Source: Nitrospirota bacterium
GTDB taxonomy: Bacteria; Nitrospirota; UBA9217
Length of the DNA stretch: 64,000 nt
NCBI GenBank assembly: GCA_963737155.1
Contig: CAVTRN010000001.1
Coordinates: forward strand, 1,152,001 to 1,216,000
Reading direction: 5' to 3'
In this document: positions 1-64,000 of the stretch, piece after piece
Numbering within the stretch: position 1 is the first letter of the stretch
Layout of the letters: each line of letters begins with the position of its first letter
Program-made: the position numbers and the translations under genes
The notes under the pieces: model-generated
What the model was told of the DNA's origin: nothing
The model's database searches: none
The model's input: only the letters and a program-made list of their open reading frames with translations

Positions 1-752
1 ACGGTATCTACTCCCCGGGCATTCAAACACTAGCAAAGCGCCTTCGCGAGCTCGACACGGTTGTGATCGTGGCGCCTGACCGTGAACGCAGCGCAGCAGG
101 CCACTCTATGACGCTCCACCGGCCGCTGCTGATCGAGGAACTCAAGGAATCCATGTTCAGCGTGAACGGTACGCCGACGGACTGTGTAAATATCGCTGTC
201 AAGGGTCTGCTGAAGGATATGCCGAAGCTGGTCGTCTCTGGTATCAACAAAGGGCCGAACCTGGGAGATGATGTGACCTATTCCGGCACTGTGGCTGGCG
301 CTATCGAGGGACTCATGCTCGGAATTCCTTCCTTTGCCATATCACTGAATGCGCGCGAGGACTTCCGATTTGCCGATGCGGCTGAAATTGCGGCCCGCAC
401 GGCAGAACGTATTCTGGAGCAGGGGCTTCCCAATGGCACGCTCCTTAATATCAATGTCCCCAATCTCCCCGTGATTGAAATGCAGGGAACACGCATTACA
501 AGGCTTGGCAAGCGGATATATCATCAGATGACAGTGGAACGGGTGGACCCACGCGGGAAAAAATACTACTGGATAGGGGGAGGCGAGCCCGACTGGGAGC
601 GGGAAGACGGAACGGATCTCGATGCGGTAGACCGGAAATTCGTTTCCATCACGCCTCTTCACCTCGACCTTACTGACTATTCCTCGTTCGACCGGTTACG
701 GGCCATGGAATCAATGTCCTATGCAGCACCGCTGCACAGGAGCGCCGAGTGA
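1..752 (+). CDS. surE: 5'/3'-nucleotidase SurE (5' end outside window)
   Basis: Frame open from window start (GIYSPGI...[13 protein letters not shown]); NGTPTDCV and [19 protein letters not shown] motifs; precedes pcm. Confidence 0.96.
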
Positions 753-1393
753 TTAATTTCGAGAAAGAACGCCTACGCATGGTGGAGGAGCAGATTGCTG
801 GCAGGGGAGTGAAGGATGAAAGGGTGCTGGCGACCATGCGCAAGGTGCAGCGCCATGAATTCTTGCCTGAAGCGATTCGCAGCATGGCCTACCAGGATAG
901 CGCACTCCCCTTGGGCGAGGCCCAGACCATATCCCAACCTTACATGGTTGGCCTGATGACCGAACTCCTGGAGTTAAAGGGTTCTGAGCGTGTGCTTGAG
1001 ATCGGAACCGGATCAGGATACCAGGCGGCGGTCCTTGCCGAGTTGAGCGAAAAAGTGTATACCGTGGAGCGCATCAAACTGCTTGCCGACCTGGCGCGAG
1101 CCAGTCTTGACCGGCTTGGATACCGGAGCGTGGCTATTAAAGTATATGACGGAACCTACGGCTGGAAGGAAATGGCGCCATTTGACGCAATTTTGGTGAC
1201 GGCGGGCTCGCCCGATATCCCCGCCCCGCTAATCGACCAACTGAAAGAAGGCGGCAGGATGGTCATTCCCGTGGGGGGCCGGTATGGCCAGACTCTGATG
1301 AAAATTGTGAAAACGTCGCAGGGAACGGTGACGGAGCGAAGCATCCCGTGCGTGTTCGTGCCGCTTATCGGCAATCACGGGTGGAAGGAGTGA
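749..1393 (+). CDS. pcm: Protein-L-isoaspartate O-methyltransferase
   Basis: QTISQPYMV and [16 protein letters not shown]-binding motifs; GTGA overlap with surE stop. Confidence 0.96.
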
Positions 1394-1479
1394 GTATCTC
1401 TTAAGATATCGGCAACTGGCAGGATGATTGCCGGTTATAATGCTGTGCCGGGGCGTTATCTCCTCAATTCCTATCGATG

Positions 1480-1605
1480 CATAGAGTAATGAAAGTACCA
1501 GCCCGATAACAGTTCCCAATAACGACCCGATCAGCACGTCCGTTGAATAGTGTGCCCCGAGCTATATTCTCGAAAAATCAATCAACCAGACCAGGAATAG
1601 AAAGC
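1480..1605 (-). pseudogene. PAP2-family phosphatase C-terminal remnant
   Basis: Minus strand reads FLFLVWLIDFSRI*LGAHYSTDVLIGSLLG, the PAP2 C3 motif SRxYLGxHxxxD with an in-frame TAG at the Tyr. Confidence 0.7.
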
Positions 1606-1705
1606 TTGAAGAGTCATGAGTGGGTGCTTTGTCCGATGATTGACGGTTAAAGCAGGGGTTCAAATGATGAGTAAAGTTTTCAAAAGGCACAAATGTTTGT
1701 GCGGC

Positions 1706-2044
1706 TTATTTTTTCCGGAGGCAGCATTTTATGACGTTCGTGTCGCTCACCTCAATGAGGCCTTTATCGACAACTGAAGTAATATCCTCAAGGATATCGT
1801 TGATTATTTCTTCAGAATCGACTACTTCGATTTTGACTGGTAACGTTGTTGACAGTTCCAGCATCTTTGTCGTGTGAAGCACGCCGTCGCTGCCGTATCC
1901 GGCGAGGCCTCGGAACACACTGGCGCCGGCTACTTTCCTTTTAAAAAAAATGTCCAGGAGCAACTCATAAACTGGTTTGCCACGGAACTTTTCCCCCTCG
2001 TCGATGTATATTGTCAGTTTTTTTGCAGGGCCTTTTTTGACCAT
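1706..2044 (-). CDS. DUF190 (PII-like) protein
   Basis: LTIYIDE...GASVFRGLAGYG...LPVKIEVVD signature; GGAG RBS; usual neighbour of crcB. Confidence 0.9.
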   Translation of the reverse strand: MVKKGPAKKLTIYIDEGEKFRGKPVYELLLDIFFKRKVAGASVFRGLAGYGSDGVLHTTKMLELSTTLPVKIEVVDSEEIINDILEDITSVVDKGLIEVSDTNVIKCCLRKK

Positions 2045-2139
2045 GGACAACTCCTTTCAAACTACTGTGGATGCAGAAACGAGGCATGGTCTTGCCTGAA
2101 TCCATTTTCTTTGTCTTTCAGGCGCTATGGTTGATGTTG

Positions 2140-2514
2140 CTATATGTTTTTTGCAAGCATTTCACCCAGTTTCAACGCAATAAAGCCGACCGTGACGCTG
2201 AAGACAACGTTCATCGCGGCGATCAGCCACTCACTGTCCCTTACGAGAGCTCCGGTTTCGTACTCAAACGTAGAAAAAGTCGTATAAGCGCCGAGGAAGC
2301 CGACAACGAGGAGTAGCCTCCATTGCGGATTGACCAGCAATCGCTCCGTAAAAAGGGTCATGAGCAGGCCGATGACAAAACTGCCGGAAACGTTGATGAC
2401 GAAGGTCCCGAGCGGAAAAATCCGGCCCCAGCGCTGCCCGATCCAGACCGCCATACCATAGCGGGCAATGGATCCGATAAACCCGCCGATGCCTATAATG
2501 AGAATGTTCATCAT
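2140..2514 (-). CDS. crcB: Fluoride efflux channel CrcB/FluC
   Basis: GGFIGSIARY, GTFVINVSG and GFLGAYTTFSTF motifs; start placed at MMNIL. Confidence 0.95.
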   Translation of the reverse strand: MMNILIIGIGGFIGSIARYGMAVWIGQRWGRIFPLGTFVINVSGSFVIGLLMTLFTERLLVNPQWRLLLVVGFLGAYTTFSTFEYETGALVRDSEWLIAAMNVVFSVTVGFIALKLGEMLAKNI

Positions 2515-2690
2515 GATGTTTTCCAATTCCAAAAATGCTGTATTCTTATCAGATGGCGATTCGTAAGTCAATGAAAATGCAGAGGAGACTGGATATGTCG
2601 GATATCAGAGAAAAATCTTTTGCAAGGGGGTAAAAAAGTGTATAATAAATTAATTAAGCGGCATGCCATAGCGAGAGAAGGAGAATGATC

Positions 2691-2915
2691 ATGAGGGAAA
2701 AAGTAGAAGAGGCACTCAAGAAGGTACGGCCCATGCTTCAACGGGATGGTGGAGATATTGAACTTGTCAGCGTGGATGAGAAGGGTATTGTAAAGGTCCG
2801 GCTTAAAGGTGCCTGCGGTGCCTGTCCAATGTCGACCATGACGCTTAAGATGGGTGTCGAAAAGATGCTGAAACAGGAAGTTCCAGACGTCAAGGAAGTG
2901 GTACAAGTAGCCTAA
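2691..2915 (+). CDS. NifU/Nfu-domain Fe-S cluster carrier
   Basis: [15 protein letters not shown]...GACGACPMS CxxC motif; AAGGAG RBS. Confidence 0.93.
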
Positions 2916-2924
2916 GTCAGTATT

Positions 2925-2979
2925 CCCCTGGCAGGTTCGGAAGGATTCGTTCGCGGGATGTCCGCCGATCCTGTCGGGG
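2925..2979 (+). other. GC-rich 3'-UTR stem-loop downstream of the nfu gene
   Basis: CCCTGGCAGGTTCGG pairs with CCGATCCTGTCGGGG (G-U pairs on + strand); inner CG-TTCG-CG loop. Confidence 0.55.
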
Positions 2980-3163
2980 CATTTGACCGATTATTTCCCC
3001 CCGTCAGTCACATTATGTTTGCATTTAATCGCATCTAATTTCCCAAAAAATGAATTCTCACCCCTGAATTATTTCACCCGGGAAATGAATTTACTGTGCC
3101 GAAAAAATGTTGATATTTGAAATAAATCAGAATTATTCTCAATAGGATACGGGAAAAATTAGC

Positions 3164-3192
3164 TTGACACAAAAGCATCATTCTGTTATAAA
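3164..3192 (+). promoter_or_regulatory. Putative sigma70 promoter of rnf operon
   Basis: TTGACA-17bp-TATAAA with TG extended -10. Confidence 0.65.
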
Positions 3193-3290
3193 CGGTGCGG
3201 CTCAGCAGATATTCTCAAGCTGTAATTTCCTGTAAAATTCACTGTTTTCTACTTTACTATAATAATATTGAATAATGGCAGGTGAGACTG

Positions 3291-4628
3291 ATGGAAGCCA
3301 CGACCGTAAAAGCGCACGACACGTTCAGCGGAGGTGTGCATCCTGCTGACAATAAGTACCTTTCAGCACACAAACCAACCGTTGCCGCCGCTATTCCCAA
3401 AAGAGCAATCATACCCCTCAGCCAGCACATCGGAGCACCCACGAAACCCCTCGTCGTTATCGGGCAGGAAGTAAAAAAAGGAGAGAAGATCGGAGAAACA
3501 ACAGGATTTGTTTCCGCGCCTGTACATGCTTCGATCTCGGGTAAAGTGGTTGCTATCTCTAGTTTCCCGCATATTCTGGGCGTGGACTTACCTGGCGTCG
3601 TCATCGAGAGCGACGGCAAGGATGAGTGGGTCGCCGGCCTCAAGGAAATTCCCGATTACAATATGCTCAGCTCCGAAGAGCTCAAGAAGCTGGTACAGGA
3701 TGCCGGTATCGTGGGTATGGGGGGGGCGACCTTTCCAACCCATGTCAAGCTTTCTCCTCCTAAAGAAAAACCGATTGACATCGTGATCCTGAACGGCGCT
3801 GAGTGCGAGCCCTATCTTACATCCGATCACCGGCTCATGCTTGAGAAGTCGAAGGAGATAGTTGAGGGCCTCAGGATCCTGATGCGGATTCTGAATGTGA
3901 GTAAGGGATATATCGGCATCGAATCCAATAAGCCCGACGCCATCGAGGCTATGAGCAAGGCCGTGGGCAGCTCCTCCTCCGATGTCAAGGTCTGGCCGGT
4001 CAAGGTAAAATACCCCCAGGGTGCTGAAAAGATGCTGATTAAAGCTATCGCTGGCAGAACGGTGCCCGCCGGTGGGCTTCCGATGGACATAGGCGTGGTC
4101 GTGCAGAACGTCGGTACGGCTGAGGCCATTTATAATGCCGTACGCTACGGCAGGCCCCTCATAGAACGTTACGTAACCGTGACCGGTCGCGGTGTAAAAG
4201 AGCCAAAGAATTTTCTCGTCCGGATTGGCACGCCTTTTTCTCAGCTGATCGAGGAGGCTGGCGGTCTGACCGATACCGCAGCGAAGGTGATCTCGGGCGG
4301 TCCTATGATGGGCATTAGCCAGTATACGCTCGATGTCCCAGTGATTAAGGGAACTTCGGGCATCACGGTTCTCCCAAAGGAGGAAGTCAGCACCAAACCC
4401 TATGGGCCATGCATTCGCTGCGCACGCTGCATTGACGCCTGTCCCATGAAGCTTCAGCCGTCGCTCATCGGCGTTTTTATCGAAAAGGGGCATTATCAGG
4501 ACGCCAAGGACTACAATCTTATGGACTGCTTTGAGTGCGGTTCCTGTACCTTTGTCTGCCCGGCAAACCGACCGATAGTGCAGTGGGTCAAAAAAGCGAA
4601 GAAAGAACTGGCAAAGAAGAAAAACTAA
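3291..4628 (+). CDS. rnfC: Rnf complex subunit C
   Basis: GGVHP, AGIVGMGGATFPTHVK, NGAECEPYLT, YPQGAEK; two 4Fe-4S motifs CIRCARC and CFECGSC. Confidence 0.97.
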   Translation: MEATTVKAHDTFSGGVHPADNKYLSAHKPTVAAAIPKRAIIPLSQHIGAPTKPLVVIGQEVKKGEKIGETTGFVSAPVHASISGKVVAISSFPHILGVDLPGVVIESDGKDEWVAGLKEIPDYNMLSSEELKKLVQDAGIVGMGGATFPTHVKLSPPKEKPIDIVILNGAECEPYLTSDHRLMLEKSKEIVEGLRILMRILNVSKGYIGIESNKPDAIEAMSKAVGSSSSDVKVWPVKVKYPQGAEKMLIKAIAGRTVPAGGLPMDIGVVVQNVGTAEAIYNAVRYGRPLIERYVTVTGRGVKEPKNFLVRIGTPFSQLIEEAGGLTDTAAKVISGGPMMGISQYTLDVPVIKGTSGITVLPKEEVSTKPYGPCIRCARCIDACPMKLQPSLIGVFIEKGHYQDAKDYNLMDCFECGSCTFVCPANRPIVQWVKKAKKELAKKKN

Positions 4629-4713
4629 AAGCGCAGAAAGCAGAATGCAGGGCGCAAACATTTTGTTCGCCATGCGCCATGCCGCCAAGCGTACTTTAAG
4701 CGAGGTCAATTCG

Positions 4714-5745
4714 ATGGATGCACCTGTTAAGGAACAAGCAAAAGTACAGCCCAAACTGATTGTATCGATCGGGCCCCACATGCATGATACCGAGAGCACC
4801 TCGAAAATCATGTGGACCGTTAGCGGTGCGCTTCTTCCCGCAACGCTTATGTCAGTGTACTACTTCGGCATGCCGGCGGTCATGGTCATTCTGGTTTGTA
4901 TCGTGACTTCGCTCCTGGCCGAGGCTGGGATGCAGTGGATACTGAAGAAGCCGATTACGGTCACCGACGGGAGTGCTTTCCTGACCGGCCTGTTGCTAGC
5001 ACTGAACCTTCCATCCAATGCGCCGCTTTACATACCTTTTGTCGGATCCATCGTGGCCATCATGATCGCCAAGCAGCTCTTCGGCGGGCTCGGCTATAAC
5101 ATTTTCAACCCGGCACTCGTCGGCCGTGCATTCGTTCTAATCAGTTTTGCGAAAATCATGACTACCTTCGTTTCTCCGGTTTCAACGTTCATGGCCGTTG
5201 ATGCCAAGACCACGGCAACGCCTCTGGTCATTATGAAAGAGGAAGGGATGGCGAAGCTCCTAGAAATTTATCACACTAAAGCCGCGCTGTACCGGGATCT
5301 CTTCCTCGGCAACCATGCCGGCTCCCTCGGAGAAACATCGGTCATCGCAATCTTGCTCGGTGCTGCATTCCTTATGATGAAACGGTACATTACCTGGCAT
5401 ATTCCTATTCCTTTCATCGCCACGGTGGGCATTCTCACTTGGATATTCGGCGGCAAGGACGGCCTGATGACCGGCGATCCGATTCTCCACATGATGTCCG
5501 GCGGCCTCATCTTGGGCGCTTTCTTTATGGCGACGGACTACGTTACCGGTCCCTCGGTCAGGAGCGCCCAGGTTGTATTCGGCGTCTGCGCCGGAATTCT
5601 TACCACGCTCATACGCCTGAAAGGTGGCTACCCCGAAGGCGTGATGTTCTCCATCCTCCTCATGAACTGCTTCGCGCCACTCCTTGATCGTGGTTTGAGG
5701 AGCCGCGTCTTCGGTAAAGCCGAGGCTAAGGGGGTTAAGAAATGA
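4714..5745 (+). CDS. rnfD: Rnf complex subunit D
   Basis: KQLFGGLGYNIFNPALVGR, TTATPL FMN site, GAFFMATDY, GYPEGV. Confidence 0.97.
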   Translation: MDAPVKEQAKVQPKLIVSIGPHMHDTESTSKIMWTVSGALLPATLMSVYYFGMPAVMVILVCIVTSLLAEAGMQWILKKPITVTDGSAFLTGLLLALNLPSNAPLYIPFVGSIVAIMIAKQLFGGLGYNIFNPALVGRAFVLISFAKIMTTFVSPVSTFMAVDAKTTATPLVIMKEEGMAKLLEIYHTKAALYRDLFLGNHAGSLGETSVIAILLGAAFLMMKRYITWHIPIPFIATVGILTWIFGGKDGLMTGDPILHMMSGGLILGAFFMATDYVTGPSVRSAQVVFGVCAGILTTLIRLKGGYPEGVMFSILLMNCFAPLLDRGLRSRVFGKAEAKGVKK

Positions 5746-6329
5746 AGGACCTTATTAAGATAACCCTGCCTCTCGTAGCCATTTTCGTCGTTGCGGGTAT
5801 TATTATGAGCGTGACCTATCAACACACCTATCCGGTCCGGTTTCAGGCCGAGAAAAGGGAAAAGGAAGAAGCCTTGAAAGAGATGGCACCCGATGCCACC
5901 GATCCGATTAATCCGGCAGGCGCCTGGACCGACAATAACAAGCCTTATGAGTATTATAAGGCGACGTCAGGTGGGATGCCGGTGGCCTATATTGCGAGTA
6001 CCGCGGGAAAGGGTTATTCGAGCTATATCCAGATGCTTGTTTCTCTGAACCCCGACCTGAAAATCAAGGATGTTAAAATCCTGGATATGAATGAGACTCC
6101 GGGCTTGGGCGACCAAGTCCTGGAACAGAGCTTTCTCGACGAGTTCAAGGGCAAATCGCTTTCACAGATTGTCCTGGTCAAAGGCGAAACCAAGGAAAAC
6201 ATCCAGGCCGTATCCGGCGCCACCTATTCGAGCCGCGGTGTGACGAATGGCGTCAAGGCTGCCGTTCAGACGCTCGTTGATAAGTACGGGGCAGGTATCA
6301 AGACGTCGCTGCAGGAGGTGACGAAGTGA
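5742..6329 (+). CDS. rnfG: Rnf complex subunit G
   Basis: N-terminal TM helix, ETPGLG, SGAT FMN attachment motif. Confidence 0.95.
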   Translation: MKDLIKITLPLVAIFVVAGIIMSVTYQHTYPVRFQAEKREKEEALKEMAPDATDPINPAGAWTDNNKPYEYYKATSGGMPVAYIASTAGKGYSSYIQMLVSLNPDLKIKDVKILDMNETPGLGDQVLEQSFLDEFKGKSLSQIVLVKGETKENIQAVSGATYSSRGVTNGVKAAVQTLVDKYGAGIKTSLQEVTK

Positions 6330-6955
6330 GCAATAATACCACGTTAGGGACGCTCTTTAAAAACGGCATCTTCGGCGAGAACCCAGTCTTCAGGCTTGCC
6401 CTGTCCCTCTGTCCGGCGGTGGCCGTTACCAGCGGTGTAAAGAATGGATTTCTGATGGGGATTGCGGTTCTTTTCGTCATGACCATGACGAACGTGACCG
6501 TTTCGTTGCTACGGAACTTTATTAATCCGAAGGTGCGTATTCCCTCCTATGTATTCATCACCGCCACTTGGGTCACGGTGATCGATCAGGTCATGTCGGC
6601 CTATCAAAGAGCGGTATATAAGGAAATGGGCCTTTATATCATGCTCATCGTTGCTTTCGCTATCATCCTTTCGCGGGCGGAGATGTTCGCGAGCAAGAAC
6701 AAGCTTTTGCCGTCCTTCGTGGACGGCGTGGGAATGGGACTTGGTTTTACCCTTGCTCTTATGCTTCTCGGCGTGTTCAGGGAGTTTTTGGGCAAGGGAT
6801 CGCTCTGGGGCGTCCACATTCTGCCGGTAAAGCCGCTTCTCATCATGATTATGCCGACAGGCGGATTTTTCGCCATGGGTCTCATGATGGGTTGGCTCAA
6901 CTGGGTCGATCGAAAGTTCTTTGGCGGCGCGGGTGCGAGCAGTGGGGGACATTAG
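6326..6955 (+). CDS. rnfE: Rnf complex subunit E
   Basis: ENPVFRLALSLCPAVAVT, VRIP; multi-TM. Confidence 0.95.
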   Translation: MSNNTTLGTLFKNGIFGENPVFRLALSLCPAVAVTSGVKNGFLMGIAVLFVMTMTNVTVSLLRNFINPKVRIPSYVFITATWVTVIDQVMSAYQRAVYKEMGLYIMLIVAFAIILSRAEMFASKNKLLPSFVDGVGMGLGFTLALMLLGVFREFLGKGSLWGVHILPVKPLLIMIMPTGGFFAMGLMMGWLNWVDRKFFGGAGASSGGH

Positions 6956-7000
6956 GAATAGCGAGTCTGGCGAGTCAAGCTCATTACCGGAGGTAATGCT

Positions 7001-7585
7001 ATGTGGCAGCATGTTCTGACAATATTTATCGCATCAGCACTCATCAACAATTTTGTTTTTTCACGCTATCTTGGCCTCTGCATTTTCTTCGGTGTTACGA
7101 AAAGAATGGAGACCGCGATCGGGATGAGCTTCACCTTTACCGCCGTCATGCTGGTCGAGGCAGTCATTAACTGGGCAATCTACACCTATGTCATGGTTCC
7201 CTATCATCTGGGCTTCTTGAAAATCGTGATCTTCATAGGAACAGTCGCCGCATTCGTGCAGGCTGCGGACACGATGATGAAGAAAGTCGCGCCCGCTCTG
7301 TATTATAAGCTGGGAATATACCTCGCGTTGATTGTGACGAACTGCATCATTCTCGCTGTTCCACTCATCAATGCCGATAATAATTACAGCCTTTTCGAGA
7401 GTATGGCGCTTGCCGTAGGATCGGGGCTCGGGTTCAGCTTGGCCCTTATCATCATGGCAAGCATCCGGGAGAAACTAGAACTTGCCGACGTGCCCAGGTC
7501 ATTCCAGGGGCTGCCTATTTCGTTCGTACTGACCGGTCTTATCGCCCTTGCATTCTTGGGTTTTTCCGGCATGATCACGCTGTAA
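7001..7585 (+). CDS. rnfA: Rnf complex subunit A
   Basis: NNFVFSRYLGLC, LGIYLALIVTNC. Confidence 0.96.
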   Translation: MWQHVLTIFIASALINNFVFSRYLGLCIFFGVTKRMETAIGMSFTFTAVMLVEAVINWAIYTYVMVPYHLGFLKIVIFIGTVAAFVQAADTMMKKVAPALYYKLGIYLALIVTNCIILAVPLINADNNYSLFESMALAVGSGLGFSLALIIMASIREKLELADVPRSFQGLPISFVLTGLIALAFLGFSGMITL

Positions 7586-7613
7586 GAATCTGAATGAAGA
7601 AGGTACTTAAACC

Positions 7614-8780
7614 ATGTATGAACAAATGATGAACATTCTGCTGCAGGTGCTAAACCACGCCGTTAGTATTTTATTCAACAACGTCGTCCCGCGGATCGCA
7701 GTCGAAGGGGCGTTGGAGGCGACCGGTACAGTTCCGGCGACTACAGTCTATACGACATTAATCGTACTCGCAGGACTCGGCGTTGTTTTCGGTGTGGCGC
7801 TCGCCATTGTTGCGGCGAAGTTTGTGGTAAAGGTGGACCCCAAAGTGGAAAAAGTCCGGGAAACGCTTCCGGGGGCCAACTGCGGGGCCTGCGGATTTGC
7901 GGGTTGTATGGGCTATGCAGAGGCCGTAGTAGCGAATCCGGATGTGGCTGTGCACATGTGTGCCCCCGGCAAAGCTGCGGTGGCTGAAAAGGTCGCCGAG
8001 ATCACCGGCAAGAAGGCTGAAAAAATCGAGCCCAAGATAGCCCGGGTATTTTGCCAAGGTGGTAGCTCGCTCAGCCAGAGGAAGTTCATTTACACTGGCG
8101 TGCAGGACTGCACCGCAGCGGTGCTTGCCGCAGGTGGAGACAAATCCTGCGACTACGGATGCTTGGGTTACGGCACCTGCATGCGCGCATGCCCCTTTGG
8201 CGCGATCACGATGAGCGCCGACAATCTGCCGCTCATCAGCCACGAGAAATGTACGGCTTGCGGAAAGTGCGTAGCCGCCTGTCCCAAGCAGGTAATCGAA
8301 CTAGCGCAGGCTGCTAAAGCGGTAGTAATCAGCTGTCACAGCAGGGACAAGGGTATCGATGTCAAAAAGAAGTGCCAGGTTGGTTGTATTGCCTGCGGGA
8401 TCTGCGTAAGAACTTGCCCCGTAGATGCCATAAAGATCGAAAACAATCTCGCCCGTATTGATCACAGTAAGTGCATCGTCTGCGGATTGTGCGTCAAAAA
8501 ATGCCCCACGAGCGCAATTCACGATTATATCCCTGTACGACCGAAGGCGTACATTGATCCGACAAAATGCATGGGCATCGACGTATGCGAGAAGGTTTGC
8601 CCTGTGAACGCGATCTCCGGAGAAATCCGGTCACTGCATGTGGTCAACCAGGAGAAGTGCATCGGTTGCCGGATGTGTGAGTCACGGTGTCCCAAGAAAG
8701 CGATTACCATGATGGAATCCTCTTCAGCGACCACGCAGGCCAAATTCGCAAAAGCAAAAGAACCGGTTGCCGTATCATAG
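7614..8780 (+). CDS. rnfB: Rnf complex subunit B (polyferredoxin-type)
   Basis: LPGANCGACGFAGC, CDYGCLGYGTC and several further CxxCxxCxxxCP motifs. Confidence 0.95.
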   Translation: MYEQMMNILLQVLNHAVSILFNNVVPRIAVEGALEATGTVPATTVYTTLIVLAGLGVVFGVALAIVAAKFVVKVDPKVEKVRETLPGANCGACGFAGCMGYAEAVVANPDVAVHMCAPGKAAVAEKVAEITGKKAEKIEPKIARVFCQGGSSLSQRKFIYTGVQDCTAAVLAAGGDKSCDYGCLGYGTCMRACPFGAITMSADNLPLISHEKCTACGKCVAACPKQVIELAQAAKAVVISCHSRDKGIDVKKKCQVGCIACGICVRTCPVDAIKIENNLARIDHSKCIVCGLCVKKCPTSAIHDYIPVRPKAYIDPTKCMGIDVCEKVCPVNAISGEIRSLHVVNQEKCIGCRMCESRCPKKAITMMESSSATTQAKFAKAKEPVAVS

Positions 8781-8809
8781 TCATTATTGTTGGAAAACCT
8801 GCACATTGC

Positions 8810-8842
8810 AAGGGGGGATGCGTTATTGCATCCCCCCTTTTT
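8810..8842 (+). terminator. Intrinsic terminator after rnfB
   Basis: AAGGGGGGATGC-GTTATT-GCATCCCCCCTT followed by T-run. Confidence 0.85.
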
Positions 8843-9070
8843 AGCTCACCGGCGCCATAATACTGATCAATGATGTATACTATTCCTGACAGCTCACGAT
8901 GGGAAATTTTTCTGATCGCATGCAGCCAATTCTGCATAAAAGAGTTCTCGCTCTGCGTCCGAAAAACCCTCTCCCATTTTTTTGCTTGACAAAGTTTCAC
9001 GCATAGGCTAAAAACAAACTCGTTCTTTATTCAACGTAATTTTCAATTTGTTTTTTTCTGGGAGGGATAC

Positions 9071-9460
9071 ATGAATCCTGATGATATAAAATATCATAGA
9101 GAGCATACGTGGGTGCGGGCAGAGGGGAAGCGCGCGACCATTGGCATTACTGACTATGCGCAGCAGCAGCTTGGTGATATCGTATACATCGACCTGCCGG
9201 AAGCGGATGCTGATATCGATGCCGACTCTGAGCTTTCCGAGATTGAGTCCACCAAAGCAACGTCACCGGTGGTCAGCCCAGTATCGGGCGTGGTCGTCGA
9301 GGTGAACGAAGACCTTGCCGACTCACCGGAGATCATCAATGAGGATCCTTACGGCAATGGCTGGCTCGTAGTTGTCGACATGAGCGATTCGACGGAGTTG
9401 AACGATTTGATGAGTAAGTCGGAATACGAAAAGTTTTTGAAAGAAGAAGAAGGAAAGTAG
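9071..9460 (+). CDS. gcvH: Glycine cleavage system H protein (lipoyl carrier)
   Basis: HTWVR, GITDYAQQQLGDIV, ESTKA lipoyl-Lys, INEDPYGNGWL. Confidence 0.95.
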   Translation: MNPDDIKYHREHTWVRAEGKRATIGITDYAQQQLGDIVYIDLPEADADIDADSELSEIESTKATSPVVSPVSGVVVEVNEDLADSPEIINEDPYGNGWLVVVDMSDSTELNDLMSKSEYEKFLKEEEGK

Positions 9461-9499
9461 AAATTAGGCATGTGCGTTGCTATGATTGTACAAGGACTG

Positions 9500-9529
9500 A
9501 AAGGGAGAGTATATACTCTCCCTTTTTTT
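9500..9529 (+). terminator. Intrinsic terminator after gcvH
   Basis: AAAGGGAGAGTA-TA-TACTCTCCCTTT followed by T-run. Confidence 0.8.
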
Positions 9530-9660
9530 GTGAGGAAGATCAGACTTCAACGCAGTGTCATTGACCATCAGAGGATGAGTCCTTTATCCGTTCACATGCC
9601 TTCCGGTCAAATCTGTGGTATAATACCGTTCGATCCGGTTTATTGTTCAAGGAGCTTATC

Positions 9661-11061
9661 ATGTCAGTGAACTTAACGATTATCGGCGCAGGACCAGGGG
9701 GGTATGTCGCTGCGATTCGCGCAGCGCAAATGGGCGCGCAGGTTATCGTGGTGGAGGCCACGGAAGTGGGGGGAACCTGTCTGAATTGGGGTTGTATCCC
9801 GACCAAAACTATCATTGCCTCTGCTGAGGCGCTCGAACATATTCGCCGCGCTGCTGAGTTTGGTATTGACGTGCCTGGGGAGGTCGGTTATAACCTCGGA
9901 AAAATCAGAGAACGCAAGGACAAGGTGGTTTCTATACAGGTCAAGGGGATCCGGGGTTTGTTCAAAAGCTGGGGGGTTAGCCTGATTGAAGGCCGAGGTT
10001 CGTTGCTCTCTCCAGATGTGGTAAGAGTTGTCCAGAGCGATGGAACGACCATGGATGTGAGGTCGGATAAAGTCATTATCGCCACAGGTTCTCGTCCCGC
10101 GAGGCTCCAGGGGTTCCCCTTTGACGGCGAGACAGTCATCACGAGCGACGATGCGGTCCTGCTCAAGCGTATTCCTAAAAGCCTGCTCATTGTGGGCGCA
10201 GGAGTGATCGGTTCGGAGTTCGCCTTCATCTACCGATCCTTCGGAGCGGAAGTGACGATGGTGGAGATGCTTCCCCGCGTCCTCTCAACGGAAGACGAAG
10301 ACATGTCGGACATCATTGAACGTGAGTTCAAGAAGTCCAGGATAAAACTGATTGCGAATACGAGCGTTGAGAAGGTGGAGAAGGCAGCCGACGGGATGCT
10401 GACGGCTACCCTTTCGAACGGACAGGAGGCCAGGGCTGAGATGATCTTGGTTTCCATCGGCCGCAGCCTGAACTCTGAAAACCTGGGACTCGACGCAATC
10501 GGCGTAGCCACAGGCAGGCGAGGGGAGATCTTCGTGAACGAGAACATGGAGACGAATGTACCCGGCATCTATGCCATCGGCGATGTAACTGGTAAGATCA
10601 TGCTTGCTCACGTTGCCTCTGCTCAGGGTCTGATTGCTGCTGCGAATGTACTTGGTGAAAACGAAAAAATGGACTACCGTGTTGTTCCCGCGGGAATATT
10701 CACGATGCCGGAAATCGGCAGTGTGGGCCTTCGCGAGCAGGAAGTGAGGGAAAAGGGTGTCAAATACAGGGTTGGGAGAATGCTGTACCGCGGTCTAGGC
10801 AAGTCTCACGCTATGGGCGAGATCACCGGCGTGGTAAAGATCATTGCCGACGAGACGACGGACAAAGTGCTGGGAGTACACGTGTGCGGAGCCCATGCCT
10901 CAGACCTCGTCCATGAGGGTGCTCTCGCAATTACGATGGGCGCAACCGCGAAGAAGCTCGGCAACATGATCCATGCCCACCCCACCCTTGCCGAGGGCAT
11001 CATGGAAGCAGCCGAGGACGTTCATAATATGGCGATCCATTTACAGCGAACGAACAAATGA
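9661..11061 (+). CDS. lpdA: Dihydrolipoyl dehydrogenase
   Basis: GAGPGGY, GGTCLNWGCIP, GAGVIG, HAHPTLAE. Confidence 0.95.
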   Translation: MSVNLTIIGAGPGGYVAAIRAAQMGAQVIVVEATEVGGTCLNWGCIPTKTIIASAEALEHIRRAAEFGIDVPGEVGYNLGKIRERKDKVVSIQVKGIRGLFKSWGVSLIEGRGSLLSPDVVRVVQSDGTTMDVRSDKVIIATGSRPARLQGFPFDGETVITSDDAVLLKRIPKSLLIVGAGVIGSEFAFIYRSFGAEVTMVEMLPRVLSTEDEDMSDIIEREFKKSRIKLIANTSVEKVEKAADGMLTATLSNGQEARAEMILVSIGRSLNSENLGLDAIGVATGRRGEIFVNENMETNVPGIYAIGDVTGKIMLAHVASAQGLIAAANVLGENEKMDYRVVPAGIFTMPEIGSVGLREQEVREKGVKYRVGRMLYRGLGKSHAMGEITGVVKIIADETTDKVLGVHVCGAHASDLVHEGALAITMGATAKKLGNMIHAHPTLAEGIMEAAEDVHNMAIHLQRTNK

Positions 11062-11876
11062 GAAAAGAAGGACATTGTTCTTTGACAGGAGTGCTTATAG
11101 CGGCGTTATTCTGTTATGGAGCTGTGGCTCCTCGACCAACTGCGGCGGATGAATGCGCCGTTTCTCTCTCGCTTGAAGACTACACCTGGAAGGAATTGAA
11201 TGATAACAGTTCCCGCCTTCTGAAGGAATCGGGCGATCTCATCGGTCTGGGTTTTTCCTATCAGCATGAGCTTTCAAATCATGTGACTTTTTCACCTCGT
11301 GCCGAGATTTTCGGCGGCCAGATAGATTACGCAGGGCAGACCCAGTCAGGCATACCGGCAACGAGTACGGTAACGTATGTGGGCTCCAGCATCGAGACAG
11401 AAGCAGGGCGGAAATACGAAATCAACGGAAGTTATTATATTGAGCCATTTGGTGGTTTGGGTTTTCGCGCTTGGCAGCGTGGTATAAACAATGGGACGAC
11501 GGTAAACGGCGCTTCCGCCTCCGGAATTACAGAAGACTGGGTAACCACACAGGCCTTGATTGGTATGAGGGGCGGTGTCACACCTACACCGCGATTAGCG
11601 ATGTTCGCAGAGGCTGGTATGAAACTGCCGCTCTATAATGAAGAGGCGGTGTATTTTGGAAATGGTTACCTACGGCCTGATGCCAATCTCCACCCTGGTA
11701 AACAAACTTCCTTCTTCGGAGAAGTGGGGACGCGATTCCGCTGTATGAAGGCAGGCGTCTTCTATGATGGAATGCGGTTTTCCCGCTCGGATCAGGAGCG
11801 GATAACGGGGGGATATGTTTACCAACCCAGGTCGGTTCTAGATATTTACGGCGTGAAGATCGGCGTGGCGTTCTGA
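11058..11876 (+). CDS. Outer-membrane beta-barrel protein
   Basis: Signal peptide, alternating beta-strand pattern, C-terminal YGVKIGVAF BAM-type signature; ATGA overlap with lpdA. Confidence 0.75.
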   Translation: MRKEGHCSLTGVLIAALFCYGAVAPRPTAADECAVSLSLEDYTWKELNDNSSRLLKESGDLIGLGFSYQHELSNHVTFSPRAEIFGGQIDYAGQTQSGIPATSTVTYVGSSIETEAGRKYEINGSYYIEPFGGLGFRAWQRGINNGTTVNGASASGITEDWVTTQALIGMRGGVTPTPRLAMFAEAGMKLPLYNEEAVYFGNGYLRPDANLHPGKQTSFFGEVGTRFRCMKAGVFYDGMRFSRSDQERITGGYVYQPRSVLDIYGVKIGVAF

Positions 11877-12188
11877 TTCGCTGCCTTTTGCGTATCCAGA
11901 TCTTCAGGACCATCCCGAGTGTTGTTTCTCGAATGTGATCACAAAACAGTTGACCAATCCTATAGCTTCACCTTTATTGTGATCATTTCGTTTTGCCGTT
12001 TGATGAGCCTTTGGCCAGGGTAAAGCATTAGCCCTGTCTGGTCATGTAAAAGCTCGACTTTGACTCGGAAGGCTGTAATTAGCAGGAATGATCGTCACTT
12101 TTTCTCATCCGCCAAGCGTTTGATGAAAGCGTTATTCTTTTTCGGCTCACCGTTACATTCCGTACGTTTTCCATGATGGTGGTGTCGA

Positions 12189-13568
12189 TCACGGTAGTTC
12201 TTTTAGCTTCCCGAATGCTTTCAGGATTACCTCTGAGAGAGCCGGGTGAATATGGATCCCTTTGGCAATAGACCAAAAGGTTCCTTCTGCGGCCATGGTG
12301 TTCACCACTTCCTGAATCAGGATGGAAGCATGTGGACCTATGATGTGGAATCCAAGTATCTTTGCCGTTTGCCGATGCACAATCGCTTTTGCGAGCGCCT
12401 CAGTTTCCATCATCGCCTCTCCGCGTGCCACGTCAGAGTACATAGCAGTGCCCACGAGCAAGTTTTTCACCCCCACCATCTTGACTGCCTGTTCTTCCGT
12501 CAGGCCGACCGAGGCGATTTCAGGCCACGAGAACACGGCGTGCGGAACTGTCAGGAAGTTCATCCGCGATTTCTTCCCATGAACGGCATTGTGCCACACC
12601 AGTTCCACTTCGTGATTGGCGGCGTGGCGGAACATTTTTTTGCCGATGGCATCGCCGAATGCCCAAATGTTCTTTTTTGTCGTCTCAAAAAATTCATCGA
12701 CAACAATGTAACCCTTTTCATCCGTTTTTACGCCTGTGTTCCCGACCATGAGGGAATCGGCGTTGGATTTCCTGCCTGCCGCAATGAGAACGTGCTGCAC
12801 CATGATATCCCGTTGCTTGCCCGTCCTCCGTTCCCTCATGACAACGGTGGATACTTTGCCGTCTTGCCGAACCTCGGTTGCTTCCGTATCGGTATAAATC
12901 GTCATGCGGCGGGAGAGAGCGGTCTTCAACAACTCTGATACCTCGGGTTCTTCGTCAGGCACAAGTCGGCTGTTTCGCTGGATAATGGTCACTTTTGTTC
13001 CGACTGCGGCGAAAAAATGGGCGAACTCGGCGGCAATATATCCGCCTCCGATAATCACTATGCTCTCCGGCTTTTCCGTGAGATAGAGGGCTGTTTCATT
13101 TGTCAGATATTCGATGCTTTCAATCCCTTTTATGGGTGGAATGAACGGACGGGCGCCTGAGGACAGGAACAGGATTTTGCCTCTGATCTTGTTGTCATTT
13201 ACCTGGAGAGTATATTCCCCGGTAAAGTGGGCTTCTCCGAAATAGAAATCAAAGTCCTCGGCCTTCTCCAGGGCCTCCTGAATATGATCATGGCTTAGTT
13301 GGACGGAAGCTCTCATTCGGGCCATGATCGCTGCAAAATCGATTTTGACGCTCTCAGTCGTAATGCCAAGTTTCTCTGCTTCACGGATTTCCATTATCCG
13401 GTCCGCGGGAAATACGACCAGTTTGGTCGGTATGCAGCCGACGTTTAGGCACGTGCCGCCAACGGGGCCCTTGTCCACGAGTGCCACGCTCTTGTTGTGC
13501 TGCAGAGCATCATCGATAAGATTAGTACCGCTGCCAGATCCGACAATAATTATGTCATACTCTTTCAC
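12189..13568 (-). CDS. Class I pyridine nucleotide-disulfide oxidoreductase (Lpd/mycothione-reductase-like)
   Basis: GSGSG, GGTCLNVGCIPTK, GGGYI, HIHPALSE. Confidence 0.9.
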   Translation of the reverse strand: MKEYDIIIVGSGSGTNLIDDALQHNKSVALVDKGPVGGTCLNVGCIPTKLVVFPADRIMEIREAEKLGITTESVKIDFAAIMARMRASVQLSHDHIQEALEKAEDFDFYFGEAHFTGEYTLQVNDNKIRGKILFLSSGARPFIPPIKGIESIEYLTNETALYLTEKPESIVIIGGGYIAAEFAHFFAAVGTKVTIIQRNSRLVPDEEPEVSELLKTALSRRMTIYTDTEATEVRQDGKVSTVVMRERRTGKQRDIMVQHVLIAAGRKSNADSLMVGNTGVKTDEKGYIVVDEFFETTKKNIWAFGDAIGKKMFRHAANHEVELVWHNAVHGKKSRMNFLTVPHAVFSWPEIASVGLTEEQAVKMVGVKNLLVGTAMYSDVARGEAMMETEALAKAIVHRQTAKILGFHIIGPHASILIQEVVNTMAAEGTFWSIAKGIHIHPALSEVILKAFGKLKELP

Positions 13569-13768
13569 GATTAGCCTCTTACTGATTGTAGCACCGGGAA
13601 ATGAAAATTAAAAGGGACTCTGACCCAGACACTCATCAATATTCCTCCTAGCAATTGATTGACAAAAAGCTGTACTCCGGAAGCTGTGCTAAAATGCCCA
13701 TGTCAGTCCACGAAAGAGAACTTAGCTCTGGTTCGTCTCTTAGGATACTCAAAGGGAAGAGTTCTATG

Positions 13769-14134
13769 TTAATACATGCTTAGCATATTTTGCGTGAGAG
13801 GCTTGCCGTAGGACGGGATATGAAGATAAAAGATGCTGCGCACCGACTTATTTCCTGCGGTCAAACGGGACTGCCCGCAGTCGGCGATTAAAATATTATT
13901 GACATCGTCGCGGAGTTCAACATCCTGCGGGCTATTCACGAAGACATGGATCTTTGGGAAATTTCTGTAGTGAGAATCATGACCAAAGTACTCACCGCAA
14001 CAGACATCAATACCTAAATAAATGATCTCGTCCTGACGATGCTTCTTATAAACTTCACCATTATGCCGATCGTGCATTAAACAATAAATATTGGTTCTCC
14101 TGAGCATACAAACGATGGTTACACATACATACAT
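13769..14134 (-). CDS. Hypothetical protein (uncertain)
   Basis: 121-codon ORF filling the gap, GGGGTG upstream; no recognised motif. Confidence 0.3.
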   Translation of the reverse strand: MYVCVTIVCMLRRTNIYCLMHDRHNGEVYKKHRQDEIIYLGIDVCCGEYFGHDSHYRNFPKIHVFVNSPQDVELRDDVNNILIADCGQSRLTAGNKSVRSIFYLHIPSYGKPLTQNMLSMY

Positions 14135-14283
14135 GTCACCCCATTATTATCATTTTCTCAATGACGATCGGAAAGGACCGTTTCTGTGAAAATGGAAAAA
14201 ACTCTATAGTCCACTCTTTGGGGTTCAAAGTAAACACGACGAAAGTTTATAATAAATTATCCGCATCCTCTGAACTTTCTTAC

Positions 14284-14499
14284 TTACGCCGCTTGGGCCC
14301 TCGATTCCCGTGCAAGGTTGAAATCGAAGGTGTACACTCTGAAGTCTCCTTCGGGAAAGGCTTTTTTCATCCTGTTGACGAACTCCTCGAAAATCACCTT
14401 CTCATACTGCTGAATGTCGTAATCCCTTGTATTCTCAGTCACTCCTTGGAGGTTCATGTCCATGTAGAAATCCATATCCGGTGAAATGCGTAATCTCAT
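14284..14499 (-). CDS. Small hypothetical protein (71 aa)
   Basis: Strong RBS GGGAGGTGAG before ATG; protein-like composition MRLRISPDMDFYMD... Confidence 0.7.
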   Translation of the reverse strand: MRLRISPDMDFYMDMNLQGVTENTRDYDIQQYEKVIFEEFVNRMKKAFPEGDFRVYTFDFNLARESRAQAA

Positions 14500-14613
14500 A
14501 ATACTCACCTCCCTCTCCAGTCTGTACCCTGAGGACAGTCGCAAATTTTGCTCTACTCCAAGTATACCGCTCCCGGCCATCAATAGGAGCGAATCTGGCA
14601 CGTGCTTCAGACA

Positions 14614-16074
14614 TCATTGTTGGATTGTAAGGTAGATCGAGCCCCCGCCTCGATAGATGAGAAGCAGCACGGCATCATGTTTGCCGATCTTGGATGCGAC
14701 CTCGTCGAATTCCTGCGCGTTATGTATCGCACGGCGGTTCACTTCCTGGATCACATCGTTCGCCTGCAGCAGTCCCTGGGCTGGGCTATCGGTGCTGATG
14801 CCGGTAATCACAATACCATTTAGGTTCTCCGGCAGATTGAGCCTGTCCCGGATGCTCTGGGTGAGTTCCTGTACTGTGATGCCTTTAAGGGCATTTTCGT
14901 ACTCCGCTTTTTTTGTGATTTTTTTCTCTTTATACTCACCGAGTTTCATTGAGATGGTCTGTTCTATTCTTTCCCTGACAAATTTTACGTCAACCTTGGT
15001 TCCGGGAGCCAATGAAGTAACCATATTCCGGAGGCTTGTCGAGTCGGTGATCTTCCTCCCGTTAATCTCCACGATCAGGTCGCCCCGCTTGAGGCCCGCC
15101 TTGTCCGCGGGACCGCCGGTTTCGACGCCGGCGATTAGTGCGCCCTTGGTTTTCTTGAAGCCCATCGATTTAGCCAATTCGGGGGTGAGGTTCTGGATGC
15201 TAACGCCCATCCAGCCCCGGATTACTTTCCCGTATTTGATGATGCTATCCATCACTGATTTCGCCATATCAGAGGGAATGGAAAAACCAATTCCCATGTA
15301 GCCGCCGCTCGTTGAATAAATAGCCGTATTGATGCCTACGAGCTCCCCATCCGAATTCACGAGGGCCCCGCCAGAGTTGCCTGGGTTGATGGGCGCATCG
15401 GTCTGGATGAAGTCCTCAAAATCAGCCAGTCCGATGTTCGATCTGCCAACGGCGCTTACGATACCCATGGTGATGGTTTGGTTCAAGCCGAAAGGGCTGC
15501 CGATGGCCAGGACTATGTCGCCGGCTTTCAGTTTGCCGGAATCGCCAATTTTGAGGGTAGGCAGATCCTTGGCCTGGATTTTGATGACGGCAAGATCAGT
15601 TCTTGGATCGGTGCCGACAACTTTGCCTTTGAACTCCCGTTTGTCGAAAAGGATCACTTTGATTACATCAGCGCCTTTCACGACATGGTTGTTGGTCAGA
15701 ATATAGCCGTCGGAAGAAACGATGACACCGGAACCGAGAGCAGAGGATTTATATTTTCGTTTCTGCCCCTGGTTGCCGAATTGATCGCCGAAAAAATGTC
15801 TAAAAAAAGGATCGTTGAACATGCCGCCGAAGGGATTTTCTTCCTCGCTGACTGTTGAGGTTGTGGAAATGTTTACAACGACCGGCCTGGCCACTTCGGC
15901 AACCTCGGCCAGTGCATTGCTCAGTTTTCTGAGAAACTGTGCCGACTCCCGTGAAACGACCTGTTCTTTTGCAAGAGCTGGGCTGGTAATCGACAGGCCA
16001 GCTATTAAAACACCCGCGAGCATGATCAAGCCTAACTTTTTGTATCCTGAAACATGTTTTCCAAAATACCGCAC
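14614..16074 (-). CDS. degP: DegP/DegQ (Do) family serine protease with two PDZ domains
   Basis: TNNHVV, DLAV, QTDAPINPGNSGG catalytic motifs; signal peptide. Confidence 0.95.
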   Translation of the reverse strand: MRYFGKHVSGYKKLGLIMLAGVLIAGLSITSPALAKEQVVSRESAQFLRKLSNALAEVAEVARPVVVNISTTSTVSEEENPFGGMFNDPFFRHFFGDQFGNQGQKRKYKSSALGSGVIVSSDGYILTNNHVVKGADVIKVILFDKREFKGKVVGTDPRTDLAVIKIQAKDLPTLKIGDSGKLKAGDIVLAIGSPFGLNQTITMGIVSAVGRSNIGLADFEDFIQTDAPINPGNSGGALVNSDGELVGINTAIYSTSGGYMGIGFSIPSDMAKSVMDSIIKYGKVIRGWMGVSIQNLTPELAKSMGFKKTKGALIAGVETGGPADKAGLKRGDLIVEINGRKITDSTSLRNMVTSLAPGTKVDVKFVRERIEQTISMKLGEYKEKKITKKAEYENALKGITVQELTQSIRDRLNLPENLNGIVITGISTDSPAQGLLQANDVIQEVNRRAIHNAQEFDEVASKIGKHDAVLLLIYRGGGSIYLTIQQ

Positions 16075-16301
16075 TTTTAGTTCTCCTTTTTTGCAATCAT
16101 TTGATAAATTTGTGAAGGTGATGACGTAAATATATCCGAGCCATTATTGCGATCGAACAGAAACGCAATCTATTGACACCAAAGAAGCAGAAAAGTTGCT
16201 TATCTATGTAATAAAACATCAATTTAATGCGTAAATATACTACTATTTTTTTGAAAATGGAAATAGAGTTGTGGAGGTATCTTCTTACCAACCTAATGGG
16301 A

Positions 16302-16451
16302 GAAAGTCCGTGTTTTTATCTAACGGAGGTAGAATAGGGAACTCGGCGACCACTAATCAAATGATCATCTTTATGCTATAATTCCTGCACTAAAAAGGGG
16401 ATGCTGGAACTGCCCTTAGAACCCCCTCGCTTCGGCTATGGGGAGTGGTCA
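16302..16451 (+). mobile_element. IS200/IS605-type non-autonomous remnant
   Basis: Right-end-like GAACCCCCTCGCTTCGGCTATGGGGAGTGGTCA (16419-16451) and a degenerate hairpin at 16302-16331. Confidence 0.5.
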
Positions 16452-19400
16452 GAGCTGGACCGTCTGTTCGAGACGGGCGCTGTCGAGAAACAGGAGGTAG
16501 CCTTCTACGTACCGAAGTTTGAACACTTCTCTGATTGCTTCGCAGTAAACCTGAATCTGTGGCTGGTAGTGGGCCTTCCAGACAGCAAGTGATTCATCGC
16601 TGTCTAGGAGTACAGCCTTGTAATCGATGACATATCCTTTGTTGTCCTTTATTACCACGCGGTCGATAATGCCGCTTACCAGGTTGGCTCCCCTGTTGTA
16701 CAGGAAGGGCAGCTCTGAGTATGCGCCGGGCCCCGGCTCAAAAACCCATGCGAACTCTCTGCGGGTCAGGACCGCATTCAGGACAGCTTGAACATCGTTC
16801 GTAAACTCCTGGATAATTTCTATGCCATTAATGTCGGGGAAATCTGTAATAATCCGGTTGAGATCATAGGATCCTGTTTTTGCATGCGCTTCGAGGCAAC
16901 GGTGGAGTACGCTTCCCCTGGTGAGCGACGATACGATAGTCGGACCGGTTGAAGGTACAGAAATTTCGGTTGATTCTTCCCGGTCATGGTCTATGAAGTC
17001 TGTTGCATTTTTCCATTCGACCGATTCCGTGGGCGGGATGGGATGGATGTTGGAAATGATGCGCTCGATGTCATCAAAACGTTCGGGATCGCGGTTCAGC
17101 TCCAACTTTTCCGCAGGGAGGGGTGAGGGCTCGTTCCCGAGAACGCCTGCGAAGTGGGGTGGCCAAGCATGGATCAAAAACCCTTCCTGAGGGGTTGCTT
17201 CTTCGTCGAACAGCGGTTTCGGCGCTGCCGCGTGGAGATAATTCAGCCACGTGTTCTGTTTAATAGGTGATTTCCCTAGAGCGAGCGTGCCGATCATGAT
17301 CAGATGATCGCGGGCCCGAGTCATGGCAACATACAAAAGCCGTTGATGTTCATGCCGCAATTCCTCCCTCTCTAGTTCCCACATCTCATCGTATAAGGGG
17401 TTTGTCCCATACTTGGCAGCCATCCGCATGCCGTCGCCGCCTTCGACAAGAACAAGTGGGCCCGTTGCGGCTGACTTCGGCTGCTGGTTCATGCCGGGGA
17501 GGAACACGACGGGGAATTCAAGGCCCTTGGCTTTGTGCACAGTCATGATGCTCACCGTGCCCTGGCAGCCAGGCAAGTTCAGGTCAGCGGCAGCCTCGCG
17601 CTGCTCCGAGTCGCGAATGTTTTTCACCCGTTCGACGAAGTCCTGGAGCGTCGTATAACCGCGGCTGTCGAATTCACGTGCCTCGTCGAGCAGCTTATCG
17701 ATATTAAAAATCGCTTGTGGGTTCTGTTTCCCGAAACGGACATAGGCGCAGGTGTCTTCTATAATGGCATGAATCAGGCCTGCCAGCGGTGCAAGCCCCG
17801 CGTTTCGCTCCCATCTCCGGAAAAGCTCCCCTGTCTCCGGCCTGCGTTTACGAAGTGAATCGACCATCCGGGCATTGTTCTGTTTGAGATCAAAAATATC
17901 CTCGTCCGTTAGTCCGAAGAGCGGTGATTTAAGCGCCGCGGCAAGGCTGAGTTCGTCATCGTGGTTCCAAAGGGAAAAAAGAACGTTTATAAGAGCCTGG
18001 ATCTCATCTTCCTCATAGAAACCAATCCCGCCGACAACACGAAAGGGAATGTTCTCTTTTTGGAGTGCCACCTCGTATTCTTTGAGCTTTGTGCGCGACT
18101 GGATTAGTATGGCGCAGTCTCGGTATTCCACTTGGCGAACGTGCCATTCATCAGGTTCCAGGTCACCACTGCCGCCAATGCCAGGAGAGAACGATTTTTC
18201 ATAAACAATTGTGTTGCTCTCAATGAACGTCTTGATTTCCCGAGCAAGCACGTTCGCCTCAGTCAGTTCCGGCGTGGTCTGATTCGGCGTCCCGGGCGCG
18301 AATTCGACAAGTCTTACACTTCCCAGGTGTCCCCTGCGGTTCGTTTCAGAGCGCTGGTAGGACTTTTCCCAGAAGTGAGTAAACACCTGGTTCACGGTCT
18401 CGATGATTTGTTCTGTGGACCGGTAGTTTGTCTGGAGCGTCAGGATATTACATGTGTCTGCAGGAAGAAGCCGTACCATTTTCTCACGAACGAGTTCGAT
18501 CAGCCGGTAGTTCGCCTCGCGGAAGCGGTAAATGGACTGCTTTTCATCACCCACCACGAAAAGGGTGGGCGCCATGCCTTTGTCCGTCCCTTGACCCGCG
18601 AAAAGCTCTTCAGTCAGCCTGCTTAGTACTGCCCACTGTATGTCACTGGTATCCTGGAATTCATCCACGAGGAAGTGAAGTATCTTTCTGTCGAGCCAGT
18701 AGAGGATATCCAGAGAGTCCTTGCTCTGGAGCAGGCGGTAGGCGTAGATTTCGAGATCATCGAAGTCAAGCAGACCTTCCCGGAGCTTTGATTCCTGATA
18801 TTTTTTTTCAGCGCGTTGAAACAGGGTTATCAGGCTTAGAACTTTGCGGCCCGCGCTGATTCGGGCGGAAAGCTTACGAAACCGGGCCAGCATCTCCTGA
18901 CAGGCAAAATAAGCTTTTTCGTAATCATCGCGGCCTTTCCCGATGAACACCTTTTTCGTGATCGGGGGACATTTGCGAGGCTGCCCTTCTGTCGTGAAAT
19001 AAAGAGGAACTAGGTACGTGGAGTTTTTGAATGCCTCATCAAAGTTCCGAGTGATTGCGATGAGAAGATGATCCGCGCCCCTGTTGCGATCATAGATATC
19101 CGGCTGGGATCGGAGTATGTTTTCCATCTCACGGAAACCCGCCTCCCATTCAGTCGAAGATGACAGCTTCCGCAATTCGTCGTCGTCGTTCTCCATGCCC
19201 ATGGCCGATTGCACGCCGAAGAGCAGGCCATTGGCCCCCCCTGCGTCTATTTCCATGCGCTTCAGCCTCGTCCGGATCATAAGCAGAAACCCGACGAATG
19301 CGACGAGGTCATCTGCGGAAATATCTCCGAGTGCAGCCATGAGCTGTTGATCCCGGGCTGACATCTCGAGTGCATCCTCGATGGACTTCTGAATCTTATA

Positions 19401-19796
19401 CCCCTGATCCCGCGCATCAAGGACACCGAAGTCCGGAGGCAGCCCTGCTTCGATCGGATATCGCTTTAGCAGGTTCATGCAAAAGGAGTGGATCGTAGAG
19501 ATGCGGAGGTCCTCCCTGCCTCTGATGATCTTCTTGAGCATGGCTTCGGGAAGGTCGTGCATGACGCGTTCCTTGATTTCCGCGGCGGCCTTGTCTGTAA
19601 AGGTGATGGCCACGGCCTGATCGATGTGGAGGCCTCGATTGTCAAGCACGTCCAGCAAAGCGAGAAACCGGTCTTTAAGCGCACGGGTCTTGCCCGAGCC
19701 GGCAGAGGCGGAGAGATGTACGGACTTGCCGGTATCAGTGGCTTTTTTCGTGATCTGATTGTGAAGTTCGGCGGTCATGTTCCTCTCGGGATCCAA
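16449..19796 (-). CDS. addA: AddA-like UvrD helicase with C-terminal PD-(D/E)xK nuclease
   Basis: ASAGSGKT, ITFTDKAA, VDEFQDT, VGDEKQSIYRFR, YVAMTRAR, GIIDR...IDYK. Confidence 0.9.
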   Translation of the reverse strand: MDPERNMTAELHNQITKKATDTGKSVHLSASAGSGKTRALKDRFLALLDVLDNRGLHIDQAVAITFTDKAAAEIKERVMHDLPEAMLKKIIRGREDLRISTIHSFCMNLLKRYPIEAGLPPDFGVLDARDQGYKIQKSIEDALEMSARDQQLMAALGDISADDLVAFVGFLLMIRTRLKRMEIDAGGANGLLFGVQSAMGMENDDDELRKLSSSTEWEAGFREMENILRSQPDIYDRNRGADHLLIAITRNFDEAFKNSTYLVPLYFTTEGQPRKCPPITKKVFIGKGRDDYEKAYFACQEMLARFRKLSARISAGRKVLSLITLFQRAEKKYQESKLREGLLDFDDLEIYAYRLLQSKDSLDILYWLDRKILHFLVDEFQDTSDIQWAVLSRLTEELFAGQGTDKGMAPTLFVVGDEKQSIYRFREANYRLIELVREKMVRLLPADTCNILTLQTNYRSTEQIIETVNQVFTHFWEKSYQRSETNRRGHLGSVRLVEFAPGTPNQTTPELTEANVLAREIKTFIESNTIVYEKSFSPGIGGSGDLEPDEWHVRQVEYRDCAILIQSRTKLKEYEVALQKENIPFRVVGGIGFYEEDEIQALINVLFSLWNHDDELSLAAALKSPLFGLTDEDIFDLKQNNARMVDSLRKRRPETGELFRRWERNAGLAPLAGLIHAIIEDTCAYVRFGKQNPQAIFNIDKLLDEAREFDSRGYTTLQDFVERVKNIRDSEQREAAADLNLPGCQGTVSIMTVHKAKGLEFPVVFLPGMNQQPKSAATGPLVLVEGGDGMRMAAKYGTNPLYDEMWELEREELRHEHQRLLYVAMTRARDHLIMIGTLALGKSPIKQNTWLNYLHAAAPKPLFDEEATPQEGFLIHAWPPHFAGVLGNEPSPLPAEKLELNRDPERFDDIERIISNIHPIPPTESVEWKNATDFIDHDREESTEISVPSTGPTIVSSLTRGSVLHRCLEAHAKTGSYDLNRIITDFPDINGIEIIQEFTNDVQAVLNAVLTRREFAWVFEPGPGAYSELPFLYNRGANLVSGIIDRVVIKDNKGYVIDYKAVLLDSDESLAVWKAHYQPQIQVYCEAIREVFKLRYVEGYLLFLDSARLEQTVQL

Positions 19797-19802
19797 TGCC
19801 TA

Positions 19803-22800
19803 TCATTCCTCATGCCTGCACATGATGCTATTCGGGCAGTATCTGCATTTGCTTTCATCCTGCGGTTTGGCTGGAAAGTCGCCAGCGAGAATGCCCTCGA
19901 CCGCCTTGCAGGCCCTGTCCAGGCTTTGTTTTAAAATTGTCTCGAATTCTTCTGCGGTCCTGGCGCTAGCCTTGGGTTTTGACGACGGCTGGTCGCTCAG
20001 GACTTCTTTGTCGAAGAGCACGACGTCGCGCGCGGACGCACCGAACTTTCCCGACAGATCGTAATAAACGAGTCCGATGGGCGTCTTCAGCACAGGGCTA
20101 TCGGATTTCAGCGCTATCCGGGCCATAGCCGCATAGACCGGGAGCTGGAAGATGTCCTGATCAGTACTTATTTTAGGCTGAGGATACTTGCCCGTTTTGT
20201 AGTCCACGATCATGAAATTGCCGTTTTCGTCGACGTCGATGCGGTCGATCTTGGCCGATAGCTCGACTTCTGTTCCATTCATCAGAACAAGACGATATCC
20301 TTCAATTTTCCGCTCGAGATACGCTGGCCTCATTCCCTGCTTCCAGAATTTCATCTCGGATTCGAGGAAGCGTTCGGTCATGACCGCAAGAAACAGTTCC
20401 TTGTTGCGCCGGTTACGGAACGTGTCGGCTTCGGCATCAAAAGTGGAATCCGCTAGCTTGTCCAGGAGAGCACGGGCTTCCCCGCGGTTTTCCTCGGTGA
20501 CTGCTTTGTTCCAGGAAAGATAGAAATTTCGAAGGATCGTGTGCACTTTGCTGCCCAGTTCAGGCGGAGAGATGTCTTCAGTCACTTCCTCGAGCGGCTT
20601 CATGCCGAGGACCTTGAGGACATAGTAATCATAGGGGCAATTAATATAAGTGTCCAGCTCGGTAACCGAAAATTCCCGTTTCAGTGGCAGGACACGCGGT
20701 GAGGCTGATTCGACCGGATGGTCGCCGATCGCCGATTGCACGCCGGCCATCCCTTTGATATTTGCGGATAGTACGGCTGACAGTCTCTGATCGGAGCCAT
20801 GGATGGCGATTGCCTTTGCCAACTCGGGGATACTGCGGCTCTCCTCGATTTTCAGGCTAGACTGGATGCCCGACGTTTTCGCAAGTCCTCTATTGATCAG
20901 ACCGGCCTTCCTAAGCGGTGTAAGCTCATCCAAGAAGGGTGACGCAACCGTCGGCCGGTCCCCTTCATTCTCCGGATAGATCAGCGTTACGCTTGCCGCT
21001 GAAAGCAGGAGTCGGTAGAAGTTATGTGCTGCGGCCATGCGCGTTCGCTCAAGCGTGCGTACGCCGAGGGCTTCGAGTGTGGCTTCAGGCAGAAAAATGT
21101 TCTGAGGCAGACGCTGGGGGAACTTGGCGTCTGTGAGACCGCCGAAATAGATTTCGTTCCATGCATGGCCTCTGCTCTCACTCAAGCCCAGAATCTGGAC
21201 CCCCCCTTCATCTTCCGGAGGAACCTGGAACCGCGTATGCATGAACGTCTTTCTTAGCATGAAAAGCCATTCGCTGAAGGTATATCGGTATTCGGAAAAG
21301 ATAGTTCCCGCGCGGCCGAGGGACGCTAGTGTTGCAGTCAGCTTTCTATAAGCCTGGAGATTAGTGTTGAGTGGGCCTTTAATAGCACCAACTCGCGATT
21401 CGACTCCTGACCAGGTTATGAGAACGGCGAGTCTTTTCATCCAAAGGGCAAGGGGCGCCGGCTCTCCTGTAGAAAAGGGATCCAGGGCCTTGAAGAGATC
21501 AGTCAGCGGACCCATAAGGATGTCTCTGCCCTTAATATCACGATATTGATGTTGAAGTGCTGCTATGAGTTTGTGCTTCCCTCCGGGAATGCGCCTGTCT
21601 CTCATGATGCGGTCAAGGGTAGGCGCCACGAGCTGTGATTCGCCGAATTTCAGAAAGGGCGAACTCACGATCCTCATCAAGGAAGGGCCGGAGAAATCTT
21701 CTTGGACCGCGCGAAGCAGTGACAATACGGCCATGGTTACGGGAGATGTACTGAGCTGCCTGCCGAGCGCCCGGTTGTAGGGTATGCCGAAATCATTGAA
21801 TAGTTCCTCAACAAGCGGCCCGTACTCATCGAGTGTGGGAAAAGCCACAAGGATCGAATCCGGCGCTGTGCCCTGCTGGAGGGATTTTTTTATCTCGCCG
21901 GCGATAAACGACACTTCTTCTCGGGTGCTAACCGCAGAAAGGACGCGGATATTCTTATTGAAGGCAGCAGCCTGTGGAGCCTTTTCCGCTTCCCAGGCAA
22001 AAGGCTTGTCCGAAAAAAGCACCTCGCTCAAATACCCGTCTTCAATGCTCGCAGTAGCAGTGGAAGATCCGGGCGAGAGGCCGAGGCAGCTGAGAAAATC
22101 CTTGGTCAGCCGGAGTGGATGATAATTCCTTGCGCGTCTGATGCTTTCCTCCGATGGAGCTTCAACGAGGATGGTGCAGCCGGGATGAACCACGATCTTT
22201 CTCATGAGCCGGGCCTGAACCTCGTCAACATCATTAATCCCGTCGATAATTATCCGGGTATAGGGCGACAGCCATGCCGGGTCAAACCGGTCAGCGAGAA
22301 GCGTGAGCGTACCAGCAGGATCGAGCAGGTTTTTTTCCACCATGATACGTTCATACCGCTCATAGGCATCAATAAGCAATTTTACTTGGTTTCTGTCCGA
22401 AAAATCGCTGTTCCGGACCGTTGCTTCGAGCCTCTGCGACGTGATTCCCGCCGACGAAAGCTGTTCGAGCATGTCCGCCACGACCGCGGATAGGGACGGA
22501 GCAAGGATATCAGGGTGATCACCGAAAGAGGATTTTCCCGAGATCAGTTCCTTGACGACCCCTTCGAGCAGAATGAGCCTGCTATTCTCATCCATAAGCA
22601 CCGGGCCATTGATTTTTGCGTAGAGGTGATACAGGAACTGATGGAGGGTCCGGACCTCGGGCTGAACCAAGGCAGCGGATCCGTAAAGCCGATTTACCGC
22701 AGCCAGGAAAAGCCGTCCATATGACCGTTTCATTCGTGTTGCGGGTACGAGAATGAGGACGTCGCTATACATAAACGGCGGACCCGGGCGCGAGGCGATG

Positions 22801-22868
22801 ATCTCTTCAACGAGGCGGTTTCTTTCGGCCAGCCCTGCATTTCCGTATGGCAGTGTCATGATGCTCAT
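19803..22868 (-). CDS. addB: AddB-like PD-(D/E)xK nuclease with Fe-S staple
   Basis: NCPY, KIDRID...VDYKTG, CRYCPNSIMC; adjacent to addA. Confidence 0.85.
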   Translation of the reverse strand: MSIMTLPYGNAGLAERNRLVEEIIASRPGPPFMYSDVLILVPATRMKRSYGRLFLAAVNRLYGSAALVQPEVRTLHQFLYHLYAKINGPVLMDENSRLILLEGVVKELISGKSSFGDHPDILAPSLSAVVADMLEQLSSAGITSQRLEATVRNSDFSDRNQVKLLIDAYERYERIMVEKNLLDPAGTLTLLADRFDPAWLSPYTRIIIDGINDVDEVQARLMRKIVVHPGCTILVEAPSEESIRRARNYHPLRLTKDFLSCLGLSPGSSTATASIEDGYLSEVLFSDKPFAWEAEKAPQAAAFNKNIRVLSAVSTREEVSFIAGEIKKSLQQGTAPDSILVAFPTLDEYGPLVEELFNDFGIPYNRALGRQLSTSPVTMAVLSLLRAVQEDFSGPSLMRIVSSPFLKFGESQLVAPTLDRIMRDRRIPGGKHKLIAALQHQYRDIKGRDILMGPLTDLFKALDPFSTGEPAPLALWMKRLAVLITWSGVESRVGAIKGPLNTNLQAYRKLTATLASLGRAGTIFSEYRYTFSEWLFMLRKTFMHTRFQVPPEDEGGVQILGLSESRGHAWNEIYFGGLTDAKFPQRLPQNIFLPEATLEALGVRTLERTRMAAAHNFYRLLLSAASVTLIYPENEGDRPTVASPFLDELTPLRKAGLINRGLAKTSGIQSSLKIEESRSIPELAKAIAIHGSDQRLSAVLSANIKGMAGVQSAIGDHPVESASPRVLPLKREFSVTELDTYINCPYDYYVLKVLGMKPLEEVTEDISPPELGSKVHTILRNFYLSWNKAVTEENRGEARALLDKLADSTFDAEADTFRNRRNKELFLAVMTERFLESEMKFWKQGMRPAYLERKIEGYRLVLMNGTEVELSAKIDRIDVDENGNFMIVDYKTGKYPQPKISTDQDIFQLPVYAAMARIALKSDSPVLKTPIGLVYYDLSGKFGASARDVVLFDKEVLSDQPSSKPKASARTAEEFETILKQSLDRACKAVEGILAGDFPAKPQDESKCRYCPNSIMCRHEE

Positions 22869-22992
22869 CGTTCGATGATTATGCCATAAGTCCCATAAAT
22901 TAACAATGTATTGGTCTACACTGCTACTGGCAAGGTACTTGTCACGGAATTCGTATGAAGTGCTTTTCGGGAGGGCCGGGAAGGAAAATTTA

Positions 22993-23021
22993 TTGACAAT
23001 AAATATTGCATGATCTATAAT
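22993..23021 (+). promoter_or_regulatory. Consensus sigma70 promoter for ferredoxin-trxA
   Basis: Perfect TTGACA-17bp-TATAAT. Confidence 0.8.
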
Positions 23022-23035
23022 TCAAAACAATTGTT

Positions 23036-23236
23036 ATGCAATTTAAAATTGTGACTGATAAATGTACCGGATGTGTGACCTGCACCGATATTTGCCCGAC
23101 CGAGGCAATAAAGATCGAAAACGGCAAAGCGAAAATCACCGTGGAGTGTATAGACTGCGGAGCGTGTCCCCGCGTCTGCCCCGAGGGCGCAATTAAGATG
23201 CAATTGGCGCCCGCTCTGGTGTTGACGGTTAAATAA
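23036..23236 (+). CDS. 2x[4Fe-4S] ferredoxin
   Basis: [12 protein letters not shown] and [12 protein letters not shown]. Confidence 0.93.
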
Positions 23237-23252
23237 TTCTGAGGAGGCTGGC

Positions 23253-23576
23253 ATGGCAGAAGCGGTAACGAGTGCAACATGGGAACAGGAAGTTCTGAAA
23301 GCGTCCGGACTGGTCCTGGTGGATTTCTGGGCGGTGTGGTGTGGGCCCTGCAGGATGGTGGCGCCAATCGTGGACGAGATTTCCAAAGAGTACGAAGGCA
23401 AGCTCAAGGTCCTGAAGCTCAACACCGACGAGAATCCCGAGGTGGCCGGCAAGTATCGTATCATGGGCATTCCGACTCTCATGTTCTTCAAGAGCGGTCA
23501 GACAGTGGATCAGGTGGTCGGTGCCGTGCCGAAAGCGCAGCTCAAGACCAAGGTTGATACACTGCTCGCAAAGTAG
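23253..23576 (+). CDS. trxA: Thioredoxin
   Basis: WCGPC active site; GAGGAGG RBS. Confidence 0.97.
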
Positions 23577-23702
23577 ATGGCCCGCATTTCTCTAGCCGGC
23601 TGCATTCTGGGTCTGAACGTTCCGGTTTTGTAGGCTGCCCGGTTCACTGGGCGGTCTCACTTTTCACGGCAGAGAAAGACTTCTGCCGAAGGAGAAGTCT
23701 TA

Positions 23703-24191
23703 ATGTTGAGGAAATATCTGGCATCATCTGTTATTGTTCTGGCAGTCTTGTTCGGCTGTACTAATAAGGGCGCATCGTCAGGCGGTAACGTTGCAGCCGA
23801 CTTTACACTTCAGGATTTGAACGGCAATAATGTCAGGCTCTCGGACTACCGGGGCAAGGTTGTCCTGCTCGAGTTCTGGGCCACATGGTGTCCGCCCTGT
23901 CGCGCTTCAATCCCGGGGATAGAAAAGCTGTACAATGATTACAAGAACAAGGGTCTCGTTGTTCTAGCTGTTTCGGTCGATGAAGACGGATGGGACCAGG
24001 TCAGATCCTTTATTTCAAGTAACGGCATAAGCTACACGGTCCTCAAGGGCGATAATGATGTTGAGAAAAACTATCAAGTTCGCACGATTCCGATGATGCT
24101 CATTTTGGACAAGGACGGCCGGATATCGAAACGATATCTCGGATTCGGAAACGAAGAAGACCTAGATAAGGATGTCAAGGCCATTCTTTGA
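23703..24191 (+). CDS. TlpA/ResA-like thiol-disulfide oxidoreductase, lipoprotein
   Basis: Lipobox LFGC; FWATWCPPC. Confidence 0.92.
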   Translation: MLRKYLASSVIVLAVLFGCTNKGASSGGNVAADFTLQDLNGNNVRLSDYRGKVVLLEFWATWCPPCRASIPGIEKLYNDYKNKGLVVLAVSVDEDGWDQVRSFISSNGISYTVLKGDNDVEKNYQVRTIPMMLILDKDGRISKRYLGFGNEEDLDKDVKAIL

Positions 24192-24220
24192 ACGGGAGCC
24201 TTAGCGCTTCCGGTTTTTAA

Positions 24221-24249
24221 TTGACAAGATATAGACCTGCCGCTATAAT
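24221..24249 (+). promoter_or_regulatory. Consensus sigma70 promoter of tRNA-Gly
   Basis: TTGACA-17bp-TATAAT just upstream of the tRNA. Confidence 0.85.
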
Positions 24250-24262
24250 GTTTTTCGAAAAA

Positions 24263-24338
24263 GCGGGCGTAGCTCAGCTGGTAGAGTACAAGCTTCCCAA
24301 GCTTGGGGTCGCGGGTTCGAAACCCGTCGCCCGCTCCA
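24263..24338 (+). tRNA. tRNA-Gly (CCC)
   Basis: 76-nt cloverleaf GCGGGCG...CGCCCGC-TCCA; anticodon arm CAAGC-TTCCCAA-GCTTG; GGTTCGA T-loop. Confidence 0.97.
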
Positions 24339-24369
24339 TTTTATCCCATGTATTCAAAGAGTTATTTGT

Positions 24370-24660
24370 ATAAACCCCAATTTTTTGCACTTCTTGTGCA
24401 CCACCAATAACAGTACGTAACATCTGAAAATTCAGAATTGCGCACTTCTTTGTTATTTCGGTGCTGCTATGGCCAAGGGCTTTTGATATTACATCCAAGT
24501 TAACCCGCCTATTAATCGCCTGTGACGCAATCGAGTGCCCTGTGGCGTTGTACAAGCTAATATAAGGTGTCAGCTTTTTGCATGCCCTATGTGTGCTCTA
24601 TGCATGTTTTCCGCATTCCACCGGCCGTATATGGCTTTCCTATTTCAGCGGGTCTATCTG
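24370..24660 (-). pseudogene. Tyrosine integrase C-terminal remnant
   Basis: SLYNATGHSIASQAINRRVNLDVISKALGHSSTEITKKC; box II R and catalytic Y replaced by G and C; N-terminus lost. Confidence 0.8.
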
Positions 24661-24826
24661 TCAAGAAACAAAGAGACGGTTGTTTTATTTTATTAAATAT
24701 CAAAGAGTTAAGTGCTTTTTGCTGTCACCAACCTGTCATCAGGCGAAGCCACGATGAAAAGCTATGATGACTTCAAACGGGAACTCGCGGAAATTGACGA
24801 AAATCTCGTTCTGAGCTATTCCTTAA

Positions 24827-26808
24827 CCTATCTTCCGCAGTTGTCAAACCAAAGTTTTTATTATTCAAGAAGATAGCTCTCTCAAATGGCCAAATTCTGC
24901 ACTACATTTTGAACTATCTTCGGTCTGTTCGGAAGCGGCAGCTTGAGTCTCTGCAGGAGCGGTTGCAACTCCTTCGGTGCCTTGCTCACCACGCGTAGTC
25001 TAATCGTGGTGTCGCGCGTCGGCAGCAAGACATCAAGTGATTGTACTCTGCACAGTTGTTCGAGCAGTTTTCGGGGTGCAGTGCCGATGCCAGAGCAGGA
25101 CATCCAGTGTGACAGCATCCGCCACATCGCGAGCGCGAGAAAGCATACAAGGATATGCGCCTGTGTACGATCTTTCTTTTGATGGAAGATCGGGCGCATT
25201 CCGAGATCACTCTTGGTGATTCGGAACGCATCCTCCACCTGCGTAAGCTCGATATAGGTCTTCCAAAGCTCTTGAGGATCCTTTTCCGGCCAGTTCGTGC
25301 GCAGGAGGTAGCTGCCACTCGTTGCGAGCGCCCAGTGGTATCGTTCTTCATTTTTTTTGACGTTGATGGCCAGGCGCCCGGCTTTGCCGCTCCCCGTCTC
25401 GGTGACCGTAACCTCGTATAGTGACGCGGCGCGACTATTACGTTCCAGGAGTCTGCCGATTCGAAGCAACGCCTTCTGCTTGTCCCGAAGTTTGCCGGCA
25501 CCGGCTTGCTTCTGCATTTTGGCGAGGCCGTCCTCCAATCGGGTGATAAACCGGTTCAGGATGGCCTGCTCCTTCTCCTTACGTCCCTTTGAACGACAAA
25601 GAAGGAATGTTTCTTCACCGCTGTCTGGATGAGGGCAGAGCTTGATCTCCACATCGGGCCGTACCACATGCCAGTTCTCCTCCAGCAGCTCGCGTTCGAA
25701 CTTTTTAAGCATGGACCTGGGCGTGCCGACCAAGTATCTTGCTCCTCGTGCGCGCATGAATTCAAGATTTTCTTCGCTCACCATGCCCCGGTCCATGACC
25801 CATATCCGTTCGGCTTTGCCGTATTTTTTCTCCATCAGCTCGATCATCTCTTCCACGGTGGTCACATCGGTCCGGTTTCCGTCAAAGACCTCGAAGGCCA
25901 AAGGCAGTCCTTCTTTACTCGCTACAAGCCCGATCGTTACCTGTACGCAATCAGGCCGACCATCTCGGCTGTATCCGCGCTTTGCTTGCGGGTTTCCCTT
26001 CATGGCTCCTTCAAAATATGTTGAGGTGATGTCGTAGAAGAGGAAGTCGAACCGGCTTCCGAAGAGCTCTCCGTACCGCTGCTGCAAATGCCTGCACAAG
26101 GCTTCCTTGTGTGGCAGCAGTTCATCGAGCGCGCGGTATAGTCGGTCATCGTTGACCTTCTCCCGAGGCACCCCCAAAATATCATCGAGCGCCGTTGTAC
26201 CGTACCAGAAGTCGGCGATTTGAAGTTCCGACGATGGCGCGCAAAAACGGGCCAGAACTAGGATGGAGGCCATGATCGACCACGGGATTTCTTCCTTGCC
26301 GGACTTTATATGCTCCGCGCAAAACTCCGAAAGCCGAAGCCGCTTCCACAATGCAAGGCCGAGATACACATCACCGAAACTACGAAGGCGCTCAACCTGT
26401 ACTCCGCTGATATTAACTGTTGCCCATGATGGAACATCGTTGTCTTCTTCAAACAGCGATAATGATGGCGCGGGGGCCGTCCAGTATTCTCCCAATGGCT
26501 TCCCATCTGATCCGTTCTTCACGATCCAGACCGGGGAGCTTGCCGATGGTGGCGACAATTCGTTGTCGCGGGCCTTTGGCAGTGCGTTCGCTTTCTACGA
26601 GCGTCCAGGTCTCGTAGTCAACGCCTCCGCTCTTTTTGCGATGTCGCCGCAGATACATGCTGTCATTATGCCAAGGTGAATTCTGCTGCGCAAGAGGGTT
26701 TTCTGCACTACACACGGTTTTCAAAGATCTGATGCTGAAAAATCAAAGAGATGATTGCACAAAACAACTTAAAATCGCTATAAAAACGACGCATCTGCGG
26801 AAGATGGG
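24827..26808 (-). mobile_element. IS1634-family insertion sequence, copy 1
   Basis: TIRs CCTATCTTCCGCAG / CTGCGGAAGATGGG; TTAA on both flanks. Confidence 0.9.
24882..26658 (-). pseudogene. IS1634-family DDE transposase, frameshifted near 26475
   Basis: N-terminus MYLRRHRKK... in one frame, remainder (YDITSTYFEG, GYSRD, VMDRG, VEDAFR) in another; 2-bp deletion relative to copy 2. Confidence 0.88.
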
Positions 26809-27222
26809 TTAACTTCTGGGATGATGTCACGAGCTAGCTGCCGACGCTAATTGAAGTGTCCTCCGAGCAATTCCGATTTCGGCGGCTATCATGCCATTGG
26901 TTCGCTGTCATTGGTTCGTAAGGGTGCGCTTTCCGCATGCTTCTTATTCCGCCAGGCTTTAGCTCTGAGGTTCATAGCAGACAAAATTTCATTTCACTGA
27001 AGAATCTGTTCACCCTGCTCCAAGATTGATAATTCTGCACGGAGGTACACGTTATGCCATAGTTCACATGGACTGATACAATTGTCGAGAGAGCCTAAGC
27101 ATATTCAGGAGTCAGCAGTAATAAAAATCCTGAAGAAAAAAGCAAATGGAACTTCAAATGAGTCAAATGTTGTTTCCGGTGAGTCTGTCGGGATGTAGAA
27201 GATAAAGCATGGTGGGGAATAT

Positions 27223-27441
27223 TTAATTGATTAGATTCAAATCATCTATGACTTCATCAGAGGTTTTGTGGTGAACAGTAGCTACGATACATTTTGCTTC
27301 GTAGTCACTTAGAAGAGATTCTGTTTGCATAAATTCTTTTATAAAATGCAATGATTCCGAATAAGATTTTAAACAGATTCTTTTAATCAATATGTTGGCA
27401 ATTAATGATTTGTCTTTTTCATTAAAACTTTCCGTATCCAT
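27223..27441 (-). CDS. Hypothetical protein
   Basis: AAGGAGGTG RBS before ATG; 72 aa. Confidence 0.55.
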   Translation of the reverse strand: MDTESFNEKDKSLIANILIKRICLKSYSESLHFIKEFMQTESLLSDYEAKCIVATVHHKTSDEVIDDLNLIN

Positions 27442-27795
27442 TTTAGACACCTCCTTCTATCCGCTGTAGAGGCTCAAAATGGAATTAAGACACATAAATC
27501 TCCTTTTGTCAAATGTGTCATAAATCCCAATTTAGTCAACACTTGCGTCATAATACACATTATATTCATTCCACTTTGTATCTTGGTATGGAAAAAAATG
27601 TTTACAATCATGTGTTTCAGCAAATGTACGCACATCCCGCCATTATGAAAACAAACCAATTGTGATTATGACCTGTTTCGTATCTCTGTCTCCTTATTCT
27701 CAATAATTTAATCCGAGTTTTCTTAATTTAAAAAACCACCTTACGATTACAATAGGTGGTTCTGTTTTTTTTACAATTCAGCAGTTGAAATCCAA

Positions 27796-28047
27796 TCAAT
27801 TCAAATCGAGAAACTTACCACCTCTAATTTTGTCAATAGGTTCATTAAATGCACCAGAGGGATATTCAGATATTGTAAGACCATATGTTATGTCATTGCC
27901 ACATTTACATTTGAATTCGTCTTTTGCGAAATGCATGGTTTCTTTGCCCATACCCCTATCGTGGGATTCAACTTCTACAAAGGTTAGTTTAACGCTGATT
28001 CTATTCCTGCACTTTGCACATTCAATAGTCGCTGATGTTGGTAACAA
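27796..28047 (-). CDS. Small zinc-ribbon-like protein
   Basis: CAKC...RGMGKE...CKCG...EYPSGA; GAGAGG upstream. Confidence 0.65.
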   Translation of the reverse strand: MLPTSATIECAKCRNRISVKLTFVEVESHDRGMGKETMHFAKDEFKCKCGNDITYGLTISEYPSGAFNEPIDKIRGGKFLDLN

Positions 28048-28129
28048 TGATTAAATATCCTCTCACTTTACTTAGAATGATGGAGCTTACAATAGTTCCG
28101 TCACTAATGCAATTTTAATCTTTGGTGAA

Positions 28130-28447
28130 ATTGGGAGCTACCCCCCTTTGTTGTGCCACTTGCAATTAGAGGTTTTTGACAACTCTTGCAGCTTGAATTC
28201 AGCCGGCGTCAGGTCGCCCAGAGAGCTATGCAGCCGAGTCTGATTGTAATCAACGCGCCAGTCCTCGATGATTTTCCTGGTCTGATCGAGGCTCATGAAC
28301 CGGTTCTCGTTCAGACATTCATCCCGGAACCTGCCGTTAAAGCTCTCCATGTAGCAATTATCAACCGGCTTACCCGGGCGTATGAACTGAAGCTTGATCC
28401 CGCGTTCATACGCCCAGACATCTAGCGCGTTGCTGATGAACTCCGGG
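28130..28447 (-). pseudogene. IS3-family transposase OrfB C-terminal remnant
   Basis: PEFISNALDVWAYERGIKLQFIRPGKPVDNCYMESFNGRFRDECLNE...YNQTRLHSSLGDLTP. Confidence 0.9.
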
Positions 28448-29059
28448 CTTTATTTGTTCATCTATCCTAGGGTTATTTTTTATTACGTGCAAGTAGACTG
28501 TAAAAGCTGGGTGAATTTAACCTCCCCACTCTTACGATATACCTGAATCCCTGAATCTTGTATAATCACCACAGCATGAAACCCATCCATCCATACACAG
28601 AGCCATTCGGGATGTGACGAATTTCCTGCAGGGATACGGTATCAGTACCCCGTTATCCGTCGCTCCTTATTTACTAAGATCGAACTTTCCGCCTCCTTTG
28701 TTAGCGACGGTGATTTCGTGGACGATTTTAGCGGTTGTTTCCTCTTGTTGGAATCAGGCTTTCGATGTTTTTGACCTTACTTTAAAAGCTGGTTTTGTCC
28801 TTTTCTTGTGAATTTATGCTATATTTCCATCACATCCATCTTGGAGGTTATATCGAGGAACACGTCTACTTAGCTTCAGATCCGCGGCAGCCTTGGAAAT
28901 CAGCATAATAGAGATCGTGGCCGCAGGGAACGTACTCACAATTCAAGTACGCCTTTTTCTGAATTTCAGCGGCAACATCATCGTCAGAATCGCCCCCGTT
29001 CCGGTCGTCGCCTACGTTTTTCTGGAGTAATGGGGATTTACGTTGAACAGGAGGTTACT

Positions 29060-29365
29060 ATGAAGTGGTATCATTATATTGCCTGTTTTTTCGCAGGTGC
29101 GTTATTAGCCAATACGGTTCCTCATTTTGTGCAGGGCATTTCCGGTAATAGTTTTCCAACCCCTTTTGCTAATCCACCGGGCAAGGGATTGTCATCGCCA
29201 ACAATCAATGTTCTGTGGGCATTATTCAATTTGGTAGCCGGATATGTCTTATTCAGAACGGGCAGGGTTTCTTCAGCAAACAAGTGGAGTCTTCTTGTCT
29301 TTTTTGCAGGCATTGCCTACATGAGCATAACGTTAAGCATCGTATTTGTGGGTAGAGTTCATTAG
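29060..29365 (+). CDS. Hypothetical membrane protein
   Basis: AGGAGG RBS; NTVPHFVQGISG..FPTPFANPPGKGLSSP; three TM segments. Confidence 0.8.
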   Translation: MKWYHYIACFFAGALLANTVPHFVQGISGNSFPTPFANPPGKGLSSPTINVLWALFNLVAGYVLFRTGRVSSANKWSLLVFFAGIAYMSITLSIVFVGRVH

Positions 29366-29391
29366 GGCTTGAAAAACTACTCCTGACCGAT

Positions 29392-29582
29392 TCTCAGGGG
29401 AGTTAGTTCGATGCCGTTGCCATTCAGCATTTCAAGAGATTGTTCAGGAATCTTATCTATACGGGATTAACCAGAGAGCCAAGCAGCTACACTTTTTTGT
29501 CGGCAGCAGGAAGGCGCTGTCAATGGCGGTGAAGCAGATTGATAATCGGAAGAGGCAGACGGCATTGAGTTATTATATTTGA
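29392..29582 (+). pseudogene. RecD2-like SF1 helicase C-terminal remnant 1
   Basis: SQGS*FDAV...LFRNLIYTGLTR/AKQL..FVGSRKALSMAVKQIDNRKRQTAL (motifs V and VI) with stop and frameshifts. Confidence 0.75.
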
Positions 29583-29654
29583 TTATGGATTAAAGGAAGG
29601 GTGTATCCATTAGGGATGCCATTTCAATCCCTTCCTAATAAATGATGAGGGTAT

Positions 29655-30206
29655 ATGCCTGAAAAGAAGAATCGAATTATTGTAGATATTGATAACACCC
29701 TTTGGGATTTTGCATCTGCTCTATGGAAAAAGATTGCTCATTATGGTGTACCACAGCCATCAGAGTGGCAAGGGGATTTTTATAAACGATATTTTTCACT
29801 TGAACAACTCCTGAGCTATGTGGATAAGGTTCATGATGAGCAGGATGAAAGATACCCGCCTTTTCCTGATGCCGTTAATTTTCTATCTTGTCTGAGAAAA
29901 AAAGGTTGCCACATTACGATTGCTAGCCTTCGGAATCCTAATAAGAAGAATGTTACTGAAAAATGGTTGAAGACCCATCGGCTTGTTTATGATGAACTCT
30001 ATCTTGTTCCCGATAAGTCAGTATTATTCGATGACCATCATGCCATTGTAGATGATGACTTACGAACACTGGATAAGGCGGTTAATAAGGGATTGATTGC
30101 CACAGGGCTAAAATTTGCTTGGAATAAGAATTCGAACCACACGTTGTTTTCAGGGTTGACGGATGTTTTTGGGTATCTCAATAAAACTGATTGTTGCAGG
30201 GATTAA
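29655..30206 (+). CDS. HAD-superfamily 5'(3')-deoxyribonucleotidase-like protein
   Basis: IVDIDNTL DxDxT motif; K...IVDD motifs III/IV. Confidence 0.75.
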   Translation: MPEKKNRIIVDIDNTLWDFASALWKKIAHYGVPQPSEWQGDFYKRYFSLEQLLSYVDKVHDEQDERYPPFPDAVNFLSCLRKKGCHITIASLRNPNKKNVTEKWLKTHRLVYDELYLVPDKSVLFDDHHAIVDDDLRTLDKAVNKGLIATGLKFAWNKNSNHTLFSGLTDVFGYLNKTDCCRD

Positions 30207-30225
30207 AGGTAAAGGAGAATTGCCC

Positions 30226-30552
30226 ATGGTCCTATTGATAAAATGGCTGGTATATTCAGGCATCATCTATTTGACATGCTGGTTGTTGCCGGGAATTAAA
30301 GTTACGGATTTTAGGGTTGCGGTTATAGTTGCAGCTGTATTAGGGATAATCAACGTGATTGTTAAACCAATTTTGATATTACTTACGTTACCTATTACGA
30401 TTTTAACTTTAGGGCTTTTTTTGCTCGTCATAAATGCGCTGATGCTAATACTTGTATCCCATTGTGTTAGCGGATTCGTGGTTGTAAGTTTTGGATGGGC
30501 CGTGCTGGGGGCTTTGATTATTTCTATCTTGTACCACTTGATATTTTGGTAA
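30226..30552 (+). CDS. YvlD/DUF360 4-TM holin-like membrane protein
   Basis: LGIINVIVKPILILLTLPITILTLGLFLLVINALML; AAGGAG RBS. Confidence 0.88.
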   Translation: MVLLIKWLVYSGIIYLTCWLLPGIKVTDFRVAVIVAAVLGIINVIVKPILILLTLPITILTLGLFLLVINALMLILVSHCVSGFVVVSFGWAVLGALIISILYHLIFW

Positions 30553-30557
30553 TAAAG

Positions 30558-31016
30558 TTTATTATTCTCCATTGCACCCAAAAACTCATAAAAGAACTCG
30601 GAAGCCCACCCCTTCGGAATACTGGCGTGCAAATCACGGGTCGCGGTAACTGGTACGCCAACCTACTTACGATTAATCGGAGAAAATGCATCCTTTTCAC
30701 CAACGAGAAGACTTTGTAATCCTTCCTTATACCTAAGGTTAAGAAAGAGAACCTAAAGAACATTGTTGATGACTTTCTGTTCAATATGAACTTGAAATTA
30801 CAGGCAGAGGGATTCCCTATTGAGGTACTAAGCAAGGTCATGAAGGAGTACACGGATAGCGGTTTTGCCAAAACCCCTAGCAAGCCTGTTCTGGGTTCTA
30901 TGAATGAATTCACCTTTCGGTATAAATCCCATATGATTGAGCGTTATGGTGGCATTGAGAACATCAAGATTCTTGGAGTCAACAAGGATATTAACAAACC
31001 ATCATGGGGGGAATAA
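30558..31016 (+). pseudogene. DUF6933-like protein with in-frame stop
   Basis: LHCTQKL...WYANL..INRRKCILFTNEKTL*SFLIP...KTPSKPVLGSMNE; TAA at 30717-30719 and frame continues. Confidence 0.7.
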
Positions 31017-31646
31017 ATTATCTACGTCCGATAGAGAGCTTTTACTCAGGGGAGAAATTACCAGAGGACATATCGGGGGTGTAGTCTATGTATTTTTACG
31101 AAACGGCTGACTGATTTAAAAATGTTGATAATTTTCACCTACTTATGAAGTCAGGAATGAATCATTAATATTTTTCTAACTTATTGTTATGATAATATTA
31201 ATATTGCCTAAATAATGTGCAAGTTACGTTCTGGTTAAGAATAAGAGCCAAATACTTATAATTTTGACACTCTTTTGCACAGGTTGTCCACATGGTTTGT
31301 TTGTAGAACATATAAGCCATTATTTTTTCAAAGTCCTAACCCCGTATGAGCAATTTATTTTGAATGGTACTTTTTTATTTACTCAAGTTTTGCGGGTGCA
31401 AATTTGTAAACCGGTGAGGTTTTGAAATGGCATGGCAGTATTATGTGACTGAGCTTAGGAATAAGTAGAGGGAGATGCATCTTGCGAGGAATTTACTTTA
31501 TTCGGGTGCCAAGGATATGGTCAAGAAATTAGGGAAACAGTGAAGTCGATGAAATAGAATCACGATTTCCTCGGCTACTTCCCATGAAGAATACATTATG
31601 CTATACTACGCTGAATTGGTAAATTCCTGCGGGCATCTAATAATAT

Positions 31647-32006
31647 ATGGGGGCTAAGATGATGATTAAGAAAAGTAAAGACATTTCAAAAAAGAAACCT
31701 ATTAAGGCTGGAAAGGTTCAAGGCATGAGCAAGGTTGCTGCAAAAAAGAAAGTAATTAAGACTGAAAAAGTTCAAAATGCTAAAAACATTGTTAATGAGA
31801 TAGAAATGGATTCTGAAGCAAGGATGCTGCAAGATGTCATAGTCATGGCAGAAAATGTGGGGCTTGACGTAGTGAACGTGATTAAAACAGCGCTTATAAG
31901 GGCAATCCAGAGAGCCGAGGGGAGTAATGAATGCTATATGTCTGAGGAAGCACTAAGCTGCGGTCAGGTGAATTGCCTTTGGCGTCAAGACTGTGCTCCA
32001 TTTTGA
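31647..32006 (+). CDS. SAP/Rho-N-like small Cys-motif protein with Lys-rich N-terminus
   Basis: KTALIRAIQRAEG..CY...CGQVNCLWRQDC. Confidence 0.7.
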   Translation: MGAKMMIKKSKDISKKKPIKAGKVQGMSKVAAKKKVIKTEKVQNAKNIVNEIEMDSEARMLQDVIVMAENVGLDVVNVIKTALIRAIQRAEGSNECYMSEEALSCGQVNCLWRQDCAPF

Positions 32007-32139
32007 GTTTGGTTCGAAAGACTCTTCCGATGAACCTTTGAATAGATAAATGACTCATGGTTTGAGTCTTGCCGTAATCTGCCTCTCGCTGCCCTTATGC
32101 AACAGTCTTTTATCGGTAATCTGACCGCGACCAGCGACC

Positions 32140-32250
32140 CCAAAAAGCTGGGGAAAAACACTGGCGGCAGCAGGAAAGCTCTTTAAATGGCAGTCAAGCA
32201 GATAGACAGTCGGAAGCTGCAAACGGCTTTGAGTTATTTGGTCATGAATT
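32140..32250 (+). pseudogene. RecD2-like helicase C-terminal remnant 2
   Basis: GGSRKAL*MAVKQIDSRKLQTALSYL; diverged direct repeat of about 29500-29575. Confidence 0.65.
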
Positions 32251-32310
32251 GAAATTGTATCAGCAGGAATTTAGCAGGACAGCCAGGATGAAGCTGAACT
32301 TTATATTATG

Positions 32311-32508
32311 AAAAGTCATACCTTGGATTTTGAGTGTTCGAGGTTAGTTCCAAACTTTTTGCCTCTGCAGACGCTTTAGGCTACCCTCTTTGTCGCAGGG
32401 CTTGCACACCGCATCTTGCGTTGAGCGAATTAAAACGTGTTACCTCCGCCTCAAAACCCAAGGTATTTTTATGAGTGACCTTTTTTTCTAAAGTATTTAG
32501 TGTTTATG
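32311..32508 (-). ncRNA. Candidate rod-like structured ncRNA of unknown family
   Basis: 17-bp stem 32450-32466 / 32318-32334 plus nested stems; most stem mismatches are G-U only on the minus strand; upstream promoter; no credible ORF. Confidence 0.6.
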
Positions 32509-32514
32509 GCTATT

Positions 32515-32543
32515 AACATAGCCGATGCAATCTTTTACGTCAA
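32515..32543 (-). promoter_or_regulatory. Putative sigma70 promoter driving the candidate ncRNA
   Basis: TTGACG-17bp-TATGTT on minus strand. Confidence 0.65.
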
Positions 32544-32630
32544 GGGAATAAGTAATTTCTCTATAGTCTGCCATTTAGTTTCATGTATTTGAATTCCTTA
32601 TTGCCGTTTTATATTTCTTATATCCCATTG

Positions 32631-32901
32631 TTAGGATTCGCTCTGCATATAGATAGCATAATGCGTTGGGCAGGTGCAAATATGCTCATTACCGTTACCG
32701 ACAGTAAATTTGTAGGAACAGGAAATGTCATCTGTATCCTTCTCAGTCTTTTACATGAAGCATTCTTTCATCGAAACACTTCTCAATTTTACATTGAAGC
32801 AGGTGTTCGCAACCGCCTGTGGAAAGGCAGGAAAAATTATTACAACATCTGGTAGTCATTTTTATTGCTTCATCTAATACACCTGATACGCAAAATTCCA
32901 T
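32631..32901 (-). pseudogene. Small Cys-rich protein with one frameshift
   Basis: MEFC...CCNNFSCLSTGGC...C, shift near 32750, then SCSYKF...ICTCPTHYAIY. Confidence 0.6.
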
Positions 32902-33508
32902 TTAATTCCCTTCGTTCTCAACATTACAGTTAGTTTTAGTGGGGTTCAATGCAGACGACGAAACAGCATCATTTGAAAATATCGGGGATAACTGTTTAAG
33001 CACAGCAGACCATCTGTATGCATTTATTAGATAGCTAATGCCACTTCCCTCAAAGTATGATTTTGTTGTATAATCCTCCATTCACAACCAGCCGATAACC
33101 TCAGGTACTCCAAACCAGCTTTTGGCATTTATTGTTCACCATCTCATCGTGTGCATTGTGCCGCGATTTCAGTTTAACTGTAACGAGAAACATTGCATTA
33201 TTAGTGCTCGTAATTAAAACCAAGATTCCTCCCGATGCAGGGCCGTATATGCTTAAAAGCCTAGCCAAGCTGGCTTTAGAGTCTATGCCATCAATTATTT
33301 CAAGAACATCGTTTTTTGGTTGTGTAATCATACTCAGTGGGAATTTTACCATTTATTACTGAATCCGCATAAACAAGAAGCGCACCCTTCTTTCGGATAA
33401 ATAGCATTCTCTGTACACCACAGAAATATCAGGCATAAATGGGTCAAGTACTGATTAAGCCTAATCTCTTTCTTCTATTGGTGTCATTATGATATATGTC
33501 TGTTTCTT

Positions 33509-33883
33509 CTACTGATAAGTCGGCGGACCCATTGTTGAGATTATGATTTCATTAACCTCTTCTTCGTTCAGGCCGAGTTTTTCATTCATCAAGACAGTTT
33601 CTGCCTTTGCCTTGATAAAGCTGCAATGCCATCCCCAGTCCATCTTATAAAATCCGGGTTCATCCTCAACGGCAACGCATACGATAAAAGCACCTTCTTT
33701 GTTGCGTTCGGAATTAAGAACAAAATATGCTATCCGTCTACCTTTAAAAGCAGCCTCTACAAAATCCGCCACTTGATTGCTCAACTCAACTTTTTCCTTT
33801 GCTATAGATACAGTTCTTTTCTTTATTGTAGAAACAGGCTTTTTCTTTGATGGGCTTATGGGCTTTTTCTTTTTTGCTTTCAT
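33509..33883 (-). CDS. Hypothetical protein with basic N-terminal tail
   Basis: GGAGG RBS; MKAKKKKP... followed by a globular-looking domain (VAVEDEPGFY..DWGW). Confidence 0.7.
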   Translation of the reverse strand: MKAKKKKPISPSKKKPVSTIKKRTVSIAKEKVELSNQVADFVEAAFKGRRIAYFVLNSERNKEGAFIVCVAVEDEPGFYKMDWGWHCSFIKAKAETVLMNEKLGLNEEEVNEIIISTMGPPTYQ

Positions 33884-33903
33884 TAACAACCTCCAATTAT
33901 TCT

Positions 33904-35210
33904 GGTTCCTTCTCAAACTAAGTGGGTAATGGTATAGTAGAGGCCACGAAAAGGAGGGCTTCTATGCAGATACCGGAATCACTTTTTGAGAAGGCGCTTA
34001 AAGTTGAATCACCTTGGAAAATCACCAGGATTGACTTTCAGGAAAATGTGAAGCACCTGTATATTGACCTTGATTTTCCGGAAGGGAGCCTTTTCCCTTG
34101 TCCCCGTTGTGGCAAGTTGGTTACAGCATACGATACGAAGATAAAGACATGGCGGCACCTGAACTTTTTTCAATACGAGTGTTATTTACGGGTACGAATG
34201 CCACGAACGGACTGTCCTCAAGACGGCCCCTTACGTGTAGATGCGCCGTGGGCGCGAGCAGATGCGGATTTCACCCTTCTGTTTGAATCGTTTGCTATGA
34301 CGTTATGTCGGGAGATGCCAGTCAACACCGTGTCACGGATTATTGGGGTTGATGATAACAAACTCTGGCGGATGATGCGGCACTATGTTGAGGCTGCACG
34401 TCAAGAAGAGGATTATTCAGAAGTAACGCGACTCGGGACGGATGAAACGTCCAAGTGCAAAGGGCATGATTATGTCTCCCTCTTTGTCGACCTGGACGAG
34501 AAGAGAACGATCTTTGTGGCCGAAGGCAAAGGATCGGAGACGGTAGTCGCATGTACACAAGATTTGCGCGAACACGGTGGTGAACCGGAGAATATAACGG
34601 ATGTGAGTATAGATATGTCCCCGGCATTCATTAAGGGAGTGGAAGATAATTTTAAGAACGCGCAAATCACGTTTGATAAGTTTCATGTGATGAAGATTAT
34701 CAACAAAGCCGTAGATGAAGTGAGAAAAATAGAGTCGAGAGGACAGGATATTCTCCGCGGCCACAAGTACCTTTTTTTAAAAAACAGGGCGAATTTAACA
34801 GACAATCAAAGCGAATCACTTCGGGCGATAGAATCGCAGCCGCGATTGAACCTGAAGACAGTGCGGGCGCTACATATCCGAGAGAACTTTCAAGATATTT
34901 ATAAAGAGTGTGACAGCGAGACATTCGGGCGAGCACTGAGGAAATGGTATTTTTGGGCGACCCATTGCAGAATACCGCAAATCGTTGAAGCAGCTAAGAC
35001 GATCAAGAACCATTGGTCGGGTGTTGTAAGATGGTTTGAGAGCAAAGTAAACAATGGAATTCTCGAAGGCCTAAATAGTTTGGTTCAGGCAGCAAAGTCG
35101 AAGGCACGAGGATACCGTACTTTCAAGAACTTCTCGACGATTATCTACATGCTTACTGGTAAGCTCGACTACGGCAAGGTCGGACTACCCACTTGAGATG
35201 AGAAAGAACC
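33904..35210 (+). mobile_element. ISL3-family insertion sequence
   Basis: TIRs GGTTCCTTCTCA..AAGTGGGTA / TACCCACTT..TGAGAAAGAACC; 8-bp TSD ATTATTCT at 33896-33903 and 35211-35218. Confidence 0.95.
33964..35196 (+). CDS. ISL3-family transposase (intact)
   Basis: CPRCG zinc finger, WRHL, GTDET, IDMSPAF, FDKFH, NGILEGLN. Confidence 0.95.
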   Translation: MQIPESLFEKALKVESPWKITRIDFQENVKHLYIDLDFPEGSLFPCPRCGKLVTAYDTKIKTWRHLNFFQYECYLRVRMPRTDCPQDGPLRVDAPWARADADFTLLFESFAMTLCREMPVNTVSRIIGVDDNKLWRMMRHYVEAARQEEDYSEVTRLGTDETSKCKGHDYVSLFVDLDEKRTIFVAEGKGSETVVACTQDLREHGGEPENITDVSIDMSPAFIKGVEDNFKNAQITFDKFHVMKIINKAVDEVRKIESRGQDILRGHKYLFLKNRANLTDNQSESLRAIESQPRLNLKTVRALHIRENFQDIYKECDSETFGRALRKWYFWATHCRIPQIVEAAKTIKNHWSGVVRWFESKVNNGILEGLNSLVQAAKSKARGYRTFKNFSTIIYMLTGKLDYGKVGLPT

Positions 35211-35341
35211 ATTATTCTTCTATTTTAGTGTTATTTTGTATGAAGTGCAAGAAGACCGTGAAAGCCTGTGAGTATCTTGACCTTTATCCCTGCCCCGTTT
35301 CTGTTTACCGGATAGTCTAAATCCTGTATAATCTGTCAACC

Positions 35342-35914
35342 ATGAAATCAGCCACCCAATATCGTAAAGCAACCTCTACAGACTTCGCGGGAATTATCCG
35401 CTTGCAGAATGACAATCTCATAACTGCTCTTCAAGGGAAGGATTTATCTCAGGGGTTTCTGACCATACCATTGTCAGTGGAACAACTTCACAGGATAAAC
35501 AGAGAACATGGCATATACGTTGCTTGCCAGGGTAAGGAAATCATCGGATACCTGATGGCACAATCTGTCGAAATAGCTACGGGGTCACCTTTGATAGCCC
35601 GCATGCTTAGCAGACTGAAGAAATTCATATTCGAAGGTGTTGTCTTGTCATCTTGCAAAGTGTTTGTTTATGGACCTGTCTGCATTGACAGGGAACACAG
35701 AGGACAAGAGATATTAGAAGAATTATTTAAGGTTATGCTCCAGACATTGCAAGGTAAATATGATGTAGGTGTTGCTTTTGTTTCAGCACTGAATCCCCGT
35801 TCCTATAATGCTCACAAGAATAAACTTGGGATGCGGATAGCTGATGAATTTGAATTCAATGGACAGAAATATTGGACTCTTGTCTTTGCGGTGAAACAGA
35901 AAGACCAAAAGTGA
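35342..35914 (+). CDS. GNAT-family N-acetyltransferase
   Basis: YGPVCIDREHRGQ acetyl-CoA motif; NPRSYNAH. Confidence 0.85.
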   Translation: MKSATQYRKATSTDFAGIIRLQNDNLITALQGKDLSQGFLTIPLSVEQLHRINREHGIYVACQGKEIIGYLMAQSVEIATGSPLIARMLSRLKKFIFEGVVLSSCKVFVYGPVCIDREHRGQEILEELFKVMLQTLQGKYDVGVAFVSALNPRSYNAHKNKLGMRIADEFEFNGQKYWTLVFAVKQKDQK

Positions 35915-36203
35915 TAGATAACTTTTTTATGTAGTAGCCGGAAACTCGCCATTCATCATCTTTTTCCATCATGGGTACGACTATTTCTATTTCTTCTCTC
36001 TTGTTCCCGAAAGATGAAGACAACACCAGCTACTTCCTTCAATATGGTATACTTATTTTCAGGCATTGTAGGACAGGAAGTAGGAATTTGCAAGACGAGA
36101 ACAGAACTACACGGGTAGCTTGTGCACCAGAATTGTGCAAAAAAAACACAAATTTGACTATGCTAACCTTTTGAATTATCATCAATGTGGTCGAGGGGCT
36201 TAT

Positions 36204-36234
36204 CGGGTTAGAAACCCGTCGCCCGCTCCATTTT
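36204..36234 (+). repeat. att-like direct repeat of tRNA-Gly 3' end (copy 2)
   Basis: CGGGTTAGAAACCCGTCGCCCGCTCCATTTT versus 24312-24342; followed by terminator-like hairpin 36244-36270. Confidence 0.9.
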
Positions 36235-36399
36235 TATATCAATAATCCGGGGGTTATCTCTCGGATTTTTTGTTTTTCGTGAATTCTTCGGGACTGTCCC
36301 CGCCACAATCTTTTGAACAATCAGGCATCACTTGTTCGCGGGTAGCTACGGTTTTCGGCGGCCCAAGAATTTGGTGCAAGATTTCGAGAAATACCGGTT

Positions 36400-36830
36400 T
36401 TAACCGCACGATCTCAACTTTTATTTGCATCTTTTACAAGAAAGTCAGTAATACCTTTGGCCAATATATATTGTGATTAGACCTGATCCTGCTGACTTAT
36501 CTTTTAAAATCATCATTAGTAGCGCACGACCTCATATTCTGATTCGGCTGGGAGGAGTTTATCGTTGTCTTGAAAGCGTCTTCTAATAATGATGCTGAAC
36601 TGAAACAGCGTTAAATAGGTTCCGGAAGTCTGTGCAGAAACACTCTCTTCGGCAAATCGGCGAGATCATTGTCAGTATTGACTGCATCCAAATTTCCAAC
36701 AACGATGTCTCTGTCGCTTGCCTGGAGCAAGCCGATCTAACTCTCTATTATACGAAAGAACTTGGCTGTAAAAGAACATTGCAACTATGAGCAGCAGATT
36801 GACGAGGGGGAAATAGACGTAAGGAATACG
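36400..36830 (+). pseudogene. Diguanylate cyclase (GGDEF) remnant
   Basis: YKKVSNTFG...HDLIF*FGWEEFIVVL...IVSI...ADLTLYYTK across frames; GGEEF decayed to GWEEF. Confidence 0.7.
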
Positions 36831-37056
36831 CGATGCGAATCAGAGCGATTGAACTGTTCAGAACACGCTTCTGAAAAACTCCCGACCTCGGGGATGAGGA
36901 TGCTATCCTGGGGAAAAACCAATGAATGCTTCGAAATATCCTCAACAGAAGAACGAAGCGGCAAAAATTTCCGGAGGCCTGAAATTCAGCCGGTTTGAGC
37001 GCTAAACAAGCTCTTGACAATGACTAAGGACTTGCTTTATCATCGTGCAGGTCGAG

Positions 37057-37094
37057 GGGGTCGCGGGTTCGAGACCCATCGCCCGCTCCATTTT
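37057..37094 (+). repeat. att-like direct repeat of tRNA-Gly 3' end (copy 3)
   Basis: GGGGTCGCGGGTTCGAGACCCATCGCCCGCTCCATTTT; followed by terminator-like hairpin 37123-37156. Confidence 0.9.
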
Positions 37095-37177
37095 AACAAC
37101 TTCGTTAAAATTATTCCATGGTAACCCTTGCCTGATGAATCAGGTGGGGGTTTTTTGTTATTGCCCGGGGAAACATT

Positions 37178-37699
37178 ATGACAAACAAAATCATATTCAT
37201 TACCGGCGGTGCTCGGTCCGGGAAATCATCCTATGCCGAGAAACTGGCAATGAGTCTGGCTGGCAAACGGGCCTATCTTGCCACTGCCCAGGCACTGGAT
37301 GCGGAGATGGCTGCGAGAATCGAGAAGCACCGTCAGTGCCGCGGAAGTGCTTGGAACACCTATGAAGAGCCACTGGCCGTTGCCGCACTCCTGCGCAAAC
37401 TATCGGACCGCTATCAGGTTGTGCTTCTCGACTGCCTTACGCTCTGGCTGAGTAATGTTATGGCTCATACTGATGGTGAGGGCGCGGTTGTTCTTCTCTC
37501 GGAAGAGTTGGTGAAAGCTGTCAAGGATTTCACCGGGACGTGCATCGTGGTTTCGAATGAGGTGGGACTGGGTATCGTTCCTGACAACCCCCTTGCAAGA
37601 AAGTTCCGGGACTATGCAGGTTTGCTGAATCAGATGATCGCCCGGGCTGCAGACGAGGTTTATTTTACGGCTTCGGGAATACCGGTGAGGCTTAAATAA
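37178..37699 (+). CDS. cobU: Adenosylcobinamide kinase/guanylyltransferase
   Basis: ITGGARSGKS, DCLTLWLSN, VSNEVGLG. Confidence 0.96.
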   Translation: MTNKIIFITGGARSGKSSYAEKLAMSLAGKRAYLATAQALDAEMAARIEKHRQCRGSAWNTYEEPLAVAALLRKLSDRYQVVLLDCLTLWLSNVMAHTDGEGAVVLLSEELVKAVKDFTGTCIVVSNEVGLGIVPDNPLARKFRDYAGLLNQMIARAADEVYFTASGIPVRLK

Positions 37700-37739
37700 A
37701 AGAGAAAAGGTAGGGATGGTCAAAGAATAGAAGGAAATT

Positions 37740-38663
37740 TGACAACCGGTACGAAGAGCAGGAATAAGCTTATTTTCACTTTCACTGGTGACCACGGCGT
37801 GACTGAAGAGAGCGTCAGCGCCTATCCGAAAGGTAACCACCCAGATGGTTCTCAACTTCCTTCGCGGCGGTGTCGGGGTAATTGTTTCTCGCCCGGCATG
37901 TGGATTCACGGGTTATCGTGGCAGAATGGGCGTCGATTACGCGCCCAAAGCTATGAATGCGTTGGAAATCAGGAAGATCGACTACGGCACGAGGAGTATG
38001 ACTAAGGTTCTCGGCCATGAGCCGGGAAGATGCGGAACGCACGGTGCTTGCTGGAATAGAACTCGTTGAAAAGTACAAAGACGGACTCGACCTGCTTAGC
38101 GCCGGTGATATGAGCTTCGACAACACGACGCCGTCCTCAGCTATTGTCTCGGTCATTACAGCCACAGACACTGCGCGCGTGATGGGCCGCGGAACGGGAA
38201 TCAATGACCGTTCGCTCCGGCGTACGTTGGCCAATATCAAAAAGGCAATAGCAGCAAACAATAGGATTTCGAGGATGCTCTTGACATGCTTGACAAGCTC
38301 GGTGGTTACGAAATCGGGGGCATCGTCGGCCCTGTGCTCGGGGCGGTTCTGTACCGGAACCCCGTTGAAATTGACGGATTCAAATCGAACATGGGCGCAC
38401 TTATCGCTTTGGTGCTCAATTCCTAGGACAAGGGGTACAAGTTCGTGGCGCATCAGTTCGTCGAGATCGGCCATCGCAGGATGCTCGCTCACCTCGAATA
38501 GATCCACTTCCTGGACCTGAATCTCAGGCTTGGTGAGGGAACCGTCGCGGTTCTCGGCATGTCGCTTGTCGAGGCAGGTGTGAAAATGCTTATCGAGGTG
38601 GCCACCTTCGCCGTTACGGGTTTAGCGGAAAAGCATGAGGAACCGGTAAAGCGGAAGGCGTAA
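37740..38663 (+). pseudogene. cobT: Nicotinate-nucleotide--dimethylbenzimidazole phosphoribosyltransferase pseudogene
   Basis: [46 protein letters not shown] spread over several frames with stops; N-terminus missing. Confidence 0.9.
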
Positions 38664-38738
38664 GTGGGAAATTCTGATGCTCAGGGACAGATCAGCGCTG
38701 GCTGTTGCCGGATTAAGAATACACCGTAGGGGACTCGG

Positions 38739-39509
38739 ATGATAAAGAACTTTATAACTGCATTGCAGTTTTTGACAATATTCACGATAAACAAAAGGCA
38801 TGAGATCGAGGAAAACGATCTAGCGCGATCCATGAGCTACTTCCCTCTGGTCGGTTTTCTCGTTGGGGTGATCCTGGTCAATGCGGACAAACTTTTCATG
38901 GTCATAGCCCTACCCCAGACGATCGGCACGCTTCTTATTCTCGTCATCTCCGTACTGATCACCCGAGCGCTCCATGTCGATGGACTGGCTGATACTCTTG
39001 ACGGTCTGATGGGGGGAACCGATCATACCTCACGCCTCGCCATCATGAAGGACAGTAGGCTTGGGACTGCCGGTGTGCTTGGTATCCTCTTCTCCCTATT
39101 CATGAAATATCTTTGCCTCAACAACCTCATTGAGAGCGATCGGGTTGCCGTGCTCTTGACCGCTCCTGTGCTGGGGCGCTGGTCCCAGACTTTCATGGTG
39201 TTCAACGCAAGCTATGGACGCGAAAACGGGATGGGAAAGGCATTTGTCGGTCATCTACGGTCGAGTGGCCTAGTTGCCGCATCCCTGCTCGCGGTGGGGC
39301 TGACGGCATTCGTAGTTGTGCGGCTGGACATGCACTCTGTAGCACTATTTGTCAGTGTTCTCTCCGGTGTTCTGCTGTTCACCTACCTCGGGAAGAGTTA
39401 TTTGATCAGAAAGCTCAGTGGCGTGACAGGCGACGCAATCGGCGCGATGAACGAACTTAATGAAGTGCTGGTGTTCCTTATCTTTGTAATTTTTTCCGGG
39501 GGGAATTAG
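38739..39509 (+). CDS. cobS: Cobamide synthase (adenosylcobinamide-GDP ribazoletransferase)
   Basis: ALHVDGLADTLDG, IMKDSRLG, GVTGDAIGA. Confidence 0.96.
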   Translation: MIKNFITALQFLTIFTINKRHEIEENDLARSMSYFPLVGFLVGVILVNADKLFMVIALPQTIGTLLILVISVLITRALHVDGLADTLDGLMGGTDHTSRLAIMKDSRLGTAGVLGILFSLFMKYLCLNNLIESDRVAVLLTAPVLGRWSQTFMVFNASYGRENGMGKAFVGHLRSSGLVAASLLAVGLTAFVVVRLDMHSVALFVSVLSGVLLFTYLGKSYLIRKLSGVTGDAIGAMNELNEVLVFLIFVIFSGGN

Positions 39510-39513
39510 TCCC

Positions 39514-40110
39514 ATGCCGACGCGAGTGTACCTCATGCGCCACGGTGAAGTGGCGAACGACGGCGAAAAGCGCTATAACGGCCATATCGACGTCGATATT
39601 ACCGAAAATGGCATCTACCAGATGCATCGACTGTCGGGATTGCTGTTGGGTAAGAACATATCGGCCGTTTATTGTAGCGACCTCATCCGCTCTCGCAAGG
39701 GTGCGGACATTATTTCGCAAAGTCTCGGCCTGAAATTTACACCCCTCCGCGAGCTCCGTGAACGGAGTATGGGAGCATGGGAAGGACTCACAGCCGAGGA
39801 TATTAAGCAGCGATATCCTAAAGAGTACGAGACTTGGAGGGCCGACCTGCTCAATTACCGGCCGCCCTCCGGTGAGTGTCTACTCGACGTGAAGGACAGG
39901 ATCCTTCCAGCATACAAGAAAAAGGTGTCATTCCATCGCGACCAGGAAATCGCCATGCTACTGCACGGCGGCGTAAACCGGATCATTCTTGCCGACGCAC
40001 TCGGCTTAGACCTCATGAACATGTTCAGGATTGACCAGTCATACGGTGCATTGAACATCATCGAATACTTCGACGACGGGATGGCTGTAGCCAAACTAGT
40101 CAATGGGTGA
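39514..40110 (+). CDS. cobC: Alpha-ribazole phosphatase (histidine phosphatase)
   Basis: RHG, SDLxR, LHGG motifs; cob operon context. Confidence 0.85.
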   Translation: MPTRVYLMRHGEVANDGEKRYNGHIDVDITENGIYQMHRLSGLLLGKNISAVYCSDLIRSRKGADIISQSLGLKFTPLRELRERSMGAWEGLTAEDIKQRYPKEYETWRADLLNYRPPSGECLLDVKDRILPAYKKKVSFHRDQEIAMLLHGGVNRIILADALGLDLMNMFRIDQSYGALNIIEYFDDGMAVAKLVNG

Positions 40111-40177
40111 TGGTATTGGTAAATTTCAATAAAAATATTGACATTTAGCTCCCTCATGCCGTATTCTAGACAAACAT

Positions 40178-40264
40178 AACCTGGGGGAGCCGCATGGCTG
40201 AGAGTCCTGATTTCAAGGGATGACCCTTAGAACCTGATCCGGGTAGTTCCGGCGTAGGGAAGGC
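40178..40264 (+). promoter_or_regulatory. TPP riboswitch
   Basis: GGGGAG...GGCTGAGAG...GACCCTTAGAACCTGATCCGGGTAGTTCCGGCGTAGGGAAG upstream of thiS. Confidence 0.95.
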
Positions 40265-40294
40265 AAGTCAATGGCTATCGTCAAAACCTTTTCC

Positions 40295-40331
40295 AGCCGT
40301 ATCCTCGGATACGGCTTTATTGTTTTTTTTT
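40295..40331 (+). terminator. Riboswitch expression-platform terminator
   Basis: AGCCGTATCC-TC-GGATACGGCT followed by T-rich tail. Confidence 0.85.
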
Positions 40332-40385
40332 GCTGCAGATAGAACTGCATATCCTACAGTTGTAAAATCGCATTGTCTTTTAATA

Positions 40386-40589
40386 ATGATGATTATAACC
40401 CTCAATGGAGAGAAAAAAGAAGTCCCTGAAGGCATTACTATCACGGGGCTACTGGAATTTTTGAAGATACAACGCCAGCGGGTAGCCGTTGAGCTGAATA
40501 TGGAAATCGTCAGAAAGGACAAGTTCGACGCGATGGCCATTCACGAGGGAGACAGCCTCGAAATCGTGAGTTTCATGACAGGGGGGTAG
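40386..40589 (+). CDS. thiS: Thiamine biosynthesis sulfur carrier
   Basis: Ubiquitin-like size, C-terminal GG. Confidence 0.93.
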   Translation: MMIITLNGEKKEVPEGITITGLLEFLKIQRQRVAVELNMEIVRKDKFDAMAIHEGDSLEIVSFMTGG

Positions 40590-40648
40590 ATAAAAAAGTT
40601 AAGAGTTCACAGTTCAGGGTTCAAGGTGACTATAAGGAGTAATGGAAC

Positions 40649-41428
40649 ATGACGAACGATAAACTTATCATAGCAGGAATAAAATTCCAATCCCGGCTCT
40701 GGGTGGGCACGGGAAAATACAAGGATTTTGCAGAAACGAAGAAAGCCATCGAGGTTTCCGGGACTGATGTAGTAACCGTGTCCGTGCGGCGCGTGAATAT
40801 CATCGACAAAAGCAAGGAAAACCTGCTCGATTATATCGATCCGAAAAAATACAAGATTCTGCCGAATACTGCGGGCTGCTACACGGCCAAGGACGCAATC
40901 CGCACGGCGATGCTGGCTGCGGAGGCTGGAATCACGAATCTCGTGAAGCTTGAAGTGATCGGCGACGAAAAGACGCTGTTCCCGGATAACGAAGCCACGC
41001 TTGAAGCAGCGAAGGTCCTTGTGAAGGAAGGCTTGATCGTGCTGCCCTACACCAGCGACGACCCGATCATGGCGAAGAAACTTGTGGACATAGGCTGCCC
41101 GGCTGTCATGCCGCTTGCTGCCCCTATCGGCTCCGGTCTCGGCATCAGGAATCCTTATAATATACTGATCATTATGGAAACAGTAAAGGTTCCGATCATT
41201 GTGGACGCGGGGGTGGGTACGGCGTCCGATGTGGCGCTTGCCATGGAGCTGGGCTGTGACGCGGTCCTCCTGAACACGGCGATTGCTGGTGCAAAGGACC
41301 CGATTGCAATGGCAGAGGCAATGAAGTACGGCGTGCTCGGCGGTAGGCTTGCCTTCAAGGCGGGCCGGATAGCGAAGAAACTTTATGCAACAGCCAGCAG
41401 CCCACTGGACGGGATGATAGGAAGCTGA
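40649..41428 (+). CDS. thiG: Thiazole synthase
   Basis: [26 protein letters not shown]. Confidence 0.97.
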
Positions 41429-41506
41429 AAATTCGTATTGGGTAGAGAGAAGTGAACAGAGAATAAGCCCTATGTTTTCTGCCCATCTGAAGGCGAGGAG
41501 GTTGCG

Positions 41507-42163
41507 TTGTCGGTCGATTTCAAACTGTATCTCATCACTGACCGGAAACAAATTAAAATACCACTTCCAGAAGCTGTCAGGCTAGCTCTTTTGGGCGGAG
41601 TGAGAGCAATCCAGGTTCGGGAAAAAGACTTGCCGGTGAGGGATCTGCTTAGCCTTTCGCGCGAACTCAGAATATTAACTAAAGCATTCGGCGCAAAGCT
41701 TTTTATTAATGATCAAGTGGACATTGCCGTAGCAGTTGAGGCGGATGGCATCCATCTAGGCCACCAGAGTATGCCGGCATCAGCAGCCAGAAAAATCGTC
41801 GGTAATAAGATGTTGATCGGTGTTTCAACTCACAGTATTGATGAAGCCTGCGTGGCAGAGACAGATGGGTCTGATTTTATTACTTTCGGACCAATTTATA
41901 AAACGCCATCTAAATCAAAAATGGGGAAACCGATTGGTTTAGAGCTAATAAAAGACGTTGTCAAGGCTGTTAATATTCCTGTTTTCGCTATAGGTGGGAT
42001 ACATGGCAGAAATTTAGGTAATGCACTTTGGGCCGGAGCTTATGGGGTCTCCATGATATCAGCGATTTTCGGAGCAGAAGATATCGGGAAAAAGGCTAAG
42101 AATATAACGGAAATGATCCGGATTGTTGATAGATCAATCTGTGTCCAGTGCGGCCGAAAGTAA
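41507..42163 (+). CDS. thiE: Thiamine-phosphate synthase
   Basis: LYLITDR, QVREK, IND, GIHLG, GVSTHS, AIGGI. Confidence 0.93.
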   Translation: MSVDFKLYLITDRKQIKIPLPEAVRLALLGGVRAIQVREKDLPVRDLLSLSRELRILTKAFGAKLFINDQVDIAVAVEADGIHLGHQSMPASAARKIVGNKMLIGVSTHSIDEACVAETDGSDFITFGPIYKTPSKSKMGKPIGLELIKDVVKAVNIPVFAIGGIHGRNLGNALWAGAYGVSMISAIFGAEDIGKKAKNITEMIRIVDRSICVQCGRK

Positions 42164-42212
42164 TTGAAATTCCAAGGAGTTATGAAGACCAGAAAATCAA
42201 TTGAGGTGAGGA

Positions 42213-43511
42213 ATGAATCAGATACTTGAAGCGCGAAAGGGGAATAGGACCCCTGAGATGGAGGCCGTGTCAAGAACCGAGAGTGTAAGTGCTGATCTTG
42301 TTATGGAAGGTGTGGCCAAAGGTACGATTGTCATTACACGGAACAGCCGGCATGCATCCATCGCGCCGCTTGGCGTCGGCAAGGGGCTGCGCACGAAAAT
42401 CAATGCGAACATCGGGACCTCAAAAGACCGTATGTCTATTGAGGGAGAGATAGAAAAACTGAAAGCGGCTGTTGCCGCTGGTGCTGACGCTGTTATGGAT
42501 CTTTCAACCGGCGGACCTATTGTTGGTATTCGCAAAGAGATACTGAAACAGTCCACCGTGTCCATCGGCACCGTCCCTATCTACCAGGCTGCGGTCGAAA
42601 CCGTGGAGCAGGGAAAATCGATCGTTGAGATGGACCCCGATCTGTTATTCCGCGTGATTGAGGAACAGTCTGAGGAAGGTGTGGATTTCATAACAGTCCA
42701 CTGCGGCGTAACCATTGCGAGCGTGGAGCGGCTCAGGAAGCAGGGCAGGATCATGGATGTCGTCAGCCGCGGCGGGGCTTTTCACCTCGAATGGATAATT
42801 TGCAACGAGCGGGAGAACCCGCTGTTCACGCAGTATGACCGCCTCATCGAGATTGCGAAGAAATACGATGTTACGTTGTCGCTCGGCGACGGCATGCGGC
42901 CGGGATGTCTGGCTGATGCCACGGACCGGGCGCAAATCGAGGAGCTTATCACCTTGGGGGAGCTTCGGGACCGAGCCCACGAAGCGGGCGTGCAGGTCAT
43001 GATCGAAGGTCCCGGCCATGTGCCGATCAACCAGGTCGAAACGAACATGAAAATCCAGAAAGAGCTTTGCAAAGGAGCCCCATTCTATGTGCTTGGACCT
43101 CTCGTGACTGATGTGGCGCCGGGATATGATCATATTACCTCTGCCATCGGTGGCGCCATTGCAGGAGCTGCGGGGGCCGACTTCCTCTGCTATGTAACCC
43201 CTTCGGAACATCTGCGTCTGCCGGACCTTGACGATGTGCGTGAGGGTGTAGTCGCTTCACGCATAGCTGCGCACGCCGCCGACATCGCGAAAGGCGTCAA
43301 AGGCGCCATAGACTGGGACAACGAAATGGCGCGGCGGCGCAAAGCGTTGGACTGGGAAGGACAGATCGAGCTTTGTCTTGATCCAGTCAAGGCCCGCCGA
43401 TTACGCGAATCGAGTGTTCCGAAAGAATCCGATGTCTGCACCATGTGCGGCGAGTTCTGCTCAATGAAGGGAGTGAGCAAATACCTAAAAAAGGACGAGG
43501 CACGTCGGTAG
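42213..43511 (+). CDS. thiC: Phosphomethylpyrimidine synthase
   Basis: KINANIGTS, MDLSTGG, VSRGG, EGPGH, CTMCGEFC; in TPP-riboswitch cluster. Confidence 0.93.
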   Translation: MNQILEARKGNRTPEMEAVSRTESVSADLVMEGVAKGTIVITRNSRHASIAPLGVGKGLRTKINANIGTSKDRMSIEGEIEKLKAAVAAGADAVMDLSTGGPIVGIRKEILKQSTVSIGTVPIYQAAVETVEQGKSIVEMDPDLLFRVIEEQSEEGVDFITVHCGVTIASVERLRKQGRIMDVVSRGGAFHLEWIICNERENPLFTQYDRLIEIAKKYDVTLSLGDGMRPGCLADATDRAQIEELITLGELRDRAHEAGVQVMIEGPGHVPINQVETNMKIQKELCKGAPFYVLGPLVTDVAPGYDHITSAIGGAIAGAAGADFLCYVTPSEHLRLPDLDDVREGVVASRIAAHAADIAKGVKGAIDWDNEMARRRKALDWEGQIELCLDPVKARRLRESSVPKESDVCTMCGEFCSMKGVSKYLKKDEARR

Positions 43512-43550
43512 GATTCAGAAAAAATTCTTTTAAACAGGTTGAGGCAGATT

Positions 43551-44402
43551 ATGAAAAAAACTTTTGCAGTTCTTATCATTACCCTGGCAGCAATGTTTGG
43601 CGGTCTGTCCACTGGGGGCGCGGCCCCGAGGCCCCGGGTCGTTCTTACTCCGAGAAAAGCGGGCCCTGGAGACCTGCTGCTCATTACGGTAAAAAATTCC
43701 GGCGGTCCTGTTGAGGGGAAATTTGCAGGCCGGCGCATCTATTTCAATCCTGTGGGAAAGGCGATGAAGGCGGTCGTTGGCGTTGACCTGAACAGTGAGC
43801 CTGGTATGTATCCACTTGAACTCTTGATCAACGGGGCCAAGTACACCAGCGAAGTCAGAATCTTCAAAAAGAAATACCCTCTCCAGCGCCTCACGCTCCC
43901 CGAAAACAAGGTCATCCTCTCGCAGGAGAATGAGGCAAGGGCTGACCGAGAGCAAAAAAAGATGGGAATGATCTGGGCTGTGGAGTCCCTGCGCCAGTGG
44001 AATGGAAACTTCCGGAATCCGCTCCCGGGAAAAGAAATCACGACTCTGTTTGGCGTGCGACGTATCATCAACAATATCCCTAAAAGCTCCCATACCGGTG
44101 TGGACCTCGCCGCTAAAGAGGGTGATCCGGTTCGTGCGCCGAACGATGGTGTAGTCGTCTTAGCGGAAGATCTGTTTTACTCCGGCAACAGTCTAGTGCT
44201 TGATCATGGGCAGGGGATATACACCATGTTCTTTCACCTTTCGAAAATGAACGTTAGCCATGGACAGTCGGTGAAGAAGGGCGAAGTCATTGGCCTCGTC
44301 GGTGCAACCGGGAGGGTAACAGGTCCCTGCCTGCACTGGGGAGCTCGCGTCCAGGGCGCGCGTGTCGATCCGCTGGAATTGATTCATTTGAAATTGGAAT
44401 AA
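43551..44402 (+). CDS. M23-family metallopeptidase
   Basis: Signal peptide; HTGVD motif; final HxH appears as CLH. Confidence 0.88.
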   Translation: MKKTFAVLIITLAAMFGGLSTGGAAPRPRVVLTPRKAGPGDLLLITVKNSGGPVEGKFAGRRIYFNPVGKAMKAVVGVDLNSEPGMYPLELLINGAKYTSEVRIFKKKYPLQRLTLPENKVILSQENEARADREQKKMGMIWAVESLRQWNGNFRNPLPGKEITTLFGVRRIINNIPKSSHTGVDLAAKEGDPVRAPNDGVVVLAEDLFYSGNSLVLDHGQGIYTMFFHLSKMNVSHGQSVKKGEVIGLVGATGRVTGPCLHWGARVQGARVDPLELIHLKLE

Positions 44403-44485
44403 TTGTATCTTGCAAGACTGCCACCCGTCCCAACCCCGCCCCCTTTGTCAAAGAGGGTTGAGTGACGGGAAGTCGGAACAGATTC

Positions 44486-45253
44486 GTGACAAAACTCCTC
44501 TCCATAGCCGGCTCTGATCCTTCTTCGGGCGCCGGGATCCAAGTCGACTTGAAAACGTTTCAGGCCCTCGGCGTCTTCGGCATGGCTATCCCTGCGGCAC
44601 TCACGGTACAAAACAGCAGCGGGGTCTTAGAAGTTGAACCGCTCTCTGGTCAAATATTGTCAAAACAGCTGTATGCATTGCTTTCTGATATCAAGCCCCA
44701 TGCCATTAAAACAGGCATGCTCCTGACAAAACAGAATATGAATGCTGTGGCAAAAGCTGTGAAAAAGTTCAATGTCCGGAATCTGATCATTGATCCAGTG
44801 CTTCGTTCGAGTTCCGGCAGAATGCTGATTGAGCCCGATGCTGTTGAAGCACTCAAGAAAAAACTTATTCCCCTTGCTCTAATAGTAACCCCTAATATTC
44901 CTGAGGCTGAAGTTCTTGCGGGGATGTCGATCAGATCGGAGAAGGACATGGATTTCGCTGCCGGCAGGATCCTTGACAGGGGACCGTCATATGTATTGAT
45001 TAAGGGAGGGCATAGGCGAGGCCCCGCAATTGATACCCTCTATGGCGGCAAAAGGGTGTTCACCTTTTCCACATTGAGGCGAGAAGGAGAGTTTCACGGC
45101 ACGGGCTGTGTACTAGCATCAGCTTTGGCAGTGTTTATAGCGGAGGGATTACCTGTGGAAAAGGCTGTGGAAAATGCGAAACAGTTTGTGGACAAGATGT
45201 TGAAAATCGCGAAACCGCTGGGAAAGAACCGGACCAAGTACTTTCAGTTTTAA
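44486..45253 (+). CDS. thiD: Hydroxymethylpyrimidine/phosphomethylpyrimidine kinase
   Basis: IAGSDPSSGAGIQ, KTGML, TPNIPEA, HGTGC. Confidence 0.95.
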   Translation: MTKLLSIAGSDPSSGAGIQVDLKTFQALGVFGMAIPAALTVQNSSGVLEVEPLSGQILSKQLYALLSDIKPHAIKTGMLLTKQNMNAVAKAVKKFNVRNLIIDPVLRSSSGRMLIEPDAVEALKKKLIPLALIVTPNIPEAEVLAGMSIRSEKDMDFAAGRILDRGPSYVLIKGGHRRGPAIDTLYGGKRVFTFSTLRREGEFHGTGCVLASALAVFIAEGLPVEKAVENAKQFVDKMLKIAKPLGKNRTKYFQF

Positions 45254-45343
45254 CTTGCAATTCTACCTTGCTACAGGGTCACCGCATAGAGGGAAGAGTT
45301 GAAACCGTAGGATTCTCATAAGGTAATCGTCTTCCCTTTTATA

Positions 45344-45374
45344 GATACCCCGCAGCTTGCTGCGGGGAGGTTCG
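45344..45374 (+). repeat. REP/IS200-IS605-type palindrome
   Basis: CCCCGCAGC-TT-GCTGCGGGG followed by AGGTTC. Confidence 0.55.
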
Positions 45375-45773
45375 TTGTTCAGGATGTTTGGCTGTACTTA
45401 GCGGGCTGTAATCAGGTGCAACCAAAGCGTTGTCATCTAATATCCGATTCAGAAACCTCCGACTTTTCTATCTTCGACTAACTTCAGAAACTTAGTATAT
45501 GGTTTACTCGTCAACATCAAATTCTTCATCTCCGGCCCGACATATTCGTTGACCATAAAACTCTGGGTCATGGACGAATGATATTTGCCGATATTTTGAA
45601 CGTCTTTGTAGTTGCTTTTGTGTATGTCGAGTTCGCGGGGCTGATGAGCCTGTTGCTCAAACCATTTTTTGTGAAATACGACCATTGATTTTATTGAACA
45701 TATTTTTTACAAAATGATCCAAAAGGCTATTTGTGCAACAGGCTCTGATATCACAAGTTTATCCTCCTAAGCC

Positions 45774-45809
45774 GAAAACCCTGTCTTTTCAGAACGGGGA
45801 TATAAGGCG
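45774..45809 (+). repeat. IS200/IS605 end-like hairpin
   Basis: GAAAACCCTGTCTTTTCAGAACGGGGATATAAGGCG. Confidence 0.5.
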
Positions 45810-46091
45810 CTGGTTGCGAAGCAGCCAGAGGTGCCTTTACCACTAATGAGTGGACAATGATCACTAGCATGATATACGCAATAACGATGGCTGAACCCAC
45901 TAAAGATATCCCAGTAAGCATCATTCAACTTGTTCACGATGGATCCAATATTTATGATAGCTTGCTGGATCTTATGGCACCATCGGCAATTACCGTAGTT
46001 TGGGCATTACAAGTGATTAGTAATGAAGATGTTATTATCATAGAGGGCCGGATTGATAAACATCCGATAAGAATCGTGTTTAAAAACAGCT

Positions 46092-46199
46092 TGTGACATT
46101 TTTTGTCAGTGTGTAATGACAAACGGTAATGGCATTCTGATGTTATATTTTCTTAGTTAATTGAAATTACTAACTTTATATAATGGCATATATTATGCT
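46092..46199 (+). promoter_or_regulatory. sigma54 promoter with upstream enhancer-like inverted repeat (PilR-type)
   Basis: TGGCATATATTATGCT (GG-N10-GC) at 46184-46199; TGACA-N5-TGTCA at 46094-46108. Confidence 0.7.
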
Positions 46200-46336
46200 T
46201 TCTTTAATAGTAAGAATAGAAAACGTAAACAAATGGAGAGGAATTAGTATGCATTGTAAAGCTTTTAACAGTGAGTATTGATGATATATAGGAATTTTGT
46301 AAATCCATCACAAGTAATTTTATAGGAGGTAATCAA

Positions 46337-46912
46337 ATGAAATTTAAAAACAGCCAAGGATTTACCCTTATCGAACTCCTCATTGTAGTGGCTATCATTG
46401 CCATTTTGGCTGCTATTGCCATTCCGCAGTTTTCTCAGTATCGTGTGAAAGGTTATAATGCTGCTGCATTGGCTGACCTGCGCAATGCCCGCACTTCGGA
46501 AGAAGCTTTCTACTCTGACTGGCAGGCATATGTATCGACTGCGGGTAATGGTGCCACTGGCAATGTGATCACCAACGCAACGATTAGCACTATGATTGCT
46601 CAAAATGCAATTGATGGTTCAACAATTCCATCCTCTGCTACGTACATAAATTTTGGTCTTTCCCAAAACGACTCTTTATTAATTAATGCAAATGATTCAG
46701 GTAATACTTATACCGGAGTTTCAGATAATACTTCGGGAAATCGCTGTTATGGTATGGATTCCACAACGACGTCTCTATATTGGTCCCAAAATGTTACCGG
46801 CTCTGCCTTAGGCGCAGAGGTTAAGCCTAGTGATATATCTGGAACTGCTACTACCAATAACTTGGTTAATGCTCCCGCCGGAGTTTGCGCGATCGTTTGG
46901 ACAACATTGTAA
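46337..46912 (+). CDS. pilA: Type IVa major pilin
   Basis: G|FTLIELLIVVAIIAILAAIAIPQF prepilin motif; C-terminal Cys pair; AGGAGG RBS. Confidence 0.92.
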   Translation: MKFKNSQGFTLIELLIVVAIIAILAAIAIPQFSQYRVKGYNAAALADLRNARTSEEAFYSDWQAYVSTAGNGATGNVITNATISTMIAQNAIDGSTIPSSATYINFGLSQNDSLLINANDSGNTYTGVSDNTSGNRCYGMDSTTTSLYWSQNVTGSALGAEVKPSDISGTATTNNLVNAPAGVCAIVWTTL

Positions 46913-47314
46913 CCAATTTATAAGCCATAGTATCAACATAAAATATATACAGGCCGGGGTATCTCCTGCCTGTATACTTATGAAAACACCATTTCTCAGA
47001 AGGCTCATTTTGGAAACTGTTCAAATCATTAGCTTCATTCGTATTAAAGTTGAAAAGGACTCTCAAAGGTAATTCTTCTGATAAAGGAACTAACTATCGC
47101 CATCCACCATGAAGCAGGAATCCCGTGTTTTCAGTCAGTTGAGAGTTCTTCTGGATTCCCGACTACGCGGGTTGACTGTATGAAATGTTTTTTCCTCAGT
47201 AACAAGCATCTCTCAACTTGTTGCGAAAGATCAATTATTTTTATTTGAGCGATACTTTGACAAAGAACTAGATAAAACCACCGGGGGCAATTACCGAAAA
47301 GCATACAGTCTTAA

Positions 47315-49315
47315 CCCATCTTCCGCAGTTTGATCATCTTTTAAACTATTTTGAGCCGGTTTGAGCAACCAACTTATTGATTTTTTTAATGGTGATCTTT
47401 GAAAACCGCGTGTAGTGCCGACCACCCTCTTGCCTCCCTCGTTCTTTTCAGCGATAATGCGAGCAGAGGAGAACAAGGTAGATGTACTTGCGTCGACGCC
47501 GTCGTAAAAAAAATGGAACTGAATACGAGTCGTGGGCACTTGTAGAATCTATTCGTACTGCCAAGGGGCCGCGCCAGACCACCGTCGCTACCATCGGCAA
47601 GCTACCCGGCCTCGATCGGGAAGAGCGAGTGGGATGGGGAGAGATCGGGCGAATCCTGGACGGTAAACCAGCGCCGTCCCTTTCGCTATTTGACAAAAAC
47701 GATGATATCCCGTCGTGGGCGACGGTCAATGTCAAAGGAGTGCAAGTTGATCGCCTGCGCTCTTTTGGTGATGTCTATCTTGCACTTGCGATGTGGAGGA
47801 GACTCAGGCTTTCGGAATTTTGTGAAGAGCATATCAAGGTTGGAAGAGAAGAAGTACCGTGGTCGATCATGGCCTGCATTTTGACTCTGGCACGATTCTG
47901 CGCACCATCCTCGGATCTCCAAGTGGCCGACTTCTGGTATGGCACAACTGCACTGGATGATCTGTTGGGCGTGCCCAAAGAGAAGATCAACGATGACCGG
48001 CTCTACCGGGCACTTGATGCCCTGCTGCCCCACAAGGAGGCCCTATGCAGGCATCTGCAGCAGCGGTACGGAGAACTATTCGGGACACGGTTCGATTTTC
48101 TCTTTTACGACATCACGTCGACATATTTTGAAGGGGCCATGACGGGGAACTCGCAAGCAAAGCGCGGATACAGTCGAGACGGCCGGCCTGATTGTGTCCA
48201 GGTTACCATCGGGCTTGTGGCGAGCAAAGAGGGACTGCCGTTGGCCTTTGAAGTCTTCGATGGGAACCGGACCGATGTGACTACCGTAGAAGAGATGGTC
48301 GAGACAATGGCAACGAAATACGGCAAGGCCGAGCGCATATGGGTGATGGATCGCGGCATGGTGAGTGAAGAGAATCTCGAATATATGCGCGAGCAGGGAG
48401 CCCGATATCTGGTCGGCACGCCCAAGGCCATGCTTAAGAAATTCGAGCGTGAGTTGCTTATGGAGAACTGGCAAACAGTCCGGCCCGATGTGGAGATCAA
48501 GCTCTGCCCGTCACCTGACGGCAGCGAAGAAACGTTCCTTCTGTGCCGTTCAAAAGGACGCAAAGAGAAGGAAGAAGCGATTCTGAACCGGTTCATCACC
48601 CGGTTGGAAGAAGGCCTTACAAAAATGCAGAATCAGGCCAGCGCGGGCAAACTCCGGGATAAGCAGAAGGTAGAACGAAGAATCGGCAGGCTTCTCGAAC
48701 GGAATAGCCGTGCGGCATCATTGTACGAAGTCCTGGTCTCTGAGACAGGAAGCGGCAAAGACACACGCCTAAGCATCACAATCACCAAAAACGAAGAACG
48801 ATACAACTGGGCGCTCAAAACAAGCGGCAGCTATCTCTTGCGTACGAACTGGCCCGAACGCGATCCGCAGGAGCTGTGGAAGACCTATATCGAGCTGACG
48901 CAGGTGGAGGATGCTTTTCGCATAAGCAAAAGCGATCTTGGTATGCGACCAATCTTCCATCAGAAGAAAGATCGCACCCAGGCGCACATCCTTGTGTGTT
49001 TCCTCTCACTCGCCATGTGGCGGATGCTCTCGCACTGGATGTCCTGTTCCGGCATCGGCAGCGCGCCAAGGAAACTAATCGAAGAACTGCGTATTGTAAA
49101 ATCGCTCGACGTGTTGTTGCCAACACGCGATAAGACAATCAGACTTCGGGTGGTGAGCAAGGCGCCGAAGGACCTACAGCCGCTTCTTCAGAGACTCAAG
49201 CTGCCGTTACCGAACAGACCGAAGATAGTTGAAAATGTAGTGCCGACTTTTGCCAATTGTGCAAGCTAAGAAACTGATTTATTGGAACTTTGAATTTTTT
49301 ACTGCGGAAGATGGG
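47315..49315 (+). mobile_element. IS1634-family insertion sequence, copy 2
   Basis: Perfect TIRs CCCATCTTCCGCAG / CTGCGGAAGATGGG; TTAA at 47311-47314 and 49316-49319. Confidence 0.92.
47482..49269 (+). CDS. IS1634-family DDE transposase (intact)
   Basis: YDITSTYFEG, GYSRDGRPD, VMDRGM, VEDAFR, RPIFH. Confidence 0.93.
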   Translation: MYLRRRRRKKNGTEYESWALVESIRTAKGPRQTTVATIGKLPGLDREERVGWGEIGRILDGKPAPSLSLFDKNDDIPSWATVNVKGVQVDRLRSFGDVYLALAMWRRLRLSEFCEEHIKVGREEVPWSIMACILTLARFCAPSSDLQVADFWYGTTALDDLLGVPKEKINDDRLYRALDALLPHKEALCRHLQQRYGELFGTRFDFLFYDITSTYFEGAMTGNSQAKRGYSRDGRPDCVQVTIGLVASKEGLPLAFEVFDGNRTDVTTVEEMVETMATKYGKAERIWVMDRGMVSEENLEYMREQGARYLVGTPKAMLKKFERELLMENWQTVRPDVEIKLCPSPDGSEETFLLCRSKGRKEKEEAILNRFITRLEEGLTKMQNQASAGKLRDKQKVERRIGRLLERNSRAASLYEVLVSETGSGKDTRLSITITKNEERYNWALKTSGSYLLRTNWPERDPQELWKTYIELTQVEDAFRISKSDLGMRPIFHQKKDRTQAHILVCFLSLAMWRMLSHWMSCSGIGSAPRKLIEELRIVKSLDVLLPTRDKTIRLRVVSKAPKDLQPLLQRLKLPLPNRPKIVENVVPTFANCAS

Positions 49316-49319
49316 TTAA

Positions 49320-49914
49320 TCAAAAACAGTCTCGTTAACATTAACCTGTTTCACAGCTTATCCAAAGCTATTGTCAACGATGCAGAGGCTCGCGGCTCTC
49401 CACGATCATCGTGGGGGACCTCAATGGCATTAGAGATGGAAAAGACTAGGGGAAAAAGGGGAATCAGCAACTTCACAAACGCCGTTTGACCGGATCATCA
49501 GAATGCTCACGTACAAAGCCTGGATGAAAGGTATCCGCGTTGTGAAAATAGATGAGAGCTATACGAGCCAAACCTGTTGCATTTGTCGAGGCCACGATGC
49601 CCACGATTAGCTTTTCGCTTTGCATCACATACGCAACCAATGCGGAGATGTAATTAATACTGACGCAAACGAAGAATCAACATCCTGAAAAAGTATCGCC
49701 CGGGGCAAATAAATATCTCTTTGAGTAGTGGGTGCCTGGTACAGCTTGCGGTTAACTGGTTTGCCTGGAGAAATACCAGGCCAGCTACATCAGTCCATAA
49801 ACCGGGAACAAGGCAAACTTCCCTGCCGCGTCTGCGAAGAGAATCTGCAGTGGCTTGGAGCAGCTGTAGAGCCTGATTCAGGAATCTTCCGCCTTAAGGC
49901 CAGGAGGAGGTCAA
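49320..49914 (+). pseudogene. tnpB: IS200/IS605 tnpB C-terminal remnant with omega-RNA region and right end
   Basis: FHSLSKAIV..TIIVGDL..GNQQLH..FDRIIRMLTYKA..DESYTSQTCCIC..INTDAN..INILKKY across frames; right end GGAATCTTCCGCCTTAAGGCCAGGAGGAGGTCAA. Confidence 0.85.
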
Positions 49915-50420
49915 CTGTTCCGATTCGTGTCCGGGTCAGAGAGCGGGTTGAAAATATACGATGTCAATCGACCGTCTATGAAACTTGCTCACACTGCCCT
50001 TGATCGCTTCCGTCCTCTTTCTCAATCTCGAAGACTATGCCAATAACTAGGCGTCCAGTGATCCGGAATGCGTCTTTATCCACTCTCTTTAATGGTTTTT
50101 TATAGATGACGCGTATTGCATAAATTTATATGAAGTGTCCAGTCAAGGGGATATAAATCCTTGAGCCATGTCACTGGTGAAACGTAAGAGTAGTATTGGT
50201 GACACCTTTTTACTCGTGACAACTAGTTTATATTTTTTTATGCCGACGTCTTCCTTCATGGTACTGCGGAGTATCTGTCTCATAACAACTTGCTTTTTGT
50301 TTTAGAGTTGCCGATATAAGGTATTCGTGATAGAATCCAACGCATTATTTAACCGCTGAGCGAAAAGAGTAGAAGATACATGGACAACTGTCTATTCGTA
50401 GTTCTGCAGGGGAGGTTGTA

Positions 50421-51128
50421 ATGCGCATTGACAAAAGGAAAGCAGACGAACTCCGTAAGGTAAAAATCACCAGAAATTACATCCAGGCCGCGGAGGGCTC
50501 GGTGCTGATCGAGATGGGCGACACAAAAGTCATCTGTACTGCCACGATCGAGAACTCCGTTCCGCCGTTCCTCAAAGGGAAGGGCACAGGCTGGGTGACG
50601 GCCGAATATGCCATGTTGCCGCGGTCGTCGGCCCAGCGGATTCAGCGTGAGCGTAACAAGGTTGGCGGCCGGACGCACGAAATTCAGCGTTTGATCGGCC
50701 GCGCACTGCGTTCGGTCGTGGACATGAATGCCCTAGGGGAGCGGACTGTGCTGATCGACTGCGATGTGATACAGGCAGATGGTGGGACGCGCACTGCTTC
50801 GATCACGGGAGCCTATGTCGCGCTTGTGGATGCGCTTCGCTCTGTAAAAAGGCAGAAGCTGATCGAGGTGACACCTGTGAAAGACCATTTGGCAGCGGTA
50901 AGCGTGGGGATCGTCAATGGGAAACCGCTGCTCGATCTGTGTTATGTCGAAGACGCATCGGCAGAGGTGGACATGAACCTGGTCATGACCGGTAGTGGGA
51001 AAATCGTCGAAGTGCAGGGCACGGCTGAAGGTGAGCCGTTCACCAAAGCGGAACTAGGTAAACTTCTCAGCTTGGGGGAAAAAGGGATCAATGCTTTGAT
51101 AAGGAAACAGAAGGAAGTTTTTAAATGA
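50421..51128 (+). CDS. rph: Ribonuclease PH
   Basis: [43 protein letters not shown]. Confidence 0.97.
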
Positions 51129-51333
51129 TATCTTTCCTGACGTCTCTTTTTATCGTTTTCCAGACCGAGAGGGGCGGCAAGACCCAGACGCTCGCCATGG
51201 CCTTTGTTTCTCGGTTCCAGTGGTAGACTGTGTTGTTTGGTATATTTGTGTCAACAGCGGCAAACCACTTCTTGCAGTCTCTGCGGGAACGTATCTCTCG
51301 AATGTAGTTCCGCTTATTTATCGAAAGCGAAGA

Positions 51334-51368
51334 AGAAGACCACGAGCGTTAGCTCGTGGATGAATGCG
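51334..51368. repeat. IS200/IS605 end-like palindrome
   Basis: AGAAGA-CCACGAGC-GTTA-GCTCGTGG-ATGAATGC. Confidence 0.55.
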
Positions 51369-51875
51369 TCCATTTTATTTCTCTTTCCATGTCTGTTGAG
51401 TGAGGAGGCAGTGCTTTGGACGTTCAAAAGTGCCACAGGCGTTAGTCCGCTGGTACCGGTGAATAATCACCGTCCCTGTTTCCTTCATTCTGCTCGGATT
51501 CTGGATCTTTCGCTGAGATTCACTTGGTGATGAAGATGAATTATAACCCTTTCTGGACTGTAACAGTAGCCTTCGTTCTTGCCGGGAAGGGTGGCAGATC
51601 CAACTTGCCAGCGCGGCACTCGCGGCTGAATTTAATAGCATCGTTCTCACCTGGGCGGGTACCACGACAGGGATGACGATAGCCGACACCAACGGAAGCA
51701 TCATTACGCATCGGCATCGTTATGTATAAGAGAGATCGGCAAAAAGGTCAAGTGGATTGCGGCTCTTGTTTTCTTCGTCTCCGGCCTGTGGCGATTGTAT
51801 CAATCTCTGTCTTGTACAAATTCACTCCATAGATTCCCCCGATATCAATCATAGAAAACATAGTTCTGTTTTTTC

Positions 51876-51904
51876 TTGACAAAGCTACACCCCCGTTTTA
51901 CAAT
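51876..51904 (+). promoter_or_regulatory. sigma70 promoter
   Basis: TTGACA-17bp-TACAAT. Confidence 0.7.
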
Positions 51905-51940
51905 TAAACACCTGTTTTAAAATAAAAGGAGTTCTCCTAT

Positions 51941-52340
51941 ATACGTAACACTCCAATATCCTTATTATTTATCTTGTTGCCATTCGGACTTATGCTACTT
52001 ATGGTAATTGGGGCAATGGCATATTATCCGGTTATAGATTCAAATCAGTTAAAAGCATGGCTCAACAAGGAACAAGGTAATTCTTGTTGAAGCGAGAACA
52101 TACGAGGAGTATTTTCAGGCTCACCTCCACGGAGCATAAACATTTTTGAGGATAAATCGATGATGAATCGGGCAATAATTCCCAAGGATAAGTGAATACC
52201 GATCTTTTATTGCCGAGGACTTGGCACCAATTAAGCCGCATGGCTGTGGGTTTGGTTGTTGAAATGGGCTGATTTACCAGGCGGACATGCCTGACTGGCT
52301 ATTGCAGGGAATCCGCTATAAAAGGGCGATAGCCCAAACT
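51941..52340 (+). pseudogene. Exported rhodanese-domain protein remnant
   Basis: Signal-like N-terminus, YPVIDSNQLK..VILVEARTYEEYFQAHLHGA..PKDK*..IFYCRG..MPDW across frames. Confidence 0.65.
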
Positions 52341-52379
52341 CGAATAGCAATCACTCTCGAATGGCAGGGGAGCAGAGGA

Positions 52380-53177
52380 ATGAAAAGAGAAAAAGTAAAT
52401 TATACGATTCAGTCCGTTTTGCATGCATTCGATATACTGGAATCATTTACCCGGACAGAGGGCGAACTCGGCGTAACAGAGTTGGCTAAGCGACTCAGCC
52501 TGCATAAGAACAATGTTTTCCGCCTCCTGGCCACGCTCGAACACCGAGGTTACATCGAACAGAATAAAGCAACGGAGAATTACCGCCTCGGCCCCAAAAC
52601 GCTCCAACTCGGCTCGATTTTCATTGAGCAGCGCGAGTGTCGCCGCCAAGCCCGTCCCATTCTTGAAAACCTTGCAGCCGCATCAGGGGAGACTACGGTT
52701 GTTGCGGTCCTGCGCGGAAACAAGGTTATATATATGGACAGCGTAGAAACGGACCGGACCGTCCGCGCCGTGTCACGCATCGGCGCCATTTTCCCCGCCC
52801 ATTGCACGGCTGTAGGAAAGGTACAGCTCGCGCATCTGTCGCTGGCCGATATTGAACAACTATATCCCGAGCAGACCCTTGCGACGCTCACGGAAAAGAG
52901 CATTACGACTCGCGATGTCCTCGCAACAGAACTGAAAAGGATCGCTGAAAAAGGCTACGCTGTCGAAAATGAGGAGGCTGAGGAGGACGTGCGGAGCATC
53001 GCTGTTGCTGTCAGGGACTTTTCGAAAAAAACCGTCGCAGCCATCGGCATTGTGGGCCCGGCCAGTAGGCTGACTGATGCACGGATTGACAAAGGCGGGA
53101 TATTCGGCCTGATTCGCGAGTCAGGAGGGGAGCTTTCGTCGCATCTTGGATTCATCTCACAGCCGATGAAAAAATAG
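52380..53177 (+). CDS. IclR-family transcriptional regulator
   Basis: IQSVLHAFDILE HTH, YRLG, HCTAVGK. Confidence 0.93.
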   Translation: MKREKVNYTIQSVLHAFDILESFTRTEGELGVTELAKRLSLHKNNVFRLLATLEHRGYIEQNKATENYRLGPKTLQLGSIFIEQRECRRQARPILENLAAASGETTVVAVLRGNKVIYMDSVETDRTVRAVSRIGAIFPAHCTAVGKVQLAHLSLADIEQLYPEQTLATLTEKSITTRDVLATELKRIAEKGYAVENEEAEEDVRSIAVAVRDFSKKTVAAIGIVGPASRLTDARIDKGGIFGLIRESGGELSSHLGFISQPMKK

Positions 53178-53268
53178 CGTCTGTTTCTTTTTCTTGGAAG
53201 CTGGATAAAGGGCTGAGGATGCAGTAGTTTATTGACACCGAAGTTTCCGCTATGTTATTATCGCCAAG

Positions 53269-54096
53269 ATGGTGATTGAACGAAAATGGGATCATCTCAA
53301 GACGCTGCTCCATGACATGCAGACGGCGGTGCTTGCATATTCTGGCGGTGTGGACAGCTCGCTCCTGCTCAAGGCCGCAAGTGAAGTTATGGGCAGCCGT
53401 CTGATCGCAGTTACCGCCGTTTCTAAGACCTATCCAGCCGGTGAACTCTCTGCTGCGGAGGAATTCGCACTTTCTCTGTGCGTAAGACACCGGGTTCTTC
53501 ACACCGAGGAACTGAACTCCGAGTCTTTTGTCCGCAATAATTCGGATCGGTGCTACCACTGCAAAAAGGAACTCTTTGAAAAGCTCAGGCAGATAGCCGC
53601 GTCCGAAGGTATTACCACTGTTATTGAGGGATCGAACACAGATGATCTCGGGGATTATCGTCCGGGCAGAAAAGCTGCGCAGGAATTCTCCGTTCGCAGC
53701 CCCCTCGTGGAGGCGGGTATCACGAAAACGGAAGTCCGCGAACTGGCTCGCTTCCTGCACCTGACAGTGTGGGACAAACCATCTCTTGCCTGCCTCTCCT
53801 CACGCATTCCCTATGGAATGAGGATTACACCCGATATACTGGCGACAATCCAGTCCGCCGAGGATCAGCTGCGTGTGCTCGGATTCAGGCAAATGCGTGT
53901 GCGGCATCACGGAGAAACGGCGAGAATAGAGATCTCGCGCACCGATTTCGGTCGGCTTCTGATCGATAAGACTGCTGCACAGATTACCACGGCTCTCAAA
54001 AAACTGGGATATACCTATGTTTGTCTGGATCTTGAGGGGTATCGGACGGGAAGTATGAATGAAGGGATTAAAAAGGCAGTGAAGAACAGTCGGTAA
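53269..54096 (+). CDS. larE: ATP-dependent sacrificial sulfur transferase LarE
   Basis: AYSGGVDS PP-loop, RCYHCK, DYRPG, ACLSSR. Confidence 0.92.
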   Translation: MVIERKWDHLKTLLHDMQTAVLAYSGGVDSSLLLKAASEVMGSRLIAVTAVSKTYPAGELSAAEEFALSLCVRHRVLHTEELNSESFVRNNSDRCYHCKKELFEKLRQIAASEGITTVIEGSNTDDLGDYRPGRKAAQEFSVRSPLVEAGITKTEVRELARFLHLTVWDKPSLACLSSRIPYGMRITPDILATIQSAEDQLRVLGFRQMRVRHHGETARIEISRTDFGRLLIDKTAAQITTALKKLGYTYVCLDLEGYRTGSMNEGIKKAVKNSR

Positions 54097-54221
54097 ACCG
54101 GCGGGAAATAAATGGCTTGAGAGAGTAGGCCTTATACTTTCGACAGTATACGGGGGACAGAGTTCAAAATGCTGCTTTCTCAACGCTCCAAGTTGTCCAT
54201 TGCTTCTTCGAGGGGGGATAA

Positions 54222-55499
54222 ATGAAGGTATTGGTAGTCGGCAGCGGTGGCAGGGAGCATGCGCTCGCTTGGAAAATATCGCAGAGTCCGAAGGTCACGG
54301 CTATTTATGCTGCTCCGGGCAATGCGGGCATGGCGCAGCTCGCGGAATGTATAGCGATCAAGGCCGATGACATTCATGGACTGCTGGCTTTTGCAAAGTC
54401 AAAAGCCGTTGATTTGACTATCGTTGGTCCCGAGGGACCGCTCTCGATGGGCATCGTGGATGAATTCGAGAAGGCTGGTCTTCGCATCTTCGGTCCGAGT
54501 AGGCAGGCGGCCGAAATCGAAGCGAGCAAGCGTTTTTCTAAGGACTTGATGAAGAAATACAACATCCCTTCAGCTGAGTATGGCGTATTCATCGATAAGA
54601 CCGCGGCGGAGGCCTATATATATGAGAAGGGCGCACCAATCGTGGTGAAGGCGGACGGCTTGGCAGCTGGCAAGGGAGTGGTTGTCGCTGAAACGGTTGA
54701 CGAGGCGCTCCAGGCCTTGCACCTGATCATGGTTGCCAAAGTCTTCGGCAAAGCCGGTGACCGCGTCGTGATTGAAGAATGCCTTAAGGGGGAGGAAGCT
54801 TCGTTCATGGCCTTCTCTGATGGCAAGACCGTTGTGCCCATGGTGTCTTCGCAGGACCACAAGCGCGTGTTCGATGCGGACAAGGGGCCGAACACGGGAG
54901 GCATGGGCGCTTATTCACCTGCGCCGGTCGTTACGAAAAAGCTGGAGCGGAAGATCATGGATGCGATCATGATTCCCACGGTGCGGGCCATGGAAAAAGA
55001 AGGGCACATGTTCAAGGGCGTGCTCTACGCTGGGCTCATGATCAACGGTAGCGAAGCCAAGGTACTAGAGTTCAACGCCCGGTTCGGAGATCCCGAGACG
55101 CAGCCGATCATGGCCCGACTTGACACGGATCTCATCGAGATCATCGAAGCCGTTCTCGACGGTTCTCTGGCGAAGATCGACATCAAATGGAAGCCTGAAT
55201 CGGCTGTATGCGTGGTGATGGCCTCGGGCGGCTACCCTGGGAACTATGAGAAGGGCAGGGTAATATCCGGCCTCGGGATTGCCGCACAGCAAAAGGGCGT
55301 CGTAGTCTTCCACGCCGGCACCGCGCTGAAAAACGGGGTTGTTGTGACAGACGGTGGTAGGGTGCTTGGAGTAACGGCCCTCGGCCCCGTTGTTGCGGCG
55401 GCCATCGATAATGCTTACGCAGGTGTGCGGGCAATTTCCTTTGAAGGCATGCACTATCGCAGGGATATTGGCGCGCGGGTTCTCGAGACGGGAAATTGA
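54222..55499 (+). CDS. purD: Phosphoribosylamine--glycine ligase
   Basis: GSGGREHA, KADGLAAGKGV, GPNTGGMGAY. Confidence 0.97.
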   Translation: MKVLVVGSGGREHALAWKISQSPKVTAIYAAPGNAGMAQLAECIAIKADDIHGLLAFAKSKAVDLTIVGPEGPLSMGIVDEFEKAGLRIFGPSRQAAEIEASKRFSKDLMKKYNIPSAEYGVFIDKTAAEAYIYEKGAPIVVKADGLAAGKGVVVAETVDEALQALHLIMVAKVFGKAGDRVVIEECLKGEEASFMAFSDGKTVVPMVSSQDHKRVFDADKGPNTGGMGAYSPAPVVTKKLERKIMDAIMIPTVRAMEKEGHMFKGVLYAGLMINGSEAKVLEFNARFGDPETQPIMARLDTDLIEIIEAVLDGSLAKIDIKWKPESAVCVVMASGGYPGNYEKGRVISGLGIAAQQKGVVVFHAGTALKNGVVVTDGGRVLGVTALGPVVAAAIDNAYAGVRAISFEGMHYRRDIGARVLETGN

Positions 55500-55615
55500 A
55501 AAGAGTCCCAGGTTTTTGCTTCTTTTTTAAAAGCTTAAGAAGCGAGTAGTTACGATTAATCTGTTATTTTGTCTGCCCCGTCGCGGCGGCATACTTCATG
55601 ATGACATTTTGCCCA

Positions 55616-56380
55616 ATGCAAAAACCGACAATAAAGAACATTACGGTGTTTTTGAACAAAACACTGAGGGTCGGGAAAATCAAAGACGCTTCAAAAAACG
55701 GGTTGCAGGTGCAGTCCCGTAAGAGTGGCGAAATAGGGACAGTCGGCTTTGCCGTGGATGCATGCATCACCACTTTTGAAAGGGCACGGGAGCTTGGCGT
55801 CGATCTCCTTGTCGTTCATCATGGAATCAAGTGGGTTCCTCAGAAGGACCGAAGGCTGGTGATGCTGAGAGAAACTTGCCTGAAAAAGAACAAGATGGCC
55901 CTCTACGCCGCCCATCTTCCTCTTGATCTGCATGAGGAATATGGGAACAATATGCAGCTGGCCCGGATTCTCGGCCTCGGTCGGCTAAACAAGTTTGGCA
56001 GGTACCACGGCATCAAAATCGGCTATGCCGGAAAGTTCGTATCGGTGGTGAAACTGGCCGACGTTGCGGCGCAGGTCGGGAAACAACTGCGATCGACATG
56101 CTTTGTTCTTCCTTTCGGGAAAGAGAGGATCAGGTCAATCGGCATCGTCTCGGGCGGCGGAGGCAGCATGCTGCCTGATGCCATCCGGGAAAAGCTCGAT
56201 TGTTTTCTGGTAGGCGAGGTGGATTTGGCTGTGTACAACGCGGCAAAGGACCAGCGGATCAACGTTATCGCCGCCGGCCACTATGCGACGGAGACTGTAG
56301 GGGTGAAAGCTCTGGCGCCTCTGATAAAAGAAGTATTCGGCGTTAAAACAGTTTTTATTGAAGATACAAAGGATTTGTGA
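55616..56380 (+). CDS. Nif3-like dinuclear metal-centre protein
   Basis: NGLQV, VHHG, HLPLD, AGHYATE. Confidence 0.93.
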   Translation: MQKPTIKNITVFLNKTLRVGKIKDASKNGLQVQSRKSGEIGTVGFAVDACITTFERARELGVDLLVVHHGIKWVPQKDRRLVMLRETCLKKNKMALYAAHLPLDLHEEYGNNMQLARILGLGRLNKFGRYHGIKIGYAGKFVSVVKLADVAAQVGKQLRSTCFVLPFGKERIRSIGIVSGGGGSMLPDAIREKLDCFLVGEVDLAVYNAAKDQRINVIAAGHYATETVGVKALAPLIKEVFGVKTVFIEDTKDL

Positions 56381-56426
56381 CGATAACCTATTTATAGTTT
56401 ATTAACTTTTCAAGAAAGGAGTTTTC

Positions 56427-57047
56427 ATGAGCAAACCAGTTGTTGGAATTCTGATGGGAAGCGATTCCGATCTGCCGGTGATGCAGGAAGCCGCGGCCAT
56501 GCTTCAGGAATTCGGGATCGATTACGAAATGACCATCGCCTCAGCCCACCGGACGCCAAAAAAGGTTCTTGAATACGGCTCGACCGCAGAAAAGCGCGGG
56601 ATCAAGGTTATCATTGCGGGAGCGGGATGGGCCGCCCACCTGGCGGGCGTGGTCGCATCCCAAACCACGCTGCCAGTGATTGGTGTGCCGATTGATTCGT
56701 CCCCTCTCAAGGGACTTGACGCGCTCCTAGCCACGGTGCAGATGCCCGGAGGCGTTCCGGTGGCCACTATGTCGCTCGGCAAGGCTGGTGCGAAGAATGC
56801 AGGAATTTTTGCGGCTCAGATCATCGCGGCCTCGGACGTGAAAATTGCAAACCGACTTAAAGTTTACCGCGTGGAGATGGAACGGGAGGTTGAGGAAAAG
56901 GCAAAGCGTCTTGCTGTGATGAGTTCGGTGCCGGCTGCTACGGAGCCGATTGCAGTTGGAGCGCCCCCGGCCAAGAAAAAATCGCGGCGCAGGCGGTGGA
57001 AGAAAAAACCGGGCGGCGCCGCTCCTGCAGAGGGCCCAGCGGCATGA
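56427..57047 (+). CDS. purE: N5-CAIR mutase with C-terminal extension
   Basis: MGSDSD, SAHRTP, AAHLAG, QMPGGVPVAT. Confidence 0.96.
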   Translation: MSKPVVGILMGSDSDLPVMQEAAAMLQEFGIDYEMTIASAHRTPKKVLEYGSTAEKRGIKVIIAGAGWAAHLAGVVASQTTLPVIGVPIDSSPLKGLDALLATVQMPGGVPVATMSLGKAGAKNAGIFAAQIIAASDVKIANRLKVYRVEMEREVEEKAKRLAVMSSVPAATEPIAVGAPPAKKKSRRRRWKKKPGGAAPAEGPAA

Positions 57048-57901
57048 AGACGGAACTCGCGTGCCTGCCTTGCTTCTTTAGCCAGGTCTCGCGCACGCTC
57101 GAGTATGCTGGCGTGAACGGAGAGCGGGGTCTGGGCATCAGGCAACGGGCGGAAGCGATCATCGCGGCGTCATCGCTCGACGACGTGCCTGCCCGTACCA
57201 CGACCATTATTCACCGAATGCTACGCGAGGAAACCGGTGTCGATCCTTATCGTTCCGTGAAGGAAGCCTATAACCGTATTGCGCTCGAAAGGCTGACGGC
57301 TTTGCGCCGAATGGCGGCTGCCTGCAGCGATCGTCTCGAAGGTAGTGTCCGAATCGCAATCGCAGGGAATGTGATCGATTTTGGCATCTATGAATCAATA
57401 GACCTGGACCGTTCGATTGAGGAGTCGTTCCAGTTGCCCCTCACTTCCTCATCGTACAGCGTTTTTGCTGGGAAAGTTGCCGCAGCGCGACGCATCCTCT
57501 ATCTTTGCGACAATGCCGGAGAGATTGTATTCGACCGGGTGTTGCTAGAAACCCTTCGGGACATGGGCAAGGACGTGACCGCCGCGGTTAAAGGTTCGCC
57601 GGTCATCAATGATGCCACATTTGAGGATGCTCATGCCGCCCGGCTTCAGGACAGTGCAAGAGTGATTGACAACGGCAGCGATGGCATCGGCACATTGCTG
57701 GAGACCTGTTCGAAAGACTTCCTTGATCTGTACCACAGCGCGGACTTGGTCATCAGCAAGGGCCAGGCGAACTACGAAACACTGACTCTGGAAAAGGACA
57801 AGCGGATCTTTTTCCTATTTAAAGTTAAGTGTTCGGTCGTTGCATCGTTCCTGCAGAAGCCCGATGGAGACATCGTACTGACGGGCGGGAATGATGTATA
57901 G
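57044..57901 (+). CDS. DUF89/ARMT1-like damage-control phosphatase
   Basis: CLPC, AGNVID, DNAGE, NDAT, KGQANYE. Confidence 0.9.
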   Translation: MKTELACLPCFFSQVSRTLEYAGVNGERGLGIRQRAEAIIAASSLDDVPARTTTIIHRMLREETGVDPYRSVKEAYNRIALERLTALRRMAAACSDRLEGSVRIAIAGNVIDFGIYESIDLDRSIEESFQLPLTSSSYSVFAGKVAAARRILYLCDNAGEIVFDRVLLETLRDMGKDVTAAVKGSPVINDATFEDAHAARLQDSARVIDNGSDGIGTLLETCSKDFLDLYHSADLVISKGQANYETLTLEKDKRIFFLFKVKCSVVASFLQKPDGDIVLTGGNDV

Positions 57902-58556
57902 TTTGAACCCTGAAGCCGATGAGCAGGTGATGAAGAAGGCGGAGACCGTTAAAATTGATTCGGCCCGTCCTGAACTGGCCTTTTCCCGGTGCAGGGACGT
58001 TCTCGCTTCGGGCGGTGTAATAGTGTATCCCACGGATACTTATTACGGTCTCGGCGCTGACCCGCGGAACCTCCGCGCCGTAAGGAAGCTTTTCGAGATC
58101 AAAAACAGGCCCGCAGGCCAGCCCATATTACTGCTAATTGCCGATCTGGCGGATGTGAAGGAGTGGGTGGACGTTATCCCGTTCCGGGCAGCGGACCTCA
58201 TGGAACGGCACTGGCCGGGGCCGCTTACGCTTATATTCATGGCCAAAGCGGAGGTGCTTCCCGAGCTTACCGGGGGCACGGGTGCCATTGGGCTGCGGGT
58301 ACCGGGCAGCGAGATCACCCGAGGACTGCTCCGGAGCCTCGGCTGCGCCCTGACCGGCACGAGCGCCAACCGTTCCGGACGGCCGAGCATCCGCACGGCT
58401 GCGGAAGCTGAAGCGACGATCGGCGACCGGGTTGACTTGATTCTCGATGGAGGAGAAACCACGGGAGGAAAACCGTCGACGGTTGTCGACGTTTCCGGCG
58501 ATGTTCTGAGGGTGCTCCGTGAAGGAGCTGTTCCTGTGCGGGATATCACTGGTTGA
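57891..58556 (+). CDS. tsaC: L-threonylcarbamoyladenylate synthase (Sua5/YrdC)
   Basis: YPTDTYYGL, WPGPLT, TSANRSG, PSTVVD. Confidence 0.93.
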   Translation: MMYSLNPEADEQVMKKAETVKIDSARPELAFSRCRDVLASGGVIVYPTDTYYGLGADPRNLRAVRKLFEIKNRPAGQPILLLIADLADVKEWVDVIPFRAADLMERHWPGPLTLIFMAKAEVLPELTGGTGAIGLRVPGSEITRGLLRSLGCALTGTSANRSGRPSIRTAAEAEATIGDRVDLILDGGETTGGKPSTVVDVSGDVLRVLREGAVPVRDITG

Positions 58557-58589
58557 ATAAAATTCTTTTTGCATGATGAAGGGTTTCCG

Positions 58590-59909
58590 ATGAAAAAAAA
58601 ATTTGTAGTCGACACCAATGTGCTGCTTCACGATCCGAAGGCGATTTTCTCGTTCGAGGACAATGACGTCATAATCCCGATCGTCGTGATTGAGGAACTG
58701 GACAAATTCAAAAAAGGCATTGATGAAATCGGCAGGAACGCACGCCAGGTTTCCCGGATCCTCGACGATCTTCGCCAGAAAGGCAAGCTGTCGCAGGGCG
58801 TGCAGCTTGAGGGTGGCGGAAGCCTGTGTGTGGAACTCAACCATCAGTCCACGGAACACCTGCCCAAGGAACTGGTCGCAGAAAAAGCGGACAACCGGAT
58901 ACTGTCCACGGCGCTTAACCTGAAGCACGAAAATCTTCCTGTCGTCCTGGTGACGAAAGACACGAACCTTCGCATCAAGGCCGACGCCTTGGGACTCCGA
59001 GCTGAGGATTACGAATCGGACACCATTACGCTCGACGAACTCTACTCCGGAGAGACCGAACTCATGGTCGATCCTGGGGCGATCGAAGAATTCTATGCAA
59101 AGGGCGAGTTCTCGCCCTCCGGAGAGCCGAAACCCTTTTCCAACCAGTTCGTCCTGCTCAAGAACAGCGCCAATCCTTCCCAGACTGCGCTCGCTCGGTA
59201 TAATCAGCAGAAACAGGCCCTGATGCCGCTCATAAACACCAAGCACGGTGTGTGGGGCATCAATGCAAGAAACAAACAGCAGCAGTTCGCCCTCGATCTT
59301 CTCCTGAATGATGATATCCGTCTTGTGACGCTCGTGGGCAAGGCCGGCACGGGCAAGACCCTCCTGGCCCTCGCCGCGGGCCTGGAGAAAACCATCGAGG
59401 CTAGGACTTTCCAGCGGCTGGTCGTTTCGCGCCCTGTGTTCCCACTTGGCAAGGACATTGGGTTCCTGCCCGGGGACATCGAGGAGAAGCTCCGACCCTG
59501 GATGCAGCCAATCCGTGATAATCTCGACTTTTTGATGGGCGCCTCGGCCGTTGCGGGTCGGGTCAAGGGCAAAAAGGACCTCCAGAGTCTATTTGACCTT
59601 GGCATGATCGAGGTGGAGCCGCTGACCTACATCCGCGGCCGGAGCATGCCGAACCAGTATCTCATTGTAGATGAGGCGCAGAACCTCACTCCCCATGAAC
59701 TCAAGACAATTATCACGCGGGCCGGTGAGGGGACCAAAATCGTGCTGACGGGCGATCCGTACCAGATAGACAATCCCTATATCGATTCGTCGAGCAATGG
59801 TCTTACCTTTGTGGTTGAGCGGTTCAAGGAGGAACCTATTGCCGGGCATATCACCCTCGTAAAGGGCGAGCGTTCCGATCTCGCCGAACTCGCGGCAACT
59901 CTTTTATAA
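58590..59909 (+). CDS. PIN-PhoH (PhoH2) ATPase
   Basis: VDTNVLLHD PIN domain; GKAGTGKT; YIRGRS; DEAQN; GDPYQID. Confidence 0.93.
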   Translation: MKKKFVVDTNVLLHDPKAIFSFEDNDVIIPIVVIEELDKFKKGIDEIGRNARQVSRILDDLRQKGKLSQGVQLEGGGSLCVELNHQSTEHLPKELVAEKADNRILSTALNLKHENLPVVLVTKDTNLRIKADALGLRAEDYESDTITLDELYSGETELMVDPGAIEEFYAKGEFSPSGEPKPFSNQFVLLKNSANPSQTALARYNQQKQALMPLINTKHGVWGINARNKQQQFALDLLLNDDIRLVTLVGKAGTGKTLLALAAGLEKTIEARTFQRLVVSRPVFPLGKDIGFLPGDIEEKLRPWMQPIRDNLDFLMGASAVAGRVKGKKDLQSLFDLGMIEVEPLTYIRGRSMPNQYLIVDEAQNLTPHELKTIITRAGEGTKIVLTGDPYQIDNPYIDSSSNGLTFVVERFKEEPIAGHITLVKGERSDLAELAATLL

Positions 59910-59979
59910 AATTACAGTCCAGAGCTCGAAACACTGAACGGTGAACTCTGATCTATGGTAAAAAACTAGGTAATAGGCA

Positions 59980-60879
59980 ATGCAAAAACATAAACAATCA
60001 TACAATACAATTTTTTTAATCATCAGTATTCTGGCAATGCTCTTTGTCCTTACCGAGATCGTCATGAAGTTCTTCGGTAAAAGTATATGTGGTACCGAGG
60101 GATGTAAAATGACGGCCCAGTCCGCTCGGTTCGGGGATATTTCCATATTCTTCATCGGTTTCTGCACGTTTTTCTCCCTGGCTGGCCTTACGATCCTGAA
60201 TCGGCACCTTCGGAAACCCCGTATCGATCGGCTCATCAATCTCATTCTGGTAGTCGCCCTGGCGGGCGAAGGTTTCTTCATGGGTTATCTGGCATTCCGG
60301 ATTCATATGGTTTGTTTGTTCTGCGTCACGATTTTTATTTTTATGGTCACCCTCGGCACTTTAAGGCTTCTCGCTGGTGAAACGGATATACTTGCTGGAT
60401 TCGGCGTCCTTGCGGCGGTTTTCATTATCCAGTATCTTGTGTTGCCCGCCGGAGTGCCCGTTAATCTACCCTTGAATGAACGGCTTATCCTGTTTTATAG
60501 TAAGGATTGCAAGCATTGCGCCGAGGTCATCAAGGAATTGGACGAGAAAAAAATACAGGTCGTCCATCTGCAGGTGGGCGAGTATGCGGTCTTCCTGAAA
60601 AACATGGGCATCGAGAGCATTCCCACACTTATGGTGAATGAACCCTATCAAAAAATATTTCTCACTGGGGAAGAGGCGATCAAAAGCTACTTGCTTGCAT
60701 GTACGAATCCAAAGGCGACCGGGGTTACAACGCCGCGAAAAGCAAAAGCGCTGGGCAAATACGTTGCCCCAGACAAGAACATGACAATCGACCTCTTCAG
60801 TCAACCGGGTCTTCTGACGTTGCCGAGTCAATCAACAGCAGATAAAGGCATGTGCAAGGAAGAAGAAGTCTGCAAATAA
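59980..60879 (+). CDS. VKOR-family membrane protein fused to a thioredoxin/glutaredoxin-like domain
   Basis: CGTEGC loop, CLFC in TM, CKHC in C-terminal domain. Confidence 0.75.
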   Translation: MQKHKQSYNTIFLIISILAMLFVLTEIVMKFFGKSICGTEGCKMTAQSARFGDISIFFIGFCTFFSLAGLTILNRHLRKPRIDRLINLILVVALAGEGFFMGYLAFRIHMVCLFCVTIFIFMVTLGTLRLLAGETDILAGFGVLAAVFIIQYLVLPAGVPVNLPLNERLILFYSKDCKHCAEVIKELDEKKIQVVHLQVGEYAVFLKNMGIESIPTLMVNEPYQKIFLTGEEAIKSYLLACTNPKATGVTTPRKAKALGKYVAPDKNMTIDLFSQPGLLTLPSQSTADKGMCKEEEVCK

Positions 60880-60982
60880 CAAGCCTCCCGTTTTGATTTC
60901 CCGCATCGGGACCGGCATGTGCCTGCCCAGCTTGCATTTCTCTGTGGAAAAAAAATCGTGCTCTGTGGTAATATAGGCGTCC

Positions 60983-61849
60983 ATGGCAAAAATTCTTGAG
61001 AAAAGGCTGATTCGGCGGCCCGATGTATTTTATTATAAAATCGCTGCGCCGCTAATTTCCCGGAAAGCCAGCCCAGGACAGTTCGTGATCATCAGGCTCC
61101 ATGAGAAGGGCGAGCGCATCCCTCTGTCCTTGGCCGATATCAATCCTGTGGAAGGTACGATCAGTCTTATCGTCATGGCTGTGGGCAAAACCACTGCAGA
61201 GTTGTCAGGTTATGACGCAGGCGGAGATATCCTCGATTTGTGCGGTCCGTTGGGGATGCCGACGCATGTCGAACGGGTGGGCAGGGTGGTTCTTGTCGGC
61301 GGTGGTTTCGGCGTGGCCCCGCTCTACCCCATAGCGCGGGCCCTCAGAGCGGCAGGTAACAGGGTCACCGTCATCATGGGCGCGAGAAGCAGCGACTTGC
61401 TGATCTACGAGCAGGAGATGCTGGGCGTAAGCGACAAGATGCTGGTGACGACCGATGACGGAAGCAAGGGAGCCAAGGGCATCGTGACCACGGCCCTTAC
61501 GCAGGAGCTTGCATCTGGCGGCGCGGACCTTGTCATGGCGGTTGGTCCGGCTATCATGATGAAATTCGTCGCCGAAACCACTCGGCCCCTCGGTATCAAG
61601 ACGATGGTGAGCCTGAACCCCATCATGATTGACGGCACCGGTATGTGCGGCGGTTGCCGCGTCTCGATCGGTGGCGCCCTTAAGTTTGCCTGTATCGACG
61701 GACCGGAGTTCGACGGCCATGCCGTCGACTGGGATCTGCTCATCAACCGCCAACTGATTTATAAAAAGCAAGAAAAAGAATCCTTCGATAAGTGGAAACA
61801 ACGCCATGAACGCATGATGAGCAAAGACAAGCAGCCTATCTGTGAGTAG
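60983..61849 (+). CDS. NfnA/SudB-like FAD/NAD-binding 2Fe-2S subunit
   Basis: PGQFVI, GERIPL, GPLG, DGTGMCGGCRV..FACIDGPEF. Confidence 0.9.
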   Translation: MAKILEKRLIRRPDVFYYKIAAPLISRKASPGQFVIIRLHEKGERIPLSLADINPVEGTISLIVMAVGKTTAELSGYDAGGDILDLCGPLGMPTHVERVGRVVLVGGGFGVAPLYPIARALRAAGNRVTVIMGARSSDLLIYEQEMLGVSDKMLVTTDDGSKGAKGIVTTALTQELASGGADLVMAVGPAIMMKFVAETTRPLGIKTMVSLNPIMIDGTGMCGGCRVSIGGALKFACIDGPEFDGHAVDWDLLINRQLIYKKQEKESFDKWKQRHERMMSKDKQPICE

Positions 61850-61955
61850 CCCCGGGCGTTGCAACAGGAACATAATCAGCGGCAGGACGCCCCGGGAATC
61901 ATCCGGTAATCTCCTTGACACCCCATAATCGTTATGTTAATTTACCGGCACTGTA

Positions 61956-63485
61956 ATGTCACGGGAGGACCTTTTGGAAAATAAAAAAGGCTTAGTTGAA
62001 ATTATTGCGGAAAGATTCTGGAAGTTTTTTTCGTCCGTAAAACTCGCGGTCATATTGCTGATCATTCTTGCTATCGTTTCTGTCATCGGGACCATCATCC
62101 AGCAGAATGAATCTCCGGCAAGCTACCTGAGAGAATACAGCCAGTCCACGGTTCATCTGTTCGAAATTCTGGGGTTTTTCGACATGTACCATACCTGGTG
62201 GTTTGTGCTTCTCCTCTTTCTTCTCACGGCAAATCTGACGGTCTGCACGCTCGACAGGTTTCCTCATACCTGGGCGATCATTAAGGCGCCGCTCAAGCCC
62301 ATTGACGACAATATGCTGAAAGCGCTGCCATTCAGAAAAGAAATCACCCTTGAGGGGGGCATGGACAAGGCGATGGAGCGGTCGGCGAAAGCGCTGAAGA
62401 ACCATGGCTATGCTTACATCGAATCAAAAGATGCGACCGGGGTGCAGCTGCTGACCCAGAAGGGCGTCTACAGCCGTTTCGGTGTCTATATCACCCACGT
62501 TAGCATTCTTCTCATTTTTATCGGTGCGCTTATCGGCTCCTTCTTCGGTTTTAAAGCATTTCTGAACCTTCCCGAAGGGGAGGCCTCTAAAGTCGTTTAT
62601 CTCCGGAACGAACCGATATGGGACCAGATCGCGGATTCGCTCGGCATTGCCAGTAGTCCCGTGATCCATAGCCCTCAGCAGGACATGCCCGCCGAGATGC
62701 CGCTCGGGTATTACGTCCGGTGCGATAATTTTGATGTGGATTATTATATCAGTCCCTCGGGCATGCCGACCGGCATGCCTTCGGAATATCACAGCATGCT
62801 CAGCATTTATAATCTCAATGGTGAGAAGATTCTCGACAAGCGTATCCGGGTTAACGATCCGCTGACCTATCACGGCGTGACCTTTTACCAGTCGAGCTAC
62901 GGCACCATACCGGACGCCCGCGGCAAAGTGATCCTGAACATCCGCAAAAAGAGCGATACCCAGTCCCCGGGCGAAACAGTGGAAGTTGAGCTAGGAGGTT
63001 CGGTGTTTGTTCCCTCCATCGACCGGACGGTGAAAGTACTTGGATTCGAGCCTTTTGGTATGCGGACCTCCGCAAACGGCGAGGTGCAGTTTTTCAAGAC
63101 GGACAACAATGAATACATCAATCCGGGCGTGGAATTAGAGATATATAACGGTGAGAAGGCGCTCTACCGGACGGTCATTTTGAAAACAGATTCGGGGCAG
63201 CCTAATATGCCCGAGGACTACATCATCAGCTATGGCGGCTATTGGGGAACGCGCTACACGGGTCTGCAGGTCACCAAAGATCCCGGAGTCTGGGTTGTTT
63301 ACCCCGGTTTTGTTATGATCTGCGTCGGTCCGCTTATCGTGTTCTTCGGGTCTCATAAGAAACTTTGGGTTAGGATACAGAGTCGTGGGAGCAAGACGAT
63401 CGTTCTCGTGGCCGGATCCGCCAACCGGAACCGCATCGGGTTTGAACGAACATTCAATAAGGTTGTTGCAGAAATATCAGGGTAA
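61956..63485 (+). CDS. resB: Cytochrome c biogenesis protein ResB/Ccs1
   Basis: FFSSVKLA, GTIIQQ, HVSILLI, VNDPL..FYQSSY, TGLQVTKDPG. Confidence 0.92.
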   Translation: MSREDLLENKKGLVEIIAERFWKFFSSVKLAVILLIILAIVSVIGTIIQQNESPASYLREYSQSTVHLFEILGFFDMYHTWWFVLLLFLLTANLTVCTLDRFPHTWAIIKAPLKPIDDNMLKALPFRKEITLEGGMDKAMERSAKALKNHGYAYIESKDATGVQLLTQKGVYSRFGVYITHVSILLIFIGALIGSFFGFKAFLNLPEGEASKVVYLRNEPIWDQIADSLGIASSPVIHSPQQDMPAEMPLGYYVRCDNFDVDYYISPSGMPTGMPSEYHSMLSIYNLNGEKILDKRIRVNDPLTYHGVTFYQSSYGTIPDARGKVILNIRKKSDTQSPGETVEVELGGSVFVPSIDRTVKVLGFEPFGMRTSANGEVQFFKTDNNEYINPGVELEIYNGEKALYRTVILKTDSGQPNMPEDYIISYGGYWGTRYTGLQVTKDPGVWVVYPGFVMICVGPLIVFFGSHKKLWVRIQSRGSKTIVLVAGSANRNRIGFERTFNKVVAEISG

Positions 63486-63513
63486 CACCGCATCATTACT
63501 TCAGGAGGATTCA

Positions 63514-64000
63514 ATGAATAGTTCCTTACTCTTCAGTATTGCGACTTTGTCGTATTTGGTCGCGATGGTGCTGTATATAGGCTACCTCGCGTTTCGGAAA
63601 AAAGGAATCGGCACAACCGCAACGATCGTAACGGTCTTCGGCTTTTTGGTACAGACTGTGGCGCTGCTGCTCCGGTGGCGGGAGTCCTACCAGATGGATA
63701 TCGGCAGAGTGCCACTATCCAATCTCTACGAATCCCTGGTTTTCTTCACGTGGAGCACTGTTCTGATCTATCTGATCGTCGAATTCAAGTACAAGACGAA
63801 AGCCTTAGGCGCTTTTGTGATGCCCGTGGCATTCCTCGCCCTTGCATTCATCAACGTTGCCGGAATCAGCAGCGACATCACCCCGTTGGTTCCCGCACTC
63901 AAGAGCAACTGGCTTTTCTACCATGTGCTGATAAGCTTTCTTGGCTATGCCGCTTTCGGTGTTGCTTTCGCGATCAGCATGATTTACCTGTTGGTAGATA
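63514..64000 (+). CDS. ccsB: Cytochrome c biogenesis protein CcsB/ResC (3' end outside window)
   Basis: AGGAGG RBS; RW..PLSNLYES, PLVPALKSNWLFYHV. Confidence 0.92.
   Translation, partial: MNSSLLFSIATLSYLVAMVLYIGYLAFRKKGIGTTATIVTVFGFLVQTVALLLRWRESYQMDIGRVPLSNLYESLVFFTWSTVLIYLIVEFKYKTKALGAFVMPVAFLALAFINVAGISSDITPLVPALKSNWLFYHVLISFLGYAAFGVAFAISMIYLLVD

What the first reader, a model, noticed from the sequence alone, without database searches (positions are those of the whole stretch)
32311..32543. Candidate rod-like ncRNA (~200 nt) with its own promoter inside the tRNA-Gly island
Seen: on the minus strand a TTGACG-17-TATGTT promoter (32543-32515) points into a stretch with no credible ORF that folds by eye into one long irregular hairpin. 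The stems are AAAGGUCA/UGACUUUU, a 17-bp AUACCUUGGGUUUUGAG/CUCAAAAUCCAAGGUAU, GAGGU/ACCUC, GUUUUAA/UUGGAAC, GC(A)AGAUGC/GCGUCUGC and GCCCU/AGGGU, ending in a U-run. Five or more non-Watson-Crick positions are G-U on the minus strand but A-C on the plus strand, which agrees with the promoter direction and suggests selection on RNA structure. It looks intact while its neighbours are pseudogenes. Inference: size and shape resemble a 6S-like RNA polymerase decoy, an orphan retron msr-msd (17-bp a1/a2-like repeats, but no RT gene here) or a defence/antitoxin RNA. I do not recognise the family.
Basis: partly seen in the sequence, partly recalled or inferred. Interest (0 to 1): 0.75.

Follow-up and report, generated by a model that had tools for sequence, protein, structure and literature searches.

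The report
Extra, divergent 6S-like RNA gene
This is a real small-RNA gene with its own promoter, a divergent extra copy of the well-known 6S RNA that regulates RNA polymerase, and it belongs to a multi-copy family found in only one bacterial family of the phylum Nitrospirota.

Summary
The hairpin and promoter are real. The minus strand at 32310-32468 folds much better than shuffles (z -5.2; plus strand -2.9). It belongs to a conserved family: 3 copies in this genome and 0-4 copies in 38 of 64 genomes of the same taxonomic family. The family has compensatory base changes and a conserved sigma70-type promoter about 40 nt upstream.

It matches no Rfam family. Its apical half, however, carries the sequence and structure signature of 6S RNA (GGUGUGCAAGCCCU...AGGG.AGCCUAAA). 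An exact-pattern scan for that signature outside the family lands inside Rfam-verified 6S RNAs in 18 of 23 loci. A model built from the family also hits true 6S RNAs.

This genome also has one canonical 6S gene elsewhere, as do 60 of 64 relatives. The window element is therefore an additional, lineage-restricted 6S paralogue: closing stem, poorly paired central region, 6S-type apical arm, U-run.

Retron, MITE and antitoxin readings are not.

RNA polymerase binding is inferred, not shown.

The parts
32515..32543 (-). sigma70-type promoter: -35 TTGACG (32543-32538), 17-nt spacer, -10 TATGTT (32520-32515)
   Evidence: scanner; equivalent site upstream of 28 of 44 distinct family copies (seen by eye)
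32467..32508 (-). inferred 5' leader of about 40 nt between the predicted start (about 32507-32508) and the rod. The start is inferred from the -10 position and was not measured.
   Evidence: inference
32310..32468 (-). body of the 6S-like RNA (full-length match to family model R1, 165.5 bits)
   Evidence: fold; alignments
32450..32466 (-). closing stem, 5' strand (AUACCUUGGGUUUUGAG); pairs with 32318-32334
   Evidence: 92.7% of cells paired on the MAFFT alignment and 92.6% on the model-fitted one, where 12 of 17 pairs show compensatory changes
32318..32334 (-). closing stem, 3' strand (CUCAAAAUCCAAGGUAU)
32442..32446 (-). second closing helix GAGGU; pairs with ACCUC at 32340-32344
   Evidence: 93.6% paired
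32345..32360 (-). putative central-bubble 3' strand (AAAAAGUUUGGAACUA)
32361..32426 (-). apical arm homologous to 6S RNA. It comprises GCU/GGC, GC(A)AGAUGC/GCGUCUGC, the internal loop GGUGU/CUAAA, GC/GC, CCCU/AGGG and the terminal loop. The hallmark motif lies at 32375-32410.
   Evidence: Rfam 6S consensus printed; pattern scan with Rfam checks; R1 alignments to true 6S RNAs
32311..32314 (-). U-run directly after the closing stem, the likely 3' end or terminator tail. The genome's canonical 6S has the same layout.

Best explanation
The element is a gene for a divergent paralogue of 6S RNA.

How it is made (inferred). It is transcribed from its own sigma70-type promoter at 32543-32515 on the minus strand. 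The primary transcript would be about 195-200 nt: a 5' leader of about 40 nt, a rod of about 150 nt, and a U-run.

The rod has the 6S layout:
- a long closing stem of 17 bp plus 5 bp;
- a central region whose two strands are not consistently complementary across the family, which I read as the central bubble that mimics an open promoter;
- an apical arm that is sequence-homologous to the apical arm of canonical 6S RNAs.

How it most likely works. Like 6S RNA, it would bind RNA polymerase holoenzyme as a promoter decoy, probably with release by synthesis of short product RNAs templated on the 5' bubble strand. It acts alongside the genome's single canonical 6S RNA.

Shown here: the gene is real, conserved, structured and strand-specific, it has a conserved promoter, and it shares its apical arm with 6S.

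Inferred: the transcript ends, RNA polymerase binding, product-RNA synthesis, and any division of labour with the canonical 6S.
For: (1) Fold. z is -5.17 on the minus strand and -2.90 on the plus strand.

(2) Family. There are 3 copies in this genome. Copies occur in 38 of 64 genomes of the same family, 0-4 per genome. None was found in 123 genomes of 21 other families of the phylum.

(3) Covariation. On the MAFFT alignment of 22 copies, 87.4% of cells are paired and 18 pairs have changes on both sides, against 8.7 +/- 1.9 in shuffles (0 of 500 reach it) and 7-15 when the partners are slid. On the 45 distinct model-aligned copies the figures are 27 pairs against 14.9 +/- 2.3.

(4) Promoter. 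It is conserved upstream of 28 of 44 distinct copies.

(5) Homology to 6S.
- The exact pattern GTGTGCAANCCCT-N5-18-AGAGGGNAGCCT hits 53 loci among 185,579 species genomes.
- 30 of these are family members. Of the other 23, 18 carry the motif inside an Rfam RF00013 hit at gathering score.
- The Rfam 6S consensus reads gGuGuGcAaGCCcgg...ccgGGAAgCcuaAA.
- Model R1, built only from the family, hits Rfam-verified 6S RNAs full length (L062 42.9 bits, L045 31.9, L041 28.8). It hits the genome's own canonical 6S over the apical arm (22.5 bits).

(6) Per-clade consensus folds leave about 14 nt (clade A) or about 17-23 nt (clade B) unpaired on each side between the closing and apical stems.

(7) The genome's canonical 6S likewise ends in closing stem plus U-run.

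(8) Weak expression hint. Four short contigs from relatives in one soil metatranscriptome cover only 32264-32465 and nothing in the flanks.
Against: - Rfam's 6S model does not recognise the element at all. There was no hit at E <= 10 in 32100-32600, and only the canonical gene was found in the whole genome at E <= 10.
- The closing arm is not detectably similar to canonical 6S, and the rod is about 30 nt shorter.
- In this particular copy the two 'bubble' strands can pair (7 bp with three G-U). Single-sequence folds of family members give intermediate pairing probabilities there. An open bubble is therefore not demonstrated.
- No binding, product-RNA or strain-specific expression data exist. 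The metatranscriptome contigs are under 90% identical, come from an RNA library that may contain DNA, and cannot show ends or strand.
- Copy number (up to 4 plus the canonical gene) and patchy distribution are unusual for a housekeeping regulator.
Confidence: 0.7

Rival explanations
1. It is a 6S-derived small RNA that kept the 6S apical arm but changed job. For example, it might bind a different partner (core polymerase, an alternative sigma holoenzyme or another protein), or act by base-pairing through its variable central strands.
For: The closing arm and central region differ from canonical 6S, and Rfam's model fails. The central strands are the most variable part. There are two deep clades and several paralogues per genome. 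All relatives with a 6S match already hold one canonical 6S.
Against: The overall rod, length, promoter and U-run layout remain 6S-like. No candidate alternative partner gene travels with it. No target complementarity was examined.
Confidence: 0.2
2. It is a non-autonomous mobile element (MITE) whose 17-bp arms are terminal inverted repeats, or a DNA hairpin recombination site.
For: It has a long inverted repeat, several copies at different loci, and transposase genes in the same island.
Against: There are only 3 copies in this genome and 0-4 in relatives. The model scores 165.5 bits on the sense strand against 29.8 on the antisense strand. The arms show compensatory and G-U changes rather than a fixed transposase-binding sequence. 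Conservation extends to a promoter about 45-90 nt outside the repeat. The interior is homologous to 6S RNA. None was found in viral contigs.
Confidence: 0.03
3. It is an orphan retron msr-msd RNA or another RNA that depends on a reverse transcriptase.
For: Long terminal inverted repeats and a size of about 150-200 nt resemble retron non-coding RNAs.
Against: The only RVT_1 match in the genome is at C1:831546-832601. That is more than 350 kb from this copy and on a different contig from the other two. No recurrent neighbouring protein was found in the 26 loci examined.
Confidence: 0.02

Closest known systems
6S RNA (SsrS; Rfam RF00013)
   Same: It is a rod-shaped RNA of about 150-190 nt with a closing stem, a poorly paired centre and an apical arm. 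The apical arm shares the motif order GCC...GC-GGUGUGCAAGCCC-loop-GGG.AGCCUAAA-GC...GGC with canonical 6S RNAs. It has its own sigma70-type promoter. The closing stem is followed by a U-run, as in this genome's canonical 6S.
   Different: It is not detected by RF00013. The closing arm is unrelated in sequence and shorter. It is an extra gene: the canonical 6S is at G000:C2:1131951-1132132. It is present in 0-4 copies and only in one family of Nitrospirota.
Second 6S paralogues, such as Bacillus subtilis 6S-2 (bsrB) and Legionella 6S2
   Same: It is an additional 6S-type gene beside the main one. The introduction and conclusions of PMC4793215 (passages read) say that most bacteria have one 6S RNA, a minority have two or more, and both B. 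subtilis paralogues bind polymerase and template product RNAs.
   Different: Here there are up to four extra copies per genome in two deep clades. They sit at variable loci, partly spread by segmental duplication together with a helicase-gene fragment. They are too divergent for the Rfam model.
Ms1 RNA of mycobacteria
   Same: It is a structured, 6S-resembling RNA that associates with RNA polymerase (abstracts of PMC4191392 and PMC11077062, seen in the listings).
   Different: Ms1 binds core polymerase and is not a sequence homologue of 6S. The present family shares a clearly homologous arm with 6S.

Membership tests
6S RNA (RF00013) | Scores at or above the Rfam gathering threshold (46.4 bits) | tested here: not met
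   No RF00013 hit at E <= 10 in 32100-32600. A whole-genome search at E <= 10 finds only the canonical gene on C2, at 97.6 bits.
6S RNA (RF00013) | Length of about 150-200 nt, transcribed as an independent gene | tested here: met
   The R1 match is 159 nt (32310-32468). The promoter is conserved. The transcript ends were not measured.
6S RNA (RF00013) | Long closing stem and apical stem forming a rod, supported by covariation | tested here: met
   Closing stem: 92.7% of cells paired; on the model-fitted alignment 92.6% paired, with 12 of 17 pairs showing double changes. Whole structure: 0 of 500 shuffles reach the observed covariation.
6S RNA (RF00013) | Large central bubble that mimics an open promoter | tested here: inconclusive
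In this copy, however, the strands can pair, and single-sequence pairing probabilities are intermediate.
6S RNA (RF00013) | Conserved apical-arm sequence and internal loop (GGUGUGCA.GCCC...GGG.AGCCU.AA) | tested here: met
   Consensus printed. Of the 23 non-family loci hit by the exact pattern, 18 are RF00013 hits containing it. R1 aligns this arm to true 6S RNAs.
6S RNA (RF00013) | Binds the housekeeping RNA polymerase holoenzyme and templates product RNAs | not testable with these tools
   Needs RIP-seq, gel shift and in vitro transcription.
Retron msr-msd | Reverse transcriptase gene adjacent to the non-coding RNA | tested here: not met
   The only RVT_1 match in the genome is at C1:831546-832601.
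MITE | Many copies, no strand preference, conservation limited to the element between its inverted repeats | tested here: not met
   3 copies. Sense 165.5 bits against antisense 29.8 bits. A conserved promoter lies outside the repeat.

The most novel reading that the evidence does not exclude
One family of Nitrospirota keeps its canonical 6S RNA and has also evolved a separate, expandable set of 6S-derived RNAs. There are up to four per genome, in two ancient clades, each with its own promoter, and some lie in transposase-rich islands or were spread by segmental duplication. In this reading the extra RNAs have specialised. For example, they could act as decoys for different sigma holoenzymes or growth states, or as island-borne modulators of host transcription, rather than being redundant copies.
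Probability: 0.2. Interest if true: 0.65.

Novelty: new variant of a known kind. Interest (0 to 1): 0.45.

Why it matters
6S RNA is a near-universal regulator of bacterial RNA polymerase. Why some bacteria keep more than one copy is still an open question (PMC4793215, passages read).

This lineage offers an extreme natural case. It has one canonical 6S plus up to four divergent paralogues that standard annotation (Rfam 15) misses entirely. The family model built here could be used to annotate them.

The conserved 6S apical arm, joined to a remodelled closing arm and centre, points to the part of 6S under the strongest constraint. If the paralogues bind different holoenzymes, they would be a handle on sigma-factor competition in an uncultured, environmentally common group.

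Tried and rejected
- E. coli genomes: no match for the element.
- Rfam at gathering score on the whole window gave only a TPP riboswitch and the tRNA. Rfam at E <= 10 on 32100-32600 gave only chance-level Histone3 and mir-8315 hits.
- Recurrent neighbouring protein families: I clustered ORFs of 70 aa or more in up to about 1.5 kb of flank on each side of 26 copies. No family accompanies the element. The neighbours are diverse: GGDEF response regulator, universal stress proteins, an epimerase, DUF6933.
- Coding reading of ORFs that overlap the element (for example + 32334-32474, and a cluster of 7 frames): rejected. The family alignment has 1-, 4- and 9-nt indels and stem covariation.
- Retron: rejected.
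- MITE: rejected.
- Phage-borne copies: 0 exact motif matches in viral contigs.
- Expression: the single run offered (X1, a soil metatranscriptome, word share 0.04) holds only four short contigs from relatives. They lie over the RNA body and cannot show ends, strand or level. No run of the organism itself was found.
- Earlier findings of this scan: nothing at this place or with this sequence. A word search returned only unrelated genomes.
- Papers: Wehner et al. 2014 and Barrick et al. 2005 are not held. What they report for Nitrospirae, including in supplements, could not be checked.
- Paper searches for '6S RNA' with 'Nitrospirae' or 'Nitrospirota' returned 3 papers and 1 paper. Judged from titles and abstracts only, none is about such a family.

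Full report
**Observation**

Read on the minus strand, the region holds TTGACG-17-TATGTT at 32543-32515. About 45 nt further on, a long imperfect hairpin runs from 32466 to 32318 and is followed by CUUUUC. The scanner finds this promoter as the only sigma70-like site in 31900-32900. On its own that is not above chance, since shuffles give 2.2 +/- 1.6.

RNAfold of 32300-32515 gives -63.2 kcal/mol for the minus strand (z -5.17; 0 of 200 shuffles as good). The plus strand gives -57.3 (z -2.90; 2 of 200).

**It is a conserved, multi-copy, strand-specific RNA family**

- The window is G000:C1:1152001-1216000. BLAST finds two further copies in the same genome at 71-73% identity.
- BLAST also finds copies in 13 of 14 genomes of the same genus and in 3 other genera of the family. 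It finds none in 16 genomes of other families (17 of 41 genomes in all, counting G000).
18 pairs change on both sides, against 8.7 +/- 1.9 in shuffles (0 of 500) and 7-15 when the partners are slid.
- I built a covariance model (R1) from a trimmed alignment (A2). It finds exactly three sense-strand copies in the genome at 165.5, 144 and 130 bits. The antisense strands score only 27-30 bits.
- Aligning 54 matches to the model (45 distinct; A3) gives 87.0% of cells paired and 27 double-change pairs, against 14.9 +/- 2.3. That alignment is fitted to the model and so leans towards it.
- The alignment has 1-, 4- and 9-nt indels, so the overlapping ORFs are not coding.

**The promoter is conserved**

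Upstream of nearly all copies lies TTGACG or TTGCGG, then 16-18 nt, then TATAGT, TATACT or TATGTT. A strict regular expression finds it in 28 of 44 distinct copies with enough upstream sequence. The conserved unit therefore reaches beyond the inverted repeat and is a transcription unit.

**No fixed neighbour**

I clustered ORFs of 70 aa or more in up to about 1.5 kb of flank on each side of 26 copies. No family accompanies the element.

**Identity**

Rfam finds nothing here, either at gathering score or at E <= 10. I then scanned 185,579 species genomes for the most conserved stretch as an exact pattern with 23 specified bases. By my own estimate that gives about 0.2 chance hits. It matched 53 loci.

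- R1 classes 30 of them as full family members at 88.9 bits or more. 28 are labelled Nitrospirota, Nitrospirae or Nitrospiraceae; one is labelled Syntrophales and one Acidobacteriota.
- The other 23 come from Geomonas/Geobacter, Silvanigrellaceae/Oligoflexales, Myxococcaceae, Nitrospinae, Betaproteobacteria and others. In 18 of these 23 the motif lies inside an RF00013 (6S RNA) hit at gathering score (7, 11). The remaining five are L044, L051, L056, L079 and L082.
- The Rfam 6S consensus printed reads gGuGuGcAaGCCcgg..ccgGGAAgCcuaAA, with the same helices that I had assigned here: stem, GGUGU/CUAAA internal loop, 2-bp GC/GC, then CCC./.GGG.
- R1 aligns Rfam-verified 6S RNAs full length (L062 42.9 bits, L045 31.9, L041 28.8). 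It aligns this genome's own canonical 6S over model positions 50-113 (22.5 bits).
- In those alignments the homology runs from GCCUAAU on the 5' side to GGC on the 3' side, that is, the whole apical arm.

**It is an extra 6S**

RF00013 finds one canonical 6S in this genome at C2:1131951-1132132 (97.6 bits). It finds exactly one in 60 of the 64 genomes of the class, which is a single family.

The new family is present in 38 of those 64 genomes, with 0-4 copies each. In an even sample of the phylum it occurs only in that family: 15 of 27 genomes plus G000, and 0 of 123 genomes in 21 other families. Absences in incomplete genomes are not proof.

I built a tree of 44 distinct copies, after dropping duplicates and one truncated row. 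It shows two well-supported clades (99/98). Copies from one genome fall in different clades or subclades. The window copy is separate from the other two in this genome, which group with the four copies of G011.

**Architecture**

Consensus folds were made per clade. I left out three long-branch rows and the truncated row. The folds keep these parts:
- the closing stem (17 bp, plus GAGG/CCUC);
- the apical arm (GCC/GGC, the GC..AGAUGC/GCGUCUGC helix, the conserved loop, CCCU/AGGG).

Between them they leave about 14 nt unpaired on each side in clade A and about 17-23 nt in clade B. That is the 6S layout.

I read it as the two bubble strands. In this copy they can pair, and single-sequence pairing probabilities are intermediate, so the bubble is not proven.

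The canonical 6S of this genome also ends with closing stem plus U-run.

**Rivals**

- Retron: the only RVT_1 match in the genome is more than 350 kb away.
- MITE: contradicted by low copy number, strand asymmetry, compensatory changes and the external promoter.
- Viral contigs: no motif match.

**Expression**

Only one run was offered, a soil metatranscriptome. Four short contigs from relatives, all under 90% identical, lie only over 32264-32465. This is weak and shows neither ends nor strand.

**Literature**

Passages of PMC4793215 state that most bacteria have one 6S RNA, and that a minority, mainly Firmicutes and Legionella, have two or more. A passage of PMC8414754 lists Firmicutes with two copies. 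Searches pairing '6S RNA' with Nitrospirae or Nitrospirota found nothing on such a family, judged from titles and abstracts only. Wehner 2014 and Barrick 2005 are not held.

**Verdict**

This is a real gene for a divergent, lineage-restricted, multi-copy 6S RNA paralogue. Function as a polymerase decoy is inferred from homology and architecture.

Noticed in passing
window 32162-32252 (+), directly downstream of and convergent with the RNA: A roughly 90-nt repeat with 8 copies in the genome. It is the 3' end of a recD-like SF1 helicase gene. A long open frame of at least 528 aa (stop to stop) ends at about C1:242506 with ...LIYTGLTRAKQLCVFVGSRKALSMAVKQIDNRNRQTALSYLVMN*. Differences between copies fall mostly at third codon positions. 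In the window only a 21-codon remnant is left, preceded by an in-frame stop. Copies of the 6S-like gene in this genome and in G011 carry this fragment, which suggests they spread by segmental duplication.
   Followed up: partly
G000:C2:1131951-1132132 (+) (L087 1501-1682): The genome's canonical 6S RNA gene (RF00013, 97.6 bits). It has its own promoter-like TTGCCA...TATATA upstream and a U-run after the closing stem.
   Followed up: partly
window 40173-40277 (+): A TPP riboswitch (RF00059, 71.6 bits) upstream of thiamine genes. ORFs with ThiG- and ThiE-like translations start at 40649 and 41507; those two names are my reading of the translations and were not searched.
   Followed up: no
window 24263-37000: Between tRNA-Gly(CCC) (24263-24338) and cobU (37178-37699) lies a patchwork. 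It holds an IS4-type DDE transposase (24882-26558, minus), a holin-like protein (30163-30552), an ISL3 transposase (33922-35196) and remnants of a DUF6933 gene (about 30500-31000). Several small-gene segments recur, in a different order, around the other two 6S-like copies.
   Followed up: partly
window 31647-32006 (+) and L009 (G009:C20): A lysine-rich protein of about 120-160 aa with a cysteine-containing C-terminal motif (...CGQ.NCLW.Q.C...) lies next to the 6S-like gene in two different genomes. It has no Pfam match.
   Followed up: no
5' leaders of family copies: Many copies share an ATTGAGAAC-like motif and a GCYGCTGATTCA-like motif in the roughly 40-nt leader between the promoter and the rod. 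The window copy has diverged there. This may be a processing signal.
   Followed up: no
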